A stretch of DNA of 60,983 nucleotides, filler included, from Sluysia triapertura (taxonomy: Eukaryota): the NCBI GenBank assembly GCA_046118255.1. It is 4 parts of 4 records of this genome, joined end to end, with 100 filler letters (N's around TTAATTAATTAA, not from the genome) between each part and the next. Parts side by side here need not be neighbours in the genome. Positions count along the whole stretch, not along the records: positions 30,793 to 47,856 come from JBJNIA010193160.1; 3 more parts are not named here. The stretch is one strand, 5' to 3'. Position numbers and translations under genes: made by a program. Positions 1 to 60,983 of the stretch are shown in pieces (within the stretch, counting starts at the first letter, position 1; every line of letters begins with the position of its first letter). Below the pieces are notes generated by a model. The model saw only the letters and a list, made by a program, of their open reading frames with translations, was not told the origin of the DNA and searched no databases.

Positions 1-816
1 TTTGACAAAGTCCCTAAGATGTTCTACCAGCTTTACACTTGGCATGCAAAGAATGGCAACTCCTATCCTCCATGCATCTACTTTCTCCTGCAGAACAAAA
101 CCCAAGACACTTACAACAGAATGTTTAGAATCCTGAATCACTTGCTGCCCAACTTGTCTCCACAGACAATTCTCCTGGATTTTGAAAAAGCTTGCATGTC
201 TGCTGCCCAAATAGCTTTTCCAGGTGCAGAAATCAAAGGCTGCTACTTCCACCTTAGCCAAAGCCTTCTAAGAAAAATTGGAAATGTGGGGTTGAAAACT
301 GTCTATGATGATCAAGAGCAGATCCCCATGAGACTGAAGATGAAGTCACTGGCAGCTTTAGCATTTGTCCCCCAGGATGATGTGAGAGAACTGTTTGATC
401 AGCTGGCAGCTGAGTTTCCAGATGAAGAGAGATACAATGAGCTGATCACATACTTTGGCTCCACTTACATTGCTGGCTATGCAGGTAGAGAGCCGATGTT
501 TCCTGTCAGAATCTGGAATCATCATGCAGCAGCTGCTGCTGGACAAGAAAGAACTACAAACTGCTGTGAAGGATTCCACAATTCTCTCAGGGCTCTGTTC
601 AACTGTAGTCATCCTGGTGTGTGGGATTTATTTGAGGGATTGAAGAAAGACATGGCTATTCACATCAAAACATTGGTTGATGCAGAGATTGGCAATCCAG
701 AACCAAAAAGGAAGAAGTATGAGATATTGATGAGAAAGGTAATGTCTGTTGTTCTAGGATATGCCAATGAACAGGATAATATGAAATATCTGAGAAAAAT
801 AGCTAACATCCAGTGA
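1..816 (+). mobile_element. Mutator-like (MULE) DDE transposase, 5'-truncated by the window edge, reading frame intact to stop
   Basis: Frame is open from base 1 (FDKVPKMFYQLYT, the segment after the DGTF motif). It contains LLDFEKA, the CxxH motif GCYFHLSQ and RTTNCCEGFH with the catalytic E. AATAAA follows at 846-851. Confidence 0.92.
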
Positions 817-1499
817 AACAATTGTTTTTTGTAGATATTTGTGTCAATAAAATTTGTTCAACTGTACTTGTGATTAACTGTCTGACCACCGCAATAGATG
901 TACAATTAGGAATAAAATATAATAATGATAGTGAATTTAAGTAATTCAACCTTATTTCATTACTAATGATTTTAGTATGACGTTACACAACTCTTATTAA
1001 GATGTTGTATACAAATAAAACAATTTTTCGTAGATTTTAAGATTCCCTTAGCGTTGAATCGAACCTTATGAAAAAGTGAAATTACTTGTGCATAGATAGA
1101 ATTGTAAATTCCAAAATCTTTTCTTAAAAGTTCTAAATTTTTTAACGCTGATTCTAAAAACCGTGTCTACATAAAAATTGAAACTAAAATTTTACCTGCT
1201 TCTATTAATATTAATTAGACTGATTCCTCCATCTTGCCATATATTAATTTATTTAATTTAATAAAACAAAAAGACTTAATAATTTTTTATTTAAAAATTG
1301 AATTTAATTTAAAGATTTAATAATTTATTATTTAAAAATTGTATTTAATTTATTTAATTCTAATTTTAATAATTTTAATTTTAATAATTTGATTTTAATT
1401 ATTTAATTTTCTAACATTTTTATACTTTATTTTAAATTATCTAACATTTTATGATTCATTTTATTTTTAAGTTTAATAAAAATAATATTTGAAAAACTT

Positions 1500-2650
1500 T
1501 AAATATACTGTAATAATTTTTTTATAGTTGTTGTTTATTTATAAAATGTGTTAATGCAAAACTTGTCTCGACTTCTTCTAAGTCTCTAAAACTTTATATG
1601 TTATCTCGTTGTTTAAATTTATATCAAATTTAAATATGTGTGGATATTATTTTATACTCTAAAAAATCCTTGCTCTATATTATTAATTCAAATCTCTTTA
1701 TAAAATTTATAGTCATTCTGAACTTCAATTAATATTATCACTTAACTGGAGGTATGAATCAGTATACTCGTCCTTGCTGTTCAGGATAGAAGTGCTTAAT
1801 AATTTATTAATAATAGTTATGCAGTTACTCGCTAATCAATACTCTAATATAGGTATTTAAACTTTAATTCACTTATAATTTCCTACTGTAGCTTAATGAC
1901 CTATCTTCAATACAATTATATGTATTCCTTATTTAATTCTTGGGTTCCACTCTCAAAAAGAAAAAACTAAAATAACGAGTAAATAGTTTATTTATGAATT
2001 AAAATAAATAAGATTTTCAAACAGAAAATTTTACAATATATAAAATTTAAATATTAACGTTAATATTCATAAAAGGCAATGAAAGAAAAACTTACAATAT
2101 TAATACAATATTTGAATAAAATTGTCCGTAGAATAGTTACAATAACTGAATACAATATTTGAATAGAATTGTCCGTAGGATAGTTACAAAAACTGAATAA
2201 AATGTTTCGTGGCTACACCGACAAAATTGGTTCACGGTAATAACAAAGTTTTGTGTTGGGTTTGAAAATGTTTTCCTTTTATATTATTTCCAAAATTTAA
2301 TTATTATAATAATTGATTAAAAACGACAGTTTATAAATCGATACACAAATTTAATAGATGCTAATAATAAATCGTAGTAATAGTTTATAAATTAATAATT
2401 GTAATATACATGTGTAAAAGTACATAATTTTTTATGTAATAATAAAATTTAATCGTTAAATACATACAACAGTTATGTATGCATAATTTTTTCGTGTAAT
2501 AATAATAAATTTAGTCTTCTATAACATACAACAGTTTATCAATTTTATTTGAATATTATAATTACGTATGTACATAATTTTTTTGTGTAATAATAATAAT
2601 AACAATAATAATAATAATCACAATAATAATATTAATAATAATAATATTCA
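1500..2650 (-). mobile_element. Degenerate LTR-like repeat family A, copy 1
   Basis: About 300 bp homology to 8200-8490. Minus-strand order TATAAAA, GTAAG donor, AATAAA, GC-rich PBS-like patch (about 1940-1955), decayed ORF LSTSILNSKDEYTDSYLQL. 47-bp tandem duplication at 2102-2195. Confidence 0.55.
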
Positions 2651-5000
2651 TTGCCTTTTATTTTAAATTTATTAAAATATTAATATTAAAATTCTGAAAA
2701 TTATTAAAAATTAAAAATAAAATATTATGTTAGTTAATAAAAATTAAAACATTATGTTAACATAAGGATAGAACCAAAAGTAATGTTCTCTCGTGTAAAA
2801 ATCCTTTATAATCCGTTTAACAAATTTTATAAAGATTTCGTAATAATTTCACAAATCAAGATTTTACTACAAAATAAGATTTTATAATAAGGTTTTACAA
2901 AACAAAATTGTCAATTGGATGTTATACTTAATTTGGAATAATTCATCTTAAACTATTATGCATAGTGAACGAATATCGCCAATATTTTCCTATTCAACAA
3001 AGAGAGTATTTGAATGATAAGGAGTTATCACGAATCAAATCAAGTAACAAAATACAATAGCAATCCAAATAAATATTCGCTTTTTAAATCTTATTCTATA
3101 ACATAATTCTGTAGCTATAGTAAATAGTTTCGTGTGATTGCTGACTTTGAAAATTATATGTTATGTGGTGCAAAATTACTGAATTTTTATATTATTTTAT
3201 TTATACATAACCGTAACCATATCACATAGCTATTTAAGTACATAGACATTTTATTCGATACAACACAATACGTATTAGATAATACTTACATTAGACCTGT
3301 GCAGAGATATTTTATATTTAGACATTTATAAACGTATTACATATATTATAATTACATAATATTATGGTTTTTACGTTTATATTTATAGCTTTTACAAACT
3401 GTTTAAATCCTCAAAAAAATTAAAAGATCATCTAGATCTGACGTACTACTAAAAGAAGTCAAAAATATAAAAGAAATAATTTTATTATTTGTAATTGGAA
3501 ATAACCAATCAAAAATTATAATCATCACAAATAAATAGCTAATTTGTATTTTCATGCAAAAGCATTGTTGACCGATCACAAATCAGTTGTTTCAACAAAG
3601 AGTGTCATTGTCTTTATCGTATTTATAATTTTTAAGAACCCCATAAACTTTGTAAATATTGTATAAAACAATTCGAAAATAAAAAAAAATTTAAATAAAC
3701 TTTGGAAATAAAAATTTTTTAATAAAATTTGGCAGTGATTTTATTATTACTAACTATACAAATACATTATGTTGTTAGGGTCCGCCAACGATTTAATCTG
3801 ACGTGACGTATTCGTAGGTTTTATAAAGTAAGTAACACTACAAAGGTCTACAAAGACTTCAATTTTATTACATAGATTAACTAAAATAAAGTAAAATCAT
3901 TTTATTTTACTCATTTGAAAATTATTCAACAATTTTAGGTCAATTAATTTTAATCCTTTCTTTATCTAATCGGTGCTTTTAAACATGATACAAAGTAGAC
4001 AGGTCGTTTACTCTGAATTTTAATATTTAAGTAATACTTAGTGACAATCAATATAAAATGATTTTATGTAACTACTATTATTATAAGACAAATGATTTAA
4101 TTTGATTATTCTTTTATTATTATTATTATTAATTGTCAATTGCTTTATTACAAATTCCTTTTTAATTCAAAGATAAATTAAATTACTCTTATTACTTTTA
4201 CAAATTCCTTTCCATACAAAAATAATTGACTTTTATGAAAAGGTCTTTAATTACTTCTAAAAGGCAACTTTTATTAAGAACACAATAAGATTGAGCAAAA
4301 TAAGATTTATTATATCAAACAGACTCAATAATAAACAATGTACAAGATTTCTTCCACTCGGCAGTATAATTTCACTCAATTTTTACAATAATATAAGGAA
4401 TATAAATGCTATTATTACTAGAAAAAGTCTCTAGCAACTAATTTAAATTTTAGTTAATACTTTTTATCTAACGGAAAACTAGACATTAACAGAGTCTTAA
4501 TATCAATTAACTCACTGATGACTTCTCTAAGAGAAATTTGAAAGGATAAAGCTTCACTCAAGTCCTTATATAAACCAAATAATTAAATCTTCTCGATGAT
4601 GAAATCTACAGTAGGAAACTAGACGATCAGAACGCTTCAATGTTGAAGGGAATATCGACGAATAATAACCACAAATTGTTTAATCTTTTATTAATCAGTG
4701 CTGCTTCTTTAATAGTAGTGTAAACCACTATAACAATTGCCATAAAAAGTTTCAGAGAGTTTCGTGTTGATTTAGCTTATCTTTTTTGTGCGTCCTTTGA
4801 TAAAGTTTTTTATAAATAATTTTAATTTTTCTGTCATTTGTAAGTTTATGTAGTTCATGTATTATTTATTTATTTTAGATACAGTTTTTTAGATATAAAT
4901 CCGAGGTTAGTTATTATTTCAATTACGTATAATTAATTATTTTATATTTATATTTATTTTACATTATTTTAAAATGTCAAAGTACAAGTAATTTGTTTTA

Positions 5001-5004
<4 letters not shown>

Positions 5005-5062
<58 letters not shown>
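5005..5062. repeat. (TTA)n microsatellite; similar tracts at about 9040-9095, 19063-19119, 30612-30692, 35507-35565, 47788-47856 and 53973-54060; (TA)n at about 29128-29162
   Basis: Directly visible. Confidence 0.95.
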
Positions 5063-5063
<1 letters not shown>

Positions 5064-6823
5064 GTTATTATGTTTTTTTGAGGTTGAATCATTTGATCAG
5101 CGGATTTACATGTTGACAATTGAATTGCACTTTATAATATCTAAAAACATCTAAATATCCACGAATACTCACATTACAACGGTTAAATAATCAAAACCAT
5201 CAAAAAGTAACCAGAATCACCTCTAAATAATGAAGCAAAAGCGAAAAATTAATAGACAAATGTAAAAAATGCACAAAAAATTACGGATCAAACATATAAG
5301 TCACAAAACATGAAAAATCCACTAGAAAGTGACTACTAACAGGAAATAAAATAAATATTAAATTTTAATAAATATGATGAGAATTAAATTATATATTTTA
5401 GATTCCTGAACAAGAAAATAGTGCATAAACATAAGAATTTTGTAATTATAAATAATTTTGATGTTTAATTTTAATTTTTAATGGATTTTGATATTCAATT
5501 AATATTTGGCTTAACGTATAGTATGAAAATAGGGAATAAAAATAAAATATAACAAAATAATATAACATGCTACCAATTTTTATTTATCTTTACAAACGCC
5601 TTATTTATTTTTGTCATATTTTAACCAATAAGTATTTTGTAAAGACTTAGTTTAAATTATTAATTGGATTTGAAAACAAAACACATACTGAATTTAGCAT
5701 TCTTATTTCTGTAGATCTCGCGATAAGTTAAAAAATACTCACGATAACATGTAATCAGTTTATAAGTATAAAGTTTAAATTATCCCAGTTCTATATATAT
5801 AAAGATATGTATGTAAAGATGTATATAAAAGTTTTTAAATTTTTAAATAGATACTAATTAATCTTAAATTTTATTGATTTTAAATTTTTTATCAGATATT
5901 GTAAATTATTATCATAGATGCTTTTGACAAAATGTAATAATCAGATTGTAATCGTAATTCAAAAATTCAATTTTAGAATCAAATACTTCCACAATAAAAC
6001 TCCAATAAAACTGTTTACGTGCGTTTTAAAACTTTTTTAAGCATTATGATTTTACAGTAAAAAATAACCCTTTACATTGTATTTCTTACTGATATTACAC
6101 TATGGAAAATAATTTTAACAATTTTATTCTATAATAATTTTTCCATAATCACTTTTTTCAAAGTTAATTTCATTATATGGCCAATTTTACTCTACAATTA
6201 AATAACAAACAAAGTAATTATAATAAATCTGTAAAAAGTACAATAACATGAAATATAATTATAATAAATATGGCGTGGCATATATCAAATAAAATAACAT
6301 TAAATAAAAGAATTAAAAACATAAGCGTGGTTTACTTTTTAATAATCAAGATATTTTAAGCGCGTGACGCCCATATTGGAATTTTGAAATATAAAATCGT
6401 TAGAAAGCTCAACTAATCACGCTAGTAAACGAATAAGCAAATGTGTTCAATTCATAATTGTAATATCAATACACAGGTCAAAATTCGGTGTCTAATTCAA
6501 ATCCAAACAATATCTGTTCGTAGATTACGTTTGCAGAATAAAGAATAATAAAGAATAAACTAAGTTTTTTGTTTTATAAATAAATTGACAAATTACAAAA
6601 TATTGTTTCCAACATGGTAGCTGCACAAATAACCAAAAATTAGACATATGCAAGTGTTGGAGACGTATTATTAGGATTTTATAACTTGATTTTAGGAAGC
6701 TTTTATTGATATCTTAAATGTAACTTAAGCTAAAATGCAATTTATTTAGTTAATCAAAAACTTAACTTAAACGATAAAACGTGACAAATAAAATTAATTT
6801 TAATTTAGGATTTTACAAATTAC

Positions 6824-7240
6824 ACAACCATTTTATTAAGGTGTTCAGAAAAAATCAATAAACTATACAACCCTTTTATTAAGGTGTTGTTCAAAAATAA
6901 ATATTTTTATTTTATATATATTTCACAACCCTTTCATTAAGGTGTTGTTAGAAAACACATATTTTAATCGGTAAATTTACTTGATAAGTTTCACAACCCT
7001 TTTGTTAAGGTGTTGTTGAAAAAGCAATATAATATTTTAATGTGGAAAATAATTAACTCAAACTTAATACAATACATTACTTAACGTCAAAAAATACAGG
7101 TCAATTGCAAATAAAATATAATACAAAGTACAGGTCAATAGAAACAAAATATAATAATGATGATTTTATAATAATTCAATTTAAAATTGATTATTGTATG
7201 ATTTTTAATATAAGTTGCCCAATCCTCTTTAAGGTGTTGG
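6824..7240. repeat. Interspaced array of five 22-24 nt hairpin repeats
   Basis: ACAACCCTTTTATTAAGGTGTTGT and variants start at 6824, 6867, 6925, 6993 and 7219, separated by non-identical spacers. Confidence 0.85.
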
Positions 7241-8199
7241 TACAGAACAATAATTAAGATTTTAAGTATGATTTTAGTATTCTCGCTTAGGATGAATAAA
7301 AATAAAACCTAATAATAAAAAATTACTTATTTGACATGGATAATTAAATTATCTTCTTTAATATGTGACCAAGAATCTTGTTAAATATTTTGTTCAAAAA
7401 TCGTTTTCTATTTATATTAGTTCACAAAAATCGAGCTGAAAATTAATGATTAAAAATATTTTTCTTATTTCTATTTATATAATTTTTCCTAAAGATATTT
7501 TTCGGAAGATATTAATTTAATAAAACAAAATTTTTATCTCAATTATTTTAAACAAATTCTTTGTTTGATTTTAATATTTTAATTCTTAGTTTTATATTTT
7601 TATTTTCTCTAATTAGTTCAATTTTCTAATTAATTATATTTTTAATTTTTATAATTTATTTGTTTTTTAAATATTTATATTTAATATAATAAAATTAATA
7701 TTAAAAATTGACACTATTACATATGAAACATAAAACATAAATAAAAATATATCTGACACATTTAACAATGGTAAATATTATTAAGTGAATTGCAAATTGT
7801 GTATTGTGAATTTACATACAGATTCCTGGCCAATCAGATTTATACATCGTCAATTATTTACATTGTTATGCCAATTTTTTATTTATTTTACTTTTTTATT
7901 TATTTTAATAAGTAATTCTAGATAAAAAAATGAATTTTTAAAATAATCTAAAAAATAATTATTTATTATCTACTTATTTTAGTAAGCATACAATTTTTAA
8001 TTAAAATTATTTTGTTTATCAATATTATAATTTCCCAAAACGGGGTGCAATGCCGACCTAACGATATGATTTTGGTTTCTTAATTAATTATTTTATTAAA
8101 ATTGTACTTTGCAATATAGTTATTACATGTCATATCTACACAAAATATTTTAGTTGTAAAAATTAAACCTTCACTTTAATAAACTTTTAACAATTCGTT

Positions 8200-9030
8200 T
8201 GTAATAAATTTTTTATTGTTTAAATGTTAGTTCAATGTAAAATTTATTCTTAATTTCTTCTAAGTCTTTTTAATTGAGCTTTTAACTCTTTAAATTTGTA
8301 TCAAGTTTAAATATGTCTGAAGATTATTTTGCGCTATAAAAATCCTCACTATATGTTATCAATTCAAGTCTCCTTTATAATTATTTTAGACTACTTGTTT
8401 AATATTATTACTCTATATTAAATTTAGCTGGAGGTATGAGTCAATATACTCGTCCTTACTGTTAAGGATGGGAGTGCTTAATTACTACTTAGTTATGCTT
8501 TAAATAATTTTGTTAGCGATCCCGCTCTCAACTGAATTTTATGTTTCAATAATAAAAATAGAACAAGATAATAAGTTATTTATTTATAGTTATTAATAAA
8601 AAATTTTTAGATCCAAAATAAAATAATAAACAATCACTTACCACTTCGATCAATATAAAAATTTAGTTGTCTTTTATTTTAATCTTCAATAAATCGCTGA
8701 GTTGTAACACCTTTCTTTGTATCTTCTTATTTTAGTACGATCTATCATTCCCGATATTTCTGTTTATTCGTTTAATCGTTCGGACACGTTATTATTTTTC
8801 AACAATTTTGTTTCCACTTTTATACTGTTTTTTAATATTGTACTAATAATCAAAATCAATAATTTACAAATTTATATAATAGTCTAAATATACATATAGT
8901 AATTGCAATAAATTTATATAATAGTCTAATTTAAATTTTTGTACAGTCAATTTCACATAATTTACATACAGTAGTTAAATATAACAGTGATTAAATTTGT
9001 TTCTAATAATACAGTAATTATTTATGAATT
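8200..9030 (-). mobile_element. Family A, copy 2
   Basis: Core 8428-8482 (LSTPILNSKDEYIDSYLQL) with the same TATA (about 8820), donor (about 8638) and AATAAA order. Confidence 0.55.
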
Positions 9031-9035
9031 CTGAT

Positions 9036-9067
<32 letters not shown>

Positions 9068-9539
9068 GGTAATAATAGTAACAATAATAATAATGATAAT
9101 TTATTATCTCATTTTTGGATCATAAAATATTAAAATAATATTAAATTAAATATATTATTATTAAAATTATGTTATAATAAATTAAAAGTAAATGTTATAT
9201 ATTATGTTAAATATTATAAAAGTATTATTATTAAAATTATGTTATAATAAATTAAAAGTAAATATTAAAATATTATTATGTTATATATTATGTTAAATAT
9301 TATGTTAACAAAATCATAAATTGCATTTGTTATTGCGGCAAGAAAACCGAGTATTTCATTATTTAATATTTATTTAATTTTTATATCAGACGCAGTAATA
9401 TTTGTACAAGAGTTAATATTATCTGTTATTTGTGAATTTTTCAATTTTTGGTTTTGATAATATTTCAAAATAATTCCATTAAATTATTTCTTTTATCGCA
9501 TAGCATTTGAATTTCTTTTTCTCACATTTCTTAGCTTGT

Positions 9540-10070
9540 TTCATATTCGTTTGTAAGTTTTGGGTCAATAAGATAAATTAAACGCTCGTCGAGATAGATA
9601 AAGGAAATAACATTATCTCTTAAACATTCAAGAAGGTACAAATGTGGCGATTGTACAACAAATGAATGTATTTAAAGTTTTATAAGTCAAATTTATCCAC
9701 AGTAAATGAGCAACCGCTTTCATTTTGTAATTAATTGAGTAATGGCAGCGCCATCATAATAACCAAATATAAGCGAGAAACTGTATGATATAACTAAGTT
9801 CTAACTATACTAATGAAATAAGAGAGACGTTTAAATGAAAGTTTGTGTAGTATTTCGTGATATTACTTTACAGAATTTGAGGAATTCGATTTGTAATATA
9901 TTTCTGTGTTGTCAATCTTTTTAATTTTTCATGTCTCAATCAATAAACCTAATGCTATCGACATTTTACTTTAAAATATGCATCGTTATCTAATACACAA
10001 AGTAACGAATGGAATGCATTGAAGAAAACTGAAAATTGAAAGGCCTTCAAGTCATGCACGATTGCACCAG
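9540..10070 (-). pseudogene. Highly decayed hAT (ZMYM-type) transposase remnant
   Basis: Minus strand gives FGYYDGAA near 9740-9768 and a YIH..H-like segment near 9645-9672. Multiple frameshifts. Confidence 0.4.
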
Positions 10071-11699
10071 AATTGAATATCATTCTTAAATGCTAGAAAA
10101 TCAAACACTATGAAATCATGCCTAATAAATAAGGATTTGTTCATAATAGATATGCATAAATACATTTACATGTATACATACAGTCTTAAGAGAAATAATA
10201 AAAATAAGAACTGAAGAATAGATGAAAAGAGGTAAAAGAAATAACAATAATATAATAACAATATGATGACAATAATTTTAGTAACAATATTAAATTTTAG
10301 ATTGCAGTGTGTATGCATGTATTGTTATCAGTATTATGATTGTGAAAATATGTTGCATTTTTAATTGTTATATTGTTATATCTTATATTTTTTGTATGTT
10401 ATATTCGTTTGGTTTTTATTAGCTGTATCATGTTTAGTTGAAGTTGGTTTATAATTTAAGTTTTAATTTATCGTTTTTTCAAAACAAAATTTACTCTATA
10501 TTTATTTTTTATGTTCTGTTCCCTGGTTAAGTTATAAAATTTATATGTAGTTCAGTCTATTTTGTAATTAAATTAACTTAAACAAGTTGATTTAATGCTT
10601 TTTCAATATTCTTATTTAGAGATAAGGTTCGATACTCGTCTCTGTTGTTAGAATTTTATAACTATTATTGTAAACTCCTTAAAAATCTCATCCTCTAATC
10701 CCAAGTGAATATCTATTAACAAATATAAGAGTTTGTACAGAAAAATTTATCAATCACCTTTATTTTCTAAGTTGCAATAAAAATTAATGTTGTATTTTAA
10801 TAAGCGAAAGGAATATTAGTTTAAAAAAACCAATGAATCAAATTATCAATATTGGAATTTTCCAATCAAGGTTGAAAAACCGATATTGATATCGTTGAGT
10901 GAGATTGTTGAATAATGAAATGGATCAAAGTTGTTAATTGTAACTCTAATAATGTTAATGGATCAAAATTATCAATATTAGAATTTGTCAATTAAAGGTT
11001 TTGAATCAAATTAGAATAAATTATACAAAGTTCGATCTATATACACATCAGAATTTATTTAGAAAAATTAAATTATATAATTATTAAATTATATAATTAT
11101 TATATAATTATACAAATATTAACTTATTATACACACCATTCAATATAGTATTACTTTTCATACATACAATATTAATTTTTGTATAATTCAATTTTAACAT
11201 TTAACATAATAATGCGCTATTTATTTACATGCTTATACTTGCTTACAGTTTATTTATTAGAGATTTTTATTAGTTAATTTTTCAGATATTTTTATTCACG
11301 TTTTTATTAATGGTGCATCATTATTTTTATTTTCAACAAAAAATTAAAGTTAACACTTCATTTTTAATTTACTTTTTCAACAATTTTATTTTGTTTAATT
11401 TAATTTGATTTTAACTTTTCAACATTTATTTTTAATTTAATTTTTCAACAATTTCATTGTAAAGTTTTAAGCTTACATATACATTCGCAAACGCTCATCA
11501 TAGATATTAATATTATTTTGTATATATTACATTAGATTTCATTTTATTTATCGTAAATCACAAAGGTTCCATTTTATTAAAGTTATTAAATTCGTTATTA
11601 TTAATCAATTGGACTAATTAACATTCTAATAATATGAATAATATATTTTATATACTTAAGTTTTTTTTTGAATACATCGTTTTGTGAGTTTTAACTTTC

Positions 11700-12480
11700 C
11701 TATAAAGTTTTTCTGTATTTAAAATTCCGTGCAATTTCTTATGTATATGTTAAAATTTGTAAAATATTATGTTCTGTTAATGTTACGTAGAACTTAAATG
11801 CGTTTAAATGAACTCTTAGTTTCTGTTAGTATCCCAAATTTCTTTAATAATATTCTTACTTTATTTCGTTGTTTATACTTATTTGGAAATAAAATCCTTT
11901 ATTCAATACGAACTCTTATTAAATTGTTTGTTAATATTATTTATACTTTCTTTTACATTCAATTTATCTGAACGCGTGAGTTTGAATACTCGTTTCGATG
12001 GTCTGAAAGGTATTCGTTATTTTCAGAAAGTCCGTTAATTTTGATTTTGAGATTACTCAATAAAATTTACCTATTAAATGTGAATCAAAATTTGACTAAC
12101 TCTTTTGGAAACTATGTTTCGATTGTATTTTTATTTCCATCTTAGGGGCTCTATTTTCAATTTAAATAAAACAAATAAAATTAAACACAATGAAATTTAT
12201 TTAAATAATCTACAAACTTTTTCTTTTTTTATATTCAGTCAAAAATAAACAAATCTACTCACTATTAAATTCAAAAGAAATCCATAAAAGTTCTGATTTT
12301 CGGTCAGTCTATAAGTTAATAACAATATCGTTAACCCATTGATGATATATTGATCCACATGGAATTGAATTATCCTTTTCCTTTGTTATTTGATAGATTT
12401 TTGTTTAGTTACATCATTCCTTTTTTAATTATACCAAGGACGATATTTATCCTATTTTTTGTAAAATAGTAGTTAATACT
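11700..12480 (-). mobile_element. Family A, divergent copy
   Basis: Core 11968-12008 (SDHRNEYSNSRVQI); PBS-like patch about 12143-12160. Confidence 0.5.
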
Positions 12481-12509
12481 ATAGTTTACAATTTCAGTAA
12501 GCAGTTGAT

Positions 12510-12609
12510 NNNNNNNNNNNNNNNNNNNNNNNNNNNNNNNNNNNNNNNNNNNNTTAATTAATTAANNNNNNNNNNNNNNNNNNNNNNNNNNNNNNNNNNN
12601 NNNNNNNNN
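12510..12609. other. Assembly gap with artificial linker (44N-TTAATTAATTAA-44N); identical at 30693-30792 and 47857-47956; plain gap at 21525-21656
   Basis: The same 100-bp construct occurs three times; the linker gives stops in all six frames. Confidence 0.97.
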
Positions 12610-12680
12610 AGTGGTGTCAAAGTGGCGGCCCGCGGAGGCAAATCATGCGGCCCGTAAAGCAAAAAGGTTTGACACCACTG
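12610..12680. mobile_element. Miniature hAT (Buster/Charlie-type) MITE, about 72 bp
   Basis: TIRs (C)AGTGGTGTCAAA / TTTGACACCACTG, two subterminal GCGGCCCG motifs, and a right flank ATCTAATG fitting an nnnTAnnn 8-bp TSD. The left end abuts the gap. Confidence 0.85.
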
Positions 12681-14722
12681 ATCTAATGGAAAATCTGTGA
12701 TAAGGTTAAATTTAAAAATGAATTTTACTTAGCTATCGTTTTAAGGATAGCAAAATATATTAAAAGTTATTTATAGTATAATTTACTTGGCAAGATAAAG
12801 GCTTGCTTAAAAACTTATAAAGAAAGAACTAATGATATTTTTAGTTCTAATTAACTGTCCCTTTTCCAAGAAATGAAATTGTCCTGCGGAATCTTTGTCC
12901 ATGAAAGATTTATAAGAAAAAATTGTGATGACAATTTTTTGTTATGAAAAACTTTTTTGGTGCATTATATTTATACTATGAGTTTGACCTTGAAGGTCTA
13001 AACTCAAACAAAATAAAAATGAATATATACATTTTGCATTTCTAATCTTTATCATTTTAATAATTATTTTAATCAAACGCTTTAAATTTAAATCAAAATA
13101 ATAATTCCTTTATTAAGTTTTTTAAAATTTAAATCAAAATTATTAATAATTCCTTTAAAATCAATAATTATCTAAAAATATTACATTATTTAATCAATTA
13201 AAATTTCTGTGTGTTAAAAATTTGCATTAACTATTTTTAGGTACTAACAGTTTTATATAGTTATATTTTACCTATATTAAATTCATTATTCAGTCAAGTA
13301 AATTTTATTTTTTGAATATACTATTGTATATATAAAATTATCGTTAAGTATTTATGTATATTACGTATAGTTTTACTATACCATACAGAGAGAAGTAGAT
13401 TGTCTATTGTTTATTGTAAATATATTGTAGCTATTTTTGATTAATCTATTTTTAATTTACATTATTATTATTACTATTAATATTAATATTATTAAAATAA
13501 TATTAACCCATTGACTGTCAAACGTACCTGATGTATTCTTCGTGCTAAATGGGTATCACGACACATAATTACTAAAAAAGGATAATACATAAAAGTAGCT
13601 AGCCAGTTTTATTTATTGTTTATTTTGTGAAATTAGTATTTATAAAATATCTAGAATTTGCCTAGAATTTAAGTGATTTAAATAATATTTTGGAACGGCT
13701 ATATTGAACTGACGGTTAATGTCGATAATTATCTCGATCACGACTGTAAGAATGTAAATCTATTAGCAGTTTAGTGTTAAGGTAAGATTTTTAAGAAGTA
13801 CAATGCTTGTTGTGAAATAGTAAGCATTAAATATGACTGCATGCTTGAAAGAGGACTCTTAAGAACTTGGCTACCAACATTTTTAAATTATTACTGAGGA
13901 AATTGAGAAGGGTGTACATCATTGATAAATTGACTTTTTATTAAATCAAAAAATTATTAATGCGCTTGTAAATTAATTTCAACGGTAGAAACTTTTAATT
14001 TTATTACTTTTATTTTATTTATCAATAAATTTAAGTTTGTTTTTATAAATTAATATTTCAACATTTTCATTTAATTCAAATCAAAAAATCATATTCCAGC
14101 AAACATGATTGTTTTTTCTAAGGTATAGCATTATTCCTTAAGCTATTAGATTTAGTACCATTTTATTTGTTTCTAAAATTTTTCTCCGAAATTGGAGCTA
14201 AATCTTAATTTCCGTGGCTTAGAAACAAATTATTGTATATGATAATTTACTTATCACAGAAATATATTAATTTTTAGCAAGTAATTCGAATATGTTCCAC
14301 TTATTTACAAAATTGTCGATCATCTAGTTACAGTCTTGCTATTTTGGGTTTATTTTTAACATCGTGTTACATATCACTAACGAACACTACTCCTCAACCT
14401 ACAATTATTTCGGCGAATTTCGAATCTGGTTAGAATGAGTAATATAATTTGTTTATTTAATTACACATTCAAATGACTCAAATGTTAATATCAATTAGAT
14501 TTGACATAGGAAAGTAGTGTGCATTAATTGATTAGATACAAAACCATTTCAATGAATAAGACTTAGATAAATCGGTTATCAAATATTATTATTTTTATTA
14601 TTATTAATTTTTTAATGATAAAATGCGGCTTGTCAAATTTGATTACCATATTTGAATTTTATATATAATTTATGAGTTTTTATATTAATTTTGTCGAGAA
14701 TATTTAATAATTCTATATTTAA

Positions 14723-14992
14723 TAAGTCATATCTCGATTTATTCCATCTTTCGTCTTTCTTATTTTATGACATTAAAAGAAAAATGCCAATAAATAAAGT
14801 CTTTAAGAAATTAACAAAATAAATTACTTTAAATATTGACCTGCTATACTTCAGTTATTTTACTATAAAAAACAAAATTTATAAAAGTACTAAATTTAAA
14901 AACCATTATTGTAAATAATACCAATCATCATAATTAGTTTTTATTTATATTTGGCAATACATAAAGTTGGTATTAAATCGAGATATGACTAA
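14723..14992. repeat. Fold-back/MITE-like inverted repeat
   Basis: AGTCATATCTCGATTTA pairs perfectly with TAAATCGAGATATGACT; weaker complementarity extends inward and outward. Confidence 0.75.
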
Positions 14993-16109
14993 TTATTTAC
15001 TATATTTATATAATACAAATCTCAAATTGGCATTCTGTGATGGTGTTGGACGTTAATGTTTTAATTAAAATATATTCAAAACTAACGATATTTATTAAAT
15101 AATTCATAATCATCGAGTAATTTGAAATGCTCTTGTTGCTAGTTGTACATTTTTAAGACAAAAATTAACAATCTATTGCTTATCTTATAATCATAAATTA
15201 TTGTATATTGAAACCAATCATTTTGGTTGTTTGTTATTTCCAATTTAATTTGATGTGGAAAACTTCAAGTTGTGATTATTGCAATAATTGAAAAACGATC
15301 GACGACTAATTTTATTTGTGAAAAGAAATATTAATAGTAGAACCAATAATCATAAATTAAATATTAAATTTATTTATGTTAAAATATGAAATAGAAATGT
15401 AAATAGTAGACAAAGTATTATTTCAACTTACTTGTTTAAATCGTTAAAATTTTTAACTATCAGAATAAATTTATATTCATCTGATTTTTTGTCTAATTTG
15501 AGAATGACAATGACAAACTTCTACCTATGAAATAACTCGTATTTGGCAGCGGACGTGTTAATTTAGTCATTTTTTCTTAATAAAGTTTACTTTTTTTGAT
15601 TTGTACTTATATTTTTACAATAAGCCATTTGAACAACATCTACTATTTTGAACTTTAACATAGTTTATTATAAATTGCATGTTCTATTTTATAAGATATT
15701 AAGATGTTAAGAAATGCTTTCGAAAAAAGGCATGCGGCTTTTTTTATTTGTAAAAGAAACTTGATCATAATTCGTAATAACAGCAAACGTGTTAAAGAAT
15801 TTTCTTATTCTAAAATTTCTGAAATATACGAATTATAAACAAATAATCAAATGATGGGAACAATTTACTGGATAATTAAAAAATAATTCAATTTTCATTA
15901 TTATCATTTTACATTTTTGCCGAATTTTATCATTAGTATTGGATAACCTAACACATGTTGAACAAATTATTAAATAATTAATTCAGATTTTCAGATATTG
16001 TAAACACTTTTTTGTTATTTTAAAGATAAATTTCAATAAGTTTACATAATGAATATAAATGTGTAAATATAAGCAAATACAAATAAAGTATTACGATCTT
16101 ATTGTTTAG

Positions 16110-16375
16110 TATTCTACTGCAATCCATCGAATTGGAATCCTGAAAGTCAACCAATAATTCTTGAACGTATGAATTTGTTATGGAAAAGACTTATCAATCC
16201 CGACGGTATCGGTGGAGATTATTCCCCTGGTAATTTCGAATCCAGAATTATTAGTCGGATTATTTCAACAGTTATGATAGAATTTCTGTCTGGATATGAA
16301 ATGTTAAATAAAACAATACATCAGTTATTAAGAAGTTGGCCACACTCACAATTTGTTGCCAAGAGTTTATTTGAT
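16110..16375 (+). CDS. htt: Huntingtin homologue, internal C-terminal exon
   Basis: Acceptor tttag at 16105-16109, donor gttagt at 16376. Encodes PESQPIILERMNLLWKRL...FESRIISRIISTVMIEFLSGYEMLNKTIHQLL...PHSQFVAKSLFD, which aligns with human HTT ERVSVLFDRI...[31 protein letters not shown]...PYPQFMATVVYK (recalled sequence). Confidence 0.88.
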
Positions 16376-17755
16376 GTTAGTCTAAACCTTTAAATAATTA
16401 GAACATTCAAATAAATTATTATTTGTTACATTACTTATCTTGTGACACATTTTTTGAATTTGTTTTTAAATATAATTAAGCTATTTCTTTTGCTGTTTCT
16501 AAACAAGATTCTTGATTTTTTGGAGTTGATAAATTTAGGTGTTCGAGCTTTTCGGATACCTTTTACACTACGTTTCCATCATTCATTTCTAACTTCTTAA
16601 AAATTGATGTAATTTGGAGATATCTTATTTCTTGAGTAATTTGAAGGTATAACTTTATTTTCTTTAAGAGGATTTTAAGTACTTAGAAAAAATTACCAAC
16701 TACCTCACTCACTATGTACGTTTGTTGTGGATAATAAATACAAATTCAATTTTCAAAGCCAATCTCATTTTTTAATTGGCTAACTTTATGGTGTTAATTT
16801 GCTTTCGGATGAAAATGATTAAATTGGAGCAGCTTAAATGGGTCGTTAGTTGGCGATCAAGATACCTATATAATTTTAATTATATTTTTTAAAATATACA
16901 TTTTAATTTTGAACTTTTGAAATTATTCGAAATTATATCCATTACTTTAGAGGTCATTGTTCTCTCATCAAATAAATGACATCAAAGTAGGTTAATAACA
17001 CACATTTGGCATTACTTCTAATAATTCAGTATAATAACAAAAACGATCTATTCATTTTGAAAGATAGCATTCACTAAGAGTTTGGTTAATACGCGGTTTT
17101 TAATTTTCCACTAATTTATTATTTCTAAATAAGTTTGACGTTAACATATATCTTATCATCCATGCAAAGAGATGCTTCACACTAAAAATCTATAAATTCA
17201 ACCTCTAACATTTCAAAACATTTAAATTCATAAACCTGAAATTTCATCAATTTGTCTCTATACTTAACACCTCAACCTAAACTGTTTGTTAGTTCGTTTA
17301 GTTAGTTTAGTGGCAATTTCGAATAATTTATTCAATGATGATTTAATCAATAATTATAGTAATGATTTGCTCAATCCATATTTTGATAATATTTTGATAA
17401 TTATTTTTTGATCCAAAATTTACTTTATGTAGTTGTAATAATGCTGCTAATTACCTTTCTAATTTCATACTATAGAATCTCTATAGTTTTATCTTTTTCT
17501 ATAGTTAAATTAGCCAGTTTTAAATTTGTACGTGTAATCTTATTCTACGTAGTTTTTGGACAGTTTTTCTATATATAATAGTTAATTTTGTTCTGTAATT
17601 TTGGCCATATAATTTATTCATATGCGCCATATGTTAGCTTGTATTTGTGTGTGTGCATGCTCAGGTTTTCCTGTTTCTACAATGATCCGTCTTGCTGGTT
17701 TATTTAATTCTGAAATGGTTTAATTTAACGTACCTAGCAAATTTGTTCGCTTAAA

Positions 17756-18095
17756 TTAACATCTTGTGCTGCAGATGGTGCTCCTGATATGATGGGCAAG
17801 AAATATGGCTACTTAAAATTGATGAATGATGCGAATCCGGAAATGATTCTTATGCATTGTGTTATTCATAGGCAAAACTTGGTAGATAAAAACATCTCGC
17901 CTCTTCTAAACGAAGTACTACATACTGTAATAAAATGTGTTAATGTTATTAAGCTAGTGCCAAATGTGAGCGTATTTTCAAGCTATTTTGTGAAGAACAA
18001 AATGAAGACCATGTGAGGCTTTTACTTCATACTGCTTGAAGTAAAGGAAACTAAAAGAAACTGCTTGAAAAGATTTATGGAACTGTTTGATACTC
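17756..18095 (+). pseudogene. hAT (Buster-type) transposase fragment
   Basis: TSCAADGAPDMMGKK...MHCVIHRQNL (DGA and CxxH motifs), followed by a frameshift and stops. Confidence 0.85.
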
Positions 18096-19060
18096 TGCAT
18101 TGTATGCTTTATTACCCTGTTTGTGTAGTTTTATTTGTTTTTCTATTAGAAAATAAATTATCTTGTCTTTGCCAGTTTTCGACCATACATTTGAAAAATA
18201 AATAAACAGGGAAGTGGTTAAATTATATAGTTTAATAAATTACTTCATAATTTTGTATAATCAAGAATATTATTAAAACTCCTTTTTGGAGTATACAAAA
18301 CAAAATTTGCTAATTAAATTTTGAATATATATAATTTACAAGGTTATGTAATTAAAGTTTAATTAAAGTTTACAAAAAAACGTTTAAAAGGTTTTAAACA
18401 GTGTTCCAATTTAAAATTAATAAAACTAACAATTGCTGTGAAAAGATTAAAAGTATTTTATTCCGCGAAAGATCACTCTTGTCTAGTTGTTGAAAACCAA
18501 ATAAATTATCAAGTTTAAAAGATATGTTGATACTGGGAAGTTGATTTGATTATGTTCTTAGAATATGAATATAATAATAAAGAATTTTTTCTTATAATAA
18601 CTTATATTACAATAAGTAACAAACTAATCTTATGAAAAATTTTAAATAAAAACAATTCAGCTAATTCATAATAAATATTACTTACTTAAATAAATTATCA
18701 GTTTTGTCAATCAGATGTTATTAAATTTCGGATGTCCCTTGTATCAGAAATTATTGTAGCACTGTAATGTCTATGTTCTTGGAATATTGACTATTAGATG
18801 CCGTTAAATGTCGTAATATCTTTTCTTCTTTGAAATCTCAGTCGTAAAGTAGTATTAGAATCGTGTTATATCCACAAAATATTACTTAACTTTACCGTCT
18901 TTATTGTGTCATTGACAGTAAAAGTTTACAGTATTTATGTGAAACGTTTAATAATAATAATTTACACCATAATAATTTATACTATAATAAATTTTTTGTT
19001 ACTAATTTTAAATTCTAATATCATAATATACATTTGTAATCACATAGTATAATTCACACT

Positions 19061-19119
<59 letters not shown>

Positions 19120-19329
19120 TTGTACTATAAATTGCATGCTAAAATAATCATAGTATATATCGGTAACATGTAATAATTTACACTATAATAATAATAATTT
19201 ATTCTATAATAAAGTAATAATCATGATATGTATTGGTAACTGCATGCTAAAGTAAATAAATCACATAGTAATTTGTTAATATGTTGACATTTATTATTTT
19301 CAGCTTGAATATTTGTAGATTTGTTAATA

Positions 19330-21300
19330 AACTTTGATTACATATAATTTATATTCAATTTCATTTTAATATGGTTTTTCTCGATTAGAATGCTTTTAAA
19401 TTTGATATAACATTATTCTCTCAATCTTTAATTTAAGTTAATCTTGATCAAGAATAATGTTATTAATTTTTAATTGTATACTAGTTTTATTCAATCCCAA
19501 TTTAATATAATTTTAACTCTCATATTAGTATAACTTTTATGTTCTTAAATTTTAATGTTAGATTGTCTCTTTAAAATCTCACTTTAAAATGACTATTTAA
19601 TTTTGAATTCATATTAACTATATTAAATCTCATTTTAATTTAATATAAAGCATTATAATCTTAATGACAGTGATTTTAATTTTACTTTTAAATAAATTTA
19701 AATTTTAAGTTAAATCAATTTTGGATTTTAAATTTTAATGAATATTATGTTACAATATTATATTTTCACACGACAGACATATTGTTGGTGAAAAATTGTG
19801 AAAAAAGTTATCTTTGTAAATAGAATTTCTTCTGCTAAAAACTAACGAAATTTTCTTAGCTAAATCTTTAAAATTTACGTATTAGGTTTCACCTCTTTAA
19901 TATACTGAATTTACATAGAATTTGAATAAACCTGTAATGGATATCCTTAACTCTTTAATTTAACTCCTAGTTTTTAGTAATAATCTAAATTTCTTAATAA
20001 TAGCGTGACTTTTCTACAAATATTACTTGTACTTTATATTAAATTCGCCTTATCTAGAAGTGTGAATTCGTATACTCGTTTCGATAGTCTGAAATAGAAG
20101 TGCTTAATAAAATTTTCAACTCTTTAATTTTTAAATTTTTATCTGTATTCTGGAGTTAAGATGTCCTAATCTTTATTAAATCTTTCAGTAGTTATTTTCC
20201 TTATTTAATTGACTTAATTTAATTGCATGGGCCCTACTATCAATCCCATTAATTAAATTTATTCAAAAAAACAAAATAACACATCGAATATAATAATTAA
20301 TTTAATTATATAGGAAATCAAAATGATTTATTTTTAATAGTAACATTATGAATGTAATTTTATTTTAATTATAATATAATTTATAAGTATAGAATTAGAT
20401 CTAAACTAAAAGTAATTCTTACCTAGTAAATTTAATAACTATCATAAAAGACAAGTAGCTATCTCCAAAAGTTCGTTCTTGTTTTGCGTTTTTAAATGAT
20501 TTCACCAGAATTTAATAGTTGTTTAATTGTGTTCTTTTATTGCTTAAATACTGTTCCACAATATACATTATCCACAATTAATCCAATATCAATCAAATTA
20601 TTATTATACACACGAATTATTTAATTATAAAACAAATTATATCAATTCAATAAATTCAATATTCACACAAATTACAATAAATTCAATATTCAAATGTTAG
20701 TTCACAAATTATAATATAAAATTATTTTTAGCCAACTAATTCTATATATGATTTTATTTACCATTTCTTTAAAATTTGATTTCATATTACTGTTACTGAT
20801 TCTTGGTTTAACACGATTTTATTCGATTATAATGCTCTTAAATTTTGATTGCATACGACTTTGTCTATTCTTTCACATATTTAATTTAAGTTAATCATTA
20901 TCGAGAATGATGTTCTTTATTTTTAATTACACAATAATTCTATTTAATCTGAATTTAGTATAATTTATCTTGTTTTTAAGATAATTTTGATCGAGTTTTA
21001 TGCTCTTAAAATTTAATTATTAATTCCTATTATAATGATTATCATATTATCAATGACACCATCATTATTTTTCGATTCATTTTTAACTTTATTATTTTTA
21101 ATTTGATCGAATGGTAAAGTGATGTTATCATTAGACGGAGAAATTTGCTTTTCAGATTTTAGGAAATTACGTCTTAATTTAATATTATCTATCTCTTTAT
21201 CAACTGGTACAGAATTGATACTATTACGATTGAATCCATCATTAAAACTATTGGTATGCCCATTAATAATAGGAACTGTTAAATTCATTTCAGGATATTG
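19330..21300 (-). mobile_element. Family A, tandemly arranged copies
   Basis: Core 20054-20108 (LSTSISDYRNEYTNSHF*I). Segment 19355-19560 is duplicated at 20780-21020. Residual ORF 21013-21288. Confidence 0.5.
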
Positions 21301-24300
21301 AAAAAAAATGTTACTAAAATTTTTTTACTTGTGTTCTGATATAATACAACACATATAATTATCAAGTCTTAACACTAAAACATACTGACCTACATTCTTA
21401 CATCATTAACAAAAAAATAGATTTCATTTATTAGTCAATTATTAGCGTTTAATTTGTTAATTTACAAAATATGTGAAGCCGCAGGTAATTTCCTTTAAAG
21501 CCAAATAATTTTTCTTTGGTTTGANNNNNNNNNNNNNNNNNNNNNNNNNNNNNNNNNNNNNNNNNNNNNNNNNNNNNNNNNNNNNNNNNNNNNNNNNNNN
21601 NNNNNNNNNNNNNNNNNNNNNNNNNNNNNNNNNNNNNNNNNNNNNNNNNNNNNNNNTGCGGAATAAGGCAATAACCGAATCGTAATAAAATCCTACACGC
21701 TTATTTCGTTAACATACATAAATTATGAATAGATTTATTTAATATAATTTATATTTACAAAAGTTATTCGGTTAGTAGATGGGGAATAAGTAAATAACAA
21801 CGTAATATCTACTCGACTATCCTTTTCTTTCACTTTTAAATTAAATCATTTTCTCTACTCAAAATGTTAATATCGTTGATGCAATAAAGTGCTTTCAATG
21901 TATGTTTTTAATTTATATATGCCAATAGTTCTAAAGCAGCTTATCTTTTTGTACTATCTGAATATCACTTATGAAAATAAATAGTTATTTAATACGTGTA
22001 ATTTCTTCATATCTAATCAATCTAAATTTAGCTGAAGTAATTACGTCTTAGAATGAATAACACGAATACATGAATATGTAATTTTTATTTATCTTTTTTT
22101 GGGATCGATGTAGACAGTAAAATTAAGACTTCTTTTTATTATTACTACTGTTGATTCTGTAGTGTTACGATCGAGATCAAGACCGATTTGAGTTGTCCTA
22201 GCGTGAAGAAACCTCATTAGTTAATAGAATTGAATTTAAGTCTTTCGATGCTGGCATATCTTTTTTGAATATATTGATTTATTTGAATAGTCATCTGATT
22301 CAGTAAATAAATTTATATTCTGGTTTCAAAAATACTATAGAAAAAGTTAGTGGATCGTTAAATATCTAATGATCTTTTGTATTCATATGATAAGTAGATG
22401 TGTAAATGTATTTTGAGAATAAAATAAGTCAGTAACAAAAATATTTTTCGTATGTGAAAATATTAAAATTGTCTCAGTGATTTTATTAAATTTATAAAGA
22501 AATCATTTTAAATAATTATCTAACCATAATTCATTTAGTGTGTGCTTTTTTAATTGTTTGTGTTTTTAATACTGTGAATGAGATTGTTGAACGGTGATAT
22601 TGAGAGATTACATGGTCAAGTGGTTTATATTTTGGGCTTTGTGATTATTTGGGTATAACATGTTGTGAAGATAAACTTCAATGATATTGGAATTAAATTG
22701 TTTTTGTGGTAACATTCCACATTATACAGTTAATGTTATTTAAAATTAAATGTAGTTATTGGGTATTTGTTGTTGTAGATGGTATTTACGTGAAGATGTT
22801 GAAATTAAAGTGGTGTAAGTACATTTTTAGAGCCGCTTGATTTGAAAGTGATTGAATGTTTAATAAATTTTGGGGTAATAAAATTTGAATTACAAGTTTG
22901 GTCACCATACACATTATAGTTAAAAATTTTCCTTACAATTGTTCTATAATAATTTCTTCATAATCAATTTTTCTCTAAAATCTTATTCCACATATTTTAT
23001 ATTTTAATTTTGGCTATATTTTCATTTGCTTTATTTGTTATTATATAGCTATATATGCTATAGGTATATTTATTAATTCATGTATTTGCTCGTCTAAGAT
23101 GTTTTTGTTTATTTTGCAGCTTATTTTACCTTTCTTGGCTAATTAATTGTTGTGAGCTTCATTTTCTTGAGTTTATTAAGGTTCTTGAGTTCTTAAATAA
23201 TTTATTTATTTGTTTAAAGATTTATTTTAAAATTAAATTTTAAAGCTTATAATATTTTCTTTACAATACTACTATTTTAATAAAGTATTCTAAGTATATA
23301 ATCGTATAAAAATGTAACATTTAAATATATATCTGAAATTATTATTTATATTAGTACTTTATCGCATCTCTTCTTGATAATTCAACGGATATAATTCACT
23401 AGAATTGTATATGTTTTGAATCATTTGAAGTCTTTCAGCTCGTCGTAAAAATATGCTTTTATTATTCACGGTTTTCTTTATAATAGCTGAATTTAATTAA
23501 CAAGCATTGTTTTTGTTTTTATGAAGCATAAAAATCAGGCATAAATAAATCTGTGGTTAGAACAAGCTAAAAAAATTATATTTCGTACAAAGAAAATTAG
23601 ATTCAGATTGTGTTGGAAGAAACAATTAAAAATTGAACAATTGATCGTAATAAAAACAAAAGGTTAGACTAGAGCTGATAGAGAATTTAAGTAATATTTT
23701 TATCCTACGCTAATCGAAGGGAGAATCCTATAACAAATAAACTTACGACTTTGACATGGATTGCATGGACTGAAAAGATTGTTTCGAATAATATAAATAT
23801 TATTCCAGTTACGAATAACCAGTTGATGTAAGATAACTTTGAAGACAAGAAAGACAATTAATCTTGAACGTGGAAACAGTTATTTCGATATTGCAAAGAA
23901 AATTCAAATGTTTCTCGTACAAGTAGTCCTAACCAAGGTCGCAGTGAATATCTGTCAAGTCGGTTTTGTGTGTTGCGTTGTTTACAAATGTTTTCTGACC
24001 ATTTATAACAAGAGAAATTCTGATCATAAAAATTCTTTGTTAAATTTGTCATTAAAATATTTTATTTGTAAGCAATTATTGTAAGGATTAAAAATGTCAA
24101 TAAAAATTTCATTTGTCTATTTGTACATAAATTATATTTCATATGTTAATTTAATTTAGCTTATTTTTAAATTTTAAGATTTAAAATTTTCTTTCTCGTT
24201 ATAATACCATAAGTAATTTAAGATATTACTTAAGATATTTCATATATTTGGATGACTTAGAAAACAATATTAAGTATCATTTTATGATAATTGTTATAGA

Positions 24301-27300
24301 TTAAAGTTGTATCTCCTAAAATCCATCCTCACTTAATGTCATAGCTAAAAATTGAATTGGATTTTTTAACATCATTTGATGAAGTCATAGAAATTTATTT
24401 TAGTAAAATAAATTATTCCAAATAAATAAATAAATAAAATTTATTCCAAAAAAGGCTTGACTTTATGTAAAGTCCACTTAAATTGGCCACTTGTTCGCCA
24501 TATATCAAATGTTTGGGATTCAATTGATTGGGATGCATTATAATTACCTATTGTACAAAGTAAAGTATTATATTGTATTTATAAAATAATTACATTATAA
24601 TTATGGTAATAATATAATAACAATAGATACATCAAGTCAAAATCAAAATAAAAGAAGTATGGTAATATTATGAGATAAATACATTCTAATAAAAACATTC
24701 TAAATATAATTTCATCGATGATTAATCTTTCAAATTTATAATTTATACTGTAAAATAGAACCGATTTAATTAGATCAGCTTTGGTTTTATTATTTCTTGC
24801 TATTTCTGAAATTAAGATCGAATAATAATAGTTTTGATTCGAGCTGGAAATATCTTCTTGTTATTTTGTTAATTCAAAAAATTATTCCATATTTTGTCAC
24901 GGCCAATATTTAATGTTAATAAATTTAAATAATACATATTATTATATACATATAATTTGTGTAAATTTAAATGTCTATGATTGAATAATTTTATGCTTAC
25001 TGTTTGTTTCATTAATAAAAATGATTAAGTCGAATACCTGAATACTGGTTATTTGGTATTTAGCTTTACTAAAATCGTTTTTTATTTCATTTATTAAATT
25101 TTTTTTGTAATATCGCTTTGAATTTCAATGGCACATCACTTTAATATTTATTATAACTGGAAGTTGGCTGATCCTAACATTCAAATAAATAGTTAACATA
25201 TTTAATATAACAACTTTATAACAATGAAAATTTAAACATGTACAAATTTTACTTTTCTTTATTAGAATCATTATCTTCAATGTAGCTATTGCTGCAAATG
25301 TCGAAATTATTCCATGTCTTCATTTTTTAGCAACCAATTTTTTCTATTTGACTCTGATGTCGAAGATAGAAGTGTTTTACTAAACCTTGATTCAAATTCT
25401 AGCTTTTGAACCTAAACTCTTTTTATAGTCCCAAAGAAAAATAAATACTGATTAATATTTATTTATGACAATTAACACAAAGTATTTCTTAACTGAAATA
25501 AATAAATTACAGAAAATAAAAAATTGCACGTAACCAATGAAATTTCTCATTGCATTTTATTTAATTGTGATTTTAGAAATTTATACTCGTTTTTAACTAG
25601 AATTTTATACACAAAAGGAAAACCGTTCCTTTAATATAACAAATTGTTAAAACATATAGTCTGATAAAATTATATCAACATATATTCGTTAAAATACTCA
25701 GGAACTGAATATGACATAAAATCAAATGCATAATAATTTGTCCGATAATCTAATACGACGATATATCTATGACAACAAATATTTGTCCAAAGACCTCAAA
25801 GATTATTTATCCAACAATTTAAAATTGATTACGTTAATGATGGTTAATCAACAATATTTTTAAAACAGTCTTTTACAATGAATAAGACCTTATAAAAGTG
25901 TTTTCTCTAATATTATTTTTTGGCCAATAATAAATCAATTATTGTACAATTAATTTATAGACAACTATTACACACATAAAATAGAATAAATTCTTACACT
26001 GTTTATTTATAATGTGTTTAATATATATAGCCAAATCTACCATCACATTTGTATTAATAATCTAAGAGTTCGACTGTGATTCGAGCCTTGCACAGTTAAT
26101 AGGATTTTATACATAAAGTTATGGAAGAACTAAGAAAATTATGTATATGAAATCTTAATAATAAATTTGCACTTACAACTTAAGTGAAATTTTGGTTTAG
26201 TTTGAGTTTAATAAAACTCGTTAACTCTTTGTTTTCGTATTAATGATGTTTAATTATTGTTGATTTTGTAATCCTATTTAAAAAGGATTTCAAAGTGACT
26301 TTATCACCGTATTTAAACCGGTGTGAAAACAATTTTACAAAGATGACGTATTTTTCAATTTTAAAACTATATAATTTATTTTTTGATATGTTGGATTCCA
26401 TTAAAAGGGTTTGCAAAAATGGTACGCGTATTTTAAATATATTTGGAGGGGGTACTTTGTATTAATTAATTCATACAAACAATATGAACAACTATTTAGG
26501 TTATAATAGGAATTCGTGAAAAGATAGAGATTTTACAAGAAAATAATTTTATAATTTAAAATGAACTTTAAATATTTTTTCGATTTAATTTATTATAATA
26601 TTAACAATCTTAAGGGTTTTTAAACCATTATAAAATGAAATTAAATAGTAATTTAGCTATCTTTTTTAATTTTTTTGTTTTTATTATTAATATCCAGCAA
26701 CTGTTTAATAATATATTATTTGAGCCAAATCGTCCACTTGAAAATTATGTGAAAGCCAGATCATTTATATCAAAATCACAAAGCTGTAAACTGCGATAAA
26801 CTTTCTGTTAAAATAATTACTGTTGCTTGTGAATGCGCTTAAGGGCTTATTTGTACTTCTCATGGTGAGTATAAATATATTCTTTCCATTGGACAACCAA
26901 TGGTTGCTTGAATCTACTCAGATATTTTGATTACAGTTGTACTTTGTATTTTGTTCGATTAACTGAGTATGTGCGTACTCTCTGTTCAACGTACTTCTCG
27001 TACTCAAATTTCACTCAATGACTCTAATTTTTAAAGTTTATTTTATTACATAATTATAAAAATAAATTTACAATTATAAAATTATAAAAATATAAAGAAA
27101 GTACAATATTTTATATATAATTATAAAAGATAAAATTGGAATCTGAAGATATAAATCAAGATAATCAAATGTTATTAAATCAGAGATAATGTCATCATCA
27201 ACGTCAACTATTCATCTCCATCAACTGGTTTGAATGTTCACTATAAATGTCGTCGTAGGAATCCAAGTTCACTGAAATGTGTTTTGGACAGTCGGCGGTA

Positions 27301-29124
27301 CTTAGGATTTTCTTTTCCATTTGTAAATTTTTTCGTGGTTGATATGGAGTTGGTTTTCTTTGTTGTTATTGATGTGGAATTGACTTCATGTAATAATATT
27401 CATATGATTTGTGTGGTGATTTAGAAAAATCAGAAATTGTGTAAATTAAAGAATTATGTGGTTCATGAAATGATTCAAATTTTATTTTGTATATTTTTGA
27501 AAGGTATTGTTGTATCGAAATGGAGATTCAAAGATTGAGAAGTTAGAGCTGAATAAGTAGGAGTATAGGAAGAAGAAGAAGAAAAGGAAGTACAATGTGC
27601 AGAGGGTATCTCCATTGTTTTGTCTAGAAACGACTCATTCCTGACCTTTAAGTATCGTAAAGAGATATTAAATCATAGATGTTATGGAGAATGTGGTACG
27701 AGGTGGGAAAGAATAAAGAAATTTGATTACCTTTTTTGCTCGTGCTATTGGGTTATAAGAATCCAACGGGACACGTTTAATTTATAATGCTTTTTATAAA
27801 TTTATAAGTTTTTTATTCTTAGCGTTTCTAACGCATGGAATTTTTTGAGATATGGTGATAAACATGTCTTGATGATTCGATATTTCTTATAATCCAAAGC
27901 TAAATTAGATTTTACTTTCGTCTGTCATAGGCAAGCGTAGCAGTTGTGCAAACGTGAGCCTTTCTTGTCAGTTATCTAGATTCCCTAGCGTATATTACAG
28001 GTCGATCCTTTATGTGTAATAATGATACCTGCGGTTTTTGAAATAAGACAGAAAACGAAGTAGGGAACTCGTCTGTGTCAATATGAACTATACAATTATT
28101 TGACATTTTTTCAATTAACAAAGATGAGAATCCACACAAAGGAACATGTTCTACGAAAATAAAAATCTTATGTGTGCTTCGTGCTGCCCCAATAATTTTC
28201 GGACTATTGTTATTAGGGAAATGTTGTAAATTGTTAACGATGACGGAATGGAAAGATTCGGTGAAGTAAAATAATTGGGTAACATAATTATTTTTTAATT
28301 CAGACTAAAGTTTAGTTTGTTTTGCTTTATAGAACAATTTATAACTTAATAAAATTGATACGGACTATCCAAAGTATTAAAAACTTTTCACTCCCATTAT
28401 TTCACTCCAAACCTGTCATAAATATTTAATGCAAATCTTTTTTGAACTTTTATGTTATACAATGTAATTTATATGTAACTTATAATGTAAATGATTATTT
28501 TGCTTTACTATAGAAATTATTATTCTTTGACTTATTAAAACTATTCTAATTCCATGTGCCGAATTTTTAAAACTAGTGAAGTGATGGTATTTATCATTTC
28601 GCTCAAACTTTGAATTTCAATTAATTTACTTTCTTATCTTAAAAAATACTAATATTAATTAATTTGTTTAATAATAGAAACTTTAGTAATAAAATATTTT
28701 TTTCTAATTCAGCAATTAAAATTTTATTATCAATGAAATCTTTTTAATTTTAATAATAAAAATTTGTAGAAAACATACACAAAAGAGTGCTAATAGATAT
28801 AAATAGAAGTTGATAAGTGTACTCACTTACGAATTCTAACAATTGTATTTGGTCATTAAATAGCGATTACTATTTAACATCTTCTGGAAAACTTTGCTGG
28901 AAACTTATTTTCTTGGGTGGATGAATCTGGCATTATTAGATTGCGATCCTCCAAAAACATTATTTATATCAAATCGGGCTTCAGTCATTTTTGGATTTTA
29001 TAAAGAATTCGTGACTTTATTTTTGTAAGTTCATTCCTTTTTTAAGGAAAGGATTAAAATCTTACGTAAAATTTGAAACCATTGAAGCTGGCATTCGGTA
29101 GCTTTAAAATTATAGCTAAGATTC

Positions 29125-29164
<40 letters not shown>

Positions 29165-30010
29165 TCTTTGTGTTATATTTCGTTCACAGTTTACAAATAT
29201 TCGTATGTTAAATTAATTGTTTTATATACATTCAAATAATATTTTGTTGAATTTTTAAATTTGAATGTAATTTTTGAATGTAAATTTGAATGTAATACGT
29301 TTATTTTTACATCGAAAGTGTATGTGTATTACATCATACATACTTAACTAAAGGAATTTAAAAAATGATGTTTTAAGCGAATCCTTAGATTGACGTAACA
29401 GTTTTGCTGTCAATAGTTTTTATAAAAGAAACAAATATAACTAATTTTCAATCTTGCGAAAATCAATTTGGACTACTAAATTGCGAAATTACAGACCAAA
29501 TTAGAATTGGGAAGTCACAATATCATTAACTGATTTACTGTTACGATTGTATAGATTAAACACTACTAATTATTCGAATAGGTTTAACTTATACACATTC
29601 TCTCTTATTGTTACTAAAGGTTGAATAAAAAATTTTCTTAGCTTCTGTTAAAATCATATAGGTACGTCGCTCAAGAGAGTGTAAATCGTATATTACAGGC
29701 GAACCATAAGTCAATATTTTATTTTGTAAGTTAGTTTTCGAATAAAACAGTCCACAATACTCATTTAAATATCAAACAAATAAACATAAATGAAATACAA
29801 AGTTGACTCGCACATTAAATATGCAAGACATTTGCATACAGAAAACTAAATTAAGAAATTTATAATATAAAATAATCCAAACTCTTAAATTATTTTTTTA
29901 ATATTAAATTGATTTTATTAATTTAAAATATTTTTTATAATTTCGTTTTCTAATTATTAATGTTAAATAATAGTTTATCAGTTTATTTTTTTTGTTTATA
30001 ATTTTTTTAG

Positions 30011-30180
30011 ATGATTGTGGCATGTTTAAATTATCCAGAAGGTCAAAAAGAAATTCAGAAATGGGTGCTAATGGTACTGCCTTCACTGGTAAGTAGTACA
30101 CCAGAAATTTTATCAATATGGTCAATCACTATTGTTTTAATAGCTTGCAATCCAAACAGATGTCCCTATTTGCGAGCATT
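30011..30180 (+). CDS. htt: Huntingtin homologue, penultimate exon
   Basis: Phase-0 acceptor tttttag matches the previous donor. GQKEIQKWVLMVLPSLVSSTPEILSIWSITIVLIA aligns with human [36 protein letters not shown]. Donor gtcagt at 30181 (phase 2). Confidence 0.88.
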
Positions 30181-30287
30181 GTCAGTTTATATTCTTTATT
30201 ATATAATTTATAATAAATTATTGAAATTTATTATAATTTTAAATTCCAACTATAATAAAAGTGATAAATATGAATTTATTTTTGTAG

Positions 30288-30609
30288 ATATAGTGTCTGC
30301 TTGGATTGGTTGGCAAGGTTTGAAAAAAGTCTGAAATATTCTTTTTCTGGTAATAGTAGCAGTGCTCGATCATCAGTCTGTACAGACCCTTACGAACAAT
30401 CAGAATTGGAAGACCTGTTTTGTTTAGCGTCACTTGCATTTCTGCACGACATTTCCAATAAAAATAGTCATATATCTCTAGAAGATAATAAATTAGAAGA
30501 AATTATTGAAACGAAATCTGCTTTTATTACTGCTATTCAGTCGAAAATGAATCAAGTAGTTGTGTTTAAAAAACTTTATGATATGGCTTTTGAGGAACAA
30601 TTGATTTGA
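30288..30609 (+). CDS. htt: Huntingtin homologue, last coding exon
   Basis: Acceptor tttgtag ends at 30287 and is phase-2 compatible. EQSELEDLFCLASLAF...KSAF...FKKL aligns with human EQVDVNLFCLVATDF...RRAF...YHRL. Stop TGA at 30607-30609. Confidence 0.85.
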
Positions 30610-30621
30610 TATTATTATTGC

Positions 30622-30692
<71 letters not shown>

Positions 30693-30822
30693 NNNNNNNN
30701 NNNNNNNNNNNNNNNNNNNNNNNNNNNNNNNNNNNNTTAATTAATTAANNNNNNNNNNNNNNNNNNNNNNNNNNNNNNNNNNNNNNNNNNNNTGGGCTCA
30801 CCAAATGTTAGACTTCGTAAAA

Positions 30823-30895
30823 TGGACTGACCGGGGATCGAACCCGGGACCATCGTCTGCGCAGTCCGAATGCTCTACCTCTGAGCTATCAGCCC
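30823..30895 (-). pseudogene. tRNA-like cassette (Ala-like acceptor, defective anticodon arm) inside a repeat element
   Basis: GGGCTGA/TCAGTCC-A acceptor with G3:U70, D arm GCTC-AGAGGTA-GAGC, T arm CCGGG-TTCGATC-CCCGG, then TTTT. The anticodon stem has only 3 pairs and one extra base. Confidence 0.75.
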
Positions 30896-30960
30896 CGTCT
30901 AACAATTTCAATTTTAATATATTCAATTATACTACTTGGCACTTTTTAGGTCTTTTACCC

Positions 30961-30985
30961 CAACAACAACAACAACAACAACAAC

Positions 30986-31026
<41 letters not shown>

Positions 31027-31040
31027 TAATAATAATAATG
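30961..31040 (+). repeat. (CAA)n(TAA)n tract, probable tail of the tRNA-containing element
   Basis: Begins exactly where homology with the 48540 copy ends. Confidence 0.8.
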
Positions 31041-31748
31041 ATGTAAATCATAGGATAAAAAGTTCAAATTATATTTTAAATTAATTCTTATTTAATACAT
31101 TATTTTACACATTCAATACTAGCATCGCTTATATGCAACGTACCAGTTCTTGTTTTTGAGCCCGGCGTCGCAAATGTGTGGTGTATTTACCTTATCAATT
31201 TTCGATAAAGTGTTAATAAATAATACAATTTTTTAATGACAGTTGTACATAGAAAAACACTATATAAATTGTAAATAAAGTAAAAGAGAACTAATAATTT
31301 TGGTCAATAGTTTTATTTTAAAAGTAATAATTTTGTCCATATTAAATTTCGATCATATACTTCTCGAATATTTTGGATGTCAATCAATTCGTTTGAAAAA
31401 CGTTACTTAAACCAATAATCTTGTTATTAATAGTTGCTGTTAGGTAATCCTTCTTATTCTGGATAACATTTTATCAACATTATAATTGAAAATGATTCGT
31501 TTGCAGTGAGTAAATTTATTGCTTCTCTGCATCATAAATTCTTTAATATTAAAATTTGTCATAAAGAATTTACGTTCATTATTTGTTGTATAATATGTTA
31601 CACAAAATAAATTCTTCATTACAAAATTTTTTAGAAAGCATTCAAAATTTGAGCGCAATATATTATTACTTGAATAAATTTTAAATAGGTTCAAATTATT
31701 TTAAAGATTTAGAAAATTTCGCAATTTCGTTAAAGGGTTCAAAGACTT

Positions 31749-31808
31749 TTACGAAATTTGTTTAGCACTTCCATTTTGAAGAGCAGAGACGAATATCGAA
31801 CTCAATCT
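31749..31808 (-). CDS. Same unidentified gene, probable last exon
   Basis: Acceptor aacttag, phase 0; RLSSIFVSALQNGSAKQIS then TAA. Short, so support is weaker. Confidence 0.45.
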   Translation of the reverse strand, partial: RLSSIFVSALQNGSAKQIS

Positions 31809-32277
31809 CTAAGTTAAAGCAGATATTTAATAAATTAAATTAACATAACATTATAGAAAGAATCGTAATTAAAGTAAACATACATTAGGATTTCGAAGTT
31901 AATAAAAAATCGTAGAAAGTAAACGTTAAAGATTAGCACTTATAATAGTAGTAAACGATTAACAAAATATAAATATCATCGGATTTGTTATACGAAAATA
32001 AAATTTGAGAGATTCATCAAGGAAAAGAACTTAAAAGTCTTTAAGTGTATCAGTATCGGAATAAATTTCAGTAAGAAATCAGCTAAAATTAAGAAAACAT
32101 ATGATTACTATACAATAAACATAAAACAAAAATTCTTTGCAATAATAATAGTATTAGTAACAATAATAATAATGATAATAATAATAATAAGTAATATACA
32201 CAATTTAAAAGCGATTTATCAACGAACACTAAAATATAAGCGTATATAATTTAATTTGTTATTAAAAAACGACATAC

Positions 32278-32453
32278 TTGGTTCATTTTTGATTTCTGAT
32301 TGGCTCCTGGTGAATTTATGTAATTGGGGGTAGTTGAATATGGTGATTGGAATGGTAAATTAAGTCGCAAAAATGGAGAGCATATTTCGGTCGTAGCAGG
32401 CGAAAATGGATCTCTATCAGGTTCGATACCAGACATGCATGAAACATTGGAAT
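32278..32453 (-). CDS. Same unidentified gene, exon C
   Basis: Acceptor tacttag, phase 1, matches exon B. NSNVSCMSGIEPDRDPFSPATTEICSPFLRLNLPFQSPYSTTPNYINSPGANQKSKMNQ (SP/TP-rich); donor gtatgt, phase 0. Confidence 0.65.
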
Positions 32454-33829
32454 CTAAGTAAAATAATTTCAATCTATAAATGTTAATACATTATTCAAAT
32501 TTTCAATATATAAAAATCATTAATAAAATCCTGGTATTTTAAAACCACACTACGAAATAGAATATTAATTTTGCAGAAATATGCATGTTTTATAAAAATA
32601 ATACTCAATTATAATTTTGTTTGCGTGTGTTTGGTTTCACTTGGAAATTAAGACCACAAATGGCTGGATAAATCGTAATTTTCTCGCGAGTTTTTTTTTA
32701 TTATTGTTCATAATGCATGTCAAAATCATGGGCTATTTCGTCGATACCCTTTAAAACAAACATGATAATCATAATTTTCTAACAAAAATCATAAACTTAA
32801 TCTGGTGATTACGAATATAATTAGAGACTTCGAAAAACATTTGTGTGGTATTACAAGTGCATATGATGAATTTGTAATAATAAAAATTCGACTAAATATT
32901 CAAAACATTTGACAAACGGAACATCGAAAATCCTTGTCGCAAATAGAAACATGTTTGTAATTTCATGCTTGTCGATTAAAGCTGATATGAAATCTGACAA
33001 AAGTTATGATCACATGGTAGAGTTTATTTCGTTGATCGATATTTATTTAATTAAAATTACATATTAAACTAGATTCCATTAACTGATTTCCTATTTGACA
33101 ATCCAAGAAATCACGTACTAAAAATATAATTTTAAAAATCTGTTTAAAAAACTGCAAGAAATAAAAGAATGTCTTTCAAGATCATAAAAAGGATAGAACT
33201 AATTGTAATAATGACCTTCAAAGTCGTTTTACATATTTGCTATAAAAATATAACTGTTTCTTTACTTTAATTTACTCAATTTGTATTAAATTTAAATTTT
33301 TTTTATTTGTTACCATTTCTAAATTAAGTTTTGACTTTTTTAGGTTTATAAATGTGGAGGTGACATAAAAATTGTAAATAAAGTAAATAATATAATTAAT
33401 TTCGTTTATAAATATTTTGTAAATAATATTAATAATATTAAATAATAAATAATTTGTAAATATTATCAATTAATTTTCTAATTGTTTATCAAAAATTTTA
33501 TTATTAATTTAAGTATTAAATCAAAAATTTCATTATAATTTTAGTATGCATGAAAAGCATTAATTTTTTTATGAGAATGAATCTGGTTTTATGATTTTAT
33601 ATTTTAATGACTATGAATGGTTTTATTATTTATGTTAATTTATTTTATTACTTATTTGAGGAAACAAAATATTTAGTTATTAAGTTTTAAAACCTTCTCA
33701 TTTTAATTGAAAACTAAAAAAGTTATAATTTTGGATAACAATTAATATAAAAAGACTAGATTTATAAAATATCGACACAACAAAAAGGAAGAAATCAAAA
33801 TCAAGAAAGGGATTTAATTTACTCACATT

Positions 33830-34275
33830 GATCCAGCTCTTTCTGATTTTATTTTTGGTAATCACCTCGCTGGTATAAAGTCAAGCAGAAACATTTCAAT
33901 ATTTATTTTCTAATTGCTGTTTTTCCATGAATCCGTAAGCTTTTTAATTTTAAGGTCATGCTATAATATTTAGCTGTCAAAGCAACTTAAACTCATTTTT
34001 GTTATATATATACATTGTTAATAAAGTTTTTATTTATTTCTTGTAATAAATTATTAGTAGTTGACTTTATTTGTCTAAATAGAATTAATTTAAATTTTAT
34101 AAATTGATTTAAAATAGTATTAAATAAAGAGAAAATTCTGTTTAATAATTATCAAATATAATCATACGTTCAACCCTCAAATTTTGTAAAGAAATAAGTA
34201 GTAATCTTTGATTTAAATCCTATAATTGCGTCTTCTTTACAACATAAATCGCAAATTATAGGCGGACCCTTTATA
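33830..34275. repeat. Degenerate interspersed repeat family B (copies also at about 36960-37360 and 29650-29710)
   Basis: Shared blocks CCATGAATMCGTAAGCT and TCCTRTAATTRCGTCTTC...AAATCGYAAATYAYAGGCGRACCC. Confidence 0.65.
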
Positions 34276-34660
34276 GTAATTTTATAATTGTTAAGTTTCA
34301 AGAGAGAAATACGACATAATATTTCACAATTATTTGAGTAGTCATGAGTTTATATAAGTTTAACTTAAAGGAACAGCAGATGATTTTTATTTTATATAAT
34401 AAACCCTATTGGTTTTTAATTAGTTTACAATTAGTTTTTTAGTTTTAATTCTTTTTTTGGAAGAGATGGAAAAAATGGAAACGTAAAAGTAAATTTAAGT
34501 ACTTAAAAAAATTAGTCCCAAATCCTTATAATCAGAAATAAATTAATTCTTGATGCAGTAACAAGAATAAAACAAAAATAAATAAATAAATACAAATCAA
34601 CCACTCAAAACACTTATATCATTATTCAACGTTAAGTTTAATTTAATTTAAATTATTTAA

Positions 34661-35150
34661 CCCATTACAGTCTTATTTTAATTCCATTGAATCCTCCACA
34701 GGTCCTATTTAATTCCAGCGAAAACGCAAAATTTTCACAACTAAATGCCTGACTCAAAAAACTTACTCAAACCTAATTTAAATTATTTATTTATTAATTT
34801 AATTACGTTGATGATGTATTTATGTGTTTATGTAATATTTGTATAATATAAAAAATAAAAATAATATAATATATTAATGTATATAACTATTTACTTCAAA
34901 CAGCCAAAAAACATTTTCCTCCACCACTTGACGGATTTTCTAGTAAAACCGTAGCTAGAAATTTGCACCAATGTGATTGCAAATAAAAATACGAAATGTA
35001 AACATTTTCTTATCGGACCAACTTCGACATAAAACAGATTACACAAAATTTTCAATGATTATGTTAAATCAGTGTCGGGGCTGCCTCGACAGAGGGCCTT
35101 AACGATAAAATTGTAATGTCGGAGTTGTCCCGACAGTGGACAGAAAAGGG
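34661..35150. mobile_element. piggyBac-type MITE
   Basis: TTAA|CCCATTACAGTC ... GACAGAAAAGGG|TTAA, with two subterminal 19-bp imperfect palindromes TGTCGGGGCTGCCTCGACA and TGTCGGAGTTGTCCCGACA. Confidence 0.7.
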
Positions 35151-35521
35151 TTAATGAAAGCACTTAGAGGTAATTATATCTCAAATGGGACCCATTACAT
35201 CATTAATAAATTAAAATACATTATCATTACATTACTAAAACAAAAAATTATAATTTTATAAACGAATTAAATATTGAAAGACATACTACATGTTGTACTT
35301 ACTTAAAATTTATGAAAAGGTAGAATAAATTAACGAATTTTCAGTAAACTCGGATAAAGTATATTCGTAGTAATCAATAACATTTTTGAAGTACTTTTAA
35401 GCATCAGGATAAAAATAAGACATTAAAAAGTAACATAATTAGCGAGACATTCAAAAATTAAACATGAATATTAACAAGCACGAATAAATATTAGCGAAAG
35501 TATATGTTATTATTATTATTA

Positions 35522-35565
<44 letters not shown>

Positions 35566-38298
35566 TTGCAGCGGTGAATGTAATGAAATAATAATAATAA
35601 TGGTAAAGGTAATAATATAATAAAATATGATGTAGAATAAAAAATGGGAGCTCATTTAGGGATATATGATGCTGAATTTCTTTAGCTAAGAACGATAATG
35701 GAGCAAAATTATACTTTATATAATATTCGCGTTTATATAAAAAGTTAATTGCATTTAAAAGAATAAGGGGCAAAAGTAATATTTGAGATATTATTATAAC
35801 CGTTAATTTAATGATTGCTAAGCTTACTGAAGTTTAAATTTTTAATGCATTTAAATTATACCTAAGTTTATTATTATTTTTTTTTGAGTATACATTTTGT
35901 TTTTGAAGATAAAATAATGTCGAGTAGTAATTATAGATCAAGTACATCTAGACCATCTAAGCCAAATCTAGGAAATCTACAGAAGTTCCTAGTATTAAGT
36001 TATAAGTCACATACTGTCAACAAACCTTTAAATCATAAATCATAACTTTTGTTTTTTCTCTAAGAGAAATGAATAACATTATCAATAAAAACATTATAAA
36101 CAGTGTCGAAAAAATTCTAAATGAATACAAAATGTTATATTAATTAGAAATTATATCTAATTATAAATGTAATACACCACAAATTCAAGAGATCAATTTG
36201 AATTTTATCCTGCAGTTGGCAATTCCATCTTTATCGAAATAAGACATATTCGAAAGCTTAATATGTATTTAGGAAATATATTACCTTTTTAGAAGCTTTT
36301 TAAAGTTATTGTCATAAGTAAATTTTAACAATAAAATTTAACAATAATTAATGTTGGATAACTAACAAGTTCTTCATTACCAGACGCTGGCAGTTCATTA
36401 ATGGCCAAACAGGGAACATGTAATATTTTAATAATTGATACATAGTGTAGAATAACAATTTTATTCATATTTCATAATAAAATGTGTAAAAAGTAATTTC
36501 ATTATAAATTAATTTAATAATAATTAAATAACAAGAAAATGTGTAAATAATAATTAATAATTTTATTGTAAATTAAATTTAATCTCATTTTGTAATCAAA
36601 ATTATAGAAAATTTAATAATATCGAAATTGTTTATAAATTTAAGAAAATTTTATCATTAAAAAAGAAATAAAATTAACATTTATTTATATTAGAAAACAA
36701 ATAAATCATATTTTATTTTTGTTTATAAAATAATTAAAAAAGGAAATGAAACAATTTTCGATAAAACATTAATCGTTTTCACAATTATTTCGCGTTTTGT
36801 TATCAACAATGTAGTGGAAAATTTCTAATTCAACAGTTCACGATTACTGAAGGATTTAATTTCTAATATATAATTTAATTTATATATGATTTAATTTCTA
36901 GCAGTTTCTTCAATCTCGGTTATTAAAGAATTCTTGGAAAATTATTTGATCATTTTGAACTCAGGTCCATGAATACGTAAGCTGGTTTTTATTAAGTTTT
37001 AGATTTGATCCTCAGCTATAAAATGAACGTAAAATCATTTCACTCACATCCAAACATTCGCCTGGATTAAAATCTTTTTTAAATCTTTTAAATCAGGAAA
37101 ATTAAATTATTATTTTCTTGTGGTAATAAAACTTAGTGTTTTTCGTTTGGTTAATTTATTAATTAACATATACGTAAAAGAACTTTAGGATAAGTAAATT
37201 TAGTTCGTACATTTCGCCATATAAATTTAAAATTTCGTTTTTTAAGCGAAGAGACCATTTAACGAGTAAGGATATTTTACGAAGGTTATTGTCATTTTCA
37301 TCCTGTAATTACGTCTTCCTTGAGATACAAATCGTAAATCACAGGCGAACCCGTTTATTCTTATAATTGTTGCTGCTAAAGGAAAAAAGTAGAACAATAG
37401 ATAAGTTGTGGTTTTCTTTGTACTAGACTAGTATTAGAAAATAAAATGGATTTTTCTGTTGCAAAGGTTTTAGATTTAACATTCTTTAATTCATTAACAG
37501 ATCCTTTAAACATTTACGAAGAAAATAAATTAATTTCAGTGCTATTGACGCAAATCAAATATACATGAATGTTGTTGAATTGATAACATATTTGCTTTCA
37601 TTATATTACTAATTCAAATGAAATAGGTCTATTAAATAAATGGAAAATTACATAAGTCTATTTGAATAAAATTAAAAGAAAATTAATTGCTTGTGATGTG
37701 GTAGAATATACAATAATGCATATATAAAATAACAAGTGTTAAGTAATTTGAATGAACTTATGACTTGTAATATTGTGAATTATCAAATAACACACAATAA
37801 ATGGAAAATCAAAGTAATAATTTGAATAAAAATAACATAAATACATGAGATAATAATAATACACATAACAAGAAATAATAGAGATAAAAATAACAATAAC
37901 ACGTGCAATTAGATAGTAAAATGACAATTATAGAAAGTAATATTTGTCAATAAGAACAAACAATGATTATTTGACAGTAATTTACAGTAATTTTATCATT
38001 TATTTTGTTTGAGAATTTCTGGGTTAAGTTTGTTTATGTGTGAAAGTGTTGAAAGTACAGGAAGAAATGAAAAAGTATAAATGAGTATTGTTATTGTTGT
38101 TGTTTTTGTAGTTGAAAGCTGCTATTATTTTGAGCTTAGGTTGTTGTAAATATGTAGTTAGCTGCATTTTAAGTGAGTGTAAATTTCTGAAGATTAAATA
38201 TGTCATTGTGAAACGATTCTATTTTACTAAGAATATATAAGGAAATATTTTATTACAAATTAAATATGACTAGGTTTTACAATAATCAGGAAACAAAC

Positions 38299-38482
38299 TT
38301 GTAGATTGAATTCGATATTTTTGATGATTGATGAGAGAAGGTAAATCGAGTGACAAAGATGTCTTAACTTTACTTTTCGTTTTGATTAGTTTATTTCTAG
38401 TTGCAATATCAAATTCAGTAATTTCTTCAGATTCGTTTGGAATTTTACTTCTATTGTTACTGTAAACGTCTATTAATAACTT
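38299..38482 (-). CDS. Same unidentified gene, exon B
   Basis: Acceptor tttcag, phase 0, matches exon A. KLLIDVYSNNRSKIPNESEEITEFDIATRNKLIKTKSKVKTSLSLDLPSLINHQKYRIQST; donor gtttgt, phase 1. Not in the ORF track. Confidence 0.6.
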
Positions 38483-39478
38483 CTGAAATTATTATTATTA
38501 TCATTATTGTTATTTTTGTTATTATTATTGTTGCTATCGATGAAAGAGCATTGCTCAAATTACATAATTTAAATCAAAAACAAGCACAAAGTATATTGTT
38601 AAAAAATAAATGGTAATCGTGGATAAAAATTAAATAAAAATAAAAAAGCTAATGAATAAAGAAAGGATTAGATACTTTCAAAAGACGGTCGAGATTGCAA
38701 GAATAACATGAATCCGTTTGATCTTTGCAAGATATAAATAAGCTGTGACAAATATAAAGAAATTTCCAAAGAATTTTTTATTTAATTTTCATTTATTACT
38801 TTTAAATTTGAATTTTAAAATTAAACATATTTGATGTTCTCGAACATGGAACACATTTTGTAAAATAGTAGAACACGTGGTACACGAAAGATCAAGTATA
38901 ATCAATTAGCATAATATTAAGGATATGAACAATTCAATTTTTGATACAGCTAGAAGGCAACAATTACGCAGAGATGTTTAGTTTGATAAATGACTTCTTA
39001 ATGAATCGCAATATGAAAGTTAAATTCGGCGATAACTTATCAAGATTAAAACAGTTGTAATTGATTTTTATTCTGTAATCTGTAGTAATGGATAAAGTAG
39101 TAATTGTTATTAAATGAATATGTTCATTCCACTTAAGTTTGTAAATTTAAAAAAATAGTACTAAAAATAGAATCCAGATTTGAATGTTTACTTATTTACT
39201 TATTTGTGCCTTAAAAGTTTTATATGTTCACAGCTTTTTAAACTGATTTAAGCTTTTTTGATTTTTTCAAATCGTCTAATCTTTTTGCTCTTCATTTAGC
39301 TTCTTTTTAATGGATGCTAATAATAACTTATAAATTTATCATTGTTGATTTTTCTAATTTAAATCAATATCAAAATGCATTTTTGAAGATTAACACTCTT
39401 AAACTTATAAAACTTAAATTTGAATGAAATATTTTATTATTAAAAATAAACCCTTAACTTAATATAAAAATTACATAC

Positions 39479-39792
39479 CTTTTTAATACTTATTTCACCT
39501 TCATTACTCAGTGGTCGATGCTCTTCCGATTCAGAAAAATTATATTCATCCAAGATTGATGTATTATTATTATTATTATTATTATTATTTGTGTTTGTAT
39601 TTGTATTGATGCTCAAATTAGGATTAAAACTCGAAGTAGGGTTAGTTGATGAGAATGTTGCATTCAGTGAGTTACGTTGACTATTAAAGTATCGATCACA
39701 AAGTGCTTTTTTGAAATGAATAGGAGTTGTCGAAGAAATAAGTGAAGTTTGTTGAACATCACTCGAGATAGGTTGTGACGAAGAATATGTTT
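39479..39792 (-). CDS. Unidentified Ser/Thr/Asn-rich protein, exon A (upstream exons uncertain)
   Basis: Minus-strand acceptor tttag and donor AAG|gtatgt. Open 104-codon frame ETYSSSQPISSDV...EGEISIKK including a poly-Asn run. Confidence 0.65.
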
Positions 39793-41380
39793 CTAAATTA
39801 TACAAAAATTAACTAAACTTTTATTTGAAAGATATTTTATAAAGCCCAAGATAATGGCACATATTTTAATCTATAGAGCGTAAATAAATTCGACAAATAT
39901 AAAAAACTGAATAACTTGTATTAGATCTCGTTGAAAATGATTACACTTTATAAAGTTTTATATTAATTGGTAAACTGTTTGATTACTTTTAATGTTACAA
40001 AAGTAGATGCTTATATAGAGTAATTCATTACTACTTGTTGCTTTTTAATACCTCTTTGTACAATAATTTTCCTTATTACGTGATGAATTCACTTTTCAGA
40101 CCAGAAAAAACCCATTATTTCATTAATAAAGAAAAGATACCAAAATTATTTCAAAATGAAATTATGTGAAATTCATTAATAATGAAAACTTCTTTCATAA
40201 ATTATAAAGAGATCAAAGCTTTGTATGTGTGTGTTTCAATATAATTTTCATAATTAATTTAAGAAAACATCATTCTTCCGACAAGATAGAGTTAATTCCA
40301 GAAATTCTGAATTCTTGCCTCGATTTGGGTGTGAAGATGTCTTTGAAAATACTTTATGCATAAACATATACGTGATTCATTAGATATTAAAATAAATCTG
40401 GATCTGGTCAACCAAAATTGATGTTTAGGACCGTAAAGATAAAGTAAAATTTGAATTTGATAAATTAATAAATGTGATATAACGAAAAACATATAAAATT
40501 ATGAATAGTGTTCCCCTTTAAACTCCATTGTAAACACTTCAATAGAGGACAAAGTGTTTAAATACCATCCTTGCGACATCGAAGTTGGGTGGTGATAAAA
40601 TATTCTCACTGTTTGACACAAAGAAAGGATTCAAAAATCTTAAAACATATAATTGAAAGTATTTAGTTTTTATTCCCCATTGTACTGTTTATAATACAAA
40701 AAATTCTAACGTGTTTAAAAAGTATATTAAAAAGGTGATATTTTGGTGCTTGAAAATACTTTTAATATACAGAAGGTTTTGGATCGTGTAAAATCAGTTT
40801 TTTGATGTGAATCAGAACTATTAACAATGCAGTGAAAATACGGAGTTGCTATTGTTGTTACTTCTTACGTAATTTACATGTAACAATAAGAGTAAGAGCT
40901 GAATTAAATAGGTAAGCTTTGGGTAGTTCCGTTCATAAGTCTTGAATCAACGTTAGATGGACTAGCTTGTGAGAACAGATACAACTTCTCATAGTTCTCA
41001 TTTGCAAGCGATAAACATTGAAATTCAATCACTCTCTGCATTGATTTATTAATTTTATTCTGTACAAAACTTGCTTTAGTGAAATTTTAACAAAATTATA
41101 AATTTATAATTATTGTTTATGTCTAAAATTTGAAACAAGTCATTATCATTTATATCTCTTGTACATCTTTGTATTTAAACTTAAAGTACGTTTAAAATAT
41201 ATTGTTTCTACCTTCAAAACAATTGATTAAAGACTTATTACATATTTCTTAACTAAATTAGAGTATCGTGAAGTGCTTCACCAAATTCGACAACTTGGAA
41301 TTTTTACAACCAACATTATCTAATTATGAATTTAAATTAGTGCACAATTTTTATATGACCTTTAATACTTGCATTAGTAA

Positions 41381-41783
41381 CCCTTCAGGAGAAAAACAAA
41401 AAAATTAAAACTTCATTTTATTGTAGAAATGAGTGAAATATGACATAAATTTATTAAAAGTGAAGCTTTGTATGGTAAGTTTTGAAGCATTCACCAATAC
41501 AAAGAGCAGTGTCACAATCTTTACAAGTATATAGAATATCCTTTAAACAGTACATCTTCTTTGTGGTTTTTTTACCTGGTTTAGCTGTGATATCTCTTCG
41601 ACAAAATGTCTTGATGATAGGTGCAGTGGAATGAGTGACTGTCATGGCCTTCCTAATGATATTTCGATAATATTTTTCTGATTATTTCAAGTTTTAAATC
41701 AGATAAATGAGATTTTATTATCTAAATGCAATTAAAGTGCAAAAATTCATTTAAATATATGCAAGCCGTCAAGAGTCAAAGGG
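41381..41783 (-). mobile_element. Internally deleted piggyBac element
   Basis: Cys-rich C-terminal domain C...YTCKDCDTALCIGECFKTYHT (41454-41645). Ends CCCT...AGGG flanked by degenerate TTAA (gtaa / ctaa). Confidence 0.75.
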
Positions 41784-43099
41784 CTAAGACTAACAATAGA
41801 AATATCTGTTTTTCATACTTAACTTTGTTAAAAAGAATGGTTGAAAATTCTCCGAAAAAGTTAGTCAGTAGCTGTTGGTGCTATTTCATCAGTTTTATTA
41901 AATAAACTTTGCAATGAATATTCTCAGTACAAGTAAAAAATAATGGTGCATGTTTAAATATTTGTCAAATATTTGACAAATATTTTTTGCGTTTCAATTT
42001 ATCATGATTTCGTAATTATTTGACTTAGATTGTTGTCTCTTTTCTAATTGAAGAAATCCAGCTATTTTGATCGTGAATTATTATTATTTTCTGTATATAA
42101 TATAGAATTTAATTGACAATAATAAAGTTATTTTTAGTGACTTAATCACTAAAGTTAATCTTTGATATTAAGGAAAATGTAACCGAAATTAATAATATAG
42201 ATAAATTTGACCATATGATATAGAAGGAAATTAACTAATTATAGAAAGAAATTGTTCATATTAATTAAATTACACAGAAAAATTAATCTATCATAATATA
42301 AATACAATAGAAAACAGTATATAATTAGAGTTCTTGAGAGATAATGTATATAAAATATTTTGTTAAACAACCTATTCATGTCATATTGTTGAATTAAGAC
42401 AGAAATGAAATCATTTGTCAGATCTAGATCTAAAATTAATTTTAAAAATTAACTTATAAAAAATTAATAAAAACATTAAATTAGAAGTAAAAAGTGAAGT
42501 TTACGAAAATTGCGAAATTAATAAAAAATAATTATAGAAACTAATAATAATAGTTAATAATGTAATTATTGATAGTATTAATGAAAATAATGATAATAAA
42601 GATTATTAAAGGATAAATCGCACTTCAGAAAGTCAATTAGATATCATTTATATAGTGTCTAGTAATATACTTATATAATTCTCGATTCAGTTTACGTAAT
42701 TATTTATTAATAGTTAAGGCACTATTCTATATTAACAGTAAAATAATAAATTAAGCAACATAATAATAATAATAATGATTTTAAAATTATTATTATATGG
42801 TGTGATATTGTACGATATTGGATAAAAAAATTATTTTACCTATAAATAGCTGAATGAATCAACATAATTTTGACAAATAATATTTATGAACAAGAGATAT
42901 TTTGAATTTTTAGTATTATAAATTGTTGGATTTATTAATTTTACATTTAAAAATATTTTGGCGTTTTACAATCAATTAATAACACAAAATCACTGATCAA
43001 TATATTCTGTAACAAAAATTTAGCGTTTATTTCTTTGGCGATCATTTAAGGAGTAGAAAAATATAGTTGAACAATTTATTTTCTAAAAGGTTAGTTTCT

Positions 43100-44432
43100 C
43101 TTTACTAAGTTTAATCTTTTTAAAAGATTCATCAAATTCAAACTCAAAATCGAATTTTATTTTTCAAACTTTAAAGGTTCTAAATTTGGAGTTAATAGAT
43201 GTTTAAATACTTTATTTATGCTTAGAACATATAATATATAATATATAATATATAGAATTAAATAAATTTAATTTAATTGATTTGTATTTATTTCTCATAA
43301 TTAAAAAAATGACCGAAAAGACAAACATCGAAATACTTTTATTTATCTTGAACATAAAGATTATACTAAAATTAAAAGTTATAGAGTCATTTATGATGTT
43401 GAATGAACTGTTTGCATTTGGATACTTAATAACTTTCTCCGACTGTGGATTCCTTAAATAAAAAGAATCAAAATTATATAGTTATTGATTATAAAAAATA
43501 AAAATTACTTTTGATTCAAATAGATTGAGTATTGTCCAAGAAATCAACATGATTTTTGTTAAATATCAACTCATCTTTGATTTTATCAGTTTTAATGGTC
43601 ATTACTAAATTATTGACACGTTCTAAGTGCTCATTAATAATGTTTTGATTAGCATCAATAGTGAGATATCGATTATGATTGAACGTCCAATAGTAGTAAC
43701 TGGTAGTGAAATAAGAAAATAGGATTGATTGGACGTCCAATCAAATTGACTAAGTTAATATTAATTTCAAGCTCTCTAAATAGCTGTCACCATACAGCTA
43801 AACAGGAATGACAATTGAGAAATGGTGACAGGCAATTTCAATGTAAGCAGGTAGCAACTAAAAAGATTGAACTTATGCACAAATAATCTGTCTATATTGA
43901 CAGAAATAAAATTAATAAAAATATTGATGATAATAAAAATGGTAAAAATAATTAAATAATAATATTATTATATAAAATATAAAAACGCATGAACTTTGTT
44001 CTTTTGAATTCTTTCTTTATTCTTACATGATCTTTTCTTTGAACATATAAAAATCAAATGAAATTTTATTTGAATTAAAATGCTTAGAATGGTTTTACAG
44101 TATAAATTTAATGTTTTTAAAAGGTGTTTGAAGAATTGTGAACTTAAAATGTTTTAGATTAATTTTGAATTGTATGTTTGGTAATTTGAGATGTAAACTG
44201 TGATTCTAATGTTGGTAAATTATGAATTAAGAATGTTTTAAATGAAATTTAAAATGTACATTAATGGTTTGAATATAAGTATATTTTAATGTAAAGTTGT
44301 AAATTTAAAATGTTTTGAAATGTGAAAAGGTTTTAGTGGATCTGAGAAAGTAAAATATAAAATGTTAGTAAATGTGATATTACAAATAAAATAATTATTT
44401 TGAATTTATAAGTTAAAAGATTGGCCACCACA
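43100..44432 (-). mobile_element. LTR-retroelement relic (LTR-like part about 43870-44432, decayed internal ORF)
   Basis: Minus strand starts TGTGGTGGCCAA, similar to the terminus at about 22898-22912. Strong G/T skew in both regions; residual ORF 43516-43740. Confidence 0.4.
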
Positions 44433-44919
44433 CTAAAATATATTTATAAAGACAATCTTAATATTTCAAAAAATGTTTCTTTCACGATGAACTAGATACT
44501 AAAGTAAATGTTAATTATGATGATTTAAAAACTAAAGTAATTAGTTATTTTTATCTAAATGTTAAAGTTAATATTAGTTAATATGATTTAAAAGCTAAAG
44601 CAAACATTTATGAACTAAGGTCCCATGATGATGCACATACAAATACAAACAATCATAATCAAATTCAGACGATGTCGAATCGTAAAATCAACTTAGATGG
44701 TGATATACTAATTGCTATTAAGAACAAATTCAATCCGATCTTTACTTTATTCAAGTATGTATTTTTTGTGACTTACCAAATTTTTGTCTTATTGAGATAA
44801 AGTACATTTTATTATTGTACATAGAATTTAGCCGCATGGGCGTATGCTTTAAATAGTAATTTTGATGAGAATGATTGTATATATTATCTATGGTTTGCAA
44901 AATCATACTATAATAACAG

Positions 44920-46243
44920 TAAATAGCGGGATTCAGAAATTATGGACAGTACCGAAACCGAAAAATCAAATATCGGCACTGAAATCTGTTGGTGGCTCAA
45001 TATCTGGATTACACAAACATGCGATCAATCTTGAGGTTGAATCAAGGGGTCCTTCAAGTAAAAAACAAAAAACTTTAGAACAATTGATCAAAAAATCTGC
45101 CAATGAAGTTATAGCCGAATTGTTTGCAAAGATGGTTTAAATTTTCGGCAAATTTCTTGCAATGAGTTCATTCAAAATAATTTGATGACAAATGTATGCG
45201 ACAAAAACTCTCCAACTTCTGTAAATGGCGTGAAAAATTCAATGCTTAACTTTTATGATATAAACAAACTGAATTAACAGAATATTTTTCTAATCGTTAT
45301 TCAATTTCGCTGGATGAGTATACATCATCCCAGAATATTCGGTTTATGAATATTAATGTTCATGATATGAATAAGCACTGGTCTCTTGGTTTAGTTCACT
45401 TTCGTAAGTCATTCAAAAGTTATAGAATCACATATTATGCGAGAGATAGATTAAGTGAATTTGGATTGAATTTAAATTGCCATATCGTCGGAACAACATC
45501 CGATGGCAAGGAAAACAAATTTGTTCATCAACTCTGTTAAGCCCATTGAATTCATTTAACAGCATGCTATGTTTTGTACAAAGGAAAAAAACATGAAGAT
45601 GATGAAAAATGCACTTTGAAAGATAATCAAGAAAGTATTGAAGACTGGGATAGATTGTAATTCATTAATGAAGCTTTTTGTGAAATAAAAGTTAGAAGAA
45701 TATGCAAAGTTTGCAGAAATAGCCATTGAAAAGCGACTATTTGCAAGAAATATTTAAGAATGAATCAAAGGAAAAGAACTCAAACTTATATTAGTCACTT
45801 CCACAAGATGGAATAGTATTATTATAATGATTTCTGAGCATTTAGAAAAGCTAAACCGAAGCCTGTGCACAATTAAAGCAACAAGTGTAGAATCTGAAAG
45901 ATTCGTTCTCGGTCATCGCCCAAAAACACTAGATGTTTTGACCTAGTCATACTTTGCAAATATTGAGAAATAAAGAACTTCTGAAAAACTGTAATTCTTT
46001 AAAGAGGCGAAAAATACATTTTAAATACTAAATATAACATTTGTATAAGTCTTAGTCTTATTACTACATTTAAGTTCGTTTATTTACCTAAAAAGTATAT
46101 AGTGTGTATAACAGAAAATAATATATGCAAAAGTACAGTGGGCACTTTTTTGATAAAGGTGCTCGAAATCTGTAAAAAACCGGGATTGAATATTTCTGGA
46201 GGTAATTTACCGAGTATAAAATTTTCGATATTTTCTAACCCTA
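44920..46243 (+). mobile_element. Decayed hAT transposon (hobo/Ac-like transposase pseudogene with right end)
   Basis: Broken frames read RYSISLDEYTS, HIVGTTSDG, QLC*AH*IHL, TRWNS and ATSVESER. Subterminal CGGGATT motifs; probable terminus AACCCTA at 46237-46243. Confidence 0.8.
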
Positions 46244-46605
46244 ATGTTGTCCCTGTCATTACTTTTAAATTCTAGCTTTAATATAGAAAGGTACTTAAGG
46301 CACCTGGCTTTTATTTTAAAATTAAGATCTATATAACAAGGATAAACATTAATTTGAACAAAACAAATTAAAGATCAATAAATTTATAGCACTCATCGTA
46401 ATGAGTAAAAATTTGTTTACATAACATGGAAAATCCTATGAACACCATCGAAGAGAATATACAGGTTATATTAGACTTTCTATTAATTTATACAATATTT
46501 TTTTGGTTACCGTTGTCCATTCGGCAAGTTCACAAAATTCACCGCGGTCTACGCTCTTCTCGAGTGCTTTTCCATGAAATTTTTTTTTAATTCATACAAT
46601 AGGCT

Positions 46606-46879
46606 CTGACTGAGTTTCGATACTTGAAACAATCTACATATACATAGCTTCAGAATCCAACGTGCTTATTTGGGTCTTACAAACTTCATTCACCCTGATA
46701 AAATTCTTTGTAAAATCAACAACATAACGTTTTTTAATTCATTCAATATGCTCCGATTGAGTTTCGCATACTTGAAATAATCTAAATAATCTTTCAACTA
46801 CATAGCTTCAAAATTCAGCTCATCCACCTGGACCTCCAAAGCTTCATTCACTTTTGCAAAATTCCTCTTGAAGTCAAAA
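46606..46879 (-). repeat. Degenerate tandem duplication (about 150-bp period) of former coding sequence
   Basis: TGAGTTTCG..ATACTTGAAA.AATCTA...TACATAGCTTCA.AAT...CTTCATTCAC...AAAATTC occurs twice. Confidence 0.7.
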
Positions 46880-47180
46880 CTTCACGTACGCGAATAGATT
46901 GCTTATTTATTCAATTTGTCATCATCCATAAACATAAATTGTTGTAAAAATATCAATTTAGTAAACTCAACAATATAGTGTTCAAAAATTAATAAAAGAT
47001 ATACATGGATTGTTGGCAGAATTTTCATAAAACTAAATTTTGTTTGGTAATAATAAGTTGTTAAATTTATTGCAGTTTATTTACACATGCATCTTAAAAC
47101 AAATTGTAGTACATAATTTTTTAATAAGTTTTGTAATGACAAATATTTCATAAACAAAATATAATTTGTTATTCACTTAC

Positions 47181-47241
47181 GTCATTACCTTCCATAATTA
47201 ATGCTTGACCTTCAATTACATAGTAATTATGATAGTAATAA
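47181..47241 (-). CDS. Candidate small exon (YYYHNYYVIEGQALIMEGND)
   Basis: Strong splice signals ttttacag ... gtaagt around a 61-nt segment open in one frame. Gene membership unclear. Confidence 0.35.
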
Positions 47242-47788
47242 CTGTAAAACTATGGTAATTATAAATTATGACTGTGTTTATGTTTGAATGTATTAAGTAA
47301 TCTGTTTAGTAATTTGTTTATGCATGAAGCATGATGAAATATGTTTGTGATTGCGACGAGTTGATTCAGAGTTCACTATAGTTATAAAGTAAAAAGTATT
47401 TATTGAAATCATACTGTATGATCTGTATTTAGTTTCAAAATTTATTGCTGAAATGTGGAAAAATTTTTACAATAAAATCTTCTAACTTCATTATTTATTT
47501 TTTTACTTTTAAAATTAACGAAATTAAAATTTTGAAAGATCAACTAAGAACATAAAAATGAACTAAAAAGAACATGATGTGAACAAAATATTTGTGAATA
47601 AAATTAACATGGCCACCTCTTGATCAACAAGACTATTGTAACTAAGTCATGATATAACATTAAAATTAACTTTGTTTTTGTAAATATATAATTAATGTAA
47701 TTAATTATGTAAATGTATTATTAAATGTAATTAATGTATTATATAAATATATTTTTTAGAAAAGTATTTTAAAAAAGTTAATAAATAT

Positions 47789-47856
<68 letters not shown>

Positions 47857-48539
47857 NNNNNNNNNNNNNNNNNNNNNNNNNNNNNNNNNNNNNNNNNNNN
47901 TTAATTAATTAANNNNNNNNNNNNNNNNNNNNNNNNNNNNNNNNNNNNNNNNNNNNTAATAACGTTCCACTGATACTGCTATCCTAAGTTTTGACCCTTC
48001 TATCAACCCTTATTCTTCACTAATCCCAACAGTATCAATTTTTCCGATATTTTCAATTTCACATTTTTCTTAATCATTTCTTATCTCATGTATATTTGTA
48101 AATCGTCAAACATTAAGGATCTGTTAAGATAAATTCTATTTGATCATCGTAGATTAACATTTGAATACATTAGTATTATTGTATTATTATTAGAAAATGG
48201 TTAAAAAACCAAAACTAATCAAAGGATTTGTGGTATACTCAATGTATAGTTTACAAAGAAAAAGAAAAATTTCCCTAGGGTGCCTTACAATCAAGCCCAA
48301 TTAATAAGAAATTATTAAACTATTTTGCAATAAATTATGCAAAGAAATATCTTGTAATAATATAAATAGCACAGTGAACTCGGAGAAAATTGAATTCACA
48401 TTTTAATGAGCTTATGAATTAAAATGATCAAAATCTATTTCGACAATAACATTTCATATTTCCATGAATGAAAATGTCGTTAGTTTTTAATATAAGCTTT
48501 TGTGCATTTTAAGACGCAAATAAAATACGCTTAAAATCC

Positions 48540-48690
48540 TTGTTGGGTTACAGGCCTAAAGTGCCTTAGAGTAATGATAGTATAATTGACTATAATAAAT
48601 TGAAATTGTTAGACGGGGCTGATATCTTAGTGGTCAGATCATCGATCTACACATCTATGAAGCGAGAGGTGCCGGGTTGGATTCCCGACT
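48540..48690 (+). mobile_element. Second, more degenerate copy of the tRNA-containing element
   Basis: Shares TGTTGGGT...CCTAAA..GTGCC...TAGTATAATTGA...AAATTGAAATTGTTAGACGGGGCTGATA with the reverse complement of 30888-30965. Decayed A and B boxes at 48616-48690. Confidence 0.75.
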
Positions 48691-50169
48691 AAAAATATTA
48701 TTGCATATCCCTTTCAAAACCTCATTTTAAATATTGGTACAAAATCAAAGGAAATACAAATTTCATGTTAAAAATACTTTGAATCTAATTTCTTATTTGA
48801 ACTCTGATTTTAAATAGAGATAAAGTCATATTTTTTACGCCTCACTTTAAGTAGAGCTTTAAAATAAGTTATATATTAAATTAGTATAGTAATAATATAT
48901 AAAGAATTGGACATTTATCTTGAGTTATATTTGGATAACAAATTTACATGTACATTTAATCATAGTGCTGCTTAACTTCATGTATTTTGATATGCTTTGC
49001 TTTGCAAAATACGGCGGTAAGCCATTACGTCAGTTTTGGATCACAAGCAAACTCTTTTCTTTTGGGATTCTTTAAAACCAAATATTATTTCAAATGTCTG
49101 GACTTCCTTAAAATTAAAAATCAATGACGTTTCATTTCGAATATAGTAAAAAGTTAATTGAAGAATGAAGAATCCGTAAAGTATTCAGTCTTCAAGTATA
49201 ACCTCATTAAGGTAGTCTGAGTAATGTTTGGGAAACACAATCTTCTTTAGAAAGAAAAATTATTAATTATTAAACCATCAGGTATAATAATATCAAATAA
49301 CATCAAAGAAAAGAATAGCTACAGCTGCATCTACCGACAACAAAATTTGTCCAATAATTTTGTTAACAAGGAACTAATCATAAGATTATTTTTTAGTTAA
49401 TTATGGAACACATGAAAATATTTTATAATTCAAGCATGTCTTTAGTTGCAGTTAACATTTTTCGATACAAGTACATTAACGAATTTCTAACTAACTCATA
49501 ATTTTTATTAAAATATCAAAATACATACCAAATGAAGAATGCCGATCAGGTTTTGATTTTTGATTCACGCCTATTCGCAAAGTTCATAATATTTTATGAT
49601 TACTTAAATTTATTAAAATTATTATATTTATATTTCAATTTAATGAAAAGACGATTAATTTTTATAATCTAACTTTAATTTTTAAAATGTAACATTTTAG
49701 TAATAATAATTTGCAAGTGCATGTAATTTTTAAAAAGTATTATAAATATAATTTTTAATTTCTTTAAAGAGAATATTTTTTTATTATTATGTAACTTAAA
49801 TATAAAATAGTTAATTTAACTGAAAAATATTTTATTAAAGTTATTATTTTATACTTTCTAAATATTTTGTAGTAATTGAAAAAAAATTTAAAGTGTTAAG
49901 TATTAAAAATTATTTATAAAATATGTTTTTCCTTTATTTATAATCACTATTTTGTTTTAACATGTAAACTGTATAACACTTTTGTTATAAAGTTGTTGCT
50001 ATACATAATGAATTACCTATATATAGATTAAAATTATTTTTATATATAACTTGTACTTGTAAACATAATTAATTAAAAGTAAAGAAATTATAATTTTCTA
50101 TTTATATATGTGCAATATTCTCCATTTTAATATATTTTTGATTAGTTATTTATGTTTAATTCTGTTTGT

Positions 50170-50295
50170 TTTTGTGTCACCATAATTACAATATTTGAAT
50201 TTTTTGGCGGCAGCAACAGTTACTAGAGTCATAGACACGGTAGTTTTGGCGACTGTTTCCCTGTTTAAGGTAACTACATTCCCTGACAACTATTT
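50170..50295 (+). promoter_or_regulatory. Candidate RFX promoter / non-coding first exon with X-box-like sites
   Basis: Local GC rise; GTCACCATAATTAC, AGCAAC, GTTACT, GTTTCC, GGTAAC, TTCCCTGACAAC. Donor AAG|gtaact at 50270 with a possible acceptor ttcag at 50673. Confidence 0.35.
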
Positions 50296-50745
50296 AATAC
50301 TTATGTGTATAAAACGTTTTAACATTTAGATATTTGAAATAGTCTCGTTTATTAACATAAACGAATTTTGTCAACTTTATTTAACGAAATATGTAATGAA
50401 TGTATTCGACATATGTTGTGAATTTAGCATTTGTTCACATTATTTTAATGAAAATTAATATTCCTGAACTTATTTCGTGGATATATTTGCCAATTTAATT
50501 TTTAATTTTATTAAATTGGAATATGTTTATTTAATCAATTTGAAGTAATACGAGACTTATTCAGTTTTGATTCAAAATTATGAAATAAAACTTTATTAAT
50601 GTTTTATATTTCAATAAGTTGATGGAATTCGTATCTCTATATATTTCATTCATTGAACTTATGTACAATTCAGCTAAACACAAAGAAAATATTGTAGAAG
50701 AGTTTAAAATTCTTTTATTAATTTGCGGATCTGTTTATTATCAAT

Positions 50746-51254
50746 ATGGAGTCCAAAATTCAAATGTGGCCTGCGAATACGGACAACAAAGCAACTACTT
50801 TAGATGTTACTGCAAATCAAACATCACAACAAGCACAATCAACACTTAACTCTGGTGCTACTACAATCTACACGACTATTTCAGGACAAACTGCTACAAT
50901 TATACCAGCTTCGGCTATTCAGTCTAGTTTAGGTGGTGGAGCGGCAGTACACATACAACCACATGCTCAAATTATACATCATGGTGGTAGTGCATATTTA
51001 GTACAAAGTGCCGGTCGTTTAGAAGATGATACTCCGAATTTAACTCATACCACAAAAGCTAGTCCAGTGACTGTTCAGTGGTTGTGTGACAATTACGAAA
51101 CTGCTGATGGAGTCAGCTTACCAAGATCAACACTTTACAATCATTATTTGCAGCATTGTCAACAAGAAAAACTTGAACCTATGAATCAAGCCTCATTTGG
51201 TAAATTAATTCGGTCGGTATTTTATGGCTTAAGAACAAGAAGACTGGGCACAAG
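50746..51254 (+). CDS. rfx: RFX1/2/3-type (daf-19-like) transcription factor, coding exon 1 (N-terminus and most of the winged-helix DBD)
   Basis: ASPVTVQWLCDNYETADGVSLPRSTLYNHY...EPMNQASFGKLIRSVFYGLRTRRLGTR is the RFX DNA-binding domain. Donor AG|gttggc at 51255. Confidence 0.96.
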
Positions 51255-51875
51255 GTTGGCATATGAATAATGAATATTTTTTGTTATAATAGTAGTAGAA
51301 GAGTAATTTTTGTCCGTAATTATTAAATGATTAATATTAAGCCATAATTAGTACATATAAATGATTTAATTTATTTCGTTTGTAAAAAGTATAAATCAAT
51401 AATTAATAAATCAAAATTATTTTTTTATCTTTAAAATATAAATAATTGGTAATCGGTCATTTCCGATACAAAAATAAAGTAGTCACGTTTTTTCTTTTTT
51501 TAATTGTTAAGAGACATTACTAGTCTGGGGTTAAATAAGTGAGCAACATGTACACCAGAACAAAAATAGAACTAAAAATTATAAGAAGATTGAAGAACTA
51601 AAGTAAATCGCAAACAACTTTACAAATTTAAAAAATTAACTACCATCAATTATTAAATGCAAAATGTTTTTGCGGAAATGCATAATTATATCCAAGTTTG
51701 TAAGTGTTTTATAATTGGATTGGATTTGCCATTAAAGATTAAGCTAACAAAAGAGCAGGTACTTCATTCAATAAAAATATGTATAATAATCAGTTCTTTA
51801 CTTTTTAAAGACGAAGTTTCGCAGTTCATTAATTAATGTATGGTGTTGATATTTGTGTTTGATTTTTATATTCAG

Positions 51876-52213
51876 AGGAAACTCCAAATATCATTACTAT
51901 GGAATACGTATTAAACCCACATCACCTTTAAATCATTATGTGGAGGATCAAACGTTTGCAATGCGTCAATATCCATCATTTCATCGTCACCATGACTATC
52001 ATTGGCGAAATAAATTTATGTCTAATGGTGTGTCATATGGTGGTAATCAGCATAATTTCAATAGTTCTGCCGGTAACGCGGCTCTAACTGGCCATGCTGG
52101 TAACAATTCAACAAATTGTGGAGCAAGTGGTGCTGCTTCTGGTCCAGCTGGACTTAATACAGGATCTAATAATATGATAGGTGGAGCAGCTTCTGGAGCT
52201 CATTATGGATCAG
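51876..52213 (+). CDS. rfx: RFX coding exon 2 (end of DBD, Gly/Ala/Asn-rich linker)
   Basis: Acceptor ttcag; completes R|GNSKYHYYGIRIKP; phase-1 donor gtttaa at 52214. Confidence 0.92.
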
Positions 52214-53305
52214 GTTTAATTGTGTTTATATTTCGCAATAACTTCAATGAATTTTATTGAAAATTAAAGTGAAGAAACTAACTAATGATTTTAATTATCA
52301 ATCGTCCAGCTAAATCAAATTCCATCATGATCGATTTACTATTATGTATTTACAATGTCAAGAAGTGTTTTTTAGATACAACATTCTTTTAACTATTAAT
52401 TGTAATATTTGTAATGTTATGAGTTTATGTGCGAATTATTGATTTTAATATGAATTTTGTATATTTAAATTAACGTATTTTAGGATTTGTATAGTTTACA
52501 TATTTCTGCGATTCTTTATATAAAAGAAAATGTGTTAAATTCATTTTAACGTTACTATAAATATTCTCGAATTTTGCGAGAAAAGGTAACTAATATAATA
52601 TTAAAAACCAGCTGTGTTTTGTAAGGGTATCGAATTCGAAGATAGTTTACTCTGAACAATTTTTGGGCAATATTGTGCAATATCACATTGGCCAAATAAA
52701 TAGAGTTTATTATCGAATTTAATTTTGATTTTGGAAATGTACTATTTATGAAAATTATAATATTAACATATAATAAACATCCTTAACGTGTCAGAAATTT
52801 TATTTTGTTATGCATTATTCTAAAATGGAAAGCGAAGTTTCTGCAATTTAAACTCAAGGCAGTTTTCTTGAGTATCAAACAGTCAGAATAGTTAAATTAT
52901 GAATCTGTGACTTTATGATTTGATAATGAAGAAGGTGGAAATTCTGATTCATATTAATAAAATATTATTTCAAAAAGGTTGGTATTACTGAGATAAGTAA
53001 TGGCATTACAAAATTTAATTCCAAAAAATTCTGAAAGATCTTGTGTGCAATACTCGAAGCTTATTTGAGAATGACGTTGAAGTATTGATCAAAGCCATAT
53101 CTAAATTGATGCACTTGATGTTATCTTGAAGTCTTCCAAGCTTACGCATATAGAAACGGAAAAACCATATAAATTTATTAATTTTATCAAGAACTTTAAA
53201 TTTTCTGGTTATTTTATTAAATAAAGTTTTTTAGTGTTAATCTTAATGTGATATTCCTTCCAAGATCGGTTGTAATAGTTTAAATATTATTATTACTATT
53301 ATTAG

Positions 53306-53586
53306 GCACCGACTTAAACGGTACAAATGCAAGTCAGTCACAACATACCAACTATTTGGGAGAGAGTACATCTGCTTTACCGAATTTGGAGGATATCGTA
53401 TCCCGAGCTGAATTACGTACATTATCAGATGAACAATGTTTAGCAGAAGGAGTTACTGTAGACGAAATTAATGTGTTTTGCCAAATGTATCTTGATCACA
53501 GCGATGCAGTTCTAAGTGCCGTTGTGTATCTTAATTTCAAATATATTGAAACTTTATGGCAAGATTTTTGGCGCACATCTCCAAAG
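53306..53586 (+). CDS. rfx: RFX coding exon 3 (domain B)
   Basis: Phase-1 acceptor attag; QHTNYLGE...FCQMYLDHSDAVLSAVVYLNFKYIETLWQDFW; donor at 53587 (phase 0). Confidence 0.9.
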
Positions 53587-53973
53587 GTTTGATTATTTAA
53601 TTACTTCTTTAAAAAATTAAGTTTATCAAGTTTTAATGAAAAGTGCGTATATTTTAAACAATTTTTTAAGTTTCAATTTTATTAATGTATTAATTAAGTC
53701 TCAAAATTAATAATTTTAAATTAAATTATTAAGTTTTGGTTTATGTAAACAAATTGAACAAAATGCGTAAGTCAAAAAATGTTTTATTATAAAAACTGAA
53801 TATTACTAAAAAGAATTATTTTATATAATTAAATAAAGCTACATAATCTGTTTACAATTATTAACACTTATAACCTTTGTGCAATGAATTTTGAAAAACT
53901 AAGTTCAATATTTTAGCTACTTATAAATTGTAAAAAAATAATATTTATAAATTATTAGAGGAATTTTAATTCC

Positions 53974-54006
<33 letters not shown>

Positions 54007-54022
54007 TTATTATTACTATTAC

Positions 54023-54062
<40 letters not shown>

Positions 54063-55078
54063 AAACACATTATTAAAATTTTTCGCATCGTAAATTTAAA
54101 ATGTAGTGTTTATTTTATTACTAAATTTAGAAAAAATAAAAACTTATTTTAAAAAAGGAAGATAATTCGAAAGTTCATAATTCTTTATGACACAATATAT
54201 TTTGTTGTTTTTAGTTAATCTAATTTCTGAAATTCAAATAATTGACATTTGATAAATTTTTGAAACTCAATTATCATAGTAGTCTTTGCAAAATATTTTT
54301 ATCACAAACACCTTTATGAATGGGTATAACTTTGGTCCTGCCTATTTTACTCGTTCTTAACCACGGATCTCCCATTAACCATATTTCCGTGATTCAAGAA
54401 AAGAATATGATTTTATGAAAATACATGAAATTTTTTTGACTCTTATGGATGTCAGTAGAACTTATGTATATTGGTTTAACCAGAACCTAAAACCATTTTC
54501 TAAACAAATTTGATTCCACATAGTGTAGTGATTTTATTCGTTTATTCTTTAAACTCAAATTCTAGTTACTTGTTTCTTTTTAGTCAAAGTGATTATCAAG
54601 CTATCAAAAATTAAATTTTCCGTGATTCAGAAATTAAAAATGATTCGTACCTCAAGCGTTATTAAAAATATGGTGCATAATGAACCACTAGATACTAATG
54701 GGTTAAAAAGTAATATAAAAAAATTGACATTATAAAATGCACAAGTCTCAAATTAATAAATTAAAAAACTGGGCTACTTTAATAATCGCTTTTTTCAAAA
54801 TATTATCTGTGATTTAAACGAATTATTTGTACTCAGGATATACTGCCTATATTTTCAAAAAATGGAATTATTGTCTCATGTGACTATTTCAAATTTAGGT
54901 TTGGCAGTCAACGAGCTAAGTTTATTTGTGCGTCGTAGTTAACTACATAATATGTTAAAATGCTGCATATTTATTTTGTATATATTTATAAACATACTTA
55001 CATGTATATATGTTTATATTACATAAATTCTGATTTTAAAATATTTCAACGTAATTCTTAAATATAATTAAAATGTAG

Positions 55079-55472
55079 CCACAAAATAATCAGTGGGAAG
55101 AAAAATTACCAAAGTCACAACTACTACGTTTGCTAAATCTACCACAAATACAGAAATTTTTACAATTGTTTGATAATGTTTTTTACCAAAGTTTGGTTGA
55201 AGTTTTAATTCCTAATGTACTACGACCAATTCCTTCTGCTTTAACTCAAAATATTCGTCATTTTGCTAAATCATTAGAAAGTTGGATGTCAAATGCAACG
55301 AGTAATTTACCAAGTTCAGTAATTCGAGTCAAAATGTCATGTGTCTCTGCACTAGCTCAAACACTGAGACGCCACACCAGTCTTAATCATTTAGCTCAAG
55401 CAGCTAGAGCTGTTCTTAAAAATACTGGGCAAATTACTCAAATGCTTAGTGATTTGAATCGAGTGGATTTTG
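55079..55472 (+). CDS. rfx: RFX coding exon 4 (domain C, start of dimerisation domain)
   Basis: Acceptor tgtag; FYQSLVEVLIPNVLRPIPSALTQNIRHFAKSLESW...QTLRRHTSLNHLAQAARAVL...DLNRVDF; donor G|gtaagt at 55473. Confidence 0.95.
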
Positions 55473-55877
55473 GTAAGTCATAATTCTATTTAGTAATTTA
55501 AATTATATAATTGTAGTAAAAATAATTGTAATTTAAAAAAAAGGATAATAATTAATAAAGCCGATATAAATATGGTCATTGTTACAGTAGAAAAAAATTG
55601 GCAATTTAATGAAATTAGTTGTGGAGTAAAATTGATTATGAATAGATGTTATAAAAAAGAATTGAAAAAAACTTTGGCCTTATAGTAATATCAATAAAAA
55701 TACTACATATGGAGGTCACTTGATATTTATAGTAAGATACACAAGTCTAGCACGCTAATTTTACCTGAATTGCCCGTCTAGCCAAAATGAATTTCTCAGT
55801 ATGTGTTGAATTTAGATGAAATATTATTTACAGTAGAACAGTTAATTTTTGTAATCATTCGTGACGCATTTAATTCA

Positions 55878-55978
55878 GTAGGGTCACCGGTAACCGCCAT
55901 GCGCTGAAAGGCACTTTATTTTATTTTAATCTTAGCTTCACCGGTCACCGGTGAACCCTATGGCATTCAACGTGTTGA
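55878..55978. mobile_element. DNA-transposon terminus (piggyBac-like) in RFX intron 4
   Basis: Two GC-rich palindromic GTCACCGGT(G/A)A motifs followed by AACGTGTTGA. Similar ACGTGTTAA ends occur at about 15553 and 15787. Confidence 0.45.
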
Positions 55979-58599
55979 TGGCACAAATTTATATTACACA
56001 TACCAATAGTAAAAATTTGTATTTTACGTATATATTACCTTTCTAAAAATACGTGTCCGATGTCAAAAATTAAGAAAAAGTGGCATTGCTTTTAAGTCAT
56101 TATATATGTAGTTTTAAAAAGAGCGAGAATTGGCTTATGAAACTACAGATGAATTGATTCGTACTGTTGCAAACCGATTTTCTGTATTGAATTCGGATAC
56201 TTGTTTAAGAAGGCTTTTCTTTCTTACCAGAAGTTATGGTATAAAACATAAAATGAAGGTATCAACTGTAATTTAGTAAATGTATATTAGATGTATTAAA
56301 TGTATTTAAATTATTATTAAAAACAACTTCTATAAAATACAAGTAGGATTTAATTGATTATTAATTGATTACTTACAATTACTTAACTATAAAAGGACTT
56401 AAGATCTGCGGTAAAAATAATTACACTGATAATATAAATGAAAAAAATGAACGGATGAGATGGTGATGAAAACTGGGATTGCGATAAAATAAACTTATTA
56501 TGATTTTAGTGTAAAATTTGTAATTTGTATTGTATGTAAAATGAATTTAATGTGGAAGTTTATAGGTGAGTGGTAATAAAATTATTGTAGATAACTGGGA
56601 CACGAAGAGCAGTACGTGAAAAAAGACCTTTATAGGCTTCAAAATTCCATAAATTTTGATTTTGGCTTTATGTACATGTACACAGTCATCATCAGTTAAC
56701 TCAAAAAACTTCTAACAGAAACGTTACTTATAGTTAAGTATCAATAGAATATATAATTTTTTATTTTGGGATTTGACTTATTTTGATAATTTTTCATAAA
56801 TATTAATTTTTAAATAATCAGATACTAATTTCTGAAAGGAAATTTTTGGACAGAAGGAGAAATAATTATTGACTTTGGAAAAATGAGTCAGGGCAATTGT
56901 AGTGACGGAATTTATTATTTAGAATACATTTATAGATTTTGGAGAATTAATCTTACTGACCGAATTTGTTATTTTATCAATATTGAAAATTTGAATTACC
57001 AAAATTCATTATATACATAAATTACAATGTACCGGAACTAATGAACTTTTGTAACTTTTTAAAGTTAAATTAAATTATGTGAAGTTTAAATCAAATATAA
57101 TTGATCCTATAATTATAATTGTAATTGTTATTTTGGAATAAATTTTTATTTTACTGAGACCTTGAAAGATAATTTTAAAATTTTTGCACTTCCACTGCTA
57201 ACACCGGAGATATCCTTCAAAATTTACGAGTAATTTTTAATGTAAATAAGAGTCATTCATTATTGACAAACTTAAATTAATTTTAAAGTTTTATAAATCT
57301 ATTTTCATTTAAAATTTATTATACAATTAACGAATAAAACTTTTAATTCCATAAAACAGAAAATAAACATTTTCATGAAACTCAGTTATGCAATATTATG
57401 CAAAAGGACGAATAAATTCATAAGATCAATTTGTTTTCCCATGACATATTCAATTGATATTTAGTTCTTAATCTTTGTTGAAACATCTCTATCCTGTATT
57501 AAACGTTATAATTTTTATTCACTTTATATAGTTATCAACAACTGATAATTAGAGACAATAACTTTAACTCATTATTTAAATTAAAATTATGCATATTTCT
57601 AAAAATTTATTTGGTTAAACTCAAATTAGGTCCAGTAACCCTTACATATCAATTTAATTTATATTGTGAGCTCTTTTGTTAGATGGAAAAATCGTCAATA
57701 TAAGATTGAAATCAGGTATTCATGTCTTCTAACGGCAGTAGCAAGTTAATTGACCAAAGTTACTGCAAGCATTATAGGACGTTTTTCAAAATACCTAAAA
57801 TATTTCAACTTTTTTTTCAAATACCACTTTCGTAAAAAGACGTCTAGCATGTCCTAGGACTTTAGAAATCTGAATCATACAATGTCGCTCTTCGATTTTA
57901 TTTATTATTTTAAATTTTTTTAATTCAGCTGTTTCGACCCATTTATTTTGCACGAATCAAAATTTAATTTGTTTATTAATAAAAATATTTTTATCTTGTA
58001 TTTCCATTATTTTGTATCCACATTTATTTCACATCTCTACTTGAGTGAAATTTTAGCTCCTAGCTATTAGTAAATATTTTGTGGATGTGTGATAGAGCGT
58101 TCAAGTTCCATAACATTAGCATATTTAAGAATTGTGTTAAAGATTATTGAGAGTAAGTTTGTCACATTCCAGGGAGTTAATTCCTTGTATGTTGAATGTC
58201 AGGATCTTTTTAAAGATTGTATATGTAAATGACAGTAATGTAGCCAATTTGATGTTTTAATATTATTGTCATAAATATGGTTACAATTAGAAAGACGAAT
58301 TTATGTCAATCATATTAATAGTGAATTGTAACTTAGAATTGGTTACTTTATATCGAAAAATCAAATCACGATGAATAAATATCTCCATATTTTCTTGTGC
58401 CGCAATGACGATTATTTCAAAAAGTAAAAGCTTAGTTATTGGACAAATAACTTGAAATTTTGAGATTTGATAAATAGAATTTAATTTTAATTACTTTAAA
58501 ATAATTTTCGTTACCTATCTTGAATTTGTCACATACAACATATAAATTTCAAATTTTTTAAAATTCTTAAGTGAAAATTTTATCACTTGGATGTTATTA

Positions 58600-59045
58600 T
58601 AATTTTTTATTGAAAAAAAGTGTTAAGCTCTTTCGATGCTTGGCGGATAGATTTTTTAGGAGAGTGAACAAATTTGGATACAAAATTGAACATTATCGAC
58701 TTACTCGGTACAGGTGTTCTGAAGTTTGCTTCCCACATTTCTTCTACATACTTGTAACTAGTCCTTGCATAGTAATTCTTAATAACGAAGGTACGTTTGT
58801 TTAAATCTAAAGTCATTTGTTGCATTTTTAAGAATGAGGGTCAAGGAGCGCACGCTGAACAAAAATCAAGCAATGATGTCAGAACAAAATCAACAAGATC
58901 ACGCAACAAAGTCATTCCAAAGACTACTATTCGCAGAAGGAAATAAAAGAAGAGAAGATAAAATAAAATGACATAAAATGACATTTGTTTTTGATGTCTA
59001 ATTTTTATTGAAGTTTCTGGTTCGGTTACTTTTGGGAAACCCTCT
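58600..59045 (-). mobile_element. Tc1/mariner-superfamily relic (N-terminal HTH region plus one TIR)
   Basis: RTFVIKNYY...PVPSKSIMFNFVSKF..SPKKSIRQASKEL, with an internal deletion. TIR-like AGGGTTTCCCAAAAGTAACC on the - strand at 59024-59043. Confidence 0.7.
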
Positions 59046-59149
59046 CTCTATATATTTATATATTAGTATAAATTTTCAATTGTTAAATTATTTTTAAAGT
59101 TTTTTGTTTTAGGTCATTTAATATTATATATTATACATATTACATTTAG

Positions 59150-59532
59150 GAAATGTGCAAGAACAAGCCAGTTGGGTATGTGGTTGTGATGATCGTCGAG
59201 TTGATAAATTGCAACAAGAATTTAAACACATACTGCAACAACAAGCTGGCTTAGAAGAATGGGCTGAATGGTTAAATCGAGTTGTTACTGAATCTTTAGA
59301 GCCTCATCGAAATTCATCACGTTATCCGACTGCAGCACATCAATTTATTTTACGGTGGTCTTTTTACAGTTCTTTAGTAATTCGTGATTTGACTTTAAGA
59401 TCAGCTGCATCGTTTGGTAGTTTTCATTTAATTAGACTGTTATTTGATGAATATATTTATTACTTGGTGGAACAGAAAGTAGCAGAACAACTAGATTTAA
59501 CATCAGTAGCTGTTACTGGTGATATGGGACGA
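59150..59532 (+). CDS. rfx: RFX coding exon 5 (dimerisation domain D); downstream exon(s) not resolved
   Basis: Phase-1 acceptor tttag; NVQEQASWVC...WSFYSSLVIRDLTLRSAASFGSFHLIRLLFDEY; probable donor gttagt at 59533. Confidence 0.92.
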
Positions 59533-60983
59533 GTTAGTTTTATAAATAATATTTAATCACTGTCAGATTAACTATAAATGTGCCTTTTTTATGTTTATGA
59601 AAAATAAAATAAAATTACCCTAAAATCTTTTATATTGGTCTCATTAATATATAATAAACATCAAATTTTTTAAAAATTCATTTCTTATTTCAGTAAAAAG
59701 TATAGAAAAACATGAATTTATTATTTAGAAGATGATATAGAACAAAGTGAATTATATGAGAAAGCCATTGAAAACGTAGCTGAAAATTTAGCATAGCTTT
59801 ACAATGAATGCGATTTGTATTTTGAAAAATCTGAATTTCAATAAAATTTGTATTGGGCTTAGGATATTATGACATTTAAATGTACAAGGTTGCGTTTTAC
59901 ATTTGCTCATTCCGAACTAAAAGTTGAACAAAAAAGAACAAAAGTTGAAGACATTTTATTAATTTTTATCTAATGACATTTAAAAATTCAGTTATCTTGG
60001 AAAATTTTATATCAGTTTTTTATTTTTAGATTTAAAAATTTATAAACATATATACATTTGGTGAATATATACTCTTCACAAAAATTTTATTACAGTTATC
60101 TTTCAAACCGTTATCATTTGTTTCAGTTGTCTTTGTGGAAACTAAACTGTAAGATCTCAAAATTGAGGCATTTGTGCTATCTCCAGTTCTGTCAAAATAC
60201 GCTACTCAGAAAAACGGATCATTTTAAGATACTATAATTTAACATACTATTGTTTAATATACTATGGATTTGAATATAATTTTGTAGTTACGTAAGATTT
60301 AGGGGATAACATTGCAGGTTTATGATTGTTGTATCAGTTTAAAAATTTTTTTTGTAATGGCATGTTTAAATAGTTTATAAACTATTTTCTAAATTTTCTT
60401 CAGAAATTATCCTCTACTTTAAGAATATTCTACTTTCTACAAAGAATAGAAAAATCTTTGCTTTGTCAAATTTCGAATTCAATGTCTAGCTTTATTAAAA
60501 AAATTCCAAGTGTACACATTTTTTTGAAGTTATGATCTCACGAACATTACAAATTATTATTTAATTACTAATTTAAAAAAATTAATTTTTTAAATAATTT
60601 ATATTAAAAATTGAATATGATTTTCTAATTTTTTAAAATTTATTTGCATTAATTTTTATTTAACCTACAAGGGAAATTATTCAGAATTTTTTTATTTAAA
60701 TAAGCTGCTGCTTATATGAAATTTTAAGTTTCAACTTAATCAATGAATTCAATTTAGATTTCTAGTAATAATTTTAATAATAACTATACTAATTAGAAAG
60801 TAATAAAGATTATTTAAAATCGTTTAAATTGTTGAATCGCAGGTCAAATATTTTATGTTCCATTATAATCCATTTTATGAATTAGGCTCTCTTCAATAGT
60901 TAAAAATGGATATATAGAATATTGAAAATAGTGCCATTATTCAGTGAAAGATTATTTAGATCTTTTATGCGGATCATAGTTTA

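What the first reader, a model, noticed from the sequence alone, without database searches (positions are those of the whole stretch)
30793..30990. Repeat element built around a tRNA-like cassette with LTR-like ends, PBS-like motif and (CAA)n tail
Seen: a 99-bp unit (30806-30904) bounded by a perfect inverted repeat TGTTAGAC...GTCTAACA (TG...CA) is filled almost entirely by a minus-strand tRNA-like sequence with intact A/B boxes and TTTT. On that strand the unit is followed by TT-TGGTGAGCCCA, the complement of a mature tRNA 3' end (TGGGCTCA-CCA). On the other side are about 55 bp plus a (CAA)n tract, shared with a second copy at 48540-48690. Established: TG..CA ends followed by a TGG-starting PBS mark LTR elements; plant Cassandra TRIMs carry a Pol III (5S) gene in their LTRs; simple-repeat tails such as (CAA)n mark LINE-mobilised SINEs. 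Inference: either a Cassandra-analogous mini-LTR element driven by a tRNA promoter, or a SINE whose sense tRNA head (ending ..CACCA, lost in the gap) is followed by an inverted second tRNA clamped by an 8-bp stem. I do not recognise either as a described family, but cannot search.
Basis: partly seen in the sequence, partly recalled or inferred. Interest (0 to 1): 0.8.

Follow-up and report, generated by a model that had tools for sequence, protein, structure and literature searches.

The report
tRNA-bearing mini-LTR-like high-copy repeat
The tRNA look-alike at the contig edge is one copy of a very abundant mobile repeat, and its layout best fits the terminal repeat of a small LTR retrotransposon carrying a tRNA-derived promoter, a kind first described in 2024 (Helenus), rather than a classical SINE or a working tRNA gene.

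Summary
A minus-strand tRNA-like sequence lies at 30823-30895 (Rfam tRNA 47.9 bits). It is followed by TTTT, clamped by a perfect 8-bp inverted repeat, and followed by TT-TGGTGAGCCCA at the contig edge.

It is not a working tRNA. The anticodon stem forms 3 of 5 pairs, position 37 is C, the anticodon reads Arg-GCG, and the body looks like tRNA-Cys.

It is a high-copy repeat. 10,087 contigs of one public run of the same or a close organism align to 30793-30962. The repeat has a sharp edge at 30806 and stays shared to about 30940-30960.

On the tRNA-sense strand the unit reads: TGTTG/(TTG)n, a 67-nt leader with TATA-like motifs, the tRNA-like part, TTTT, then 13 nt ending ..TCTAACA. This is the layout of published Helenus LTRs (Kojima 2024, TRIMp3). 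The TGG-starting motif after the unit carries about 6-14% of the peak summed depth, as a 5'-LTR/primer-binding-site junction among many solo LTRs would.

A canonical SINE fits poorly, because the head is not at the 5' end and (CAA)n lies on the wrong side. Paired LTRs, a polypurine tract and target-site duplications could not be tested.

Verdict: probably a new member of a known kind (confidence about 0.5). Interest is moderate.

The parts
30793..30805 (-). PBS-like motif after the unit. On the minus strand it reads TT + TGGTGAGCCCA and is cut off by the contig edge.
   Evidence: Sequence. Summed depth here is only 6-14% of the peak, so a minority of copies share it. Helenus internal regions start the same way, with (T)(T)TGG. 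It matches 9/11 to the Trp-type PBS of Helenus-2_SyJa (ttggtgaccccgac). The 8-mer TGAGCCCA also occurs in the fungal iMet-type PBS ggttatgagccca.
30806..30818 (-). 13-nt tail of the unit (U5-like), ACGAAGTCTAACA, ending in ..CA. It contains inverted-repeat arm 30806-30813.
   Evidence: The repeat edge at 30806 is sharp: 283 contigs run from there into unrelated AT-rich flanks. 'tctaaca' is the 3' end of 17 deposited Helenus LTRs.
30819..30822 (-). T4 run directly after the tRNA-like part (Pol III terminator-like).
   Evidence: Sequence. The published Helenus LTRs seen also carry T-runs just after the tRNA-like part.
30823..30895 (-). tRNA-like sequence with A and B boxes. It appears tRNA-Cys-derived and is not a functional tRNA.
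   Evidence: ARAGORN calls Arg-GCG; Rfam tRNA 47.9 bits. The anticodon stem has 3/5 pairs and position 37 is C (read). The D arm and 5' anticodon stem of the family consensus equal a crab tRF-Cys-GCA.
30896..30962 (-). 67-nt conserved leader upstream of the tRNA-like part (U3-like). It contains inverted-repeat arm 30897-30904 and TATA motifs at -26 and -36.
   Evidence: Summed depth stays at 1.85-2.2 million to about 30936, then falls.
30961..31041 (.). (CAA)9 then (TAA)n microsatellite at the leader end of the unit. On the tRNA-sense strand it reads (TTA)n(TTG)9 and may be an expansion of a TGTTG LTR start.
   Evidence: Sequence. One sister contig has only ACAACAC at this place, so on the sense strand it reads ..GAAG-TGTTGTGGTAAAAG (table 5c). 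Whether the tract belongs to the family was not testable.

Best explanation
The stretch is one long terminal repeat (LTR) of a small non-autonomous LTR retrotransposon whose LTR carries a tRNA-derived RNA polymerase III gene unit. This is a Helenus-type TRIM ('TRIMp3').

Read on the minus (tRNA-sense) strand, the LTR has these parts:
- It starts in TGTTG, expanded here into (TTG)9.
- A 67-nt U3-like leader follows, with TATA-like motifs at -26 and -36.
- Then comes a 73-nt tRNA-Cys-derived sequence with A and B boxes.
- Then a T4 run.
- Then a 13-nt U5-like tail ending ..TCTAACA at 30806.

The next bases, TT-TGGTGAGCCCA, would be the start of the primer-binding site. That makes this copy a 5' LTR whose internal part lies beyond the contig edge.

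Inferred mechanism (not shown). Pol III, or read-through transcription, starts at the tRNA-like promoter of the 5' LTR and leaks past the weak T4. It ends at the T4 of the 3' LTR, so the tRNA-like part serves as R. Reverse transcriptase and integrase of an autonomous LTR element copy and insert the RNA. LTR-LTR recombination leaves mostly solo LTRs. The 8-bp inverted repeat may be the TG..CA termini of a shorter 99-bp LTR variant. It may also be a U5-U3 pairing that helps strand transfer, as the 5'-3' pairing in Ty1 RNA does; that comparison is from my own knowledge.
For: Shown:
- High-copy dispersed repeat: 10,087 contigs aligned, spread from above 99% to below 90% identity.
- The repeat edge is sharp and falls exactly at the ..AACA end (30806). 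There, 283 contigs continue into non-consensus AT-rich flanks.
- One contig shows a short variant starting exactly at TG of TGTTAGAC (30904), preceded by the purine-rich AAAATAAGAAC (table 5c).
- The 67-nt leader upstream of the tRNA-like part is as abundant as the core. A Pol III retrocopy would not carry it.
- The TGG-starting motif keeps 6-14% of the peak summed depth. Unique flanks of about 17x could not give that, so it is itself repeated. This fits 5'-LTR/PBS junctions among many solo LTRs.
- One sister contig reads, on the sense strand, unit - TTTGG - ATAATCGCTG - AAAAATTAGAAAATAGAAG - TGTTGTGGTAAAAG.. That is a purine run abutting a TGTTG unit start (table 5c).

Comparison with published Helenus (PMC10886601):
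- The LTRs run TGT.., leader, tRNA-like with A/B boxes, T-run, short tail ..ACA.
- Fungal LTRs start TGTTG and end TCTAACA, 17 times in the deposited file.
- One ends ..tctccattttacagtctctaca, against ..gtccattttacgaagtctaaca here.
- Internal parts start (T)(T)TGG.
- The tRNA-like parts usually show disagreement between anticodon and isotype, as here: Arg-GCG anticodon on a Cys-like body.
Against: - No second LTR, polypurine tract or target-site duplication can be seen in the window. The copy sits 13 nt from the contig edge, and there is no other copy in the 17-kb piece.
- Only 11 nt of the supposed PBS are visible, and they match no tRNA end exactly. The best match is 9/11 to a Trp-type PBS. 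The host's own tRNAs are unknown.
- The supporting LTR-internal-LTR contigs are single contigs with internal parts of only 11-40 nt. They could be neighbouring insertions.
- There is no sequence match to any deposited Helenus consensus.
- The apparent abundance (10^4-10^5 by summed depth, which the tool warns is not a copy number) exceeds the largest reported Helenus family, 5,575 LTRs. It is more typical of SINEs.
- The 5' TG start is buried in a microsatellite and is not defined in this copy.
Confidence: 0.5

Rival explanations
1. A non-LTR, LINE-mobilised short retroposon (SINE-like). Its RNA would be the plus strand, starting at TGTTAGAC (30806) and ending in a (CAA)n/(TAA)n tail, with the tRNA-like part carried in antisense. 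Alternatively, an atypical tRNA-derived SINE with extra flanks.
For: - Very high copy number with a graded divergence spectrum, as in SINE families.
- One sharply defined end (30806), with similarity decaying towards the end that carries a simple-repeat tract.
- Triplet-repeat tails are known in arthropod SINEs and short LINE-derived elements; this is from my own knowledge and was not checked.
- The A and B box regions are the best conserved parts.
Against: - In the orientation that puts (CAA)n at the 3' end, the Pol III promoter is antisense. The plus strand also has T4/T5 runs before the tail, so Pol III could not make that RNA.
- In the tRNA-sense orientation, the head is preceded by a conserved 67-nt leader. 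It is followed by TTTT plus only 13 nt, with no body or tail.
- A repeated TGG-starting extension beyond the sharp end is not expected for host flanks.
Confidence: 0.2
2. The unit is the LTR of a larger, possibly autonomous, LTR retrotransposon, or only its solo LTRs. The tRNA-like part would be a captured SINE or tRNA fragment in U3/R, and the element would not be a miniature TRIM.
For: All the LTR-type features listed for the best explanation apply here too. The length of the internal part is unknown because the contig ends 13 nt after the unit.
Against: - A 157-bp LTR with a Pol III-type promoter and a T4 run is ill-suited to producing a multi-kb genomic RNA; Kojima argues the same for TRIMp3.
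- The only unit-to-unit contigs seen have very short spacers.
- No gag or pol relics lie next to the copy in the piece. The piggyBac-type zinc-finger relic about 10 kb away is unrelated.
Confidence: 0.12
3. A composite repeat spread by a DNA-level mechanism, such as a MITE or other cut-and-paste element, a Helitron-type element, or segmental or tandem amplification, that happens to carry a tRNA pseudogene with its flanks.
For: - The unit carries a whole gene-like cassette, with upstream TATA, tRNA-like part and terminator, as DNA-level copying would preserve.
- It has an 8-bp perfect inverted repeat.
- Some contigs show units close together.
Against: - The outer ends share only TGTT/AACA, so there is no long terminal inverted repeat.
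- The ends do not fit Helitron TC..CTRR termini.
- The flanks of hundreds of copies are unrelated, so this is not a tandem array.
Confidence: 0.1
4. An ordinary functional tRNA gene (Arg-GCG or Cys) with a chance inverted repeat in its flanks.
For: - ARAGORN and Rfam both call a tRNA.
- A box, B box and T4 terminator are in place.
Against: - The anticodon stem has 3/5 pairs, position 37 is C, and the Arg anticodon sits on a Cys-like body.
- The Rfam score is modest.
- 10,087 contigs carry the unit together with its flanks.
- The inverted repeat is not a chance feature.
Confidence: 0.03

Closest known systems
[quoted passage not shown]
   Same: - The tRNA-derived sequence has conserved A and B boxes and is unlikely to be a working tRNA (anticodon and isotype disagree).
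- It sits towards the 3' part of a short repeat unit that has a leader upstream, a T-run just after it and a short tail ending ..ACA.
- The unit is followed by (T)(T)TGG.
- The fungal members' TGTTG start and TCTAACA end recur here.

   Different: - No sequence match to any deposited consensus.
- The tRNA-like part is Cys-like, whereas the paper's figures align Helenus parts to Thr, Lys and Val tRNAs.
- The unit is shorter: about 157 bp, with a possible 99-bp variant.
- Apparent abundance is far higher than the reported 5,575 LTRs.
- Paired LTRs, polypurine tract and duplications were not observed here.
- The host genome is extremely AT-rich (about 24% GC) and of unknown taxon.
Cassandra TRIMs of plants (5S rRNA-derived Pol III promoter in the LTRs)
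   Same: The same idea: a small-RNA gene with a Pol III promoter and terminator inside each LTR of a miniature LTR element.
   Different: The captured gene is 5S rRNA, not a tRNA. Cassandra is restricted to plants, and there is no sequence relation.
tRNA-derived SINEs (SINE2)
   Same: A tRNA-derived A/B-box promoter, short length, very high dispersed copy number, and subfamilies that differ in the anticodon region.
   Different: The tRNA-like part is not at the 5' end of the unit. No body or tail follows it in the sense orientation, and the simple repeat lies upstream of the head.

Membership tests
Helenus / TRIMp3 | tRNA-derived sequence with A and B boxes inside the repeat unit (LTR) | tested here: met
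   Rfam tRNA 47.9 bits and an ARAGORN call at 30823-30895(-). The unit, including this part, is repeated in 10,087 contigs.
Helenus / TRIMp3 | LTR termini 5'-TG...CA-3' | tested here: inconclusive
   The 3' end is met: the sharp repeat edge at 30806 gives ..TCTAACA. The 5' TG is plausible as TGTTG inside (TTG)9, and one sister contig has TGTTGTGG. It is not defined in this copy.
Helenus / TRIMp3 | Two LTRs in direct orientation around a short internal part | not testable with these tools
   The contig ends 13 nt after the unit and the piece holds no second copy. Only three single contigs show unit-spacer-unit, with spacers of 11-40 nt.
Helenus / TRIMp3 | Primer-binding site just downstream of the 5' LTR, complementary to a tRNA | tested here: inconclusive
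   TT-TGGTGAGCCCA has the right place and format and is itself repeated (6-14% of peak depth). It matches 9/11 to the Trp-type PBS ttggtgaccccg of Helenus-2_SyJa. It also shares TGAGCCCA with the fungal iMet-type PBS. The host tRNAs are unknown and only 11 nt are visible.
Helenus / TRIMp3 | Polypurine tract just upstream of the 3' LTR | not testable with these tools
   No 3' LTR is in the window. In single contigs, AAAAATTAGAAAATAGAAG and AAAATAAGAAC abut unit starts (table 5c).
Helenus / TRIMp3 | 4-bp (animal) or 5-bp (fungal, plant) target-site duplications | not testable with these tools
   One end lies beyond the contig edge, and the other is blurred by the microsatellite.
tRNA-derived SINE (SINE2) | tRNA-related head with an internal Pol III promoter at the 5' end of the element, in sense | tested here: not met
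   A conserved 67-nt leader precedes the tRNA-like part in sense. Relative to the (CAA)n end, the tRNA-like part is antisense.
tRNA-derived SINE (SINE2) | Body and an A-rich or simple-repeat tail 3' of the head | tested here: not met
   In sense, the unit ends 17 nt after the tRNA-like part, at a sharp edge with unrelated flanks. (CAA)n lies upstream.
tRNA-derived SINE (SINE2) | High-copy dispersed repeat with variable-length target-site duplications | tested here: inconclusive
   High copy number and dispersed flanks are shown. Duplications are not testable.
Cassandra | 5S rRNA-derived sequence in the LTR | tested here: not met
   The only Rfam match in the unit is tRNA.
Functional tRNA gene | Intact cloverleaf with a 5-bp anticodon stem, purine at position 37, and anticodon agreeing with the body | tested here: not met
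   The stem has 3/5 pairs and position 37 is C. The anticodon is Arg-GCG, but the D arm and 5' anticodon stem are those of tRNA-Cys-GCA.

The most novel reading that the evidence does not exclude
A Helenus-like TRIM that has reached SINE-like abundance (10^4-10^5 units) in an extremely AT-rich genome, outside the taxa where Helenus has been reported. Its LTR would be one of the shortest known: about 157 bp, with a 99-bp variant that is little more than a tRNA-Cys-derived Pol III gene between 8-bp TG..CA inverted termini. In that element the tRNA-like part itself would serve as the R region, and the 8-bp repeat would pair U5 with U3 in the RNA.
Probability: 0.2. Interest if true: 0.6.

Novelty: new member of a known kind. 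Interest (0 to 1): 0.4.

Why it matters
If confirmed, this family would extend TRIMp3 elements to a new host. It would also show that an LTR-type element with a Pol III promoter can reach copy numbers usually reserved for SINEs. It would be a compact natural case for asking how Pol III transcription, a weak T4 terminator and LTR reverse transcription fit together.

There is a practical point too. Units like this inflate tRNA gene counts (here as 'tRNA-Arg-GCG') and break assemblies. This contig ends inside one.

Tried and rejected
- Getting more copies. A word-based protein search with the ORF that crosses the unit found nothing. Exact 22-mers from the best conserved part are absent from viral, metagenome and prokaryote genome contigs. 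A look-up of a window ORF to find the source record found nothing. I skipped the large profile search, because the blank word search made it pointless.
- Other copies inside the piece. blastn-short and nhmmer found none.
- Other organisms among the listed runs. Runs X2, X3 and X23 (10% word share) showed no depth once the microsatellite was left out. Their share therefore most likely came from (CAA)n/(AAT)n words.
- Ciliate genetic code as the reason for so few ORFs. With TGA as the only stop, long ORFs appear in all six frames, so this says nothing.
- Helitron and MITE readings. The termini do not fit.
- Matching the PBS-like motif to a tRNA. The best match is 9/11 to a Trp-type PBS. A first impression of 10/11 came from a letter lost in the PDF-derived text of Figure S2; the FASTA file corrected it.
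- Literature search by sequence. Nothing matched the T arm and acceptor. Only the Cys-type 5' half matched.
- Sequence beyond the contig edge.

Full report
**What is in the sequence**

The piece (30793-47856) has about 24% GC. It has almost no long ORFs and is full of (AAT)n and (CAA)n tracts.

At its left edge, ARAGORN and Rfam both find one tRNA-like sequence on the minus strand, at 30823-30895. The Rfam score is 47.9 bits against a threshold of 29.

Read on that strand, the order is:
- (TTA)n(TTG)9;
- a 67-nt leader, GGGGTAAAAG...TGTTAGACG, with TATA at -36 and -26;
- the tRNA-like part;
- TTTT;
- ACGAAGTCTAACA;
- TT-TGGTGAGCCCA, where the contig ends.

The 8-bp inverted repeat TGTTAGAC/GTCTAACA is perfect. 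It folds as a stem under the acceptor stem. It is not a chance feature of this AT-rich DNA: 0 of 200,000 natural flank pairs gave an inverted repeat of 8 bp or more with at least 3 G/C, and the 8-mer occurs nowhere else in the piece.

**It is not a working tRNA**

With anticodon GCG at position 34, the anticodon stem forms only 3 of 5 pairs and position 37 is C (read).

The D arm and the 5' strand of the anticodon stem of the family consensus were recovered from the loose ends. They are identical to the 5' half of a crab tRNA-Cys-GCA fragment printed in PMC13700734. The element is therefore Cys-derived with a scrambled anticodon loop.

An Arg anticodon on a Cys-like body is the kind of isotype disagreement that Kojima reports for most Helenus tRNA-like parts.

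**It is a very abundant repeat**

I laid the contigs of the one public run that holds this locus (X1, coded organism A, 55% of the sampled words) on 30793-30962 at 80% likeness. This gave 10,087 contigs: 1,859 at 99% or better, 3,662 at 95-99%, 3,533 at 90-95% and 1,033 below 90%.

Summed word depth peaks at about 3.0 million, against about 15-20 for single contigs. The tool warns that this is not a copy number. As an order of magnitude it suggests 10^4-10^5 units. One copy in a 17-kb piece fits the lower part of that range better.

The profile defines the unit as follows.
- Depth rises steeply at 30805/30806, where 283 contigs continue into AT-rich flanks with no consensus.
- Depth stays at 1.85-2.2 million across the '55 bp' to about 30936, then decays to 30960.
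- It dips over the anticodon region (30853-30882), where subfamilies differ.
- No common variant falls in either inverted-repeat arm.
- This copy has private changes at 30880 and 30911.

**Which kind of element**

A classical tRNA-derived SINE does not fit in either orientation.
- In the tRNA-sense orientation, the 'head' is preceded by a conserved 67-nt leader. It is followed by a terminator and only 13 nt.
- In the orientation that puts (CAA)n at the 3' end, the promoter is antisense. T4/T5 runs also precede the tail.

By contrast, every feature fits an LTR.
- The sharp edge falls exactly at ..AACA.
- One contig shows a short variant beginning exactly at the TG of TGTTAGAC, after the purine-rich AAAATAAGAAC.
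- One sister contig reads, on the sense strand, unit-TTTGG-ATAATCGCTG-AAAAATTAGAAAATAGAAG-TGTTGTGGTAAAAG... This is a purine run abutting a TGTTG start of the next unit. It suggests that (TTG)9 in our copy is an expansion of the LTR's TGTTG start (table 5c).
- The TGG-starting motif after the unit keeps 6-14% of the peak summed depth. That is far more than unique flanks could give, so the junction is itself repeated thousands of times, yet only in a minority of units. This is what 5'-LTR/PBS junctions look like in a family dominated by solo LTRs. Reported LTR-to-internal ratios are 2:1 to 7:1.

**Comparison with what is known**

One was described in 2024. Helenus elements are TRIMs with a tRNA-like sequence in their LTRs. 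With Ajax and Cassandra they are grouped as TRIMp3 (PMC10886601).

The deposited consensus sequences show the same layout as our unit: TGT.., leader, tRNA-like part, T-run, short tail ..ACA. Their internal parts begin (T)(T)TGG.

The fungal members match in further details.
- They start TGTTG and end TCTAACA. The string 'tctaaca' occurs 17 times in the file, and in the passages shown it ends LTR consensi.
- One LTR ends ..tctccattttacagtctctaca, against ..gtccattttacgaagtctaaca here.
- Their commonest PBS, ggttatgagccca.., contains the 8-mer TGAGCCCA seen in our motif.

As a 3'-end PBS, our 11 nt match the Trp-type PBS of Helenus-2_SyJa at 9/11. The Figure S2 text drops a letter in several rows, so I relied on the FASTA file. 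No deposited consensus matches our unit in sequence.

**What is shown and what is inferred**

Shown:
- the anatomy of the copy;
- the defective tRNA;
- the high copy number;
- the unit's boundaries;
- that a minority of copies share the TGG motif;
- the parallel with published Helenus LTRs.

Inferred:
- that units occur as LTR pairs with a PBS and a polypurine tract;
- Pol III transcription from the tRNA-like promoter, with leak-through of the T4 run so that the tRNA-like part acts as R;
- mobilisation in trans by an autonomous LTR element;
- a role for the 8-bp repeat, either as termini of a 99-bp LTR variant or as a U5-U3 pairing.

Not testable here: a second LTR, target-site duplications, the host's tRNAs and the host's identity.

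**Verdict**

It is most likely (about 0.5) an LTR of a Helenus-type TRIM. That makes it a new member of a known kind, with unusual abundance and compactness. A non-canonical LINE-dependent retroposon (0.2), an LTR of a larger element (0.12) and a DNA-level composite repeat (0.1) remain open.

Noticed in passing
window 41457-41645 (-): A 63-aa ORF ends in a Cys-rich C..C..C..CF..YH motif. It gives a sub-threshold Pfam hit to zf-Tnp_2, the piggyBac-type transposase zinc finger (E 8.6e-4, 20.2 bits against a cut-off of 24). No transposase body is recognisable upstream. It is probably a decayed piggyBac relic.
   Followed up: partly
window 45259-45537 (+): A stop-free 93-aa stretch (..ISLDEYTSSQNIRFMNINVH..HIVGTTSDG..) looks by eye like the central part of hAT transposases. 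Pfam gives no supporting hit, so this is unverified.
   Followed up: partly
window 35507-35567, 47780-47856 and 30961-31041: Long (AAT)n/(ATT)n tracts recur, and the piece ends in one at 47856. Both ends of this contig therefore lie in repeats, which probably explains where the assembly broke.
   Followed up: no
window 44002-44026 (+): A sub-threshold Rfam hit to CRISPR-DR27 (28.4 bits against 35, E 0.51) lies in 20% GC DNA. I treat it as chance.
   Followed up: no
window 39443-39808 (-): This is the longest stop-free stretch of the piece (122 aa). It is Ser/Thr/Asn-rich with an N9 run and has no Pfam family. It is unclear whether it is an exon or noise.
   Followed up: partly
window 30853-30882: Family copies differ most in the anticodon arm. 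The palindrome CTGCGCAG is common there, and this copy carries a different version (loose ends). This suggests subfamilies that keep the A and B boxes but not the anticodon arm.
   Followed up: partly
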